From Octopus sinensis (taxonomy: Eukaryota), in NCBI RefSeq assembly GCF_006345805.1, contig NC_043002.1:8866001-8930000 (forward strand): DNA of 64,000 nucleotides, written 5' to 3'. Below are positions 1-64,000 of the stretch, piece after piece; the first letter of the stretch is position 1, and each line of letters opens with the position of its first letter. Both the position numbers and the translations under genes were made by a program. The notes under the pieces were generated by a model that saw nothing but the letters and a program-made list of their open reading frames with translations, searched no databases and had not been told where the DNA came from.

Positions 1-299
1 ATGAAGAGTAGGACTTGTAACCCTATTTTAGAGTCTCTTACACTGAAAGGAAGAAGGGGATAAGTTATAAAGTAACTTAAGACCTGGTTGGAATTCTTGC
101 AAAAGAATGGAATCAGCTAAAGATACCCGAAGACCAGGTGGTGGTTTTACACCAGATGATAGGTTACCAGCCAAGAAGAGAAAGAGACCCTATGGTGAGT
201 TTCCAGTTTCTGTTTACAAAATTTCAGTCAAAAGATATAGGCTGACCCAAGCCTGTGGTAAAAGATACTTTGCCAAATTCCAACACAGTTTCTTTCAAG

Positions 300-2655
300 T
301 ACTTCGCATGTCCTCAGCAGTCACAGCCCATGTTTCACTACCATGTAGCATGGCTGTTCACACACAGGCATCATACAATGTGCCTTTCACTCTGAGAGAG
401 AGGCCCTTGTTGCCAGCAGAGGAAGGAGCTCTCTGAACTTTGTCCAGCCTTATCTTATTCTCACAGCTACATTCTCAGAGCATTCCTCTCCACTACTAAC
501 TTGGTCACCTAGGTAACGGAAGCTATCTACTACCTCTAGTTTGTCCCCCTGGCAGTTGATGGAGTCTATTTCTGTACATTTTCAGCGTTTATTGTACATG
601 TGTATCTTCCACATACAAAAGCCAGTTTCCCTGTTCATCTTCCTATTATATTACTGCACCTTTTATGTATCCAAAGCTTACGCCAGGTGTTTCTACCTTC
701 ACCTTTTCTATAGATTGAGCAGGGCCATCTACCTGAAGGGATTTGTAATTTGTCTGCCTTCCTACTTATAAAGACTTTGGATTTTGTTAAGTTAACTCTA
801 AGGCTCTTTGACTCTACCTGCAACTTCTCTTCTTCAGGTAGTGATTCAGCTATAAGAGCAAGGTCATCAGCTTAGCAGAGCCCCCAGGGACATCCTGTCT
901 TGAATTCCTCAGTTATTGCCTGGAGGACTATGATGAACAAGAGGGGGATGAGTGCTGATCCTTGTTGAACCTCTACTTGTACCCTGAATTCTTTGCTGTA
1001 CTCCTTGGCAACCCTCACCTTACTGGTAGCATCCTTGTACATGGCTTGTACAGCTCTCACCAACCATTCGTCTATCCCTAGTTTCCACATTGACCACTAG
1101 ATAAGGGATCAGGGGACCCTGCCAAAGGCTTTCTCCAAGTCATCAAAGGCCAAGTACAGAGATTTATCTGCGGCTAGGTATTTCTCCTGCAGCCGTCTTA
1201 CCAGAAATATAGTGTCAGTGGTGCTTCTCCCTGGCACAATACCAAACTCTCTCCCTTATTAGTTGGACTATGACTATCTCCGTAAATTTCATCACCTGAT
1301 CCAACAAGTTGATACCTCTCGAATTATCTCTATCTAAGGCATCACCTTTACTTTTGTAGCAGTTGTCTATGGTGCTGTTACACCAGTCATTGGGTATGAC
1401 TCCTTTGTGAACCACCTGATTTACAACATGGGTGAGTAGACTATAACCCACGCTGCCAGATATTTTAAGCATCTCAGCGGTGATTCCTGGTGGACCAGGG
1501 GTTTTTCCTGTCTTCATATCCTTAATTGCTTCATCTACCAAGGTTTTGTCGATCTGGGTAGCTGACCCCTCAATTGGGTTGATATTTGGCAGACTCCTTC
1601 CATTCATTCTCCACATTCAGCAGTCTTTCATAATGGCATTTGAAGCCTACACATGTACCATCATCCATTCAGACACATTTCTCTCCTATGACTTCCTCTC
1701 ACACACTCTCTTGCAATCTAAAACACTTCAGTTCTTTTGTCCTCATGTTGCTGAACATAGGCAAACTTCTTTTCTGCTTCTCCTTGGCTAGATATACCTG
1801 TTTTCTAGCTTCCCTTCTGGCTATCTGATACAGTTCCCTGCTACTCCCCATTGTTCCAGTCCGTTTCTTTGCTCTAGCACTGCATCATTCCACCACCACG
1901 TTACCCTAGGTCTGCTTGGAACTTTGCATCACCCACAGATGGCACTCAGTAAGCTGTCCTGCAGGAATTCCCAGTTGCTTTTTATGTCATAGGTCTGTAG
2001 TTTCTCCTCACTCATCAAATTTCTCAGTTAGGATGTCCCTAAATCTCTGAGTACATGAAGGGTCCATAAGCTTTCAAATCCTTCTTTTCCAGATTAGTCT
2101 GCTTCTTGGCATCCTTCTGGCTCCGAGTCTAAAATCATTAACCTTTAGTATTTAAACCGGCCATATTCTATCTGTTTATTGTTCAAACATGCCAGATCTG
2201 ACCTCCCATACCTATGCTGCAATGTCATTCTAAAAATAAGCAATTATAGCATTAAAATCTCAATGTTATGAGATAATGCATAATTAATTCAAAACTGTGA
2301 ATAAATAAGCATTACATTTGACAGAATAATCTGAATGCTAAAGGGTTAATGACTAGTCTATGCAGGAGGATACATTCTTCGCCAGGGAGGGTCTTTGTAT
2401 TTAAGAGCAACCATGCATCCCACTGCCTGATGAGAATGTAATTGATCTGGCTAGCTCAGACACCTGATTTGTGTGTTATCGAGTGACTGGCTGGCTTCCT
2501 GAAGTTGGTGTTGCAGATCAATAGATTATTTGCATCACAGAACTCCAGGTGCCTTGTTCTCTCTTCATTTCCTGAATGAATTCCACGAACCCCATGTACA
2601 CTACTGAAAATACTAGGCTGCTGGCCAACATGCCCACAGAAGTCCCCAGCCACAA
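300..2655 (-). mobile_element. Decayed RTE-clade LINE ORF2 (endonuclease end, RT, PHD-like insert), interrupted by a MITE
   Basis: Minus-strand fragments: GDFCGHVG...LEFCDANNLLICNTNFRK (APE C-terminus, 2456-2653), IKDMKTGKTPGPPGITAEMLK (1215-1616), VQQGSALIPLLF (RT, 872-1090), WPCSI...WIHKRCS (635-823). Many stops and frameshifts. Confidence 0.9.
2142..2345. mobile_element. piggyBac-type MITE inserted in the RTE copy
   Basis: TTAA at 2138-2141 and 2346-2349; ends CCTTTAG...CTAAAGGG are inverted. Confidence 0.75.
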
Positions 2656-2696
2656 AGAGGAGATTCTTGTCATTTGTCTAAGAGGTAGCCTGCAGA

Positions 2697-2757
2697 AGTG
2701 TTTAGTTACAAAAAATTATTTTCTAAATCTGCCGGTCAAAAGGTAAAGACCTGAGAA
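2697..2757. mobile_element. Solo right-end fragment of MITE family A
   Basis: agtgtttagttacaaaaaattattttctaaatctgccggtcaaaagg matches the right TIR of the 23762-24559 copy. Confidence 0.6.
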
Positions 2758-3199
2758 ATCTTTACAGTAAAAAAAAAAGTAGAGAACCCAGCTAATATGT
2801 CGGGGGGGGGGGGGGGGATTTAGCTGCGTTTTCTAGCAGGTTGAACAACCATGTAGCCGCTCCCTCATGGTGTATAAGGTAACAAAGACGCCTTTTGTTT
2901 TCATATTGTCTATTTTAAAAATATATGCAATAATCGCAATAATAAATAATTCAAGGCTTCTTTTGGTTTTGTTTTTGGCGAATTTTCGCATAACAGCTAA
3001 AATATATGCAGCATGGAATTTTGTTAGTGAACATGTCGTGGTCTCAAAGCGACAAAAATATTTTGGCAAATTAAATTTAAATGTTGAAGTGAATCTAACA
3101 GTTTTTGCGTGTTTTTAAATGTTTTATAAACACTTTCCACACTGCAATTGTTTTTGTTTCAGTATACGAACTCAGATCAGGTCACTTGCTATGCAAGTA

Positions 3200-3880
3200 C
3201 ATCACCTAAAAACTAAAATATATTTAATAAGAAATGAAAATTTAAGCGTGACAGCTAAAATATATTTAATAATAAATGATGATCCGTTCCAGAATCTGTT
3301 GATTGGTGTGAGATATGTTTACAGTCTATAATTTTAATTGGTCTGAGTATTTTTGTTTTAATTTTCATTTCTTATTAAATATATTTTAGCTTTCGCATTT
3401 AAATTTTCATTTCTTATCTTTATACATAAAAGTCAAGTTGTGTGTCTGTCTCCTACGATTTAGATTTCTAACTACTCCCACATTTTGCGGTGCAGTTTAA
3501 CCAAAACCGGGTATCTTATAGTCGTGATTCATATCGAGCCCTTCTGGGTATTAGCACGCGTCTACGATGAGTCTACGATTTAAAAAAAAAATTTACCATC
3601 ATTTTTTTCCATTTTAATGCATTTTTCGCTATTATATAAGGGAAGTAACTCTCTAAAAATGTCTACGATGAGTCAACGATTTAAAAAAAAATTTACCATC
3701 ATTTTTTTCCCATTTTTAGTGCAATTTTTTTGCTATTTTTTGGCTATAACTCTCTAAAAATGCTTATATAGTTATTTCCCTTACAAACCCGAGCAACGCC
3801 GGGCAATACTGCTAGTTAAATATATTTTAGCTTTCGCGTTTTAATTTTCATTTCTTATTAAATATATTTTAGCTGTCTCG
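3200..3880. repeat. AT-rich ~40-bp unit array (ttaaatatattttagc...ttttcatttctta): two inverted copies left, about three right, split by a Helitron
   Basis: Units at ~3210-3280 are the reverse complement of units at ~3360-3416 and 3816-3875. Confidence 0.65.
3417..3815 (+). mobile_element. Non-autonomous Helitron
   Basis: 5' TC, 3' hairpin cccg-agcaacgc-cggg then CTAG; inserted between A(3416) and T(3816) with no TSD; removal restores the local repeat unit cttA|Ttaaat. Internal ~100-bp duplication. Confidence 0.85.
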
Positions 3881-4746
3881 AAATAGTTGTTTTTGATTTG
3901 TCAGTTTGCATTGATCCGTAGCAACTCTCGCCTCGGTCAAGCCGTCACGCTTCAATGAAAAAGTGTCTTTTTTTGTTTTCTGTAGGAGAGGGCTGTAAAA
4001 ATACATTAATTACATCGAGCGCCAAAATATACAGAAGCAATTTTTATTTTCATATATAATATATATAAAACATGTACACTTTTTAGAACTTGGTCATTTT
4101 CACATTCGTTCGAAGCTGATCATTCACGCCATAGCTACTTAAGCAAACAAAAAGACGGTACTACTAGCGAACAGTGGTCACGGTGCGCGCACTCGCGCAT
4201 CCACGCTAGTTAGACGTAAGTAGTCGATCCTACAACGGCTTGTGCGTATGTTTGTATTTCAAGGCTGAAGAAAATTAAATAATATTTTTCGAACAAAGTA
4301 AATAAAACGCAAAAGTAAATAATTGGTACTTGTTAATTATCGTGGTCCCGGTTTTGCACACGCGAATTCGCGCATGCGCGTTAACCCCCCCCCCCCCCCT
4401 AAAAAAAAAAGGTGTTGGATTTCACTAAAAATATATATGTGTGTGTGTGTGTGTGTATATATAACATTTTCAATTTTACACAAAAAAATTACATAGTCGC
4501 TTTCCTCGCGGATTTACAGATAAATGAATTAATTACTATTTTACAGAATAAAATTAATGAATTAATTATATAAATTAAATAATTCTTGAAAATTAATTAA
4601 TATTAATAATATTTTTTGAACAAAGTAAATAATTTATAAAACTTGGTTAATTTTTTTTACACAAACGCGAACGTATATAATTTGTGAAACTTTTTTTTTT
4701 TTTACAGACGTATATAATTTGGTAAACTTAATGAATTAATTCTTCT

Positions 4747-5165
4747 CATCATCATCATCGTTTAACGTCCGTTCTCCATGCCAGCATGGGTTGGACGGTT
4801 CGACCGGGGATCTGGGAAGCCAGAAGGCTGCACCAGACTCCAGTCTTATCTGGCAATGTTTCTACAGCTGGATGCCCTTCCTAACGCCAACCACTCCGAG
4901 AGTGTAGTGGGTGCTTTTTACATGCCACCCGCACAGGTGCCAGGCGAGGCTGGCAACGGCCACGGTCGGATTGGTGCCAGTCGAGGCGGCTCTGGCATCG
5001 GCCACGATTCGGATAGTGCTTTTTACGTACCACCAGTCCAGGGGTCCTGGCATTTGCCGGGTGTCACACTTGCCCCAACATGTCTTCGCAAGCAAAGGGG
5101 TTTGGCTTGGGTGCCTGTCGTCGGATGAGGTTCGATATCAACTTCGCTTGCCTCAACAGGTCTTT
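4747..5165 (-). mobile_element. RTE 3'-end (GAT-tailed) insertion in left palindrome arm
   Basis: catcatcatcgtttaacgtccg...catccagctgtaga 3' module; mirrored at 6205-6623. Confidence 0.85.
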
Positions 5166-6204
5166 GTGTATAAATGTATAAATTTTTCGCACTAAATTCT
5201 TTCCGTAGAATTTATCAAAAAACGCGCAAAATTATTCCGTAGAATTTATCAAGTTAAAAAACGCAAAATTAATATATTTTTTGAAATTGCAAATTATTTA
5301 GAATATAAAACAAATGAAGTTAAATTTTAAAAATAAATGTCATATACTTATACTCTGTAAGGTGCTGTGTTCACACTTCAATTTACTATTTTCTAGAAAT
5401 GTTGCTTTTCTAATTGAAACAATTTTTCTCAATCTCCATTTAAAAGTCCATCATGTCTCTTGAGACATATCAAAATGAACAACTTTGAATTACGCGGCGG
5501 CGGTGGTGGTGTGAGGTTCTAATTTTTTTTTCTGATCTCTCTTTGCCCCCTCTTTATCTCAGTTGTTCATTCCGCTGATATTTAGAAAAATTTTCGCGCC
5601 CAATTTTTGTTGTCGCGGGAAAAGATGAACGATTTAAAATAAATATATCTTAATTGTAGTGTGAGAAAGTATATATATTCTGATGACAAAATATATTATC
5701 TTTCAATAACATCCCAAATTTATAGACTATATCGTGTAGGTTTAAGAAATATATATATATATATACACATATATAGCAGAGAATGAAACATCTTTCATCT
5801 GTCTCCTCACCACACCTCCATCTAGGGGGGCAAAGAGAGATCAGAAAAAAAAATTAGAACCTCACACCACCACCGCGTAATTCAAAGTTGTTCATTTTGA
5901 TATGTCTCAAGAGACATGATGGACTTTTAAATGGAGATTGAGAAAAATTGTTTCAATTAGAAAAGCAACATTTCTAGAAAATAGTAAATTGAAGTGTGAA
6001 CACAGCACCTTACAGAGTATAAGTATATGACATTTATTTTTAAAATTTAACTTCATTTGTTTTATATTCTAAATAATTTGCAATTTCAAAAAATATATTA
6101 ATTTTGCGTTTTTTAATTTGATAAATTCTACGGAATAATTTTGCGCGTTTTTTGATAAATTCTACGGAAAGAATTTAGTGCGAAAAATTTATACATTTAT
6201 ACAC

Positions 6205-6623
6205 AAAGACCTGTTGAGGCAAGCGAAGTTGATATCGAACCTCATCCGACGACAGGCACCCATGCCAACCCCCTTTGCTTGCGAAGACATGTTGGGGCAA
6301 GTGTGACACCCGGCAAATGCCAGGACCCCTGGACTGGTGGTACGTAAAAAGCACTATCCGAATCGTGGCCGATGCCAGAGCCGCCTCGACTGGCACCAAT
6401 CCGACCGTGGCCGTTGCCAGCCTCGCCTGGCACCTGTGCGGGTGGCATGTAAAAAGCACCCACTACACTCACGGAGTGGTTGGCGTTAGGAAGGGCATCC
6501 AGCTGTAGAAACATTGCCAGATAAGACTGGAGTCTGGTGCAGCCTTCTGGCTTCCCAGATCCCCGGTCGAACCGTCCAACCCATGCTGGCATGGAGAACG
6601 GACGTTAAACGATGATGATGATG
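6205..6623 (+). mobile_element. RTE 3'-end insertion in right palindrome arm
   Basis: Reverse complement of 4747-5165 with about 3 substitutions. Confidence 0.85.
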
Positions 6624-7089
6624 AGAAGAAATTAATTCATTAAGTTTACCAAATTATATACGTCTGTAAAAAAAAAAAAAGTTTCACAAATTATATACGT
6701 TCGCGTTTGTGTAAAAAAAATTAACCAAGTTTTATAAATTATTTACTTTGTTCAAAAAATATTATTAATATTAATTAATTTTCAAGAATTATTTAATTTT
6801 ATTCTGTAAAATAGTAATTAATTCATTTATCTGTAAATCCGCGAGGAAAGCGACTATGTAATTTTTTTGTGTAAAATTGAAAATGTTATATATACACACA
6901 CACACATATATATTTTTAGTGAAATCCAACACCTTTTTTTTTGGGGGGGGTTAACGCGCATGCGCGAATTCTGCACTGCGCATGCGCAAGTCACCTCGTA
7001 GGATCTCGGGTATCGGGTACCTACGTCTGGCGCGCGCGCGCGCGAATTCGCGTGTGCGAAACCGGGACTACGACAATAGACAAGTACCT

Positions 7090-7345
7090 ATTTTTATAAA
7101 CAAACTATGGTCAGGGTTAGGGTTAAAAAATTAGGTTTAGGATTAGGGTAAGGGTTAGATTTAGGGATAGGGCTAAAAAGTCGCTGTAGGATCGACTGCT
7201 TACGTCTAGCTAGCGCGAGTGCGCGCACCGGGACCACTGTTTCTCTGTCTCTAAGTAAATAAATTATTTTTATAAATAAACTAAGGTTAGGGTTAGGGTT
7301 AAAAAATTAGGTTTAGGATTAGGGTAAGGGTTAGATTTAGGGTTA
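7090..7345 (+). repeat. Degenerate telomere-like (TTAGGG) blocks, duplicated together with the right TIR
   Basis: gggttagggtt...ttagggtaagggttag blocks at ~7092-7152 and ~7284-7340, each followed by the TIR sequence (first copy truncated at ~7241). Confidence 0.8.
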
Positions 7346-8004
7346 GGGTTAAAAAGTCGCTGTAGGATCGACTACTTACGTCTAGCTAGCGCGGATGCGC
7401 GAGTGCGTGCACCGGGACCACTGTTCGCTCGTAGTACCCCAAAAGACTATCTTACTTGAAGGATAGTATATAGTAAGAAATTCGTAAAATCAGCTTCGAA
7501 TGAATAAATAAATCCTACTACTTTCTAAATGCATTTAGTACATCATTGTTCCTCCTGGGGCCGTGTTTGGAAATAAAAACGGTGAAGAGAGAGAGAGAAA
7601 TACATGTCAGACACAACTGATGCATACAAAAGAGAAACAAAGAATCATTTTTGTTAATTTCCGTTTACCTCTCGAATTTCCCGTTCAGAATCCAAATATT
7701 TTTGGAAAGAAGCAAACATAAGCGTCAAATCGGATTCCTGAGCCATTCTGTTTCCTAAGAGAAGACGAATGCTGAGAACATGCGGAGCTGAACTTTTAGA
7801 TTCGTATTGTCAGAGACCCGTTACTCGAGAAGAGGGTGGTGATGGGTATTACGGTGATAATATTTTCGGATCTTTTCGGTTTGAACGGCAGTTTTTTTTT
7901 AAATAATTTCCACGTAACTAAACACTTTTAAACTTCGTATACTGGTAGAATGTGTTTATAAAACATCTTTTTCTCTTGGCTTTATTGAGAAAATTCTATA
8001 GTTT

Positions 8005-8422
8005 TGTAGTGATGCTACAGTGTAGGGTTCGGCGCGCATGCGCAGAATGGGACTACTTCCGGGTGGCCACCGGAAGTCTTCCCCATGCGCATGTGCGGGA
8101 AAACATCTCTCGAGCCCGCGAACCTCAAATCGCTCTCTTCGGCTCAAGACAGCACTGCGATCGGTCACGGTTTTCCTGGCTCTGACAGCCACACACCAAC
8201 TTCAACCAACTTCAACCAACCTCAACGACCAACACCAGCAATACATCAGAGGCTGTCTATTCCCCCATCAGACAACGTACAACCATGAATCAATAAACCA
8301 AGTTGTCTGTTCACCTTTAACCTGAGTTTCGTCTGTTTGTTTTCTACAAGAATTTTTGTATGTGACTAGAAAGGATCTCGACACCCTGCCAGTGCTTCGA
8401 TGATAGATCCTTTCACGTTACA
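8005..8422 (+). repeat. 5' LTR (418 bp)
   Basis: TGTAGTG...GTTACA; differs from the 3' LTR by one substitution and three 1-bp indels. Confidence 0.95.
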
Positions 8423-8424
8423 AT

Positions 8425-8434
8425 TGGTGACCCC
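8425..8434 (+). promoter_or_regulatory. Primer-binding site complementary to tRNA-Trp 3' end
   Basis: TGGTGACCCC two bases after the 5' LTR, complementary to the ...GGGGTCACCA end of metazoan tRNA-Trp. Confidence 0.8.
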
Positions 8435-8806
8435 TAGTTGAGAAAAAGAACAGGATAGAAAAAGACACAGCGAACAGGTTTTTTTTGGGGCCGAAGAGCG
8501 CGGAAATTCACATTTATTTTCCTATTTTCCTCCTTTTCAGCACGGCGAGGTGGGTCAAATAGCCTTATTCATCGCACACAGTACAAAAAAAAAAAAAAAC
8601 AAAGAAAAAAGAAAACACACACACATTCATTTTTTTTTTTCCTTCTGTATTTTGTTTTCCTTGTACACACTTATTCCTTTTTTTTGCTACCCACGAGGTG
8701 CACACACAAACACAATTTTGAATTGCCTTCTCGGTTCCACGTGTTCTCTCTCCACTTCTAGACCATACCTTCTGCCCCCTTCTCACAGATTCCTTCCGAC
8801 AAAGGC

Positions 8807-9288
8807 ATGGCTTCAGGTTTGCCTTCATTTACGGGGGATATGGGCCTGTGGTTTGCCCAAGTGGAGTGGTATTTTGATGCACATGCCATTTCTCCACAGC
8901 AGCAGTTGCACCTGCTATATTCCGGCTTACATCCCCGACTCGCCGCATCGATCAGGGATCTAATAATAAGTCCCCACCCGGATGCCACATACGCGTCTGT
9001 GAAAGCAGAAATCCTCCGCCGCAACACACGTTCGGGGGAGAGCAATATTCAGATTGCCACGATGGCCGATGGAATACTGGAATTTCCGAATCCATCTCCA
9101 TCGCGAGGCCTCTGTGCATGTATAGGGGCCCTGCGCAAATTTCACTAGCCGAGCGGATTGATGCGCTCACGCGGCGAATCGACGATCTATCCCGTGCGAT
9201 CGAGCGCCGACAACGCAGTCGTAGTCGCTCTACCAAAAGGGCAGATCGGTGTACCCAGCCGTGCACTTTCAAGCCCTCGGAAAACTAA
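8807..9288 (+). CDS. gag: Short gag (one frameshift as assembled)
   Basis: LPSFTGDMGLWFAQVEWYF...YASVKAEILRR N-terminus; second frame gives ERIDALTRRIDDL...RSRSRS...RCTQPCTF...EN*. Confidence 0.75.
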
Positions 9289-12200
9289 ATCCGGAGGAGG
9301 TGAGCACGTCACCTTCTTCCATCTCGTTTCCCAAACATCGTGCATTCTATGTAAAAGATCTGGTGTCGAAGACATTCTTCATGGTAGACACCGGTTCCTG
9401 TTGCAGCATCTGGCCCCTTCGTCTGGCTGCAGACAAGCCGAAGCGCTCTTCGATTGTCTTGCATGCTATTGACTCGTCTCCCATAACCACTTACGGTCAG
9501 ATTTCGCTGCGCCTCAACCTCAACCTTCGCCGAGACTTTCGATGGGTTTTCGTCATCGCTGACATCCCACATCCTATTCTCGGCGCTGATTTCCTGGATA
9601 GGTTTAACCTATTGGTGGATGTCAGGCGTCGGAGGCTTCTTGATAGCACGACGTCGCTCTCTACACCGACTGGGAGTTCCACCACTGCGGTCCTTAGCCC
9701 GACATTCTTGTTGCCACCTCTGGAGACCCATTTCACTCTCTTTTGGTTTCATTTCCGGAGCTAGTGGACATTGCCTTTAAACCGGAAAATCCTACCCACT
9801 CGACCCTCCATTTCATCACCACCAATGGGCCACCTGTATTCTCACGCCCCCGGCGCCTAGCGCCAGACCGACTAAAACGGCCAGAGCCGAGTTTGAGCAC
9901 ATGCTTCAACTTGGCCTTATACGCCCCTCCACCAGCCCATGGGCATCTCCCCTTCATTTGGCGCGAAAGGGCGAGTCTGATTTTCGCCCGGTTGGAGACT
10001 ATCGACGCCTCAATGCCGTCACAATAGCCGATCGCTATCCGATTAGAAATCTCCGGGACTTTACAGCAAATCTCCATGGTTGTACCATTTTTTCGAAGGT
10101 CGATCTGATACGCGCTTACCACCAAATACCGGTCAACCCAGCCGACGTTCCAAAACTGCAATCACTACCCCGTTTGGGTGTTTTGAGTTTTTGTACATGA
10201 GTTTCGGTTTGCGGAATGCTACTAGCACCTTCCAGCGTTTCATTGATGAGGTTGTCCGCGGTCTTGATTTTGTGTTTGCCTATGTCGATGACATACTCAT
10301 TGCGAGCGACACACGAGAAAATCATCTCCGGCACCTTTCTCAACTCTTCCAGCGTCTTCGCGCGTATAGCATACGCATAAACCCCGACAAGTGTGTTTTC
10401 GGACGCTCTTCCCTAGATTTTCTAGGGCATCATATTGATTCGACTGGAATCAGCCCCCTCTCGTCAAAAGTCGATGCCATTCAACGCATCGCACCCCCCA
10501 CTTCCTTGCGCCAGCTCAGGCATTATCTAGGGATGGTCAATTTCTACCGACGCTTCATTCCCGGTTGTGCAGATAAGCTGCTACCTCTCACCAGGCTGTT
10601 AAAGGACTCTCCTAGAAAGGACAGTCAAGTCACCCTCTCTGTTGAGGCAGTGACAGCCTTTGAGTCCATTAAGAAGGAGCTGGCTTCTGTTTCTTTGCTT
10701 GCACATCCAGTTCCTGGTGCTTCTCTCTCTTTGACTGTGGACGCATCGGACACTGCGATTGGCGCTGTGTTACAACACACAGTGGATGACCATGTTCGAC
10801 CTCTAGCCTTCTTTTCCCGTCAACTGCAACCAGCTGAACGACGATACAGCACCTTTGATCGTGAGCTCCTAGCGATCTATCTATCGGTTCGTCATTTCCA
10901 GCATCAACTTGAAGGGCGAGATTTTGTGATCTATACGGATCACAAGCCCCTTACGTTTGCCCTGTTTTCAAAAACGGACAAACTCTCACCCCGTGCTTTT
11001 CGGCACCTGGATTTTATCTCTCAATTTACTAGCAACATTCGACACATACCTGGAAAAGAGAACGTTCCTGCTGACGCTCTCTCTCGCCTTCCAGTTTGCG
11101 CCCTTTCGTCTCCTGCTGCTATCGACTTAGCTGCCATATCGCAGGAGCAGCCACCTTTGGCGTCGTTAGATTTAACTTCTCCTTCTCAGTTCTCCTGTTG
11201 CCAGTTTTCCTACCTTCCGCTTCCGTCAGCCGAAGGCACCATTCTTTGTGACACTTCAACTGGATCTCCCAGGCCACTGGTGCCTGAGACCCATCAACGC
11301 TCAGTGTTTGAAGCACTGCACTCCTTATCACATCCTGGCATCGCTGCCACCCTCAAACTAATCACTGCTCGGTTTTTCTGGCCGAATATGCGTCGCACAA
11401 TTACTTCTTGGACACGCACCTGCTCCAAGTGTCAACGATCCAAGATTCAACGGCACGTTCGTGCCCTTGGACAATTTCCCCCCACGGAGGCCCGTTTTCG
11501 CCATGTCCACATCGATCTGGTTGGACCATGGCCTGTGAGTCGCGGGTTCTCTTATCTATTAACTTGTGTCGATCGTTTCTCCCGCTGGCCAGAAGCCATT
11601 CCGATAGCAGACATTTCTGCTGAGACTGTTGCGCGAGCTTTCGTTTCAAACTGGATTTCTCGCTTCGGAGTCCCGTCCCGATTGACAACTGATCGTGGAC
11701 GACAGTTTGAGGCCTCGCTATTTCGCGAATTGTCGCGAATTTTGGGTATGCACCATATCCACACCACAAGCTACCATCCAGCGTCTAATGGATTGGTTGA
11801 GCGGTTCCATAGACAGCTCAAGGCCGCTCTTCGTGCCTCTTCGGACCCACAGTCCTGGATCGAATTTCTGCCCATTGTGCTTCTCGGCTGTCGGACTGCT
11901 GTCAAGGCAGACCTGGGGTTTTCTGCTGCAGAGCTGCTGTATGGTACCACACTGGCATTGCCCGGTACGATGTTGGTGCCAGACACTTCCCCGCCCCATG
12001 ATCCGGCGACCTATGTCACCAGACTGCGGGAATATTTTTCAAACCTTCCGCCCATGCTTCCCAGAAAGCAATCTCCACCGTCCCATCTTCCACCGGATAT
12101 GAACACCTGGTCGCATGTTTTTGTTCGGGACGATTCTGTGAAGGGCCACTTGTTTCTCCCTATAAAGGACCTTTTCGTGTGCTTTCTCGCACACCAAAGG

Positions 12201-12505
12201 TTTTCACGATTGAGATAAATGGTCGTTCGGAGACCGTTTCCGTGGACCGTTTAAAAAAGGCACATTTTGAGACGTCTTCATCTTTTGATGACAACCTTGA
12301 CACACCCACCTATGCACCTTTAACAACACTTTCACCTGCACAAACGCCTTCACCTGCACAAACGCCTTCACCTGCACAAACACCTTCACCGGCTCCTACA
12401 ACACCACCCTCGCCGTCAACGGGTGCCCCGAGCACACCGTATGTTACAAAATCGGGCAGAACAGTGCATTGGCCCAAGAAACTTTCAAAAACAATTTACA
12501 TTTAA
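9279..12505 (+). CDS. pol: pol: aspartic protease, reverse transcriptase, RNase H, integrase (several 1-bp frameshifts as assembled)
   Basis: VDTGS (PR); DYRRLN and YVDD (RT); VDAS, RELLA, TDHKPL (RH); H-H-C-C finger, [23 protein letters not shown] (IN); GPF-type C-terminus; 18-bp SPAQTP x3 tail. Confidence 0.93.
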
Positions 12506-12622
12506 CTTTCTTTAAAATGTTTCTTATTGTATAATAGTATGTACCAAGTCTTCTGGGGGATCGGCAAGCCTTCTGTTTTCTGCAGCACCACCACAATATT
12601 CTGGTTGCCGTACTTCGCACTC

Positions 12623-12634
12623 GGAGGGGAGCCC
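12623..12634 (+). promoter_or_regulatory. Polypurine tract
   Basis: ggaggggagccc directly before the 3' LTR. Confidence 0.75.
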
Positions 12635-13049
12635 TGTAGTGATGCTACAGTGTAGGGTTCGGCGCGCATGCGCAGAATGGGACTACTTCCGGGTGGCCAC
12701 CGGAAGTCTTCCCCATGCGCATGTGCGGGAAAACATCTCTCGAGCCCGCGAACCTCAAATCTCTCTCTTCGGCTCAAGACAGCACTGCGATCGGTCACGG
12801 TTTTCCTGGCTCTGACAGCCACACACCACTTCAACCAACTTCAACCAACCTCAACGACCAACACCAGCATACTCAGAGGCTGTCTATTCCCCCATCAGAC
12901 AACGTACAACCATGAATCAATAAACCAAGTTGTCTGTTCACCTTTAACCTGAGTTTCGTCTGTTTGTTTTCTACAAGAATTTTTGTATGTGACTAGAAAG
13001 GATCTCGACACCCTGCCAGTGCTTCGATGATAGATCCTTTCACGTTACA
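12635..13049 (+). repeat. 3' LTR (415 bp)
   Basis: Near-identical to 8005-8422. Confidence 0.95.
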
Positions 13050-13474
13050 GTTTGTAAGATATTTGTTGGCTTTTTTTTCTTCAATTTCTGCAATTTCAAC
13101 CAATCACTGACGTCTGTTGGGGTGAAAACATTCTGTGCCGTATGAATATGTCCCTCGTTTAAGAAACAGATTGGGTTTATTTACATTTCTGAAGAAAGAA
13201 AAGATACCCTTCCCCCCGCTCTTACCCTAACCCTAAATCAGATTGAAATGCAATAGATCGATACTAGGCTCATAATTATGGGTGACAATTTCATATGACA
13301 CCGCTAGAAAAAACTGCTGTTGAAACCGAAAAGATCCATATTTTCTTTTCTGCTAGAACACTGATTGAAGAGACAAATACATAGACGAGATTCATATCAA
13401 AGGCAAAATTATAATTATAAATACAATATATGATAATTAATCCAAAACGGAAAACTACGTAGAATAAATCAAGA

Positions 13475-13637
13475 GGCGCAGGAGTGGGTGTGTGGTAAGT
13501 AGCTTGCTTACCAACCACATGGTTCCGGGTTCAGTCCCACTGCGTGGCATCTTGGGCAAGTGTCTTCTGCTATAGCCCCGAGCCGACCAATGCCTTGTGA
13601 GTGGATTTGGTAGACGGAAACTGAAAGAAGCCTGTCG

Positions 13638-13679
<42 letters not shown>

Positions 13680-13897
13680 CGTGTATGTTTGTGTGTCTGT
13701 GTTTCTACCCCCCACCATCACTTGACAACCGATGCTGGTGTGTTTACGTCCCCGTCACTTAGCGGTTCGGCAAAAAGAGGCCGATAGAATAAGTACTAGG
13801 CTTCCAAAGAATAAGTCCTGGAGTTGATTTGCTTGACTAAAGGTGGTGCTCCAGCATGGTCACAGTCAAATGACTGAAACAAGTAAAAGAGAAAGAG
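13475..13897 (+). mobile_element. tRNA-derived SINE, family 1 (CORE-like middle, internal TA/TG microsatellite)
   Basis: tRNA-like head with A/B boxes (gtggtaag..., ggttcagtccc), gcaccttgggcaagtg core; same family at 42931, 55938, 57612. Confidence 0.85.
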
Positions 13898-14159
13898 TTC
13901 TCAACCATTTTGTGCCATCCACCACTCTTTTTGTCATAGCCACCTTGTCGTTACAGGAAAACACCATTAATTTTACTCTGGAGATACTTGGCATTGTATT
14001 CATCCTACATGATGCAGTAGCTGTTTGATGTAGGCCCACAGGGAAGAATTTACAGTCAATTGATGAGAGCAGGTATACCTCAGCTACATCTTGGATAAGG
14101 CTGCAGTTCAAACTGCTATACTTGTACATCTTGTCTGGAACAGCCATAGTATTCTGGAA

Positions 14160-14386
14160 GCTGCTTGGCAGAAACTTTAGCACACTGGGCAAAATGCGTA
14201 GCTGTATTTCGTCTGCCATTACGCTCCGAGTTCAAATTCTGCCGAGGTCAACTTCGCCTTTCATCCTTTCGGGGTCGATAAATTAAGTACCAGCTACGCA
14301 CTAGGGTCGATATAATCGACTTAATCCCTTTGTCTGTCCTTGTTTGTCCCCTCTGTGTTTAACCCCTTGTGGGTAGTAAAGAAATA
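14160..14386 (+). mobile_element. tRNA-derived SINE, family 2
   Basis: ctggcagaaac...gagttcaaattc...tcatcctttcggggtcgataaattaagtacc; same family at 45912, 48925, 52949. Confidence 0.85.
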
Positions 14387-14696
14387 TATAATCTTCAATC
14401 TGAAAGTCCTTTGTAAGAGCCTTCTAACATTCCGAGCTTTTTGCCAGTTATGCCATCCACTAATTCCCAACAGAATGCTGGCTCATTTCTGCTACTAACT
14501 GCACGATCGCGCCAGTGGACCATTCTATGAGGTTTGAACTATTCCACATTGCCAGTCTCAGTCAAGGCTTTATCTAAAACTTCAACTTTCTCATTGTTAC
14601 AAGCTGAGGAAAAAAAAAAAAATTCATTACAAATAAATGCAGCATTAGCTTTACATCAACATCAAAATAAATATCAAATGGAAATTGTAGTTCTGA

Positions 14697-15010
14697 TACC
14701 TGTGCCAGTGGCACGTAAAAAGCACCATCCAAACGTGGCTGATGCCAGCGCCGCCTTGACTGGCTTCTGTGCCAGTGGCACGTAAAAAGCACCAACCGAT
14801 CGTGGCCGCTGCCAGCCTCCCCTGGCATGTAAAAAGCACCCATTATGCTCACGGAGTGGTTGACATTAGGAAGGGCATCCAGTTTAGAAATACTGCCGAT
14901 CAGACTGGAGCCTGGTGCAGCCTTCTGGCTTCCCAGACCCCAGTTGAACCGTCCAACCCATGCTAGCATGGAAAACGGACGTTAAACTATGATGATGATG
15001 ATGATGATGA
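14697..15010 (+). mobile_element. RTE 3'-end fragment with tandem units and (GAT)n tail
   Basis: gtggcacgtaaaaagcacc units followed by the conserved terminal module. Confidence 0.85.
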
Positions 15011-15029
15011 CATCAGAAAGAAGAGTATC

Positions 15030-15290
15030 TGTTACTTTACAGAGTGTGTGCTAACAACAGTTGGACACTGACCAATGGTTCCTCTGGTTCATCTTCAAAA
15101 AAGCAAAAGATAAGCTTTCCAATTTGATCAGATGTTCTTTAGGACATGCATGGGCTTTGGGCAGTAGCACAACACTAAAGCAATGTATCTTTTGGACTCC
15201 TCAGTCTTGCCTTTCAGAGACAACTTCCTTCCAAACCATTTCTGGGTGAGATTTGCCCCTCTGTTTGCTACCTGGTCCAAGTTCCCTATT
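15030..15290 (-). mobile_element. Possible Tx1/L1-like LINE remnant
   Basis: Minus translation NLTQKWFGRKLSLKGK...KLESLSFAF resembles the post-RT W..R.LSL.GK motif of L1/Tx1 ORF2. Confidence 0.4.
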
Positions 15291-15489
15291 TAGAGGTTCG
15301 GAGTGAAGTAAATACAAGGATGCTTTACCACAATTAGTTCAATAAATCGTCATCATCATCATTTAATGTCTGTTGTCCATGCTGGCATGGGTTGGATGGT
15401 TTGACCAGAGCTGGCAAGCTGAGGGGTTACACCAGACTCCAGTCTGATATGGCATGGTTTCTACGACTGGATGCCCTTCCTAACATCAG

Positions 15490-16514
15490 TGATCTCTGGA
15501 AACTCATGCCCTAACATAAACAGGATGTAAATACCTACAATATCTGTAACCTCAGCTGAATCCCCAACCCCCATAGGAATATCAAAACCATCATAACTAT
15601 CCTTTCTAACCCAAGACTTATTCCCAAATACAATAACAGATCATCTAGCCACTAAAAGGATCTTAATTTCATCTATACTTAAGTCAGAATTACTCTTAGC
15701 AAATATTAGGGCCTTGTTTAAAACGACTTGATTAATCGAAGAATAATAATTGTTAATATCTATTTAAATAAATCTATTCCTACCCTTATTCTCGATTTTA
15801 TTAAACCAATCAATAACTTCATAAGAGTTAGACCAAAGATGCAACTTTATTTTATCCTTGAGAATTGGAATATACTTGTCTAAAATGGCCTTTCTGGGTC
15901 TCCCCAAATCTGATTTCCCTGGTCAAATCAGGTGCATTGTAGGGTTACAATAAAAATTTTTCTTATAGCCTTTTAAAAAGAATCTAGGTCTTTTAGGAAC
16001 AAATGGTAATCCTCCAAATGATAATCTTCCATAATAGTTTTAGCAATTAAATTATTCGTCCTCAAAACATTCTGATCAGCTATTGGTAGTTTCCTTTTTT
16101 AATAGCTTGTGATAAAGAGTAATGTTATGATTATATAAGTTTCTGGTCTTATCAGAGTGAACAATAATGCCTTTCTTCTTTCTTAAGTCAGAAACAATTG
16201 ATTTCAATTTCAATAAATGATTTTTACCCTTAATGGGGAATTTTTTAGACTTAACATTCTTAACGGTGTCCCATAATCCATTTTCAAAACTAGTAAGATG
16301 ACTATTCAAAGGTGGAAATTTCATAGCTTTAAAAATTTTCTGATATAATATTTTCATTAACAGCTCCTCGATCAATATCTGACAACTCAGTCCTTCTATT
16401 CCATCTGAGTCAATGAATAAATTCAGTAGTTTTAATTATCAGGTCTTTCAAAAATTCTTTCTTAGATGGAATTGGAATATCCTTCATAGATATGTCAACA
16501 GCAATCTTTTCCAT
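15490..16514 (-). mobile_element. Penelope-like element, N-terminal and RT region (decayed)
   Basis: SMKDIPIPSKKEF, SDKTRNLY, FI*IDINNYYSSI (motif A), FDIPMGVGDSAEVTDIVGIYIL (motif B'). Confidence 0.85.
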
Positions 16515-16649
16515 TCTACCTGGTTGAACAAATAACACAAGACTACCGAAGTAGCAAAACAATAATAAAGGAGATGTCAAACATCCAAATTCACTGATAC
16601 AATTTCTGCTTTCCATTGTTGATTTTATTTTTTATGTATATATATATAA

Positions 16650-16895
16650 GGATTCAAGCAAGGTCATTGCCAGCACCGCCTGACTGGCCCCCGTGCCAGT
16701 GGCATATAAAAAGCACCCACTACACTCTGGGAGTGGTTGGCTTTAGGAAGGGCATCCAGCTGTAGAAACTCTGCCAGATCAAGATCGGAGCCTGGTGCGG
16801 CCATCTGGTTCACCAGCCTTCAATCAAAGCCGTCCAACCCATGCTAGCATGGAAAGTGGATGTTAAACGATGATGATGATGATGATGATGATGAT
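16650..16895 (+). mobile_element. RTE 3'-end fragment with (GAT)n tail
   Basis: Same terminal module as the other copies. Confidence 0.8.
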
Positions 16896-16944
16896 ATATT
16901 CACTATTTACAAAATCGATAAATAAAATATAAGGAAAAGAAAAA

Positions 16945-17214
16945 GCCAGTTCTGGAGTGGTTTTACGTGGATCTTTCTCCAATGATGGTTTTCAATTGAC
17001 TGTCATCAATGATAGATAGGCATCCACTATACCCATAATCTTCAAGGCTCAGGTCTCAACTGCAAAATTGCTTAAATCATTTTCGAGCTGACCACTCACT
17101 GATCATTTCCTCACCAAACATTTTGTTGATATCTCGAGCAGTTTCAGCTGCTTTACATCCTTTTTTAAAGTTGAATAGCAAAATTGCTCGAATATCGTGC
17201 TTTGACACTTCCAT
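16945..17214 (-). pseudogene. mariner transposase N-terminal (HTH) remnant
   Basis: MEVSKHDIRAILLFNFKKGCKAAETARDINKMFGEEMISEWSARK*F...DLSLED...IIDDSQLKTII matches Mos1-type HTH region. Confidence 0.85.
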
Positions 17215-17404
17215 TTCAGATGGTTGTAACAACGGTGAAAAAAATATTAATGTTAATTTATTGATGCATTTGCGCAAGTCAATATCTGTATAATAAGATA
17301 ATTGCAAAAAGTGTCTAAAAAAAATTTTAAACTCTGCAAAAATCTGGTGCAAACTCTTCATGATTCAAAACGTTGCTTACTTTTCACTCAACCTGATATA
17401 TATA

Positions 17405-18294
17405 TCTTACATATAAACACTGAAAATGTCTCTCTCTCTCTCTGTATCGGTGTGTCCTCGTTTTGCAACAAAACGGCTCGACCAATTTTTCTTAACCTTC
17501 ACACACACATTGCTTATGTGTCAGGGGAGGTTTTAAGTATAAATTGATTTCGAAAAAATGATTGGGTAAATGGCAAGAGGAATAACATTTGGGCGTGAGT
17601 GAATGGTAGAAGTAAGTATTTTTAAGCTTCCAAGGGAAATAACCCATTCCCTCCTGGAAATAACCACTAAGGGAAATAACCCATTCCTTTTCAGTATGTT
17701 TATTTCTTAGTATTTGAACTATTTTAGTTATTTTCTCAATTTATCCAATACAACTCTTAAACAAGTAAATGGTATTCTCCTAAACAATAGATCCACTTAT
17801 TTCGGTTGGTGGCTTATTCACGAATATACCAACAGTAGTGCTGCAGAGGGTAATATTCTCTGGGAACACACAAAAGCATTTTTTCACAGTTAATTACTTT
17901 GAATTGTTATTATCTTATATCTGTTAGCCTGTTATTATGTAACATGCTTCACGATTTTAGTATACATACCTTATTAGTATTTCTTCCTAAAATCTATATA
18001 CTCTGGGAACGTATTAAAGCCCTTTTCGGGGCTACTTTATTTGAATTCTTACTATAGGGTAATTAATTTCAGGTTATTACATAACTGACTTCACAATTTG
18101 GGTATTCATAACTTACTGGGAATTCCTAAAAACAAGATCCTTTGTAAGACAGTTCGGTATTCTCAATAAATACATGAAAACTGTTTTAAGGGCTACAAAC
18201 TTTGTCTTGTTGTTACTGGATTAGCGAAACAATTATGAGAATCAAACCAAGGAATAAGTCCACTTTCCCAGGAATTACCGGGTATGTCAGCTAC
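17405..18294 (+). mobile_element. Non-autonomous Helitron (~890 bp)
   Basis: A|TCTTACATATAAA 5' end with CT microsatellite; 3' hairpin ccc-aggaattacc-ggg then CTAC (CTAG variant)|T. Confidence 0.65.
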
Positions 18295-18299
18295 TATAT

Positions 18300-18383
18300 A
18301 TATAATAACAAATAATAAATAAAACATATGCATATATACATATGTATATATGCATATGTTTTATTTATTATTTGTTATTATAT
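18300..18383. repeat. Perfect 84-bp AT-rich palindrome with no spacer
   Basis: Centre between 18341 and 18342 (tacat|atgta); pairing holds out to 18300/18383. Confidence 0.9.
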
Positions 18384-18434
18384 GATCGAACGCCATGCAT
18401 CTTCTTCCAAGTAAGTTTTACTATATATATATAT

Positions 18435-18725
18435 ATAGGAGAGGAAAAAATAAAAAGGCAGAATGCTAAATTGAAAGTAAATTTTAATAAAAATGGGTGT
18501 ATGAAAAATTAAAAAAGAAATCAAACTGCCTTTCATTGCAAGGCAAATTTTCAAGATTTGGAAGGGGAAAGAAAAATTTTTTTAATTTTTTTCCCCTTCC
18601 ATATCTTGAAAATTTGCCTTTCTGTGTAAGCCGGTTTGATTTCTTTTTTAATTTTTCATACACCCATTTTTATTAAAATTTACTTTCAATTTAGCATTCT
18701 GCCTTTTTATTTTTTCCTCTCCTAT
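18435..18725. repeat. ~290-bp near-perfect fold-back
   Basis: ataggagaggaaaaaataaaaaggcagaatgc... mirrored by ...gcattctgcctttttattttttcctctcctat; starts at a (TA)n tract. Confidence 0.9.
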
Positions 18726-18914
18726 CATTTCTCTGCATGTGGTTAACGCAACCCCATCATTTACTGACTTATATATATGCTTATTATAGCCTCAGGCCAA
18801 CCAAAACCTTATGAGTGAATTTCGTAATCGGAAACTGAAAGAAGACTGTCGTATATATGTGTATATTTGTGTATATGTGTGAGTGTGTCTTCTGTTTGTA
18901 CCCCAAAAGGCAAT

Positions 18915-19166
18915 TTTTAGGAGCTGTACTTTTGTGATCCTTTCTGACAATTCACATAAGAATCTAACGGTCCCTATCTGAAAGTTTTGGTTTTCTTCTG
19001 GAGCTTTGTTTTAACGAGGAGGTTTTTACTCTTTCTCAAAGGCTGTCATTACCTTCAAGACAGTATTTCTTGATACACCAAATATTTTGGCTGTTTTCAT
19101 TACACTGGCGCCTGCCATATGAGCACCAACAATTTGACCTCTTTGAAAGTCCAACAGATCTGTCAT
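18915..19166 (-). pseudogene. Tc1 transposase N-terminal remnant
   Basis: MTDLLDFQRGQIVGAHMAGASVMKTAKIFGVSRNTVLKVMTAFEKE...KPKLSDRDR. Confidence 0.85.
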
Positions 19167-20546
19167 TTTAATGAATTTTAATTACCTTTTTCTGATGATA
19201 TCTGAAAAGAAACAGCAATTTTAGCAAAACATATTAACACTAATAAATCAAAAAACATAAAAATAAGCAAGCTTTGAAAACAATTCAAACTTTGTACGAG
19301 TCCATACCTCGTAGAATTCAAGCTGTAATTACAAAATAGTTTTAAGAATTTTATTTCTAAAAGAAAAAGAGGAAAGTTAAGAATTATTTAATCTGAACAA
19401 ACATCAGATAATTCCAGATAAAATAAAATGTTTTGAAACAAGCCACTAATTGCTTATATCTATATCCAATGGACTTTATACTCAGAATAGCTAAAAATAT
19501 TTACCTAACTCATTTCCATTGCTATTTTATTGTTAAACTAGAAAGTAACTCTTGAATTTCCCAAGAATATTCAATTTATTTCATAGGCAAAATACTTAAG
19601 ATTTTGGCTTAAAGGAAAATGAGATTGTACAATATTTATAGCTTTCTCTCAAGGAACACATTATAAGAAATATAAAACTGAGTTGCAAGTTTGGATCACC
19701 ATGAGCATACCTACACTCGGTAACATCATATTGTCTGACTAGTAAAACCTGAACATTGCAAAGTGGCTTGTTGATAGGAATATTGAACAATCAAACTTTG
19801 TGGCAGTGGGTGATAGGAGGCAAGTGTCATTTGTGTATAAGAAGGTATATATACCATGATAAAATAGCATGCCTACTTCTGAAGAAATGGAATGATTTGA
19901 GTGAAATGAAGAATTGCAAGATAAAAATCTATCATTATTTGGGGTGAGTAATAAAGATTATCATATTTTTTTATAAAGTAAAGTAACATCTAATATTGAT
20001 TTTTTTTTCAGTAATACAACATAATTTTAACCTGCATAATTTACAAAAATAGAAATAAGTTATATTATGCAGTTATGCAGAAAAAATTATAAAAATGGCA
20101 AGCATAAATGTGGTTTTACTTCAATATCCCATTCAAGGCAAGAAAACTCTATAAACAAGATCTATAGTTTGATACAATAATGCCTTTGAGTATATAAAAG
20201 TCCTGTTTTATGATCTTTAATTTTCATTGTCAAACAGACCAGGTATGTTATATACAAGCTTTGATGTTCAGCTGCCAAAAGAAATTTTTCATGTAATTTT
20301 AAACTGGCACAAAAGACCACAAAACCAAATCATTGGTAGCAAAATGGATATAAAAAGAATAAAAAAAGATAAATATATATATTTTTTTTTTGGCATCCTA
20401 CCAAAATTATACTCAAGGCAAATTAGATATAAGGTGTAAAAAAATAATAAATAAAATAAAATAAAAACAGTTTCTGTAACATCCAGATCATCAACATTGA
20501 CTGAACTCGCCTGTTTTCATTTCTCTACTGACTAAATTCAACTTTG

Positions 20547-20898
20547 GGATCTTTTCACTTTGACCGGCAGATTTTTAAAATAATTTCCACGTAACTAAAC
20601 ACTTTTAAACTTCGTATACTGGTAGAATGTGTTTATAAAACATCTTTTTCTCTTGGCTTTCTTGAGAAAATTCTATAGTTTGTAAGCTATTTGTTGTATA
20701 ATTTCTTGCATTTCGGCAATTTCAACCAATCAATGACGTCTATTGAGGTGAATCCAATTTGTCCGGATCATTGTCAACAACAATTATTTCCGGTGTCATA
20801 GATGTTTTATAAACACATCCTACCAGTATACAAAGTTTAAAAGTGTTTAGTTACAAAGAAATTATTTTTAAGATCTGCCGATCAAAGCGAAAAGATCC
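20547..20898. mobile_element. MITE family A (GG ends, 8-bp TSD)
   Basis: ~100-bp TIRs; perfect TSD caactttg (20539-20546, 20899-20906). Confidence 0.92.
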
Positions 20899-21864
20899 CA
20901 ACTTTGTATTTAATACACTACATTGACAAGGGAGAACATACACTGAAAATAAAGAATTCTTTAACAATTCCATTCATACTATTCTACCTCAATACATTTT
21001 AATAGACAAATGTTTTAATGATGGTTCATTTGAAAATTCAAACATCACACATTCTAAATCATAAAGAGAAACTTTTTACAGAGACCTGTTTCTCAACAAA
21101 TTTCTATAATCTAATATAAACAAGTGTGTGTGTGTTTGTGTGCATGCAAGTGAATATTAAGAATAAGGAAGGCAATTTCAGATGAGAGAAGATACATATA
21201 ACACATGTAGAAATGGATTTAAAAATCCCAGAAATGGGTAACACATTCACATTCTCAAAGGACTTTGTGTCCCTAAGTTACCCTTCAAAATATGAAATAT
21301 CTCTCCTTGTCTTTCAGCATATTCACTGCTTATGAATCATGCTTGTAAAATAGCTGCCTTACATAAACAATAAAAAAGTGAATGTAAACTTCGTATCAAA
21401 TTTTACAATAAAAGCCTCGGGCTTTTGCTTTTGCATATAGTTAAAATAACAAAAAAATATGTAAAAAGGATAGCTTTCAAATTTGAAGTGTTTTGAAGAA
21501 TTTTTCAGACAGTTCAATGAAATCTCATCTCTTCTTTACATTATATTCATTGGTGCAAAATATATATATATTCTTTTTCTTTTTTACTTGATAAAACAAA
21601 ACATTTGAAGCTGCCGTTGATACATAGAAAAATAAGAAATAGCTGCTTAAAACATAGAATACTGGAGACAACTTTCAAAGTATTGAGTTATTTTCCAGCA
21701 TATACATTTATATATATCAGGTTCCATGATAACATATAGTAGGATATATAATATTAATGCATATGTATAGTTCAACATTATTTTTTTTTTCTAGTTAGGA
21801 ATCCATTTTTATGGAGCCAGGGAGTTATCTGACCATATATGCTTTCAGATCTCACTAACGTTAA

Positions 21865-22084
21865 CCCTTTCGTTACCGTATTTATTTTCAGAAGCTCTGT
21901 GTTTCTTTCAATTACTTTAAATATAACAAAGAATTTATTAAAATAACTTAGTTATCATTCAGCTAGTGTTAGGAACATAAATTGTGACTAAGGTTTGGTG
22001 GAAGATTTTAATCCAAAACTTATGAAAACAAGATATTTGTACTCAGAGCCAGAGCCGGTTTCAGCCAGGTTGGTAACGAAAGGG
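21865..22084. mobile_element. piggyBac-type MITE
   Basis: TIR CCCTTTCGTTACC at both ends; TTAA left, TCAA right. Confidence 0.8.
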
Positions 22085-22825
22085 TCAAGTTATCCCAGAT
22101 ATTTTCTCGTTAATTTTAAACATACAGTACTTGTTGTACACTCTGGGTTGGCTCAAGAAAAGACTGCCAATAGTATCATTATAAACCTGACTGAAATTGT
22201 AAAACACCAAGGTACAGAAGTTGTTTGAAATAGATTTAGAATTATGATTAACTGAGAAATACATTCTAGAGAGTAACAATACTAGCACTATAATTCGTCC
22301 TAATAGTGGGTTTTGGTTAGTACCTAGGAAAACCTTGGAAGAGAATGAAGAACCAAGTTGACAGACTAACAGAAAGCAATCAGGTACTCGCCAGGTGATA
22401 TTCTAATACCAACAATATATTATGTCCATGCCAAGACATTTGGTTATCACTGTGGAACAGATGTAGAATTTGGAATACTGAGTTTCGTTCTTGCAGTGAG
22501 GAAAGACTGAGTACTGTAGAATAACATCCTATCCACAGGGAGATATCTTAACACTATGAAATTAGAAAGATTTTGTGATTCAGAAAAAGATTAGCTTAGC
22601 TTAGTGTTCACATGGAGAATATAAATTATAACAAAAGTAATCTTAAAATTTAACCTAATATCATGTTTAGATTAAAGCTAGGCAAGGAATATGTTGTACC
22701 ATAATATTAGGTAGTTTACAAGTGAAGAACTATACTCTCAATAAATACTAACCTTAAGTACAAGTACTTATAGTTACATTCCTAACCAATGGTAATCATA
22801 GAAAATTACGTTGAAATTAGACTCA

Positions 22826-23095
22826 TACTTACGCTAAGAGTTGCTGAAGCATGGAACAAACTGCCGGCATCAGTTGTTAGTTGTCGGAGCACTGCATCCT
22901 TCAAAACTTCCATGCTTCCTGAGATTCCCCAACACTACACCTGATTTTCTCCCCTCCATACACACACAAGCATGTATCTGACTCATACACTGTTCGCTTC
23001 CCAGACATTTGTACATTACTGCATATACTTTATACGCACTTTTGACAAGTTGTGGTGCACCTGAGCACTGTATACAATAATTTCATTATATATAT
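22826..23095 (+). mobile_element. CR1/L2-type LINE 3' end
   Basis: RVAEAWNKLPASVVSCRSTASFKTSM then 3'UTR and ATT/AT tail; second copy at 40046. Confidence 0.75.
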
Positions 23096-23761
23096 ATTAT
23101 ATATATATCATAAGAGTACCAATTACTGGTACTAGAGTGTGAGTAATTTTGGGCTGGCCTTGTATGCAATCATTCCATATGATAGCATGTTTCATTGGAG
23201 CAGCTTTAAGTAGGTTTCCTTTTATAGGCACTGCCTCTATTCATTTACATACTTTATCTGTTTTTAACATAGCAGCTTTTCCTTCCTGTTACTACATCAT
23301 GATTGTAGCCGGCAAGTAAGTAATTATATTCATGTATCAGTTATGTATGTATGTACATATGCATGCATGCATGTAAAACAGACTGTATATTTAATAGATT
23401 AAATATATATATATAAAATGAAAATAAAAGTAGTTAATTTATATTGATTCAATTTCAAATGTAAATAATCTTTTGTGAAAATAACAGTGCATAAAAATAC
23501 TAGCTAATGATAAATATGAGTTTATCCATCTACAAAGTTAAAAAGAACAATAAAATAATTTTCAATACATGGTAGGTAAATATTCAAATGGAAAACTGTC
23601 ACCTTTGATGCATGTTCACTTCATATATGTATATACATGCATACTTAGATACATACAGAGAGAGTTCAAAAGTAAATAGACACTCCTCATTAAACCAATT
23701 TATCTGTGTGTAAAATACTGGTTAGTATGATGTCCAAATGGGTTAAAGTATTAAAAACAAC

Positions 23762-24559
23762 GGATCTTTTCCCTTTGAACAGCAGATCGAGAAATTAACT
23801 TTTTGTAACTAAACACTTTCAAGCTTCGTATACTGGTAGAATGTGTCATATAAAATGTCTTTTACTCTTAGCATCTTTGAGAGAAGTTTATGTTTACGAA
23901 GTTATTTCGTTTTAAAGTTGTCATATTTCGTTAATTTCAACCAATCAATGACGTGTATTCAGCTGCATAAAATTACTGCCATTGTTTGTCAACAACAACT
24001 ATCGGCGGTGTATATTTCGTTTGTCACTGTTATTTATGACATCGTTCGTGCATTTGTACTGGTTTTGGTTTTAAGGTTAGGGTTAGGGTTGGGGTTTTAG
24101 CATTAGAATTACTGAAAAAAATGAAAAATGAAGAAATTGGAGGGGTAGGGGTTGGGGAGTTGGCAAAAAATGTCTTTCTGAAAATAGTAGCTGAAAAACA
24201 GGAAAAAAAAAGACTAAAAGCAGTAGAAATGCATGAACGATTATGGTGGTGCCATGAAGTAAACATGCTTCAGATACACTCCATAAATAACAGTGAAAAA
24301 CGAAATATACACCTCTGGAAGTTCTTGTTGACAAACAGCAGCAGTAATTTTTTGCAGCTGAATACACGTCATTGATTGGTTGAAATTAACGAAATACGAC
24401 AACTTTAACACAAAATAACTTCATAAATATAAACTTTTCTCAAAAATACTAAGAGTAACAGATGTTTTATATGATAAAATTCTACCAGTATACGAAGTTT
24501 GAAAGTGTTTAGTTACAAAAAATTATTTTCTAAATCTGCTGGTCAAAAGGTGAAGATCC
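23762..24559. mobile_element. MITE family A, long variant, largely palindromic
   Basis: ~270-bp inverted arms; perfect 8-bp TSD aaaacaac (23754-23761, 24560-24567); internal TTAGGG-like tract ~24072-24095. Confidence 0.9.
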
Positions 24560-24889
24560 AAAACAACATAAAGCACGTGTACTTAATACTAGATTAATTA
24601 TTTCATTTCATCAAATGACGTTATTTTGTTTCTAGTCAATAGATTCCCCACCTTCAAAATGGTGTCTATATACTTTTGAGATGTGTGCATGTGAATAGCT
24701 CGACCACTGCTTTTTAGGCAATTACGGTCTGTCACCATGTATGTATATAATTATGTGCTTTAACTGCAGCATTAGTGTTTAGCTTTTATTTCTAGCAATG
24801 TAGATGTCTCTAACACCCTTAGTCATATTTAATGACGGTTATAGTTTTCCTTTATGGAACACATTGCTTACTGCTGCCTAACTTAATTA

Positions 24890-25201
24890 TTACCGTGATC
24901 ACCGTGACCGACCAGGCTATCAGATGTTGCTACACATCGCTGGTCACAATGCGCTTCGCATTCTTTTAGCCTTTAAATGACGCCACCCCGCTGGCTAAGC
25001 GAGCAGGCCAACAGAAGAAAGGGTGAGAGAAAGTTGTGGCGAAAGAGTACAGCAGGGATCGCCACCACTCCCTGCCGGAGCCTCGTGGAACTTTAGATGT
25101 TTTCGCTCAATAAACACTCACAATGCCCGGTCTGGGAATCGAAACCACAATCCTATGACCACGAGTCCGCTACCCTACCCACTGGGCCATTGCGCCTCCA
25201 C
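24890..25201 (-). mobile_element. tRNA-derived SINE, family 3
   Basis: Minus head gtggaggcgcaatggcccagtgg...ggtttcgattcccagaccggg; relative at 35909. Confidence 0.8.
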
Positions 25202-26626
25202 AACTTAATTATATATATATATATACATATATACACACACACTTTTTGATGAACAAACAGTAGAAAAAACACTCAACACAGAGTTTTATATTTCAGTTGG
25301 AAGCAAGCTGATGACTCACTTCACTACTCATTCTCTCACCTGTGTGTGATTCCACAGGTGAGAAAACTTTGATGGACTGGAAAGAAAGAAAGAAAGAAGA
25401 GAGGAAGGAAAGAAACAAAGAATGAAAGAAAGGGAGAAAGAGAAGTATACCTGTATATTTATAAAATATCATATGAACTTATTTGAAGTTATCAACTCCA
25501 TTACTGGTCAGAAAAATTAACCAGCAGAAGATAATATATCTAACTACAAAATATTTACTGTTGAAACATGGGGAATTTCTATAGATATATTTAAGGCTAC
25601 AAGTTACAATAAATCTATGAAAACTTAAGGATGAAAAAAAAATGAGATCTTATTAATTTTTATAAATATCAACAACACATTAATAAACCATAAGAATTTA
25701 CATTCTTATTAACTTCAATAATAATTTTTATCATAGGCATCGGTCAATTAGATAAAACCCAAGTATTTGATTTGTAATTTTTTTATCAGCCCCGCAAAGG
25801 CTAAAACAAGCAAAGTCAACTCCAGCAAGATTTGAACACTGTATATAAAGACAATTAACCAATTTCTGCCAAATATTTTGTCCTTTATTGGACAATTCAC
25901 AGGTTTAATAATAATAATAATCTTTTTGTCTTTTACTTCTTTCAGTCACTAGACTGTGGCCATGCTGGGGCACTGCCTTGAAGAATTTTTAGTTGAATGT
26001 ATCAACCCCAGTACTTATTAATTTCTAAGATTCTATCAGTATCTTTTACCAAACCACAGGGACATAAATACACCAACACCGGTTGTCAAGTGGTAACGGG
26101 GGACAAACACAGACCCATACACATGACAGGCTTCTTTCAGTTTCCATCTACCAAATCTGCTCACAAGGCTTTGGTCAGCTAAAGTAGAAGACCCTTGCCC
26201 AAAATGCCACGCAGTAGGACTGGACCCGAAACCATGTGGTTGGGAAGCACAGTCATTAAAAATGCTTTCCTAATATAGGTACAAGGCTAGCAATTTTAAG
26301 GGGAGGGGAAAAACTGATTGCATCAACCCCAGTACTTGACTGGTACTTTATTTTAGCAACTCTGAAAGATGTAAAGTAAAGATGACTTCAGCGTGATTTC
26401 ATCTCAGAACATAAAGAGCCGGAAGAAATGTCACAAAGCACACCACCTTAATAACAACAACAATAATAGTAAATTATTTAAGGGCCAAAACCCCTAAACA
26501 ACAATCAGAACAGTACAGAAGACACAATACAGTAACAATAATGATTTCTAATATTTGTATGAAGTCAAAAATATAAGGTAGGGCTATGAGAGAATTAAAT
26601 TTACTCTACTACTTGACTGGTATTGT

Positions 26627-26894
26627 GGCTGTATACTGTCAACTCAATGTGACAGTCCCGTAAAGGGAATCACACCACCGCTATTTAGCCCTAGGAAGCA
26701 TTGACACTTCCTGTTGGCTTTGACACAATTCCTGTGTCCTTATATTTGCGAAAGGGAGACAAGTAACCCCATCAGCTAGGATTAGCACCTGAATGTGTCA
26801 AAGCTGACAGGAAGCATCAATGCTTCCTAGGGCTAAATAGCGGTGGTGTAATTCCCTTTGCGGGACTGTCACATTAAGTTGACAGTATACAACC
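26627..26894. mobile_element. MITE with ~100-bp TIRs
   Basis: gg(c/t)tgtatactgtcaac...ccctaggaagcattga inverted at both ends; no TSD recognised. Confidence 0.8.
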
Positions 26895-27149
26895 TCTATA
26901 TCGCCCCACCACTGCTCATGTCTCTCTGAGACATTTAGAAATTCAATATTTCTAATTTTGACTGATATTGTTTTTAATGAATCTGAAACAAAAAACAAAG
27001 TCAATTCTAGTAAATATTTGAAATCAGACCAAAAGATGTAGCTAAATATTGTAAGAGATCTTGTTTGGCACTCGACTGATTCTGCTGACGGTGACAGCAG
27101 CACTGCAGCCAACATAAATAATGATAATTTAGGCTGAAGTCTCAATACA

Positions 27150-27700
27150 AGACAACTTTGATCATATCACTGGCATTTAATTGACTACATCTTTGGAGAC
27201 AAAGCTAAAGTCTGTATCACCAAAGCATCATCAGCTGTTAATGACCACTTGATTGACCACAAATATTTGTATTTTTGCTACAGTGCTCTAATTAATGGTA
27301 GAGTTGTTTATACCATTGTCCTCCAGGTGTGAAATATACTTATTCCACTGTTTCAAATTGTGTAAAGAAGTTGTGTGAAGTGGGCTTTAAAAGTGTTTTC
27401 TGGTATTGCCATTTTTTAAAATTTCGGCTTTGTAGATGAACTCTTCTGAGAGGCCTTTATTTTCCAGTGGGCAGTGTAAACTATTTCTTAAATTACAGCT
27501 TTTCAGTTAGATTTAAATTAGTAGGGTATGCAGATTTCCATGACTCTATATTTCCAAGGCAGCTTAACTGTGGTCTTGTTGAATATTTTTCTATAAGAGC
27601 TCACTGGAAAAGTGTTTTCCTGAGAGAAAGCAAGTGCCTGGCAACATTGGTTGATATGTTGATACTGTTGGGTGCATTAAATCATATCACTTTCTGACTC
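27150..27700 (-). mobile_element. Penelope-like element, thumb/GIY-YIG region (highly decayed)
   Basis: FNAPNSINISTNVARHLLSL, YRKIFNKTTVKL, CNLRNSLHCPLENKGLSEEFIYKAEI across frameshifts. Confidence 0.7.
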
Positions 27701-27824
27701 TAGATCTACTTTTCTTGGTGGAAACAGTCCTGACCAAAATAAAACATAATTAATCCATCCTATGGTATCAAGCACTCTTTTTCTAATCAACACACACACA
27801 CACATATGCATAGGAATATCCATG

Positions 27825-28195
27825 TATGTATCTGTGGTTAAAAAGCTTACTTTCCAACTGTGAAGTCTCGGCTTCAGTGCCATTGTGCAGCACCTTGGGC
27901 AAGTGTCCTCTACTATAGCCCCAGGTTAACCTATGCCCTGTTAAGCGAATTTGGTGGAAACTATGAGGAAGCCTGTCATATGCATGCATGAGTGTGTGTG
28001 TGTGTGTGTGTGTGTGTATATCATTGTGTTTATGTTTTTCCCTATTACCACTTGATAACCTTTTTGGAAACCATTTTTATCATGCTTTTGGTTTATTTAT
28101 GTCCCCATAACTGAACAGTTCAGTAAACGAGACTAAACTGATAGAATAAGTACTGGGGTTCAGTTGTTTAATTAAGCCTTTCAAAGCAGTGCCCC
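27825..28195 (+). mobile_element. Decayed SINE family 1
   Basis: gtggttaaaaagc...gcaccttgggcaagtgtcctctactatagcc...gatagaataagtact. Confidence 0.7.
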
Positions 28196-28622
28196 AGTCC
28201 AAGGATTTAGTGGAAGAAAAAGTCATATACATATAAATAGATATATAGTTGCTTTACTTTTTATCTTATATTAAACTTTTTAATACTTTTTGATAGTTAT
28301 ATATATTTAATTAAAAAAATAAATGAATAAATAAATAAAAAATAAAAATTTATAAATATAAATTAATTAAAAATTATTAACTTTAAATTTAAATTTTGAA
28401 TTTTATATTTTATATATTTTGTATATTATATTAATTAATTTTATTTCTATGTTTTGGTTTATGTTTTACACTGTTGGATTTGCCTAATAGTGGTTTTATC
28501 TCAAATTTAATTTTTATATATATATATATATCGGTAAAAAAGGGAAGATAACAAAAGAAAGAGACCTCAATATTATGTAAATAATATCTTGGCTACTGAA
28601 TAATTGTCACATATTATTTTAC

Positions 28623-29046
<424 letters not shown>

Positions 29047-30288
29047 ACAAGGATAATTTATAATTAAAAAAGTACATATATAATGATATGTTATCATTAC
29101 ATCATTACGTCATTTAATGTCTGTCTTCTTTGCTACCAAGTCCACCTGTATTAATGCAGATTCTCACAGATATTTGTGTGTGTGCGGATGAACTAAAGAA
29201 TCTAAGTCAAAACATTAAAAACATTGAGTAATTTGAGACATTCAACAGAGGCATCGGAAAATACACAAAGACTTTTCTCAAGTCCAGTAGTTAACAAGCA
29301 ATGCTAGCTTACCATTAAACAAAAACTTAACAAAGAATTTTGATTTCCTTTTTGGAAACCATTTTGATAATGGGTTTTTTTAACTGGTTGCAAAACAAAA
29401 ATACAAATAAAGATAGAGATACTAAAACACATTTAGTGTGATAAAACTCTTATGAAAAAGACAGAAATCAGCATTGTCTCATGGTTTACATTACAATCCA
29501 ATAAAAGATTTGATTTTATTAACAAAGAAATATCCTTAAATGACATTTAAAAAAACCCAATATAGTGTCAAGTTTTGCACTCGGAGTTGTATTTCATAAT
29601 GATTATAAAAAATAGAAAAAGTCAGGATATATAGTAAATGCCTTTCAAAATAAAGGAATTAGTGTTAATAATAGTAAATTAATCAATGTAACAATAACAA
29701 ATGGTTTCTAACATGAACATATGCAAATGAGCAGAAGGAAGAGCATTTGGTTGATTAGCAACAGAAAGCATTTTTTCCCATTATGTGTATTTTTTAGTTA
29801 AAGTTCTCATAATTAAATTAATCAAAAGCAATATGTCAAATTACAGTACAGGTTATAGTATAATGTTACAATATATATAATCAGGGAACACTTTATTGTG
29901 TTATGTTACTGAGAGCAAGAGCCTTTAGCTCTCTTTCTAACATAATGCAATTAAACGTTCCTTGAAGTTCTGTTTTAGTTAAGTATTCAGTTGCCCTTCA
30001 AAAATCCAGAACAAAGTTTTAAAGAACTATACTGCTGAGATAGACATAGGAGCAAATGGCATAAACTTGTGTTTGCTGTGATTTCTCCAACATTTCCTCA
30101 GTATATCGTAATTAGTAGCCTACCAAGTATAAACTACTATACTGGAAGCAGACTGAATGATGATAATCTACATAGACTAAACAGTAGCAGTTGTACATTT
30201 ATTTGTACACATAAAATATACATATATATGTATGTATGCATGCATACATACATACATACATACATACATACATACATACATACATACA

Positions 30289-30321
<33 letters not shown>

Positions 30322-30334
30322 GCATATATATATC

Positions 30335-30574
30335 TGGCCACCATGCCGGTGGCACGTAGAAGACACCATTCGAGCATGATTGTTACCGTGCCAGTGGCAT
30401 GTGTAAAAGATTCGAGCAAGGTAGTTGCCAGTGCCGGTGACACATAAGAGCACCCACTACACTCTCAGAGTGGTTGGCATTAGGAAGGGCATCCAGCTGT
30501 AGAAACTCTGCCAGATCCCTCAGTCATACGTCCAAACCATCCTAGCATGGAAAGCAGATGTTAAACGATGATGA

Positions 30575-30578
<4 letters not shown>
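30335..30578 (+). mobile_element. RTE 3'-end fragment after a (TACA)n tract
   Basis: Terminal module and (GAT)n tail. Confidence 0.75.
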
Positions 30579-30609
<31 letters not shown>

Positions 30610-30612
<3 letters not shown>

Positions 30613-32364
30613 TTTAAACTAATATAAGAACTATTCCCTTCATTACGGGTGGATAAATATAAGATATCGTAAAAAATGGTATCCAATATATAGTGTAATT
30701 GAATTGGAGGTATACTAAACGTATAAGGGAGTACACTCAGGTACAATACTTAAACCAATTTGGGTATGTAAACACTTAATGAATATATTGCATGATTAAA
30801 AAATATAATAAAATAAGAATTCCCACATCCAGTAAATTATATAAAAGACCTTATGAATTGTCAAAAAAAATTTTTATAAACTATAAGCACTAAGAAATTA
30901 TATAAAAAGATATATAAATGTATAAAAATATCAAATATAATATATAATGTGTAATTACAAATATAAAAAATATAATATTACGTTATATATTTAATTTTAT
31001 GAAAAGAAATTATAAACTGTCAAACCTTTTATAAGCTATAGAAGCTACACAAATGTGTAAGAGAGTATACAAATACATAAACATTTAATAATATAAAATA
31101 TAAAAATTTTATGAAATATTTTTTACAGAATGATATAAAAAGAGTTATATACAAATGTGCAGTAATAACAGAAACTAATAACTTAATTTACATCAGGTGT
31201 TCTGTAAATATGAAAAAAAAACAAGCTCAGTCATACACAAATAGCCCGTATTGATGTGAACTAAGTTGTATGGAGATACATGAAATATTCAAATACAGAG
31301 ATAAACAAAACCTAATTAATAACGAATTAGATCTTATAGTGTCATGCGTTCATAGGATTACTCATACCTTTAAATATACCTTTAATAATAGGTACTTCAT
31401 TCTGTATTTTGGTAGCAGGAGTTATCTGGGGTGTCATATTATTCACAGCCTACCCTCTATTATCTCAAAATCTATTCAATAATGTTTTCTAATAACTCTT
31501 AACCCCTTTGATCTATAAATTTCCAGTGATTATATTATAGATTTACCACTTCAGTATTGGGAATCTCTTCCCTCATAGTACAACATATAAATTTTACACT
31601 GGATCACACCTCCCCTAAGTATAAAGTATACTGCCAAAGATGTTATTATTCTACCTAGATCAGTGTCTTTGATGTATTTTAAAATATGTTATAAACCCAT
31701 TTCCAAAGGTATTTTTATTTCCATTAATATTTGTTACATATATTTATTTTATATTGTATTAATAACATGTGTAGGAATTCTTTGCAATATACCAATATAA
31801 TTTATAAGATAATCCTTATTCTATTTTTTTAATTCTAAATCCTTATTTATATCTCTTATATCATTCTGTAAAAAATATTTTATAAAATTTTTATATTTTA
31901 TATTATTAAATTTTTATGTATTTATATAGCCTCTGTATCAATGTAGCTTCTATAGATTATAAAAGATTTGACAACTCACTGTATAATATATTTTTTATAT
32001 TTCTAATTACACATTATATTTTATAAATCTTTAATATTTTATAATTGATATTTTTATACATTTGTATATCCTTTTATATACTTTCTTGATGTTTATAATT
32101 TATAAATATTTTTTTAGACAATTCGTAAGGTCTTTTATATAATTTACTGGATATGGGAATTCTTATTTTATTATATTTTTTAATCATGCAATATATTCAT
32201 TAAGTGTTTACATACCCAAATTCGTTTAAATATTGTATCTGAGTGTACTCCCTTATACGTTTAGTATACCTCCAATTCAATTACCCTATATATTGGATAC
32301 CATTTTTTACGATATATTTATCCACCTGTAATGAAGGGAATAGTTCTTATATTAGTTTAAAATA
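30610..32364. mobile_element. AT-rich fold-back element, ~545-bp inverted arms around ~690-bp non-coding core
   Basis: 30610-31155 is the reverse complement of 31845-32364 at roughly 90% by eye; no TSD or ORF found. Confidence 0.85.
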
Positions 32365-33409
32365 TACTATAAATTTCTATTCATATGATAATTTAATTCC
32401 GCTATACATTCATTATAGAATGCTTTTATCATCAATCTATACACTATGTTTAAGAAAAATCTTAATATTTTTTCTTTTATATTAAAGTATTTCATTATTA
32501 GGTTTTAAATTTAATTTCTATCCTTCTTCTAAATATTGATTAAAATTTTCTCATAAATTTTCTAAGTTATATTTTACTACCACCCTTATCCATTGATTCT
32601 AAATTCTACTCCTAAAGTATGTATTATTTATCCCTTTGTTTTTAACTACATTCCCCTTTAATATCATCATCATCGTTTAATATCTGTTTTCCATGCTGAC
32701 ATATGTTGATATGGCAATGTTTCTACAGCTGGATGCCCGTCTTAACACCAACCATTCCGAGAGTGTAGTGGATACTTTGGCCATCCTTATCCTTCTTTCT
32801 TCCAAATACCACCTCTTCCTCATCAGAACAGGTCTCAATTAGTTGGTCTCCATACTGAAATGACTAGAAGTAGGAAGAGGTTGGTAGAGGCATGAGTGGC
32901 AAGAGGGACAACTGTGAAGGGTGACTTGAGGTATGGATGGTATGGAGAATAACTGTGAACCTGACAAATGTGTATGTATGAGCGTGCATGTGTGTGTATA
33001 CTGTGTGTTTGTGTGTGTATATATATATGTTTATGCATGTACATGTATGAAGCTATTGTATGTATATTGTGTGTGTCTATGTGTGTGTAAATGTGCATAT
33101 GTTTGTAATACTAGATAGTGGTATTCAGTAGAATAGAAGTAGCAAATGCAGGTGTTTGGGAGGTGTAGGTGTATTATATATTTGCTACTGTAAGTGTGAA
33201 GATGGGTGATATGGGTGACTAATGGAAGTGTGGGTGCTAAAGTGTGTGAAGTATGAAGGAGTGTGTATATGTGCTATTTGAATGTATTGGTGTGTGGTGG
33301 TGTTGGGTAATTAGTTCAACAGTAGAGTGGGTAGAAGTTGAGAGGACAGTGGGAGAAAGTAAAAGGTAGGTGGTGTGTGTAAGTGTTTGTGAAAGTGGGG
33401 CTTAAATAA

Positions 33410-35150
33410 AGAGGAGTGGAGAATTTAGACCATGTGGGCCTGAAGTATGGAGAAAAAAAAGTAATCTCTGCTCCAAGCAGAGATGGGAGTCAGGGTGGTC
33501 ACTGTGCAAGGCCAGTCTAAACACAGATTGATGTTGAAGGGAAAGACCAGGATGTCATTACTGAGTTTGATGTCCTAAAAATGTTTGGCAAAGTAATCAG
33601 TCAGATGTTGACCAGTTTGGCCACTATATGGGGAGTGGCAAAGAGAGCAGAGGATGCAAGATTACAGAAGGCACAAGTGAAGGAGTCGGTGATGTGGAAG
33701 GAGTAATTTTTGATACTGGTGAAGACAGTGGTGTTAGAGAGAAAAGGACAAGTGCTGCAGTATGGGCAAGAGCAAGGGAAGGAGTCGTGTTAAGTATCAG
33801 GAGTGGGGAAAGATGTATGGACCAGTAGGTCATAGATTGCAAGTATGTTTCAAGGAAAGGTGGTGTGGGAAGTGGAGGGATAGAATGAAGGAATAATATG
33901 GGAAAAGGGAAGATAGGTAAAAGTGGGATGGTACAGAAAGGGATTGCTGATGTGCAGTTGACAGACTAAGTGCAGGTGAAGGCAGCTTGGATAATAATGG
34001 GGTGTATCCCCATTTGGTCAAGTGGTGCACCATGATTTGGGACTGTGTCTTGAAGTCATGTTTGTCACTACAGAGCAAATGGAAATGGAGGAAGTGAGAG
34101 TAGGGACAAAGAGTTTGGTGTGGGTTTCTGGAAGGAAGAGAAGTTGAGGTAGAAGTGAGAGTCAGAAGGCTTGTAATGAAAGGTGATACGAGAGGGGTGA
34201 GTAGTTGATGGCAATGGAAATATCAATGAAGTTAACAGAGGTGGTGGAAAAGGGTAGAAGGAAGGACTGGTTAGAGAAGGAGAGAAAAAAGTTGAGTTGT
34301 TTGCAGAAGAGTGAGATCCCACCAGTAGTCATTGAGGTACTGACTGTACAGCTCTGGAATGGGGACTGAAATATCTAGAGCTCAGCAAAGCTGACAATGA
34401 GTTTTACACAGTAGGGCCCATTCTCATTCCCATAGTCATACTGAGACCCGTTGGTAAAATTCTCCTGAGAATGAAAAGCAATTCAAAGGAAGAACCAGTT
34501 CGGCCAACTTAAGAGGAATAGGAGTACAAGGCTGGCGGGGGGGGGGGGTCATGATGTAAGTCAAAGAAATATTTGAGTGTGTGAGGAGTATAAAGAGACT
34601 TCATGTCAAAGGAGAACAAAAGTCAGGAAGGTCTGAGAGGAAATGAGAAGTGTAGTATTTTACTACCATGTAGCATTGTTTGTACACAAGCATCATACAA
34701 CCCCAGAGAGAGAGAGAGAGAGAGAGATGTCTTGTAGCCAACAGAGCTCTCTGAACTTTCTTCCCCTTATTCTTGTGGTGTTGTGAATGTGAGAGGTGAG
34801 GGAAGCCATTATGGGTGCAAGGATGAAGTTGAAGTATTAGGGGATTGAGTCCATAGGGTAATTGCTAGCAGAGACAATGGAGTGGCTGAAATTGCTGGGT
34901 TTAAAAATCTTGGGAAGGAAGTAAATGATAGGGGTGTGTAGGGTCCAGACAATGAGGTCTGGGGATAGGAAGGAGGGGGAGGAAAGAAATGACTTGTTGG
35001 TTGTGAGGCATCAGGTCAGAGGGCAGAGAATGATAAAAGGTGTCTTGAGGTTAGCAGAATGCCTTGACCCCCTAGAAGTTTGCACACCACACAACTACAG
35101 CTCCACCCTTGTCAGCTGGTTTGATGATGGAGCCCTCATAGTGCCAGAAA
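33410..35150 (-). mobile_element. Penelope-like element (RT to GIY-YIG), decayed
   Basis: IIKPADKGGAVVVW and IYFLPKIFK (RT N-term, ~34900-35140), FHYKPSDSHFYL (thumb), FHITDSFTC, YSGQTGQHLTDYFAKH, LEQRLLFFLHTSGPHGLN (GIY-YIG end). Confidence 0.85.
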
Positions 35151-35352
35151 CAATGACAGGCTAAGAGTTTGGCTTGAGAGATATAGAACTGTACCACTAT
35201 ATGCTACTAGCACTGCTACTGCTGCTTTTGTGGTTTTTTTAATACAGTACATTTATGAGATATCATCTCAGGACGAATAAGACAGTTAATTAAGCTCTCA
35301 ATGTTGTTTGCATTAAGTATGATATTTCAAATTAAGAATGCTTCTGTTGCAC

Positions 35353-35416
<64 letters not shown>

Positions 35417-35574
35417 CACACACTTCAAGGGAGAGTGAAAAAGGTGTGTATAAAAAGGAAAGAATGAAAGACAGAAAGTAGATTGAAATCCCTAAAAGGG
35501 GTACAAATAACAAAAATAAAAAGATCCCCAAATTCCTTCAGTAATAACTGTAGTTAAATGCCTGTGGTACTACT

Positions 35575-35751
35575 TTATTTGATACCATCTAGTAACATCT
35601 CAAGGTTGTTTGGGTCAACATCCGCCCAGTAAGGGAGTATAAATGGCAAATTCTTTGTCAGTTCCTCAACCAAAGGGAGTAACAGAGAGAACAGAAAACA
35701 GGAACCTTTGTTTGATAAATGAAGTCCATCATTCAGCATCTCTTTCCAGTT
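35575..35751 (-). CDS. IAH1: IAH1 coding exon 6 (last)
   Basis: ttttatttAG acceptor; NWKEMLNDGLHLSNKG...LPYWADVD...GIK*; contains catalytic DxxH. Confidence 0.95.
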   Translation of the reverse strand, partial: NWKEMLNDGLHLSNKGSCFLFSLLLPLVEELTKNLPFILPYWADVDPNNLEMLLDGIK

Positions 35752-35908
35752 CTAAATAAAACAGAAAATAAATATTTTACACTTATATATTTGTTTTGCA
35801 AGATTTTTTATGTGAAATCGTGTGTTGAAACAGATATTGTTGTATTTAGGAATGGTCATTTTGCCAGTTTAGCCAATAAAAACACACGCACTACAACAGC
35901 AGCAGCAA

Positions 35909-36305
35909 GTGGAGGCGCAATGGCCCGGTGGTTAGGGCAGCAGACTTGCAGTCAGAAGATCGCGGTTTCAATTCCCAGACCGGGCGTTGTGTGTGTTTAT
36001 TGAGCGAAAACACCTAAAGCTCCACGAGGCTCCGGCAGGGGGTGGTGGCGACCCCTGTTGTACTCTTTCGCTCCAACTTTCTCTCACTCTTCCTTCCTGT
36101 TTCTTGTCCCCGACTTCCTACGCAACCGCTGAGCCTGGATGCGCATTCATCCATCCGTCGATGCTCTCGGTGTCGGGGGTTGACCTGCTTTCTCTTCTGC
36201 GGGTCTTACGAATAGCAAAGGACCACGTTTCGGATTTCTTCCTTCTTGCGAGCTCTGGGACGAAGACCGTTCGCTCAACAGCAACAGCAGCAACAGCAAC
36301 AACAA
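35909..36305 (+). mobile_element. tRNA-derived SINE family 3 variant in IAH1 intron 5
   Basis: tRNA-like head as at 25201; (CAA/CAG)n tail. Confidence 0.75.
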
Positions 36306-36401
36306 TAAGAAAATCATCAAAGTGAAAAATCAAATGATAGTAAACTAATGACAGTGATGTCTCTTTCACACATGTAATGTAAAGAATGAAAAAACACTTA
36401 C

Positions 36402-36520
36402 ATTATGCTTCATCATTTCTGTATAAAGGTCTATGCATTGAGTGCCAACCTCTTCAGCTGCTTGTTTGCATGCTGCAGCATAATGAATTGTGTTTTTATT
36501 GAAATTTGAACTGACTCGAT
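36402..36520 (-). CDS. IAH1: IAH1 coding exon 5
   Basis: tttacAG / GTAAGT; (D)RVSSNFNKNTIHYAAACKQAAEEVGTQCIDLYTEMMKHN; phase 1 in, phase 0 out. Confidence 0.93.
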
Positions 36521-36949
36521 CTGTAAACAAACCAATGAACATAAAACAAGGATTAAATCCAAATTAGCCAGTAAATTACAACAATGAAACTAACAAAACA
36601 TAACATTGACAAAATATTTACAACATAGTTAAAAGTGCATCTTGAAACACTATGGGCAATTTTCGAAGTTTCATTTAATCTAGGTCTCACGACTTTTTTT
36701 CCATGTTTCTGTGTTAATTATTGAGATATTAGCCATTTGAAAAGACTATGGAATTTACAATTAACTGCACCAGGGTTCCTCTTCCCCAGGGAACCAGACC
36801 TAATGGTATACCTGCGGATGTAGGTCCAGCCCCTGCTTTGCCGGGTCCTGTCTCTGATCACGTTGTACCTCCAAGGGCGTCCACTGACGGTGATGCCCTC
36901 AATCTTAACAGATGGGTATCACCTGATGGAGAAGAGTCAGCTCCCAACC

Positions 36950-37097
36950 AAACAACACCAAACAAACACCCACTCTCCTACCCTGATGTAATCTCCAGGG
37001 ATACAGGTAATGCCATGATGGACCGTGAAGTCTGGTGTAGCATGGTAAATTCCATTGTCTCGATCACGGTCGAACAATGATGATGATGATGATGATG
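36950..37097 (+). mobile_element. 3' end of a second RTE-like LINE family
   Basis: PLSYPDVISRDTGNAMMDREVWCSMVNSI* followed by (GAT)n. Confidence 0.65.
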
Positions 37098-37469
37098 AGA
37101 TATTGCTGCTTGTATCCAATTGAGGGTTGGGGGATAGATGAAAGTGGTGGAGGCAGATATGGTTTGTGATGGTGGTTGTGGGGCATGTGGTGGGGGGCAA
37201 GGGTGGATGGGCACATTGCAGAATAGTGGACCATATAACTTTCATGAGACAAAATATATGAATTTATTAGAAAGACAAGATATACAAACTTACAACAAGT
37301 CAAAAGCTTTCATTGGACAAAATAAAACAAATTATCATGAAAAAGACAAGATATATATTTTTTTCAGGACCAAGATAGAGAAAGAAAGTAGTAAAGCAAG
37401 CAGACTATCGATATTATGAAAGAGAGAAATGTATGTATATCAGGAGTCACACCTGATAATAAAGCTAGC

Positions 37470-38110
37470 ACATCATCATCGTCATCATTATCGTTTAACG
37501 TCCGTTTTCCATGCTAGCATGGGTTGGATGGTTCGACTGGGGTCTGGGAAGCCAGGAGGCTGCACCAGGCTCCAGTCTGATCTGGTAGTGTTTCTACAGC
37601 TGGATGCCCTTCCTAATGCCAACCACTCCGTGAGTGTAGTGGGTGCTTTTTACATGCCACCGGCACAGGTGCCAGGGTAGGCTGGCAACGGCCACAAACG
37701 GTTGGTGCTTTTTATGTGCCACCGACACAGAAGCCAGTCAAGGCGGCGCTGGCATCGACCACGTACAGCTTGTGCTTTTTACGTGCCACCAGCACAGGTG
37801 CCAGGGGAGGCTGGAAACAGCCATGATCGGTTGGTACTTTTTACATGCTACCGACACAGAAGCCAGTCAAGGCGGCGCTGGCATCGACCACGTACAGCTG
37901 GTGCTTTTTACGTGCCACCAGCACAGGTGCCAGGGGAGGCTGGCAACATCCACGATCAGTTGGTGCTTTTTACGTGCCACCGACACAGAAGCCAGTCAAG
38001 GTGGTGCTGGCATCGACCACATATGGCTGGTGCTTTTTACATACCACCGGCACAGGTGCCAGGGGAGGCTGGAAACAGTCACGATCGGTTGGTGCTTTTT
38101 ATGTGCCAAA
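37470..38110 (-). mobile_element. RTE 3' end with expanded tandem array (~123-bp dimer units)
   Basis: Terminal module at left, then repeating ggtgctttttac/atgtgccacc units; repeated ORF text in the track. Confidence 0.9.
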
Positions 38111-38399
38111 AGAAATCTAAGCTATATACATGGAGTAAGATACATATAGCATGTATGGACTCTATTTCTAGCTCTGTCTCATACAAATGAAGAATTTATA
38201 TTAAAATCCGATGTTATTTGCATTTATATATCCAAGTCACTTATGACAAGCTTTGTTTCATGCAGGAATTGCTACTGATACATGTTTGTGCACATGTATG
38301 TGTGCACAAACATATACCAGTGGAATTTCTTGCATAAACATAAATCACCTTCCAATTTGAAATATTGGTAAGTTTTACTATATAATAATCTAGCAAAAA

Positions 38400-39525
38400 G
38401 CAAAGTCTTAGTAAGGAAGAAAGTGGACAAATGGCAAATCCCTTCAGTAGATGGCCCTGCTCAATCTGTATAAAAGGGGTAGGTAGAAACTCCAGAAGAT
38501 GCACCCAGTGTAAGCTACAGACACATAAGAGATGCAGCAATACCAGAGAAAGATTAACAGGGAAAATAGTTTTTGTGTGTGGCAGGTGCACAGGTACAAT
38601 AAAAAATTCAAACATGCAGAAAATAGGCTCCATCCAATACCAGGTGGGTAAGTTAGATGTAGTTGATAGCTTCCATTATCTAGGTTACCAAGTCAGTAGT
38701 GGAGGTAGATGCTCTGAAAGCATAGTAGCTAGAATAAGAATAGGCTGGGAAATGTTCAGAGAGCTCCTACCTCTTGGGTAACAAAGGGCCTCTCCCTCAG
38801 AATGAAAGGAAGACTGTATGATGCCTGTGTGCGAACAGCTATGCTACATGGCAGTGAAACATGGGCTGTAGGCTTGACAAAAATGAGGCTTAGTATGCTT
38901 TGCTGGATGTGCAATATCAGTGTGCATGTACGACAGTGTTAGCACCTTGAGAGAAAAGTTGGGCATAAGAGGCATCAGATGTGGTGTGCAAGAGAGACGA
39001 CTATGCTGGTATGGTCACGTGATGTATATGGACAAGGGCAGCTGTGTAAAGAAGTGTCAATCTCTAACTGTGGAGGAACCTATGGCAGAGGTAGAGCCAG
39101 GAAGACATGGGATGAGGTGGTGAAGCATGATCTTCAAATGTTGGGCCTCACAGAAGCAATGACAAGTGCCCGAAACCTGTGGTAATATGCAGTGCACAAG
39201 AAGTCTCATCAGGCCAGTAGTTGTAACTGTGCTGGTGTCATGTAAATGGTACCCATGACATTGTAGTTCTGGCCATTTCCAGTGCCATATAAATGGTGCC
39301 ATGTAAATGGCACCCATGAATAGTAGTCAAAATCATTACCAGTGGCATGTAAAAAGCACCCATTACACTCTCGGAGTGGTTGGTGTTAGGAAGGGCATCT
39401 AGCCATAGAAACCTTGCCAGATCAGACTGGAACTTGATTCAGCTCTCCAGTTCCAGTAAAACTGTCTAACCCATGCCAGAATGGGGAATGGATGTTATAT
39501 GATAATGATGATGATGACAATGACG
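38400..39525 (+). mobile_element. 5'-truncated RTE LINE (PHD-like finger, C-terminus, 3'UTR)
   Basis: WPCSICIKGVGRNSRRCTQCKLQTHKRCS...FVCGRC; VDSFHYLG; RRLCWYGHV; (GAT)n tail. Confidence 0.9.
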
Positions 39526-39767
39526 ATGAATAAGTTCGTGTCAACAACTTAATAAGAAATACCTAATGAGGTATGTTGAATTAACACAAATAATATACTC
39601 AGGTGAGTGTGACAAAACACACACATTCAACTTTCATATAATTAATAGTGCAATGTGTCCCATGTGGCCAGACAGTTTGTCCCATGCAGTTGAAAAAACA
39701 TAACTATGCTGTGAAGATTTTCTGCATCATTATCATAACGAAATGGAAGATAGAAAGACAATGTTAC

Positions 39768-39855
39768 CTTTTTGTTCACAACACTTGGCCCAGGACTCTT
39801 CATCTACAGCAGGAGGGCCGATTAGAATCACTTGCTCAGCAGATAATCCACTTTC
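39768..39855 (-). CDS. IAH1: IAH1 coding exon 4
   Basis: AG / GTAACA; ESGLSAEQVILIGPPAVDEESWAKCCEQK(D); phase 0 in, phase 1 out. Confidence 0.92.
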
Positions 39856-40045
39856 CTGTTTAAATATATATTTGTAGTTTAAAATATAGAGAGAGAAACA
39901 CATGCAGAGGATGATTAAGAAATCCCTTTGATAGTTAAATAATATATAAAATTTTATTCATTATTTTGTTACTGTATACTTTTAACACTATGCTATTTTG
40001 TAAATATCTTTTGAGATATATGTAAATGTGCATACGTACATACGC

Positions 40046-40322
40046 TGAGAGTTGCTGAAGCATGGAACAAACTGCTGGCATCAGTTGTTAGTTGTCGGAG
40101 CTCTGCATCCTTCAAAACTTCCATGCTTCCTGAGATTCGCCAACACTACACCTGATATTTTCCCCTCCATACACACACAAGCATTATCTGACTCATACAT
40201 TGTTCGCTTTCCAGACATTTGTACATTACTGCATATATTCTGACAAGTTGTGGTGCACCTGAGCACTGTTTATTTTTTTTTTTTGCCTGTCTATTTATAC
40301 AATAATTTCATTATTATTATAC
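40046..40322 (+). mobile_element. CR1/L2-type LINE 3' end
   Basis: Second copy of 22826-23095. Confidence 0.75.
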
Positions 40323-40629
40323 TCACACATATGCACATATCCCTCTCTTACAAACGTATACACACACACACATATATATATATATACAGTAATGCCTTGC
40401 CATATCGCAGTTCACCTATCGTGCACACAATACAGCATGGATTTTTCTAAAATTTTCGCTGCCTCTTGCAACCTTTCCAATAGTTTTGACTGTCCGTTAT
40501 TCACACTGCATTCCTTGTTGTGTTTGTGCTCATGTGTGTGGGTCAGCGTGTGTGTGTGTGCATACACATGCATATATGTGTATGTATGTATGTATGTGTG
40601 TGTGTGTATATTAATATGTATGTATTGAT

Positions 40630-40955
40630 TGTGCTGGTGGCATGTAAAAAGCACCATTCGAACATGGCCGATGCCAGCGCCGCCTTGACTGGCTTCTGTG
40701 CTGGTAGCACGTAAAAAGCACCAACTGATCGTGGCTGTTGTCAGCCTCTCCTGGCCCCTGTGCCAGTGGCACATAAAAAGCACCCACTACAATCACGGAG
40801 TGGTTGGCGTTAGGAAGAGCATCCAGCTGTAGAAACACTGCCAGATCAAGACTGGAGCCTGGTGTAGCCCCTGGCTTCCCAGACCCCAGTCGAACCGTCC
40901 AACCCATGCTAGCAGGGAAAACGGATGTTAAACGATGATGAAGATGATGATGAGG
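40630..40955 (+). mobile_element. RTE 3'-end fragment
   Basis: Tandem units and terminal module. Confidence 0.85.
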
Positions 40956-41208
40956 ATATTCTGTATATACATGTGTTTACGTGTTTTTATGTATGTGTGT
41001 GTGTACTTCTGTCTCCTTGCGTGTCCTACTTCCAAGGCTTTGGTTGGCTTGGGGCTATAGCAGAAGACATGCAAAGGGACGGAACCAAAAATGAGGTGGT
41101 TGAGAAAACAAACTCCTTAATCACACTCGTTCATAAACAAACAGCAATACCTGTATGCATAAAATAAAAGGTGGGTGGGATCAGTTTAAATATAATAAAA
41201 ATTTTCAC

Positions 41209-41428
41209 CTGAAGTATTTGAACCATCTCTACCATGTTGTTTTTGAATTCATCTACAGGAACATGTTGAAGAGGATTAATTTTTACATCAGCACAATCAT
41301 TTGCTCCTAAGAATATAGTCACAAATACAGCATCTTTCAGTTCATTTTTATTCAATACAGAAGGCAAAATCTTTTTACACCACCGACTGTTATATCCAGA
41401 GAATCCCCGGTTGATAACATCACATTTC
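41209..41428 (-). CDS. IAH1: IAH1 coding exon 3
   Basis: ttttgattgtAG / GTGAAA; (R)KCDVINRGFSGYNSRW...VTIFLGANDC...QHVPVDEFKNNM; SGNH blocks II and III. Confidence 0.96.
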
Positions 41429-41622
41429 CTACAATCAAAATGAAAAGAAAAGTTTGGAAAAATTGAATTGAAAGGTTAACAGTGCAAATTATATACTAAC
41501 AAAAGTACAACACTGAATCCACCAGTGTAGCAACCGAAAACTATTAGCTAGAAATTGGTGGAAGGCTCACTGCATCAAGGATTTTAGAAATCACATTCAT
41601 AAGCCTCCTCTTAGTGAAATCC

Positions 41623-41768
41623 CTGTCTTCATATCCTTAATTACCTTATCCATCATACTGCTGTTAACTTGAATAGCTTTTTGGTTCACATACGGGAGAC
41701 TCCCTTTCTCCCATTCATTATACATATTTAATAGCACTTTCTTATCTTTTTCTTTTCAGAATCATTAA
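41623..41768 (-). repeat. 146-bp inverted copy of 42143-42291 flanked by 24-bp direct repeats
   Basis: ataagcctcctcttagtgaaatcc at 41599-41622 and 41769-41792. Confidence 0.85.
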
Positions 41769-42099
41769 ATAAGCCTCCTCTTAGTGAAATCCTTTTAAAT
41801 TTTCTATAATTGCAATTCAAGAAACAACAATAATGGCATCATTTAACGTCCGTGTTCCACACTAGCATGAATTGCACAGCTTCATGGCATCCAATGGGTC
41901 CAAGGACTGCATCAGGCTCTCGTGTGTCTATTTAGGTATGACTTCAACAGCTGGATGCACTTCCTAACACAAAATATTTTACAACATGTACTGGATGCTT
42001 TTTCACACCACCAGCACTAGTGAGGTTCCTTGGCAACTTGCGAGACTAAGGACCTCAAAAGAGGGAGGGGGATGTTTGGTTTAAAAAGGGTTGAGATGT

Positions 42100-42430
42100 T
42101 GAGGGAGAGAAGTGTGTATGGATGGATAATGGTATGCTAGCGTTTAATGATTCTGAAAAGAAAAAGATATGAAAGTGCTATTAAATATGTATGATGAATG
42201 GGAGAAAGGGAGTCTCCTGTATGTGAACCAAACGGCTTTTCAAGTTAACAGCAGTACGATGGATCAGGTAATTAAGGATATGAAGACAGGGAAAGCCCCT
42301 GGTCCATCAGGAGTCACTGCCGAGATGCTTATAATACCTAGTAGAGTAGGATACAGTCAGATCACCCATATAGTTAATCAGGTTATTTATGAATGCGTCA
42401 GCCCTCAAAAATGGTGTAGCAGCTTTATAT
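42100..42430 (+). mobile_element. RTE ORF2 fragment
   Basis: VIKDMKTGKAPGPSGVTAEML. Confidence 0.8.
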
Positions 42431-42444
42431 TCAGTTGCTTATAT

Positions 42445-42732
42445 AGAACTATGCCATACTGTGAACGGATAGAAGGGAAAGGAGCCATGGTGGAGTTGCT
42501 GTATACATATGTGACAACCTCACACCCCAGGTTTTACTGTCATACTCAAATTCGGTATGTGACACTTGACACTCTAATTGTATACATAAGACTGCATAAT
42601 ATAGTCATATGCAATACATATTGCCCACCGGATGCTCCGAACCACATAGGCAAGTTTGAAGATTGCCTCACAAGAATTAAAGAAATCCTCATGAAACTGG
42701 AGCACCACGTGACCATATTTCTTATGGGTGAT
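42445..42732 (+). mobile_element. CR1/L2-type APE endonuclease fragment
   Basis: RIEGK.SHGGVAVYI, ICNTYCPPDAP, IFLMGD. Confidence 0.75.
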
Positions 42733-42930
42733 ATATATATATATATATCTCTCCTTTTTTCTCTCCTTGTTTTTTCTGTTTCCCTTTCTGTAGAAGAGCG
42801 TAGGCTCGAAACGTAAAAGACTTTTTCTATTCCTGAGCATTATACTAATACATCTGTTTGTTTTGTACACCACCTGTCTTCGTCTTTTGTTTTTTTCGTA
42901 AACTCTCCCTATATATATAAATACATATAT

Positions 42931-43150
42931 ACTTTCTTTACTCTCTTTTAATTGTTTCAGTCATTTGACTGCGGCCATGCTGGAGCACCGCCTTTAATCG
43001 AGCAACTCGACCCCGGGACTTATTCTTTTGTAAGCCCAGTACTTATTCTATCGGTCTCTTTTGCCGAACCGCTAAGTAATGGGGACATAAACACACCAGC
43101 ATCGGTTGTCAAGCAATGCTAGGGGGACAAACACAGACACACAAACACAT

Positions 43151-43201
<51 letters not shown>

Positions 43202-43367
43202 TACGACGGGCTTCTTTTCAGTTTCTGTCTACCAAATCCACTCACAAGGCTTTGGTCGGCCCGAGGCTATAGTAGAAGACACTTGCCCAAGGTGCTACGC
43301 AGTGGGACTGAACCCGGAACCATGTGGTTGGTTAGCAAGCTACTTACCACACAGCCACTCCTGCGCC
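42931..43367 (-). mobile_element. SINE family 1
   Basis: Reverse complement of the 13475 type. Confidence 0.88.
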
Positions 43368-43421
43368 TATATATATATAAATGCTAACTTATCCTAAAAT
43401 AATTACAAAAATTAGTCTTAC

Positions 43422-43477
43422 CTTTGCAAAATGTTTGCCACAAGGGAAGCCCAACAGCCATCATGACTAAAGGCATA
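43422..43477 (-). CDS. IAH1: IAH1 coding exon 2
   Basis: ttttccattctAG / GTAAGA; YAFSHDGCWASLVANILQ(R); phase 0 in, phase 2 out, matching exon 3. Confidence 0.95.
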
Positions 43478-43639
43478 CTAGAATGGAAAAGAGAAAGAAT
43501 ATTGGAATTAAACTTAAATATATAAGCAGTGTGGGATTCAAATAAAAGAAACCATTAAAGAAATAATAACTGTGTACATTTAATAATGATCAGAAGAGAA
43601 AACAATTTTAACAAATTAAATGCCCTAACACAAAAATAT

Positions 43640-44078
43640 TAAACATATTTTTTGAATCGTTACCAGTGTCGCCTTACTGGCACTCGAGCCCCATGCTAGT
43701 AGGGTATTAAGAGCACCATCCGAGCGTGATCGTTGCCAGAGCAGCTATCTGGCCTCCGTGCTGGTGGCACGTAAAAGACACCATTCGAGCGTGATCGTTA
43801 CCAGCATCGCCTTACTGGCACCTGTGCTGGTGGCATGTGTAAAAGATTCGAATGAGGACGTTGCCAGTACCGCCTGACTGGCCCCATGCCGTTGGCACAT
43901 AAAAAGCACCCACTACACTCTTGGAGTGGTTGGCATTAGGAAGGGCATACAGCCATAGAAACTCTGACAGATCAAGATTGAAGCCTGGTGCAGCCTTCTG
44001 GTTCGCCAGCCCTCAGTCATTCGTCCAACCCATGCTAGCATAGAAAGCGGGCGTTAAACAATGACGATGATGATGATG
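43640..44078 (+). mobile_element. RTE 3'-end fragment
   Basis: Tandem units and terminal module. Confidence 0.8.
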
Positions 44079-44884
44079 AATAATTTTTAATGTTTCCAGA
44101 GCACTAATATGAGATGACTTATTATCAAAATGTTGATTGTTTTAATTAATTGCCAAAGTATATGATTAATACTTGGTTGCCTTTATTAAATTTAACAATT
44201 CACAAATCAGGAAGGGTACAACTTCTAATTAGTCAGGAGACTGAATGTAGCGAACCAATTTCTAATCACCTTCCAAACTGAAACGATATGACCGATACGA
44301 AAGACAGGATGACCACAACTAGAAATACCCAATAATTGTTCTTTTCCTTTTGTTTTTTCAATTCACTAATTCCATGTGAATGTTCTAGAGAAACAAGTGC
44401 ACATCAAGCAACTCAACAATAAATAATCAATCAATCATTGAAATGGAGAATTTAATTTACAACTAGTATGAAGTATATGTTTTTTTCATTTCATAGGGTT
44501 CACATAGTGGGGACGCATTGGTCATTATTCTAACCAGGTCTGCTATTGGTGTGTTAATTTTCATGTTGTGTGGCAGGGATGAGTTCTTGTGAACAGCATA
44601 TTCTGAAGTTACAATTGAAAAGGTTGCAAGATGCAACAAAAGTTTTAGGACAATAATATCAAGAAATAAGTGGTAATTTTACCGGTGAGTGTGTTACATA
44701 ATAAGGCACAAAAAAAAAAATGACTCTCCCCAGACACAATAGGATATGCTTCAACACACGAACTCATAAAAAGAATCTTGCAAACCAAATCCAAAAACGA
44801 AATAGTACAGAAAAATGAATGTAAAATAGTAGACAATACTTGTGATATGGCAACATTATTTATTACCAGAGTGTTAACCATCTG

Positions 44885-45365
44885 TATGTGGCCAATGCCA
44901 GTACCGCCTTGACTGGCTTCTGTGCCGGTGGCACATAAAAAGCACCAACCAATCGTGGCCATTGCCAGCTTACCCTGGCACCTAAAAAGCACCATCCGTA
45001 CGTGGCCGATGCCAGCATCGGTGGCATGTAAAAACTACCAACTGATCGTGGCCGTTGCCAGCCTCCCCTGGCACGTAAAAAGCACCATCCATTCATGGTC
45101 GATGCCAGCACCACCTTGACTGGCTTCTGTGCTGGTGGCACATAAAAAGCACCAACCGATCGTGGCCGTTGCCAGCCTCCCCTGGCATGTAAAAAGCACC
45201 CGCTACACTCACGGAGTGGTTGGCGTTAGGAAGGGCATCCAGCTGTAGAAACACTGCCAGATCAGATTGGAGCCTGGTGCAGCCTCCTGGCTTCCCAGAC
45301 CCCAGTTGAACCGTCCAAACCATGCTAGCATGGAAAACGGACGTTAAATGATGATGATGATGATA
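44885..45365 (+). mobile_element. RTE 3'-end fragment with tandem array
   Basis: About five gtggcac-taaaaagcacc units then terminal module. Confidence 0.85.
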
Positions 45366-45911
45366 ATTAGCTGTCGTATAACATAACTTTGGAAGTATAC
45401 ATTTGCCACCATGGGTGGCAAATAACTATGAATTTTTAGAAATATTAAAATGTACTTTCTACTCAATTTTTCCTAAGAGAGCATCCAAAAAGAAACATTT
45501 TAATTCCTCATTTGTGAAATTTGGATGAATATTTTAGGAAATATGACAATTTGAATGGTCAGTGAAATGGTCAAAATCTTGCCTAATTAGCCTAAATGAA
45601 TAAATTAGCCATATTTATGATGCCATTTCTTAGAAACTGAGGTGATGATCATCTTCAAATTACAAAAATTAATAGTGACCATAGCATAGCAGTTGCAATT
45701 TTTAAAGATATTTATGTAAAGCCTATTTTGTTACAAGTCACAAACAGTCAATTTTGCAGTGTTTACAGACCTAGTTAAATCCCAAAGACACAAGTCACCG
45801 GGACTTGAATTTTGTTCCATTGTAGCTGGAATAGAACTACATAAATCCTGAGATCTTGGAATATGACATTTCAATAAAATTTTAATGGACCATCAAAAAT
45901 GGCTATAAATT

Positions 45912-46078
45912 TTTTTTTTCTTTACTACCCACAGAGGGAACAAACAAGGACAGACAAACGGATTAAGTCAATTACATCCACCCCAGTGCATAACTAGTAC
46001 TTAATTTATCGACCTTGAAAGGATGAAAGGCAAAGTCAACCTCGGTGGAATTTGAACTCAGAACGTAACCACAGATGA
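45912..46078 (-). mobile_element. SINE family 2
   Basis: Flanked by aatggctataa direct repeats. Confidence 0.8.
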
Positions 46079-46339
46079 CAATGGCTATAAGTGGCAGAAT
46101 TTCAGATCAGGATGCCCACATAAGTTGGATTTTCTACTTTTTGATGAGGGTTTTTCCCTTTTTTCCCCCCTTTTTTGCATAGCAGTCTTGGAAATGATGG
46201 GGGTAAGCTTTTTATGAAAAAATATTCTGAAAAATTTATGACATTCCACTCCCTCAAGACCAATTTTGGCCAATTCTGTTTGCACTACACACTTTGCATT
46301 AAAAAAGATGAAACATAAATTTGAAAATATTTTAAAACA

Positions 46340-49235
46340 AAAGATGGGAGGGGAGAGGAACTACAGACTTGTAACATAGAGGGCAACTGGGAATTCCTGC
46401 AGGACAGCTTGCTCAGTGCCACAGACCAAATCTGGTGCAAAGAGCCATCCCGACCTAAGGTGACATGGTGGTGGAACAATGCTGTGGGCAAGGTCATTAG
46501 AGCAAAGAAACAGGCCTGGAAGGGTGGGGATAGCAGTGAACTGTATCAGATAGCCAGAAGGGAAGTTAGGAGACAGGTATACTAGCAAGGGGAGAAGCAG
46601 AAAAGGAGTTTGCCTATGCTCAGTGACGTGAGGACCAAAGACTTGAAGTGTTTTGGATTGCAAGACAGTATGCGAGAGAAAATTGTGATGCTATAGGAAA
46701 AATGTGTCTGTATGGATGATGGTGCATTTGCATTTAGTGACTCTGCAAAGAAAGAGGCTTGGAAATGCTGTTATGAAAGATTGCTGAACGTGGGGAATAA
46801 ATGGGAGGAGGAGAGTCTGCCAAATGTTGACCAAATTAAGGGACCAACTATCTGAATCGACAATACCTTGGTAGATAATGCAATTAAGGATATGAAGACA
46901 GGGAAAGGGTCCAGCCCATCAGGAATCACCACTGAGATGCTTAAAATATCTGGTGGTGTGAGTTACAGTCTACTCATCTGAATCGTAAATCAGATGAGTC
47001 ACAAAGGAGTCATATGCAATGACTGGTGTATAGGTACAATAGTCAACTGCTACAAAGGTAAAGGTGATGCCTTATATAATTATAACAGAGGTATCAAATT
47101 GCTGAATCAGGTAATGAAAGTTACAGAGAGGGTCATAGCTTAACTAATTAAGAAGAGAGTTAGTCTAGATGAGTGCAGTTTGGTTTTGTGCTAGGGAGAA
47201 GCACCACTGATGCTATATTTCTGGTAAGGCAGCTGCAGGAAGAATACCTAGCCAAAGATAAACCTCTGTACCTGGCTTTCATTGACTTGGAGAAAGCTTT
47301 TGACAGGGTCCCCCCGATCCCTCATCTGGTGGTCAATGGTCAATGCAGAAACTAAGAATAGACGAGTAGTTGGTGAGAACAGTACAAGCCATGTACAGGA
47401 ATGCTGTCAGTAAGGTGAGGATTGGTAATGAGTACAGCAAAGAATTCAGGGTACAAGTAGAGGTTCACCAAGGATCAGTCCACAGCCCCCTCTTGTTCAT
47501 CATAGTCTTCCAGGAAATAATAGAGGAATTTAAGACAGGCTGTCCCTGGGAGATCCTCTGTGCTGATGACCTTGCTCTTATAGCTGAATCACTACCACAA
47601 CTAGAGAAGTTTCAGGTATGGAAGCAAGGTCTAGAATCAAAGGACCTTAGAGTCAACCTAGCAAAAACCAAAGTCACAGTAAGTAGGGAGGCAGACAGAT
47701 CTCAAATCTCTTCAGGTTGATGGCCCTGCTCAATCTGTAGAAAAGGCATAGGTAGAAACTCCATATGATGTACTTGGTGTAAGCTATGGTAGCATAAGAA
47801 GTGCAGCAATAACAGAGAAAATAGTTTTTATGTGTGGAAGATGCACAGGTACAATAAACACAGAAAATGTAGAGAAAATAAATTCCATCAACTGCCAGCT
47901 AGAGGTAGTAGATAGCTTCCATTATCTTGGTACTAAGTTAGTAGTGGAGGTGGATACTTTGAGAGTGTAGCTGTGAGAATAAGAATAGGCTGGGCAAAGT
48001 TTAGAGAGCTCCTACCGCTGCTGGCAACAAAGGGCCTCTCCCACAGAGTGAAAAGCAGATTTTTATAATACCTGTGTGCAAACAGCTATGCTATATGGGC
48101 AGTGAAGCATGGGCTGTGACAGCCAAGGACATGCATAGGCTTGAAAGAAATGAAGCCAGTATGCTTTGGTGGATGTGCAATGTCAGTATGCATGTACAAC
48201 AAAGTATAAGCAACTTGAGAGAAAAGTTGGGCATAAGAGGCATCAGATGTGATGTGCAAGAGAGACAACTGTGCTGGTATGGTCATGTGATGTGTATGGA
48301 CGAGGACAGCAGTGAAAAGAAGTGATCTCTAACTATGGAGGGAACCTGTGGTAGAGGTAGGGCCAGAAAGACACAGGACAAGGTGGTGAAGCATGATCTT
48401 TGAACTCTGGGCCTCAAAGAGGCAATGACTAGTGATCGAGACCTTAGGTGATATGTTGCGCTTGAGAAGACCTGTCAAGCCAAGTGAAATAATGGTTGTG
48501 GCTAATGCTGGTGTCACGTAACTGGTACCCATGCCGGTGGCATGTAAAAAGCACCGTTTGAGCATTGAGCCTCACAGAGGCAAGGTGATCAATGCCAGTG
48601 GCATGTGAAAAAAACCTTTTGAGTGTTGGACCTCATAGAGGCAATGACAAATGGCTGAGACCTTTGACATTATGCTATGCTTGAGAAGGAGACCCATCAA
48701 GCCAAGTAAAATCACAGTCATAGCATATACTGGTGGCACGCAAATGGCACCTGTACAGGTGGCACGTAAGAGCATCTTTTGAGCATTGGGCCTCACTGAG
48801 GCAAGGTGGCCAATGCCAGTAACACAAGTTACTGGCATTGGCAAGTGTTGGGCCTCATGGAAGTAATGACGAATGACTGAAACCTTTACCATTATGCCAT
48901 GCTCAAGAAGAAGACCCATCAAGCCAAGTATATATTTCTTTACTACCCACAAGGGGCTAAACACAAAGGGGACAAACAAGGACAGACAAACGGATTAAGT
49001 TGATTATATCGACCCCAGTGTGTAATTGGTACTTATTTAATTGACCCCAAAAGGATGAAAGGCAAAGTCAACCTCGGTAGAATTTGATCTCAGAACGTAG
49101 CGGCAGACGAAATACCACAAAGCATTTCGCCCGGTGTGCTAACGTTTCTGCCAGCTCGCCGCCTTCCAAGTATAATCAGTCAAACAGTCCAACTCATGCC
49201 AGCATGGACAACGGATATTAAATGATGATGATGAT
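46340..49235 (+). mobile_element. 5'-truncated RTE LINE, ~2.9 kb, decayed, with SINE in 3'UTR
   Basis: VTWWWNN; QFGFVLGRSTTDAIF...FIDLEKAFDRVP; HQGSVHSPLLF; CADDL; PHD-like finger; RQLCWYGHV; tandem 3'UTR and (GAT)n. Confidence 0.93.
48925..49165 (-). mobile_element. SINE family 2 inserted in RTE 3'UTR
   Basis: ccaagtata direct repeats on both sides. Confidence 0.8.
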
Positions 49236-49659
49236 TTTTAAATGATAAGATGTTTGATTTAAGGGATATTCAGCTGTTGATTTTAGCTCATCCCACGACC
49301 ACCTGATACCTTTCTCAGAGTTGCATGTAGATGTAGATCAAAAAACAAACAAAATGTGTAAACTAATTTCTTGCTTTAAATATTAAAAACATAAATCGAA
49401 GGCATTAATGACATCTGTAACTTATAGCAAACTTGTAGGAGAGAAGTAAAAAGAAAAACCCCAAAACAAGTATGTAAATGCCGTAATCCAACACCAGACT
49501 GTATATAAAGCCAACTTCAATATAGCAGTATAGTTAGTTAGACAAGTAAAGACATGACTATCTATGACCGACTTTGCCAACTACTTGATGACTCAACTTC
49601 CTACGTCACAGAATTTATAACAACTATCACATACCACTTGTCATGTGGGAGGGGTGTTC

Positions 49660-49700
<41 letters not shown>

Positions 49701-49703
<3 letters not shown>

Positions 49704-50050
49704 GTTTGACTTTTGCTTTATATTTGTACAAGTTGGCTCCAAGTCTCACCCAGAGACCTCAAGAGACAACAGGTTGGAAGTTTATGTTGGTGTTATGCCT
49801 AATGTGCCATATATATGGTTTTGTACTTAGTGTTGTACAAGTGAATGTCTAAAAAAACCATACAAAAATTATGTTTGTTTTAAAACTTGAGATTACATAG
49901 AAAGTATTTTGCGTAGGATATGAGCAGTTCCCATGAGCACTATCTTTCGAATTTCTGCCATTTTTGGGTTTCCTGGTATCTGAGTTAGGTAGCAATCATC
50001 CCCTTTTGCTATCATTCCCAGGGCACCTATGACAATAGATATTGTTTTAG

Positions 50051-50051
<1 letters not shown>
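49701..50051 (-). mobile_element. 5'-truncated R4/Dong-like (RLE) LINE 3' end between two (TAA)n tracts
   Basis: TISIVIGALGMIAKG...IPGNPKMAEIRKIVLMGTAHILRKILSM* (stop 49893-49895); (ATT)n at 49661-49700 and 50052-50085. Confidence 0.8.
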
Positions 50052-50085
<34 letters not shown>

Positions 50086-50771
50086 CCCTATAACATCTCT
50101 CCTTTCAATTTTTTTTTCTAAAGGAGTGTAGTTTTATTTATTTTTATTAACAATAATTTTTACACCACCCCCACCTCCCTTTTTTGAGTTTATTTTCTCA
50201 TTCAGTTACAAATTTAATATTTTTTTCATTTGGCATCCACTTCCAGGAACTCCATATATTTTCTTTTTCTTTCCATAACTATATGGAAATAAGTACATAA
50301 ATACACATTCACACAAATCCAAGTAAATACATGTATACGTATACATCCATGTATGTATGTGTACAAGAATAAACATATATGCTTACTTACACATATACAT
50401 AGGCGCATACAAATGAATACATAAAAATATGTCTGGGTCCTGACGTATATATACAAACAACATTATTTTAAAAAATTGCTGAGTGTATAATAATAAAATT
50501 CGGATAAAAGACATGCAAAATAGAACACCCTATATCGAATTATCTATAAATTAAACAATTAAATTGTTTTTTATAAAATACAATAAAATGAAATAAAATA
50601 AAAGCAGAATCTTAAACAAGAAAATGATATTTGCATATAACAGTCGAAGGTTTTCCTTAAGAAATATGTCAAAATATGTACAATAACTTTGCGATGCGGA
50701 ATAAATCATGCATGATAAGAAACAAATCTAACAGTGGGAATAAAAACTAGTCCAAGAATCAAAAATATACA

Positions 50772-51020
50772 CTATCCATATGGTATATTGCTAGCCGACA
50801 TTTTAAATTTACCTGCGTGTCTGCAGGAATTCAAGAGTTCGCGTGCTTGATTTAAAGAGTTATTGTTCTGGAATAAAATGAAATATTTTTCCAGCAGGCA
50901 TAAATCACATTTGATGGGTCTTTTATGTACACCATGCCTGTAAGGTGCAGCTCTATCCAAAATACTCGATGTCATGTTGAAAAGTCGGGCTTCTTTTTCT
51001 TTTAATTCTTAGACATATTT
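50772..51020 (-). mobile_element. Penelope-like GIY-YIG C-terminus
   Basis: KCDLCLLEKYFIL...LNQARELLNSCRH. Confidence 0.8.
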
Positions 51021-51059
51021 TACCAGGCTGGTCTTCATCCTATTTGCGCCAAAGATCCC

Positions 51060-51300
51060 AGCAACACCATCGCGCCTAAGGACCAGTTACTGCAACAGCC
51101 TAGGTTTCAGGGGCCCACACCTTTTTAATATTCTCCCAAAGAGCCCGAGAAACCTGCACAAAGTAGATATAAACGTTTTTAAATCAAAGCTTGACCTCTT
51201 CCTGTCAAGAGTCTCAGATGAAGCTACCTCACGGCAAGAAATGCAAATGAGTGTAGCTACATTAACCATGATTCTTCACCAAGTGCCACATATTGGAGGA
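51060..51300 (+). mobile_element. CR1/L2-type LINE 3' fragment, inverted relative to 51460-52620
   Basis: SLGFRGPHLFNILPKSPRNLH...FKSKLDLFLS. Confidence 0.75.
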
Positions 51301-51459
51301 GGCTCTCAGTAATAACAGTGTAGCAAAACAGCGATGCATCAGCATGGCCGCAGCTCTGAGCTGAAACTACAGAAAAAAAAAATATTTATATATATTTTAT
51401 TTATTTATTTTTTTATCTAGTTTCAGCTCACAAGCTGTCGCCATGCTGGGGCACCGCCA

Positions 51460-52620
51460 TTTGGTGTTGCTACATGATTTTACTTCACGAATGCTTTTTA
51501 GCAATTGCCATTTGGTGCATGAGAGAGTTCGATGCAGCTGCCCTCATCTGCACCTCCTGCCATGAAGTTGGTTCATCTGGGACACCTGACAAGAAGAGAT
51601 CCAGTTTCATTTTAAAGACATCTGCATCCACCCCATGCAGGTCTCTCAGGTTCTTCGGGAGGATATTGAAGAGCTGTGGGCCTCGGAAGCCCAGGCTATC
51701 ACAGTATCTTGTCCTACATCTTGATGGCAAATTTGGAGTCGTTGGCACTATGCAGTGGCGCCCAGTTCTGGCATTTGTGTAACTCTCGATGCCAAAGTTT
51801 GGGACAAGTCCTTCTAGGATCTTCTAGATGTATATTATGGCATATCTTTCTCGCCTACGCTTTAAGGAATAGAGTCTTTCCCAATAGCTTATATGCTGCA
51901 CAGAGGCTATCGTCTTCGTGTAGCTTCATTGGATCGCCTCAAGTTCTGTGATTAACTTGACACTGGATGGTGACCATAGCTGAGAGCAATAGTCAAAGCG
52001 GCTTAGGACAAGTGTCCTCCAGAGGACCATCATGGTTTCCTGGTCTCTTGTTCTAAAGGTTCTAAGAATCCATCCAGTCAGCCGCCTACATTTCATTGCC
52101 AATTTAGCAACATGCACATGAAAGATTGCATCATCACTCATGTAAATACCCAGGTCTCGCACTGATTGTGCCTCTGGGATTGCAATCCCTCCAGGTCCAG
52201 TGTATTTATTGGGTATTGCATGCTGATAGCATAAAGCTTGAAACTTTTCAGCATTGAACTGCATGCTATTCTTTTCAGCCCACTTGTATATTTTGTCCAG
52301 CTCACATTGCAGGTGCTTAGTGTCTTCAGGGTTCTGTATTGCCTGTGAAACTTTTGTATCATCTGCATAACTTGTGATCGTGGCTCTCTACGTGGCTGAA
52401 GGCATGTCTTAGAGGGCCATTATGAACAGAAGTGGTCCCAAAACAGTGCCTTGTGGAACATTGCTCACTATTTGCGTGTTAATGGAAGTGGCCCCATTGG
52501 CTACTACCACCTGACTGCTATCCTTCAGAAAGTCATGAAGCCATTCTCCCAATTTTCCAACTATGCCAAGATCATGCAGTTTGTGACATATCATTCCATG
52601 ATCGACTTTATCAAAGGCCT
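51460..52620 (-). mobile_element. 5'-truncated CR1/L2-type LINE (RT and C-terminus)
   Basis: NVPQGTVLGPLLF; FNAEKF; VRDLGI; WILRTF; DYCSQLWSP; RGPQLFNILP. Confidence 0.88.
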
Positions 52621-52650
52621 ATATATATATAGAGAGAGAGAAAAAATAGA

Positions 52651-53448
52651 AAAAAAAAAGTAATAGAAGCAAAGGACAAGAGTAATAAAAGCAAAAATAA
52701 TAAAAGTAAAAATAAGGATAATAAAGTTAGATACACATATAAATAAGATTTAGCAAAACTGGAATAAATTAACAAAAGAAATAAGAACACAAAGTAGAAT
52801 AAGGGATAAAGAGATAAGATACTAAAGAGTGCTGAGAATAAGATTTTGGCTTTGACTGGATGGTAGTGGTTGTAAATAATACCTTATTTTGAAATATAGA
52901 TTAAGGTTGTAATTTGATATCGTTGTGCTTAATCTATATTTCAACAAGGCAGCAAGCTGGCAGAAACGTTAGCACGCCGGGCGAAATGCTTTGTGTTATT
53001 TCGTCCGCTGCTGCGTTCTGAGTTCAAATTCCGCCGAGGTCGACTTTGCCTTTCATCCTTTCGGGGTCGATAAATTAAGTACCAGTTACGCACTGGGGTC
53101 GATGTAATCGACTTAATCTGTTTGTCCTTGTTTGTCCCCTCTATGTTCAGCCCCTTGTGGGCAATAAAAAAATTAAAAAAAAAAAAAAAAAAAAATTTTA
53201 ATCTATATTTCAACAAGTGGTCAAAATAAGGTTTTATTTATGACCACTACCATCTCATCAAAGTCAAAATCTTATTCTCAGCACTCTTTAGTATCTTATC
53301 TCTTTATCTCTTACTCTACTTTATGTTCTTATTTCTTTTGTTAATTTATTCCAATTTTACTAAATCTTATTTATATGTGTATCTAACTTTATTATCCTTA
53401 TTTTTACTTTTATTATTTTTGTCCTTTGCTTCTATTACTTTTATTTTT
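52651..53448. repeat. AT-rich fold-back (~250-bp arms) with a SINE in its loop region
   Basis: 52651-52892 mirrors 53221-53448; 52890-52905 also mirrors 52928-52943. Confidence 0.88.
52949..53197 (+). mobile_element. SINE family 2 with poly(A) tail and 20-bp TSD
   Basis: ttaatctatatttcaacaag at 52929-52948 and 53198-53217. Confidence 0.92.
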
Positions 53449-53800
53449 TATTTTATGTTTTAACTTTTATCTTTTCTTTCTATTTTTTTCTTTCTATCTT
53501 ATACAAGCGAATTAAATATAAACTCAATCCAATCTATTTAACATTCACTCTATGCTGAATGGTGGTATAATCATCATCATCGTTTAATGTCCGTTTTCCA
53601 CGCTAGCATGGGTTGGACGGTTCGAGCAGGGTCTGGGAAGCCAGGGGCTGCACCAGGCTCATTTTTGAAATCCAATGAATCATTATACGTTTATACAATT
53701 ATACAAATATACTTTTTCAAGGAAATATGATAAACCTATTATAATGGGTAATACTACGTGTACCTTTTATATTGTGATGCAATCTTTGGACTAACAATGT

Positions 53801-53895
53801 TTGCGGCTGAAGAGAGCTTTAAACCATCTTTTATATCAATAATACACTGATGTAATAACGGATTATTTATAAAGCTTGAAACACGTGTACCTCGA
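53801..53895 (+). ncRNA. Minimal type I hammerhead ribozyme (candidate)
   Basis: CUGAAGA (53807-13), 8-bp stem II GAGCUUUA/UAAAGCUU with ~48-nt loop, GAAAC-ACGU-GUA cleavage triplet (53878-89), imperfect 6-bp stem I. Confidence 0.7.
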
Positions 53896-54174
53896 TATCC
53901 TTTGTGTTCTGCTTTTTAATTTATATTTGTGCAGGTGGCACGTAAAAAGCACCCACTACACTCAAGGAGTGGTTGGCGTTAGGAAGGGCACCCAGCCGTA
54001 GAAACACTGCCAAATCTGACAGACCCCAGTTATACCGTCCAACCCATGCTAGCATGGAAAATAGACGCTAAATGATGATGATGATTTGATATATTCTCTC
54101 ACTTCTGCCACTATGTGGCATATACTTATCTAGTATTCACTCTAAATTTACAGTACCTACTATATATATATATA

Positions 54175-54595
54175 CTAGCATTAAAGACCCGTCGTTGCCG
54201 GGTCATAGTGCTAGTGCATGTATATATGTGTATATATATGTGTACATATTACATGTACATCTACACATAAAATACAAAATACAAAGTTATATCTTGATAT
54301 CGCTAGTGATAACAATACTCAAAATATATAACAGACTGGAACTGTTAGCCCGTCTTTTGTAATTTCGATCAATTGTATCTTGTTCTCCCTCTTGTATAGA
54401 AGTGTGGCTACAATCCAGCCTACCTCTGCTTCGGGGGGGGGGGGCATTAAAAATTTTTTTTTGCTGATGACACTCCTCGGACCCTAAATAAGGCATGTGT
54501 AAAATTTGAATGAAATTGGTTGTGTAGTTCTCAAGTTTTAGGGAAACACACAGACAGACAAACAGACACACATTCTCAGTTTTATATATATAAAG

Positions 54596-54596
<1 letters not shown>
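54175..54596 (-). mobile_element. Non-autonomous Helitron
   Basis: Minus 5' A|TCTTTATATA with GTCT repeats; 3' hairpin gacccg-gcaacga-cgggtc then CTAG|T. Confidence 0.85.
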
Positions 54597-54628
<32 letters not shown>

Positions 54629-54632
54629 TATA

Positions 54633-55630
54633 TGAAGCTAGTATGCTCCGATGGATGTGTAACGTCAGTGTTCATAATCGACAGAGTGTAAGTACCTTGA
54701 GAGAAAAGTTGAACCTAAGAAGCATCAGTTGTTGTGTGCAAGAGAGACGTTTGCGCTGGTATGGTCATGTGATGAGAATGGCTGAAGATAGTTGTGTGCG
54801 AAAGTGCCACACCCTGGCAGTTGAGGGGACCTGTGGAAGAAGTAGACCCAGGAAAACCTGGGTCGAGGTGGTGAAGCACGACCTTCGAACTTTAGGTCTC
54901 ACCAAGGAAATGACCAGAGACCGAGACCTTTGGAAGTATGCTGTGCGTGAGAAAACCCGGCAAGACCAGTGAGAACAGTCAAAATCAAAATCAAACCAAA
55001 TCAATTCATATATCAGAAAGCAGAACCAAATTGAGGTCGATCAACATCAGTGGGAATTGCAGCTGTGGTTAAGCGAACCATCCGATCGTGGTCGTTGCCG
55101 GCGCCGCCCCGTCTAGCCTCCGTGTCGGTGGCACGTAAAAGCACCATCCGTTCGTGTCCGTTGCCAGCCTCGCCTGGCCCCCGTGCCGGTGACACGTAAA
55201 AGCACCATCCGTTCGTGGCCGTTTGCCAGCTCTGTCTGGCCCCCGTGTCGGTGGCACGTAAAAGCACCATCCGTTCGTGGCCGTTTGCCAGCTCCGTCTA
55301 GCCTCCGTGTCGGTGGCACGTAAAAGCACCATCCGTTCGTGTCCGTTGCCAGCCTCGCCTGGCCCCCGTGCCGGTGACACGTAAAAGCACCATCCGTTCG
55401 TGGCCGTTTGCTAGCTCTGTTTGGCACCTGTGCAGGTGGCACGTAAAAAGCACCCACTACACTCACGGAGTGGTTGGCGTTAGGAAGGGCATCCAGCCGT
55501 AGAAACACTGCCAGATCTGACTGGGCCTGATGAAGCCTTCCAGCTTCACAGACCCCAGTTGAACTGTCCAACCCATGCTAGCATGGAAGACGGATGCTAA
55601 ATGATGATGATGATGATGATGATGATGATA
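54633..55630 (+). mobile_element. 5'-truncated RTE LINE with six-unit 3'UTR array
   Basis: EASMLRWMC...RRLRWYGHV...GRSRPRKTW...DRDLWK; tandem units 55076-55453; (GAT)n tail. Confidence 0.92.
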
Positions 55631-55774
55631 TATATATACACACACGCATTCTTTTCTTTTATTCCTTTATTCTTTTCAGCCTTGCGGCTGCAGTCATACT
55701 CTACCACCACTGTACTTTTGCACTCTTACCTGTGATTATCCTTCAGCTGATATCCTCAGTGTGCAGGTGTTTCA

Positions 55775-56850
55775 CACCACCACTCCTGTATTTGCCTTTC
55801 TTTCCAGCTATTCGCCCATTTGGTGTATGAGAGAGTTCGGCTCCGCTGTCTTCGTCTGTACCTCATGCCGAGCCAGAGGCTCATCCAATATTGAGAGGAA
55901 AGTGTCTAGTTCCTTTTGAAGACATCTACATACATATGGCGCAGGAGTGGCTGTGTGGTAAGTAGCTTGTTTACCAACCACATGGTTCCGGGTTCAGTCC
56001 CACTGTGTGGCACCTTGGGCAAGTGTCTTCTCCTATAGCCTCGGGCCAACCAAAGCCTTGTGAGTGGATTTGGTAGACGGAAACTGAAAGAAGCCCATCG
56101 TATATATATATGTGTGTTTGTGTCTGTGTTTGTCCCCCTAGCATTGCTTGACAACCAATGCTGGTGTGTTTATGTCCCCGTTACTTAGCAGTTCGGCAAA
56201 AGAGACCGATAGAATAAATACTGGGCTTACAAAAGAAGTCCCGGGGTCGAGTTGCTCGATTAAAGGTGGTGCTCCAGCATGGCCACAGTCAAATGACTGA
56301 AACAAGTAAAAGAGTATACATATTATGTAGGTTTCTTAATTTTTGTGGTAGGGCATTGAAGAGCTGTGGGCCCTTGAACCCTAGGCTATTGCAGTACCTG
56401 TTCTTGAATCTAGATGGAGTGGATGATACCTTTCGTACAATACAAGGGAATCCTGTTCTGGCATTTGTATAACATTCAATGCCGAAATTAGGTACCAGCC
56501 CCTCTAGAGTTTTCCATATATAGATTATTACATATCTGTTGTGCCTTCTCTCCGGGGACCAAAGTCGTACTTTTTTCAGTCTCTCTCTCTGTAGCTCATC
56601 TGCTACACCGTTTCACTATTTTTAGTGTAGTGATGCTGGGCTGCTTCAAGCTCCACGGTTAGTTTGGTATTATGTGGTGACAAGAGTTGAGAGCGGTAGT
56701 CCAGGTGGCTGAGAACAAAGGTCCTCCACACAGTCAATATAACTTCTTGATTTCTTGTCTTGAAGGACTTTAGTATCCATCCTGCCAGTTGTCTGCACTC
56801 TGCTGCCATCTTGGTAATGAGCATATGAAATGAGGCATCATTTCACATAC
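55775..56850 (-). mobile_element. CR1/L2-type LINE fragment split by a SINE
   Basis: WILKSFKTR...LDYRSQL (56603-56824); SLGFKGPQLFNALP (~56340-56400); continues at 55775-55925. Confidence 0.75.
55938..56313 (+). mobile_element. SINE family 1
   Basis: Same as 13475 type. Confidence 0.88.
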
Positions 56851-56929
56851 TGATCCCCTGTCTTTCACTGCCTATGACTCTGGGATTGCAGTGCCTTTGG
56901 GTCCTGTATACGCAGGCTGTAGTGCACCA

Positions 56930-57150
56930 ACCGATCGTAGCCGTTGCCAGCCTCGCCTGGCACCTGTGCCGGTGGCACGTAAAAAGCACCCACTACACTC
57001 ACAGAGTGGTTGGCGTTAGGAAGGGCATCCAGCTGTAGAAACACTGCCAGATCAGACTGGGCCTGTGCAGCCTTCTGGCTTTCCAGAACCCGGTCGAACC
57101 GTCCAACCCATGCTAGCATGGAAAATGGACGTTAAACAATGATGATGATG
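56930..57150 (+). mobile_element. RTE 3'-end fragment
   Basis: Terminal module and (GAT)n. Confidence 0.85.
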
Positions 57151-57464
57151 ATATAAGGTTACAGCTTATGGCGATCACCATGCAATGACTAAGGAAAATA
57201 GTCTAATAAAGGGGCATATAAGCCCTCAACAGAAAAGAGAAGGCTTTCGAAAGCATATATATGTATTTATATATTTATTTGTGTTTGTTTTACTGTTTCC
57301 TTGACTTGACATCATGTAATAGATGTAATTGCATGTCACCATGTCCTTTGTTCCGAGTCTTCTGTGAAATATCACCATAATCGGAAGACAGATGAGGACT
57401 GACAACAGGTACCCAGCAGTACAAATTCTGTCCGTTCATGTGAGCATCAAAAAAGTGGATGTTT

Positions 57465-57498
<34 letters not shown>

Positions 57499-57499
<1 letters not shown>

Positions 57500-57601
57500 T
57501 AGAAAAAAACCACCTTTTATCAATTCAAAATGAACAATTAAATTACACCATCTAGAAAATTACATATAATTTTGAATTGATAAAAGGTGGTTTTTTTCTA
57601 A
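57499..57601. mobile_element. Small hairpin/MITE with 33-bp inverted ends
   Basis: ttagaaaaaaaccaccttttatcaattcaaaat and its reverse complement; follows a (TA)n tract. Confidence 0.75.
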
Positions 57602-57611
57602 TTTTTATATA

Positions 57612-58021
57612 CTCTTTACTCTTTTACTTGTTTCAGTCATTTGACTGCAGCCATGCTGGAGCACCACCTTTAGTCGAGCAAATCAACCCCGGGACTTATT
57701 CTTTGTAAGCCCAGTACTTATTCTATCGGTCTCTTTTGCCGAACCGCTAAGTGACGGGGACGTAAACACACCAGCATCGGTTGTCAAGCAATGCTAGGGG
57801 GACAAACACAGACATACAAACATATACACACACACTTGTATATATATATACATATATACGACAGGCTTCTTTCAGTTTCCGTCTACCAAATCCACTCACA
57901 AGGCATTGGTCGGCCCGGGGCTATAGCAGAAGACACTTGCCCAAGATGCCACGCAGTGGGACTGAACCCGGAACCATGTGGTTGGTTAGCAAGCTACCTA
58001 CCACACAGCCACTCCTGCGCC
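57612..58021 (-). mobile_element. SINE family 1
   Basis: Reverse complement of 55938 type. Confidence 0.88.
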
Positions 58022-58104
58022 TATATATATTATATTTTGTGAAATTTGATTTAATGTTTCTAAATTGAATTTTACCCTGTAAGTTAGGAATAATATTCCC
58101 TCAA

Positions 58105-58584
58105 ATAATAAAAAGCACCATCCGTTCGTGGCCGTTGCCAGCCTCGCCTGGCCCCCGTGCTGGTGGCACGTAAAAAGCACCATCCGTTCGTGGCTGTTGC
58201 CAGCCTCATTTGGCCTCCATGCCGGTAGCACGTAAAAAGCACCATCCATTCGTGGCTGTTGCCAGCCTCATTTGGCCTCCATGCCGGTAGCACGTAAAAA
58301 GCACCATCCGTTCGTGGCTGTTGCCAGCCTCGCCTGGCCCCCGTGCCGGTGGCACGTAAAAAGCACCATCCGATCGTGGCCGTTTGCCAGCCTCGTCTGG
58401 CACCTGTGCCAGTGGCACGTAAAAAGCACCCACTACACTCATGGAGTGGTTGGCGTTAGGAAGGGCATCCAGCTGTAGAAACATTGCCAGATCAGACTGG
58501 AGCCTGGTGCAGCCTTCTGGCTTCCCAGACCCCAGTTGAACCGTCCAACCCATGCTAGCATGGAAAGCGGACGTTAAACGATGA

Positions 58585-58590
<6 letters not shown>
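58105..58590 (+). mobile_element. RTE 3' end with five-unit tandem array
   Basis: ~62-bp units then terminal module and (GAT)n/(TA)n. Confidence 0.88.
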
Positions 58591-58618
<28 letters not shown>

Positions 58619-60533
58619 CGTGGACGACAATATTTTCAGTAGAGATGTTACAACTATATCTGATTGTTCACATGTTTCAATACTGTGTGTGTACATATAC
58701 TTATTCTATTGCTGACTTTTATCAAATGGTTTCTCCACATTGCTTTGATGTACCATTCTCTATCCTTAATAAAATTGTCGGTATTTCTGATGACACGGGT
58801 ATACTAGTGTATACTCATATTACGCTTGTTACTAATAATAGCAATATACCTGAGGAAAAATACCTGTCAACTTATTGCACGGACAACGTAAATTGAATTT
58901 AAAGTTAATCGAACTTCTTCGCCTCATCACATCTGTAAGATGCTCCAGTTTTTGTAGCCAGTATATAAAACCTTTATCTAAGGTAGTTTTCCTCAAACAT
59001 TTCTCAAATTTGAAATTACCAACTGCCTCCAAAAGGCCACTTAAAATTTGGTTTAATCACGTTTTAAAATTATTTCCGAGATAATTTCCGTCAGCACATA
59101 TGCATTCTTACATGTTCTTATACATTCATAGTTCATTCCTGTTACAGGAGTGCTAAGTTCCCTGGTAGGCTCATAAGAACCGTGAGTGTGGGAAAACTTG
59201 TTTAAGGTGCATGGGTTCCGTCTAGAGCAACGGTATTCAATAACTAATCACCTAACCGTGAATAGGTGTTATTGAAATAACGCATACCGATGTAAGCATC
59301 AGAAGCACTAGTTATTGATTGCTGATTACGTATCGTGGAAAATTTATGTACAGGTTTAGCAGCTGTAGTCAATCTATCCATACATACTTTATCATCTCGT
59401 AAGAATGTATGATGAAGTTGTCTCTTCCATGTGGGATTCGAACTTAAAGCATATAGGAAATGAAGACTAAATAGTCTGAGGCATTTCGTTCAGCAGTTCA
59501 CACACAGATCTTCCACCTCGTCACTCTACACCGAAGCATTATATAATTGACGAGTATTTTGACATGACATTCAAGAAAGGAGTGTTATGTCAACAGCTTC
59601 ATGCGTTGACAACTAAGACTAGATCCAAAACCTGATGAACGACAACGAATAAAAGGGAAGAGTTGAAGTGGATATTCAACCTGTAGAAAACCCATTAAAT
59701 ATCTTTGCAAAATTAATGCCGTTGGTTCGAAGAAAATATATTCTCATTTAGCAATACATCATAAACTAGACGCCTGGTTTTCAAATACACTGGTCTGTTA
59801 AACGGTGAAAGGAAAATTATCTTTGATCTTTTAGTGATGTATTTTGTAAACTGAGGAAAAAGAATAGTTCTTGGTTCGGTCTGTGAATTTATATTGGTTA
59901 GTCTCAACAAATTAGGTAAACAGAAATGTCAACTTCGGTATACCTTTAAAATGACTATCAACAGCCGTGTAAGGGCATAAATTAATAGCTTTATAGTTAT
60001 GTTCTACTCGCAAAAATGTTTTGGTATGATACTTTCGGTTCAGGCCGTAGATCTGATGAAATACATTTAAAACAACCATAGTATAATAAATATATAACTG
60101 GCGACTTTATGTTGTTTTTCATACCGGCGTGAACAGAAATGACATTTAGAAGGGAACGAGAGGTCGTGACATTCATGTATCTCCAAATGCTCCCAGCAAC
60201 CTGATCGTTGGGAGCTTCCCGAATTCCATAACATCTTTCACACCTTTTTAAACATACAGGTGTTAATTAAACTCATATTTAATTATAATTTTTATACGGT
60301 GACTCGATAGTATTCATTCGCGACGGCTCTCTCTCTCTCTCTCTCCCTCCCTCTCTCTTTCTTAATGATTACTGCTAACGAGAACCTTTAATTAAGTCGG
60401 TTACAGTATATTTAACATTTCTAAATATAACTAATTAAACACATTTTTCTAATTGAAAAAATAAATAAATAAAACAACTCATGTTATTTTGTTGCTTTTG
60501 CGTTATTCCTGCTAAACAGCATGTTGCACTTAC

Positions 60534-60608
60534 CTGGGTAATTGAATCTCCGAATAGAAAAGCCTTAGGCCAACGGAACGGAGCGGAACAATCTGAATCT
60601 CCCGCCAT
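60534..60608 (-). CDS. IAH1: IAH1 coding exon 1 (isoamyl acetate-hydrolysing esterase 1 homolog, SGNH/GDSL)
   Basis: MAGDSDCSAPFRWPKAFLFGDSITQ then GTAAGT; GDS nucleophile motif; six exons join to a 244-aa protein collinear with vertebrate IAH1. Confidence 0.95.
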
Positions 60609-60609
60609 A

Positions 60610-60900
60610 TCAAATATTGTTGCTGTTTCGAGCTGCTTTGCTACACGTTTGATGGACGATCGCAGAGAGAAAGTGGCGGTAGCTCTTGTGTACGTAGTTA
60701 CTACACGAAACAGTGGCGGATACTGATACATCTGCGACGACGAAACATGGAAAAGCTAAAAGAGGCGGGGTTAAGGCCAGTCGTCGATAAACACGATTAG
60801 GAGCGAGGACTACCTGTGCAAGAAGTTCGTGATGAGAGAAAGACGAAGTGAAATGAAAGCGTGACGTAAATAACACGAAGCGAGAAGGTAACGTAAGAGG
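60610..60900 (-). promoter_or_regulatory. Putative IAH1 5'UTR/promoter
   Basis: CpG-enriched, repeat-free segment directly upstream of the ATG; GC-box-like gaggcgggg (~60763) and CRE-like tgacgtaa (~60862). Function inferred. Confidence 0.5.
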
Positions 60901-61973
60901 GAAACGAATGGCTGTTTATTAGAGATGTGATGGAGAGAGAATAGATGAAGATGCAAGGTTAAAGGATGATGGAAATGATAGTATATGACAGCTGGTAAGA
61001 AAGAAACTGTTCGGTTTAATGTCAGCTAATTGGTAAAATTAATTGTATAAGGAAGGAATTTCGACAGAATATAAATAAATAATGTCGGTCAAGATGTGTA
61101 TGAAGGGCAAATGGTGTGATTTAAGAAATTGGCAAACGTTTGCCGAATCGATGGAACCAGTTTATTCCTTGTATGTCAAGAGGGGGAATGATAAAAATAA
61201 ATAATGTCAGTCAACAAGGCGAGTATCGATCAGACTAGGGAAGAAAGCTCTGTATCTCCACATAGGTGTTATGCTATTTATATAAATATTTGTACCAGCT
61301 TCCAGAAATAGAAAAATAAACCATTTTTTAATGTCTTTCTTGTGACATTTTAATTAATCGGAACCATTTGTTATAAAAACCTACGTATATGTATATAAAG
61401 ATGGATAGACCATACTTTACAGCTAGTAATTAATTATATTAACCATTTGGCCATTAGACGTTAAAATAGAAAAGTTATACAGTATGATCAGTATAATAAA
61501 AATAAAAACTTTTTTTATTATGACTTGTACTCTGATCATATTAGCAACAATCAACCGGGATTGACATCTTCGATTAAAAAACCCCAGCATTGATGGTCTT
61601 TAACTTTAAAACGATAAGCCATCCATTTTCGCAATTAGCTTTGAACTTCATTAAAAATTAGGTAATTATTTTGATGTAGACGTTTTCTAAACGGTGTCAT
61701 TATACGTTTGCACAAACTTGGGAAAAAAGACGATGATTAGTTTTTACCATCTAAGGCAACAGAATGTTTATTTCTAACTTTTGATTTGTCAAAGAATTCC
61801 TGCGAAAATAGCAACAAGTTAAATTAAGATTAATAAACTTATAAAAAAACCCACAAGTGACCCCATCTCACATTCTGCCACATAATCAAAAGTAATTGTT
61901 AACAACAAACTTATTGAATATTAAAAGAAAAAAGAAATCTCTTCGTTATATATGTGTGATCAGTATTTGAATG

Positions 61974-62274
61974 GGTACTTCTAGCGAACAGTGGTCCCGG
62001 TGCGCGCATCCACGCTAGCTAGTCGTAAGTAGTCGATCCTACGACGACTACCTTGGAAAGTAAATAAAACACAAAATAAATAATTTTTTCTGCACAAAGT
62101 AAATAATTTTTGTTAAACAAAGTAAATAAAACACAAAAACACAAAGTAAATAATTTTTTAAATAAAGTAAATAACACAAAAACACAAAGTAAGGATCGAC
62201 TAGTCATGACTAGCTGGCGCGGATGCGCGAGTACGCGAGGGCGCGCACCGGGACCGCTGTTCTCAAGTAGTGCC
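61974..62274. mobile_element. MITE family B, short copy
   Basis: Same TIR as 4157-7438; 8-bp TSD tttgaatg / tttgaacg (one CpG-type difference); core of aaagtaaataa repeats. Confidence 0.85.
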
Positions 62275-63038
62275 TTTGAACGTATTTTATACTTCTTGCT
62301 ATTAAGTTTGTGGTACGGAATACATTTAAATTCTTATCACTTTTGGATCGCATCTCGTCATTCTGTTGACAGAGAAGTCAGCTGTGGTTAGACAAGATAT
62401 GGCGTTGAATATACAAATGTGAGAAAGTATTTCCTTTTTCTTAATATATCCATCATATATAGTGTTTTACTTTCCTTAGCAGCTGTATTGCTGATGGCAA
62501 AATATTATTGCTCGTCATAAATCGAGCCATAACCACAATAAACTATTGAACAAACATCTTTAGTATAAACACCATTTAGCAACCCAAGGCAATTTAACCG
62601 AGAAAAAGTCAATGCTAGGGAATAAAGTATTCAGGTTAAAAGATTTAGTTAGAAAAACTGGATCTGATTAAATTTCTTCTAACCATTTGAAGTATTTTAG
62701 GTTTTCACCTTTTATCTATTTTTATTTTTTTCAAATTTTCTATACTGTTGTAGTTATGTATGCTGATGAGACAAAATTGGCTTTTTTTTGGTTGTTTTTT
62801 TTTAGAAATTAATACATTACAACTATTTAAAGTTATGTAATTTCAGCCAATCAAAAACCGTCGTTGCCGTCATATCAGAAGTCGCAACTGTCGTTATGGC
62901 AATCGTGTTTTTTTTTTCCAATGTTTACCCATATGCCGATGACATGAGAATGAAAACATTACAGAACTTCTTGTTTTTTAAAGAATTTAATGAAAAAAAA
63001 AAAATTTTTTTTTCTCAAATTACGCTATACCTGCCTTT

Positions 63039-63449
63039 GGACCTTTTCGCTTTGACCGGCAATTTTTTAAAATAATTTCTGGCGGTGTTATATGAAATTG
63101 TCACCCATAATTATGACCCTAGTATCGAGCTATTGCATTTCAATCTGTTTTAGGGTTAGGGGTGGGGGGAAGGGTATCTTTTTTTTCTTCAGAAATGTAA
63201 GTAAACCCAATCTGTTTCTTAAACGAGGGACATATTCATACGGCACAGAATGTTTTCACCTCAATAGACGTCATTGATTGGTTGACATTGCAGAAATTGA
63301 AGAAAATATCTTACAAACTACAGAATTTTCTCAATAAAGCCAAGAGAAAAAGATGTTTTATAAACACATTCTACCAGTATACGAAGTTTAAAAGTGTTTA
63401 ATTACGTGGAAATTATTTAAAAAAACTGCCGGTCAAACCGAAAAGATCC
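63039..63449. mobile_element. MITE family A
   Basis: GGACCTTTTCGC / CCGAAAAGATCC ends; TSD not recognisable. Confidence 0.75.
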
Positions 63450-63517
63450 CGTATTTTTCGTACCTACAGTGCTATATAAACGAGTCTGCTGTAGAACGAT
63501 GAGTACCAGAGCAAAGT

Positions 63518-63690
63518 TTATTCCCCTTTCGCAAGGAAAGACCAAGTATTTTCTACTTGTTGAGTGTGGGTCCCGTCTTGCAAGTTGACAAACTCAATAC
63601 TGTGGTTTACCATTCCATGCTGAAATTGGTAGCCTGATATCTCTGGAATGTGTGAGTATGCTTGCTACAGGTCACAGAATTGACTGTTGC
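63518..63690 (-). pseudogene. Merlin/ISXO2-like DDE transposase remnant
   Basis: GATVNS-DL*QAYSHI...HGMVNHSIEFVNLQDGTHTQQVENTWSFLAK matches the SD.W.AY and VNHS..FV...G.HTQ.IE..W catalytic blocks. Confidence 0.8.
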
Positions 63691-64000
63691 ACCCACCAAT
63701 ACAAAAACAAAATTAAATTCTTCAGAGAAAGGGTGTTCCTTTCTAACCTTGTGCCTTTTCCCACTGACACAGATTCTTGGCTTTTTCTTTTATTTTCTAC
63801 AACAATATATGTTGCTATAACAATTTCATCTTCCAGCATGTTGGCAATAGAAGCTTCTTATTATTGTTGTTGTATTTAGGAATGGTCATTTTGTCAGTTT
63901 AGCCAATAAAAACACACACACTATATATTTGGTGTTAATTTGCTTCAGTGTTATTTATTTTTTACATTAATCTTAATCTTATTTCGTCACACTTCTGTGA

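What the first reader, a model, noticed from the sequence alone, without database searches (positions are those of the whole stretch)
4157..7438. 3.3-kb fold-back element: a 2.6-kb palindrome inside GG-ended TIRs, with the same retro-insertion in both arms
Seen: outer ~85-bp TIRs with a 9-bp near-perfect TSD enclose ~1.17-kb inverted arms and a 275-bp spacer. Both arms carry the same ~415-bp RTE 3' fragment at the mirror position, differing by about 3 substitutions. A 301-bp copy of the same TIR family at 61974 lacks all of this. The arms share the aacaaagtaaataa motif with the outer element. The arms also begin TTAA-CCC and end GGG-TTAA, inside a 17-bp palindromic flank. Inference: either the arm was duplicated after the retro-insertion, or arm-to-arm conversion copied it. 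That would make this a non-autonomous element that grows by intramolecular inverted duplication and homogenises its cargo, as Foldback/Galileo-type elements do. Alternatively, it is a TTAA-targeting (piggyBac-like) element with giant TIRs nested in a MITE.
Basis: partly seen in the sequence, partly recalled or inferred. Interest (0 to 1): 0.75.

Follow-up and report, generated by a model that had tools for sequence, protein, structure and literature searches.

The report
Hairpin-shaped Merlin transposon inside a MITE
The palindrome is one copy of an octopus family of defective Merlin "cut-and-paste" transposons built as two mirror-image 1.3-kb arms, sitting inside a small related transposon; it is a real and tidy example of a fold-back element, but a known kind of object and not a piggyBac-like one.

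Summary
The unit boundaries and the interpretation need correcting. The mobile unit is window 4325-7088, not the TTAA-to-TTAA core. Its ends read GGTACTTGT...ACAAGTACC. It belongs to a family with 138 near-exact termini in this 2.72-Gb genome. About half of the paired termini lie 2.65-3.0 kb apart, which is the full palindrome. Other copies carry clean 8- or 9-bp target duplications.

The TTAA-CCC motif is internal to every copy. No empty TTAA-centred site exists in the genome.

Elements with the same or near-identical termini enclose a Merlin (DDE_Tnp_IS1595) transposase, one with an intact 309-aa frame. A 98-bp piece of that element lies in the fold-back's spacer. The outer roughly 400-bp MITE shares the terminal motif and the 8-9-bp duplications.

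The LINE 3' end is present in both arms of every full copy, so it is a family trait and not an event at this site. Substitutions that mark subfamilies are mirrored on both arms, which shows arm-to-arm copying in the propagating lineage. Deletion derivatives break near the palindrome centre.

The window copy is atypical: it has no target duplication, its left tip is of the autonomous type, and about 21 bp of the host MITE are missing.

The parts
4148..4156 (.). Left target-site duplication of the outer MITE (9 nt; matches 7439-7447 at 8 of 9)
   Evidence: Other copies of this MITE family mostly have 9-bp duplications and sometimes 8-bp ones.
4157..4324 (+). Left part of the outer Merlin-type MITE, including the 85-nt TIR at 4157-4241
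   Evidence: Genome matches to a 4157-4380 probe stop at 4324. There were 1607 candidates at 84-89% identity.
4325..7088 (.). The fold-back element proper: a non-autonomous Merlin derivative of 2764 bp (family norm 2.85-2.9 kb)
   Evidence: Homology to 20 other loci begins at 4322-4325 and ends at 7088-7097. The element has no ORF above 116 aa and no transposase.
4325..4380 (+). Left terminus. It is atypical: 95% identical to termini of transposase-carrying elements and 89% to the fold-back family
   Evidence: The first 27 nt differ by 1 from the autonomous-type tip and by 3 from the family tip.
4325..5550 (+). Left arm (1226 nt). It lacks the 78 bp present in the right arm.
   Evidence: The same short junction occurs in at least two other copies.
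4381..4384 (.). TTAA followed by a C run. It is internal to the arm and not an element end (mirror at 6951-6954).
   Evidence: Alignments to other copies are continuous across it. The empty-site pattern has 0 genome matches.
4679..5220 (-). 542-bp module holding the LINE 3' UTR (about 4746-5171, (GAT)n tail outward). Mirror of 6148-6690.
   Evidence: Contigs in the reads skip exactly this block. The junction without it has 48 genome matches. LINE identity is shown.
5551..5825 (.). Spacer (275 nt), conserved in the family. Positions 5617-5712 derive from the interior of the autonomous Merlin.
   Evidence: Spacer probe: 636 candidates, of which 40 were scored, at 83-100%. The 98-bp match to L071:2474-2569 is 94-95% identical, E 2e-36.
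5826..7088 (-). Right arm (1263 nt) with a family-typical terminus
6199..6624 (+). LINE 3' UTR copy in the right arm, ending in a (GAT)n tail
   Evidence: At least 10 dispersed copies in the window share the 3' end near 6624 and have varied 5' ends. In L054 the same sequence starts about 35 nt after the stop codon of a LINE ORF2-like frame.
7089..7438 (+). Right part of the outer MITE. It has a 176-bp tandem duplication (7089-7225, 7265-7401), telomere-like TTAGGG-type tracts, and the right TIR at 7354-7438.
7439..7447 (.). Right target-site duplication of the outer MITE
61974..62275 (+). Uninterrupted 302-bp copy of the outer MITE family, with an 8-bp duplication (7 of 8)

Best explanation
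Window 4325-7088 is one copy of a non-autonomous Merlin-superfamily DNA transposon. Its body is a palindrome of two roughly 1.3-kb arms around a roughly 280-bp spacer. It lies inside a roughly 400-bp MITE that shares the terminal motif GGTACT-N11-GTGGTCCCGG.

Shown:
- The whole palindrome is the transposed unit, because other copies carry 8- or 9-bp target duplications outside both tips.
- The LINE 3' UTR in both arms is a family trait.
- Elements with the same tips enclose a DDE_Tnp_IS1595 transposase.
- The spacer keeps a piece of that element's interior.

Inferred:
- A low-copy autonomous Merlin supplies the transposase in trans.
- The family arose once. An internally deleted Merlin that had already picked up a 5'-truncated LINE copy underwent an inverted duplication.
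- The propagating lineage kept its arms alike by arm-to-arm copying. That could be intramolecular conversion, or repair of a snapped-back single strand.
- The same snap-back explains why deletion derivatives break at the palindrome centre.
- The window copy is a rearranged member. Its left tip comes from an autonomous-type element. Both the target duplication and about 21 bp of the host MITE were lost.
For: Family and boundaries:
- The arm probe gave 526 candidates. Of these, 40 were scored, nearly all at 95-99% identity and many in inverted pairs about 2.3 kb apart.
- Homology to 20 loci spans 4325-7088.
- The exact family tip, allowing one mismatch, occurs 69 times forward and 69 times reverse, against 0 for the reversed control.
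- Of 35 adjacent tip pairs, 16 are 2.65-3.0 kb apart, 15 are under 2 kb and 4 are over 3.9 kb.

Target duplications:
- Of 18 copies with both tips in hand, 12 have perfect duplications (7 of 8 bp, 5 of 9 bp). Two lie in microsatellites, two match at 7 of 8, and two have none.
- The outer MITE family shows 9 bp, or sometimes 8 bp.

Merlin link:
- PF12762 gave 690 candidates in the genome.
- The 309-aa frame in L071 scores 1e-20 against PF12762.
- Close relatives of that frame (63-100% aa identity) lie between GGTAC tip pairs at C8504:24811-33206, C4:131877045-131881345, C2:39204388-39210569, C11666:10279-16475, C14:52346862-52350797, C1:110595691-110600524 and C29:4964978-4970269.
- L071:2474-2569 matches the fold-back spacer at 94-95%.
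- Merlin is defined by terminal 5'-GG and 8- or 9-bp duplications (PMC8101967).

Arm-to-arm copying:
- Divergence between copies is the same for same-side and opposite-side arms (1.08% against 1.09%).
- Of 21 shared variants, 17 sit on both arms of at least one carrier.
- On gap-free columns there are 26 both-arm carriers against 10.4 expected, with 0 of 10,000 permutations reaching 26. Seven of the 11 variants are transversions.

Centre breaks: in 5 to 6 of 7 one-arm derivatives the inner breakpoint lies within about 110 bp of the arm's inner end.

Reads: independent short-read contigs bridge 4156|4157, 7438|7439 and 7088|7089 at single-copy depth.
Against: - Their target duplications and full TIRs, and the link between tips and ORF, rest on coordinates. 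Only L071 is available as sequence.
- Mobilisation in trans is inferred, not tested.
- The arms, at 1.3 kb, are far beyond the 24-462 bp reported for Merlin TIRs.
- The window copy itself has no target duplication and has a hybrid left tip, so this copy may not have arrived by a simple insertion.
- Arm analysis rests on 11 copies chosen as the best matches to the window's arm.
- Short-read polishing of an assembly could blur differences between the arms of a copy, though it would not create variants shared across loci.
- No read or contig spans the whole structure.
Confidence: 0.85

Rival explanations
1. Local growth. At this very site a short element doubled itself by intramolecular inverted duplication after a LINE inserted, or conversion copied the LINE from one arm to the other here.
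For: The two arms are nearly identical, with 6 substitutions in about 1.13 kb, and carry the same LINE piece.
Against: The same arms, spacer borders and LINE piece occur in all 11 full copies at other loci, each with its own flanks and target duplication. The structure therefore arrived ready-made.
Confidence: 0.02
2. A piggyBac-like element that targets TTAA and has giant TIRs (TTAA-CCC...GGG-TTAA) inserted into the centre of a short palindromic MITE.
For: The sequence reads TTAA-CCC and GGG-TTAA, and the flanks form a perfect palindrome (I11).
Against: All family copies include the sequence outside the TTAA as one continuous block out to 4325 and 7088. Target duplications lie outside those tips, are 8-9 bp long and are not TTAA. 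The predicted empty site (flank-TTAA-flank, 30 nt, up to 2 mismatches) has no match in 2.72 Gb.
Confidence: 0.01
3. Assembly fold-back artefact: the palindrome does not exist in the animal's DNA.
For: No single contig or read in the runs examined spans the structure. Palindromes are a known artefact of some long-read libraries.
Against: At least 16 tip pairs at palindrome length lie on many chromosomes. Eleven sequenced copies have conserved spacer borders, and the great majority carry matching target duplications outside both tips. Contigs from other runs bridge arm-spacer borders (records 27 and 28) and the inner-outer junction at 7088|7089.
Confidence: 0.01
4. The family is moved by a different superfamily with 8-9-bp duplications (Mutator-like or similar), and the Merlin frames between GGTAC tips are coincidental.
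For: MULE domains exist in the genome (215 candidates). Fold-back elements elsewhere belong to the Mutator or P groups (PMC3169594, PMC3573991).
Against: Seven tip pairs enclose the same Merlin transposase family, and the rare autonomous-type tip has only 6 sites in the genome. The spacer holds 98 bp of that Merlin's interior. None of 12 MULE loci carried the tip motif.
Confidence: 0.04
5. The mirrored variants come from repeated fresh palindrome formation from one-armed copies, not from conversion between arms.
For: One-armed derivatives are common, about half of the tip pairs. Each new inverted duplication would make identical arms.
Against: The spacer and its two borders are the same in all 11 full copies, which points to one origin. 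L024 and L029 have arms that are mosaic for subfamily markers, as expected from partial conversion or recombination.
Confidence: 0.1

Closest known systems
Merlin superfamily of DNA transposons (IS1016/IS1595-related; Feschotte 2004, as summarised in PMC8101967)
   Same: Terminal 5'-GG. Target duplications of 8 or 9 bp. DDE_Tnp_IS1595 transposase in elements with the same tips. MITE-like non-autonomous relatives.
   Different: Reported Merlin TIRs are 24-462 bp. Here the inverted arms are about 1.3 kb and make up 90% of the element. I found no paper in the searchable library describing a fold-back-type Merlin. A 2026 Octopus vulgaris repeat annotation lists Merlin without mentioning palindromes or fold-back forms.
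Galileo '2-TIR' copies (P superfamily, Drosophila; PMC3573991)
   Same: Non-autonomous copies made almost wholly of TIRs up to about 1.25 kb. The longest TIRs occur in copies without transposase. TIRs grow by recruiting internal sequence. Chimeric copies have divergent TIRs and no matching target duplication, as the window copy does.
   Different: Galileo belongs to a different superfamily (P, THAP transposase, 7-bp duplications). Its TIRs hold long internal tandem repeats, whereas these arms are a mosaic of unique sequence, MITE-like modules and a LINE piece.
Drosophila Foldback, Tetris and nematode Tm1 (Mutator/Foldback group; PMC4079207, PMC3169594)
   Same: Fold-back architecture, a 9-bp class of duplication, and mostly non-coding copies.
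   Different: The arms are not built of tandem subrepeats. The partner transposase is Merlin, not Mutator-like.
piggyBac
   Same: Only the local letters TTAA-CCC...GGG-TTAA.
   Different: Those letters are not at the element ends. Duplications are 8-9 bp, not TTAA. No empty TTAA site exists.
Other palindromic Merlin elements noted earlier in this scan of the same genome (s1-110907, s1-104362, s1-109328)
   Same: s1-110907 describes a 2.9-kb Merlin hairpin with 1.3-kb arms, most likely the same family. Others describe a 3.4-kb palindrome with two transposase genes. I saw inverted transposase pairs by coordinates.
   Different: Those are unchecked AI notes on other loci. Here the copy is nested in a related MITE and is rearranged. 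The arm-mirroring and centre-breakpoint analyses are new to this report as far as the notes show.

Membership tests
Merlin superfamily | TIRs begin with 5'-GG | tested here: met
   Both the inner family and the outer MITE begin GGTAC. The definition comes from PMC8101967.
Merlin superfamily | Target-site duplications of 8 or 9 bp | tested here: met
   Inner family: 7 copies with perfect 8 bp and 5 with perfect 9 bp, of 18. Outer MITE: 9 bp in about 10 copies and 8 bp in 2 of 17. The window's inner copy itself has none.
Merlin superfamily | Autonomous members encode a DDE_Tnp_IS1595 transposase between the same ends | tested here: met
   Seven tip pairs enclose one transposase family. The L071 frame of 309 aa scores 1e-20 against PF12762. 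The test is by coordinates, because the elements' full sequences could not be fetched.
Merlin superfamily | TIR length within the described range (24-462 bp) | tested here: not met
   The arms are 1226 and 1263 nt here and about 1300 nt in other copies. This is a descriptive range rather than a criterion for exclusion.
Merlin superfamily | Excision and insertion by a Merlin transposase | not testable with these tools
   This needs a transposition assay.
Foldback / Galileo-type elements (as an architecture) | Very long TIRs that make up most of a mostly non-coding element | tested here: met
   The arms make up 90% of 2764 bp. There is no ORF above 116 aa.
Foldback / Galileo-type elements (as an architecture) | TIRs built of internal tandem subrepeats | tested here: not met
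   Only short two-copy direct repeats of 22-44 nt were found in the arms.
Foldback / Galileo-type elements (as families) | P-superfamily (Galileo) or Mutator-like (FB, Tm1) transposase partner | tested here: not met
   The partner is Merlin. MULE loci lack the tip motif.
piggyBac | TTAA target duplication directly outside CCC...GGG element ends | tested here: not met
   Homology between copies continues 56-134 nt beyond the TTAA. The empty site is absent.
MITE (outer element 4157-4324 + 7089-7438) | Short, non-coding, with TIRs and target duplication, and high copy number | tested here: met
   Copies are 246-413 bp (one of 717 bp holds an insertion). There were 1607 candidates. The tip motif has 2225 exact genome matches against 0 for the control.
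RTE clade of LINEs (the piece in the arms) | Derives from a non-LTR retrotransposon: common 3' end, varied 5' truncation, follows an ORF2 | tested here: met
   Searches show the shared 3' end at about 6624 with a (GAT)n tail. In L054 the sequence follows the stop of a 185-aa LINE-like frame. The k-mer depth is roughly 100,000 times single copy.
RTE clade of LINEs (the piece in the arms) | Reverse transcriptase / endonuclease placing it in the RTE clade | tested here: inconclusive
   Pfam gave no hit for the C-terminal frame, and the protein atlas gave unnamed clusters. To my own knowledge, the C-terminal motif (RLRWYGHV...GRSRPRKTW) resembles the RTE/BovB tail. That is a lead only.

The most novel reading that the evidence does not exclude
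The family is a self-homogenising hairpin transposon. Each round of transposition or gap repair passes through a single-stranded snap-back of the two arms. Mismatch correction there mirrors new mutations onto both arms, and failed repair gives the centre-broken one-armed copies. If so, Merlin in octopus would have produced fold-back elements by a route independent of the P and Mutator groups. The hundred or so 1.3-kb perfect hairpins would also be a ready source of long double-stranded RNA for the animal's very active A-to-I editing or small-RNA systems.
Probability: 0.15. Interest if true: 0.65.

Novelty: new variant of a known kind. Interest (0 to 1): 0.4.

Why it matters
- It extends the fold-back body plan, known from P-type (Galileo) and Mutator-type (FB, Tm1) transposons, to the Merlin superfamily. 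Described Merlin TIRs stop at a few hundred bases.
- The family gives clean material for two questions. One is how long inverted arms stay alike: mirrored subfamily markers stand against many one-arm private mutations. The other is how palindromes break, since the deletion breakpoints cluster at the centre.
- In practice, about a hundred 2.9-kb perfect hairpins are hazards for assembly and read mapping. They are also candidate sources of double-stranded RNA in a genome known for heavy RNA editing.
- For this window specifically, the result is mostly a correction. The feature is an inherited family structure and not a local event.

Tried and rejected
I worked from coordinates afterwards.
- The twelve best Merlin loci and twelve MULE loci (each with 1.5-kb flanks) did not carry the GGTAC tip within reach, apart from one unrelated MITE in L065. 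Two local Merlins, L069 and L070, have different tips (GGCGATATCG...) with 9-bp duplications.
- tblastn of the Merlin and MULE frames against the window and the first 60 loci found nothing.
- In-situ homogenisation of resident copies was looked for. Divergence within a copy (median 0.47%) is only modestly below divergence between copies (1.08%). Private variants are 69 one-armed against 3 two-armed. So there is no strong evidence for conversion after insertion.
- A palindrome lacking the LINE module was looked for. The 48 junction matches are almost all unpaired. One pair lies 3.3 kb apart, which is not the expected 0.9 kb.
- ARAGORN found no tRNA-like head in the region, so a tRNA-SINE reading of the retro-piece has no support.
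- Pfam and the protein atlas did not place the LINE frame in a clade.
The joint 4313>7251 in three runs has multi-copy depth and reflects other MITE copies, not an empty allele here.
Full report
**1. What is in the sequence**

- An 85-nt inverted repeat at 4157-4241 and 7354-7438 is 92% complementary. It is flanked by 9-mers that agree at 8 of 9 positions.
- Inside it lie arms of 1170 and 1129 nt (4381-5550 and 5826-6954) around a 275-nt spacer.
- The arms differ by 6 substitutions and five indel sites.
- A 302-bp copy of the outer element without any insertion sits at 61974-62275.

Two things were missed.
- The inverted repeat continues beyond the TTAA out to 4325 and 7088 (I6). The left side lacks 78 bp that lie between two copies of a 10-nt direct repeat on the right side.
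- The right half of the outer element carries a 176-bp tandem duplication.

**2. The palindrome is a family, and its ends are at 4325 and 7088**

- A 361-nt arm probe found 526 candidate sites in the 2.72-Gb genome. Of these, 40 were scored, nearly all at 95-99% identity, and many lie in inverted pairs about 2.3 kb apart.
- I fetched twenty loci. Their homology to the window begins at 4322-4325 and ends at 7088-7097. It runs without a break through the TTAA-CCC motif.
- All copies end GGTACTTGT...ACAAGTACC.
- Of 18 copies with both tips in hand, 12 have perfect target duplications directly outside the tips (7 of 8 bp, 5 of 9 bp). Two lie in microsatellites, two match at 7 of 8, and two have none.
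- The exact 27-nt tip, allowing one mismatch, occurs 69 times on each strand and never in the reversed control.
- Among the first 100 tips listed, 35 form adjacent pairs. Sixteen are 2.65-3.0 kb apart (full palindromes), fifteen are under 2 kb, and four are over 3.9 kb.
- The spacer is conserved with the same borders in all 11 full copies. A spacer probe gave 636 candidates.
- The element has no ORF longer than 116 aa and no transposase.

Together these results rule out an assembly artefact, a local duplication event and a TTAA-bounded element. The direct test of the last idea also failed. The predicted empty site (flank, TTAA, flank; 30 nt, up to 2 mismatches) has no match in the genome.

**3. 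Superfamily and partner**

- The inner family and the outer MITE share the tip motif GGTACT-N11-GTGGTCCCGG. It has 2225 exact matches in the genome against none for the control, and it marks several MITE families.
- The outer family has about 1600 candidate copies of 250-420 bp. Its duplications are mostly 9 bp and sometimes 8 bp.
- Terminal GG with 8- or 9-bp duplications is the published signature of Merlin (PMC8101967).
- The genome holds many Merlin transposase domains (PF12762: 690 candidates, 150 over the cut-off).
- One transposase family lies between GGTAC tip pairs at seven loci. The pair at C4:131877045/131881345 has the exact fold-back-type tip on both sides. It is 4.3 kb long and holds a 293-aa open frame that is 97% identical to L071.
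- The element at C8504:24811-33206 holds the intact 309-aa frame, available to me as L071 (PF12762, E 1e-20).
- The other enclosing pairs are on C2 (6.2 kb), C11666 (6.2 kb), C14 (3.9 kb), C1 (4.8 kb) and C29 (5.3 kb).
- L071:2474-2569, just upstream of the transposase frame, matches the fold-back spacer (window 5617-5712) at 94-95% over 98 bp.

The fold-back family is therefore an internally deleted relative of this Merlin, sharing its tips. Mobilisation in trans is inferred.

**4. The retro-element piece**

- The piece at 6199-6624, mirrored at 4746-5171, ends in a (GAT)n tail.
- At least ten dispersed copies in the window share that 3' end and have varied 5' starts.
- Its core has a k-mer depth about 100,000 times that of the single-copy flanks.
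- In L054 the same sequence starts about 35 nt after the stop codon of a 185-aa frame that looks like the C-terminus of a LINE ORF2.

It is therefore the 3' UTR of a heavily 5'-truncated LINE copy. The RTE label is plausible from the C-terminal motif (my own knowledge), but the tools did not confirm it.

- The piece lies in a 542-543-bp block (4679-5220 and 6148-6690) that some contigs skip.
- The junction without the block has 48 matches in the genome. Almost all are unpaired.
- Two of them lie about 70 bp inside the end of a small ordinary MITE with a different GGTAC tip.
- No palindrome lacking the block was found.

The simpler reading is that the arm, LINE piece included, existed before the inverted duplication that made the family. 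All full copies carry the piece in both arms, so nothing about it is specific to this locus.

**5. Do the arms copy each other?**

I oriented 11 full copies by their spacer and aligned the 22 arms.
- Divergence between copies is the same for same-side and opposite-side arms (1.08% and 1.09%). No difference is fixed between the left and right arms.
- Within copies the arms differ by 0.23-1.55%, with a median of 0.47%.
- There are 69 variants private to one arm of one copy, and 3 private to both arms of one copy.
- Of 21 variants shared by several copies, 17 sit on both arms of at least one carrier. Only 4 are always one-sided.
- On gap-free columns, shared variants are carried on both arms 26 times against 10.4 expected if arms were independent. 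None of 10,000 permutations reached 26. Seven of the 11 variants are transversions, so recurrent CpG change is not the cause.

A substitution arises on one arm. Finding it at the mirror position in whole sub-lineages, with a single spacer class, means it was copied across before those copies were made. The many one-armed private variants show that this is slow or absent in resident copies. I therefore cannot say whether the copying is tied to transposition or simply reflects a long-lived source copy. L024 and L029 have arms that are mosaic for subfamily markers, as partial conversion or recombination would give.

**6. Deletion derivatives**

About half of the tip pairs are short, and ten of them are 1.15-1.75 kb. 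In seven sequenced derivatives, one arm is kept almost whole. In 5 to 6 of the 7, the inner breakpoint lies within about 110 bp of the arm's inner end. Only 54-460 bp of the other end remain. Breaks that cluster at the palindrome centre fit two known processes: stalling of repair synthesis when the new strand snaps back, or cutting of a hairpin tip. This is inference.

**7. The window copy is not a typical member**

- It has no target duplication.
- Its left 56 nt are 95% identical to the tips of the transposase-carrying elements but 89% to the fold-back family. Its first 27 nt are one change from a tip variant that has only five other sites in the genome.
- Aligned to intact copies of the outer MITE, the two flanks of the insertion are not adjacent. 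About 21 bp of the MITE are missing and at most one base is duplicated.

A sequence of events that fits all three facts:
1. An autonomous-type element (or a derivative) and a fold-back element inserted a few tens of bases apart in the A+T-rich middle of the MITE.
2. Recombination between their similar left ends then removed everything in between.

Galileo shows the same signature in its chimeric copies: divergent TIRs and unlike flanking repeats (PMC3573991). This scenario is unverified.

The 78-bp shortfall of the left arm recurs in at least two other copies (L033). It is therefore an inherited or recurrent variant and was not mirrored between arms.

**8. Reads**

Only short-read contigs were served.
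- Contigs from three differently labelled organisms bridge the left flank into the outer MITE.
- Contigs from four bridge the right flank. All are at single-copy depth, so the MITE insertion is shared among these samples.
- One contig of the best-holding run bridges 7088|7089 at single-copy depth. That run may be the assembly's own source.
- Contigs of two other runs bridge the arm-spacer borders.
- Nothing spans the whole structure.
- No run on record as RNA holds the stretch, so expression, small RNAs and editing remain untested.

**9. Comparison and novelty**

As an architecture this is a fold-back element like Galileo 2-TIR copies or FB. By descent it is Merlin. Its arms are about three times the longest Merlin TIRs on record.
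- I found no paper in the searchable library describing such a Merlin.
- A 2026 repeat annotation of Octopus vulgaris lists Merlin only as two recently active families.
- Earlier notes of this scan identify the genome as an octopus. One note (s1-110907) already describes a 2.9-kb Merlin hairpin with 1.3-kb arms at another locus, and others describe palindromic two-gene Merlins. These notes are unchecked, and the first agrees with what I derived independently.

I rate the feature a new variant of a known kind and of moderate interest. The local-event reading and the piggyBac reading are wrong. The family-level evidence for arm-to-arm copying and centre-directed breakage is the part worth following up.

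Noticed in passing
window 7105-7175 and 7283-7352; same region in L043, L049, L057, L058: The outer MITE family carries a degenerate telomere-like tract (TTAGGG/TTAGG-type units) in its right half. It is conserved across copies and varies in length.
   Followed up: partly
window 7089-7225 and 7265-7401: A 176-bp tandem duplication (94%) of the right half of the outer MITE begins exactly at the fold-back's right end. The first unit ends in a truncated extra copy of the MITE's TIR (7178-7241).
   Followed up: partly
window 58115-58367, 37772-38095, 55141-55391, 44906-45179: Short tandem arrays of 62-68-bp units derive from the same LINE 3' UTR that sits in the arms, each followed by the LINE's 3' end. 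This looks like the start of a satellite from a retro-element tail.
   Followed up: no
G000 C5:62817868/62819541, C18:28004992/28006665, C18:14979478/14981186, C4:59165327/59166368: Merlin transposase frames occur in head-to-head inverted pairs 1-1.7 kb apart. This points to palindromic elements with two transposase genes in other Merlin families of this genome.
   Followed up: partly
L071:186-1406 and 3070-3387: The transposase-carrying Merlin has a roughly 300-bp unit three times in tandem on one side of the gene and once inverted on the other side. Long internal inverted repeats are thus already present in the autonomous relative.
   Followed up: no
G000 C1, first 100 matches of the tip motif: Several distinct MITE families share GGTACT-N11-GTGGTCCCGG. 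The commonest inner 11-mer on C1 is ACTTAAGAAGA, in elements of about 140-270 bp. Together they give 2225 exact tips.
   Followed up: no
L051:1501-2217; window 43043, 56217, 57718: One outer-MITE copy holds a roughly 370-bp insertion of another repeat, whose 30-nt segment (AGTACTGGGCTTACAAAGAATAAGTCCCGG) also occurs three times in the window.
   Followed up: no
L054:830-1387 (- strand): A 185-aa open frame with a LINE ORF2-like C-terminus lies directly upstream of the 3' UTR family found in the arms. It is a handle for recovering the full LINE.
   Followed up: partly
window 3900-7700: Six runs guessed to be RNA hold 27-31% of the sampled words of this stretch. This is a weak hint that some family member or the LINE tail is transcribed.
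   Followed up: no
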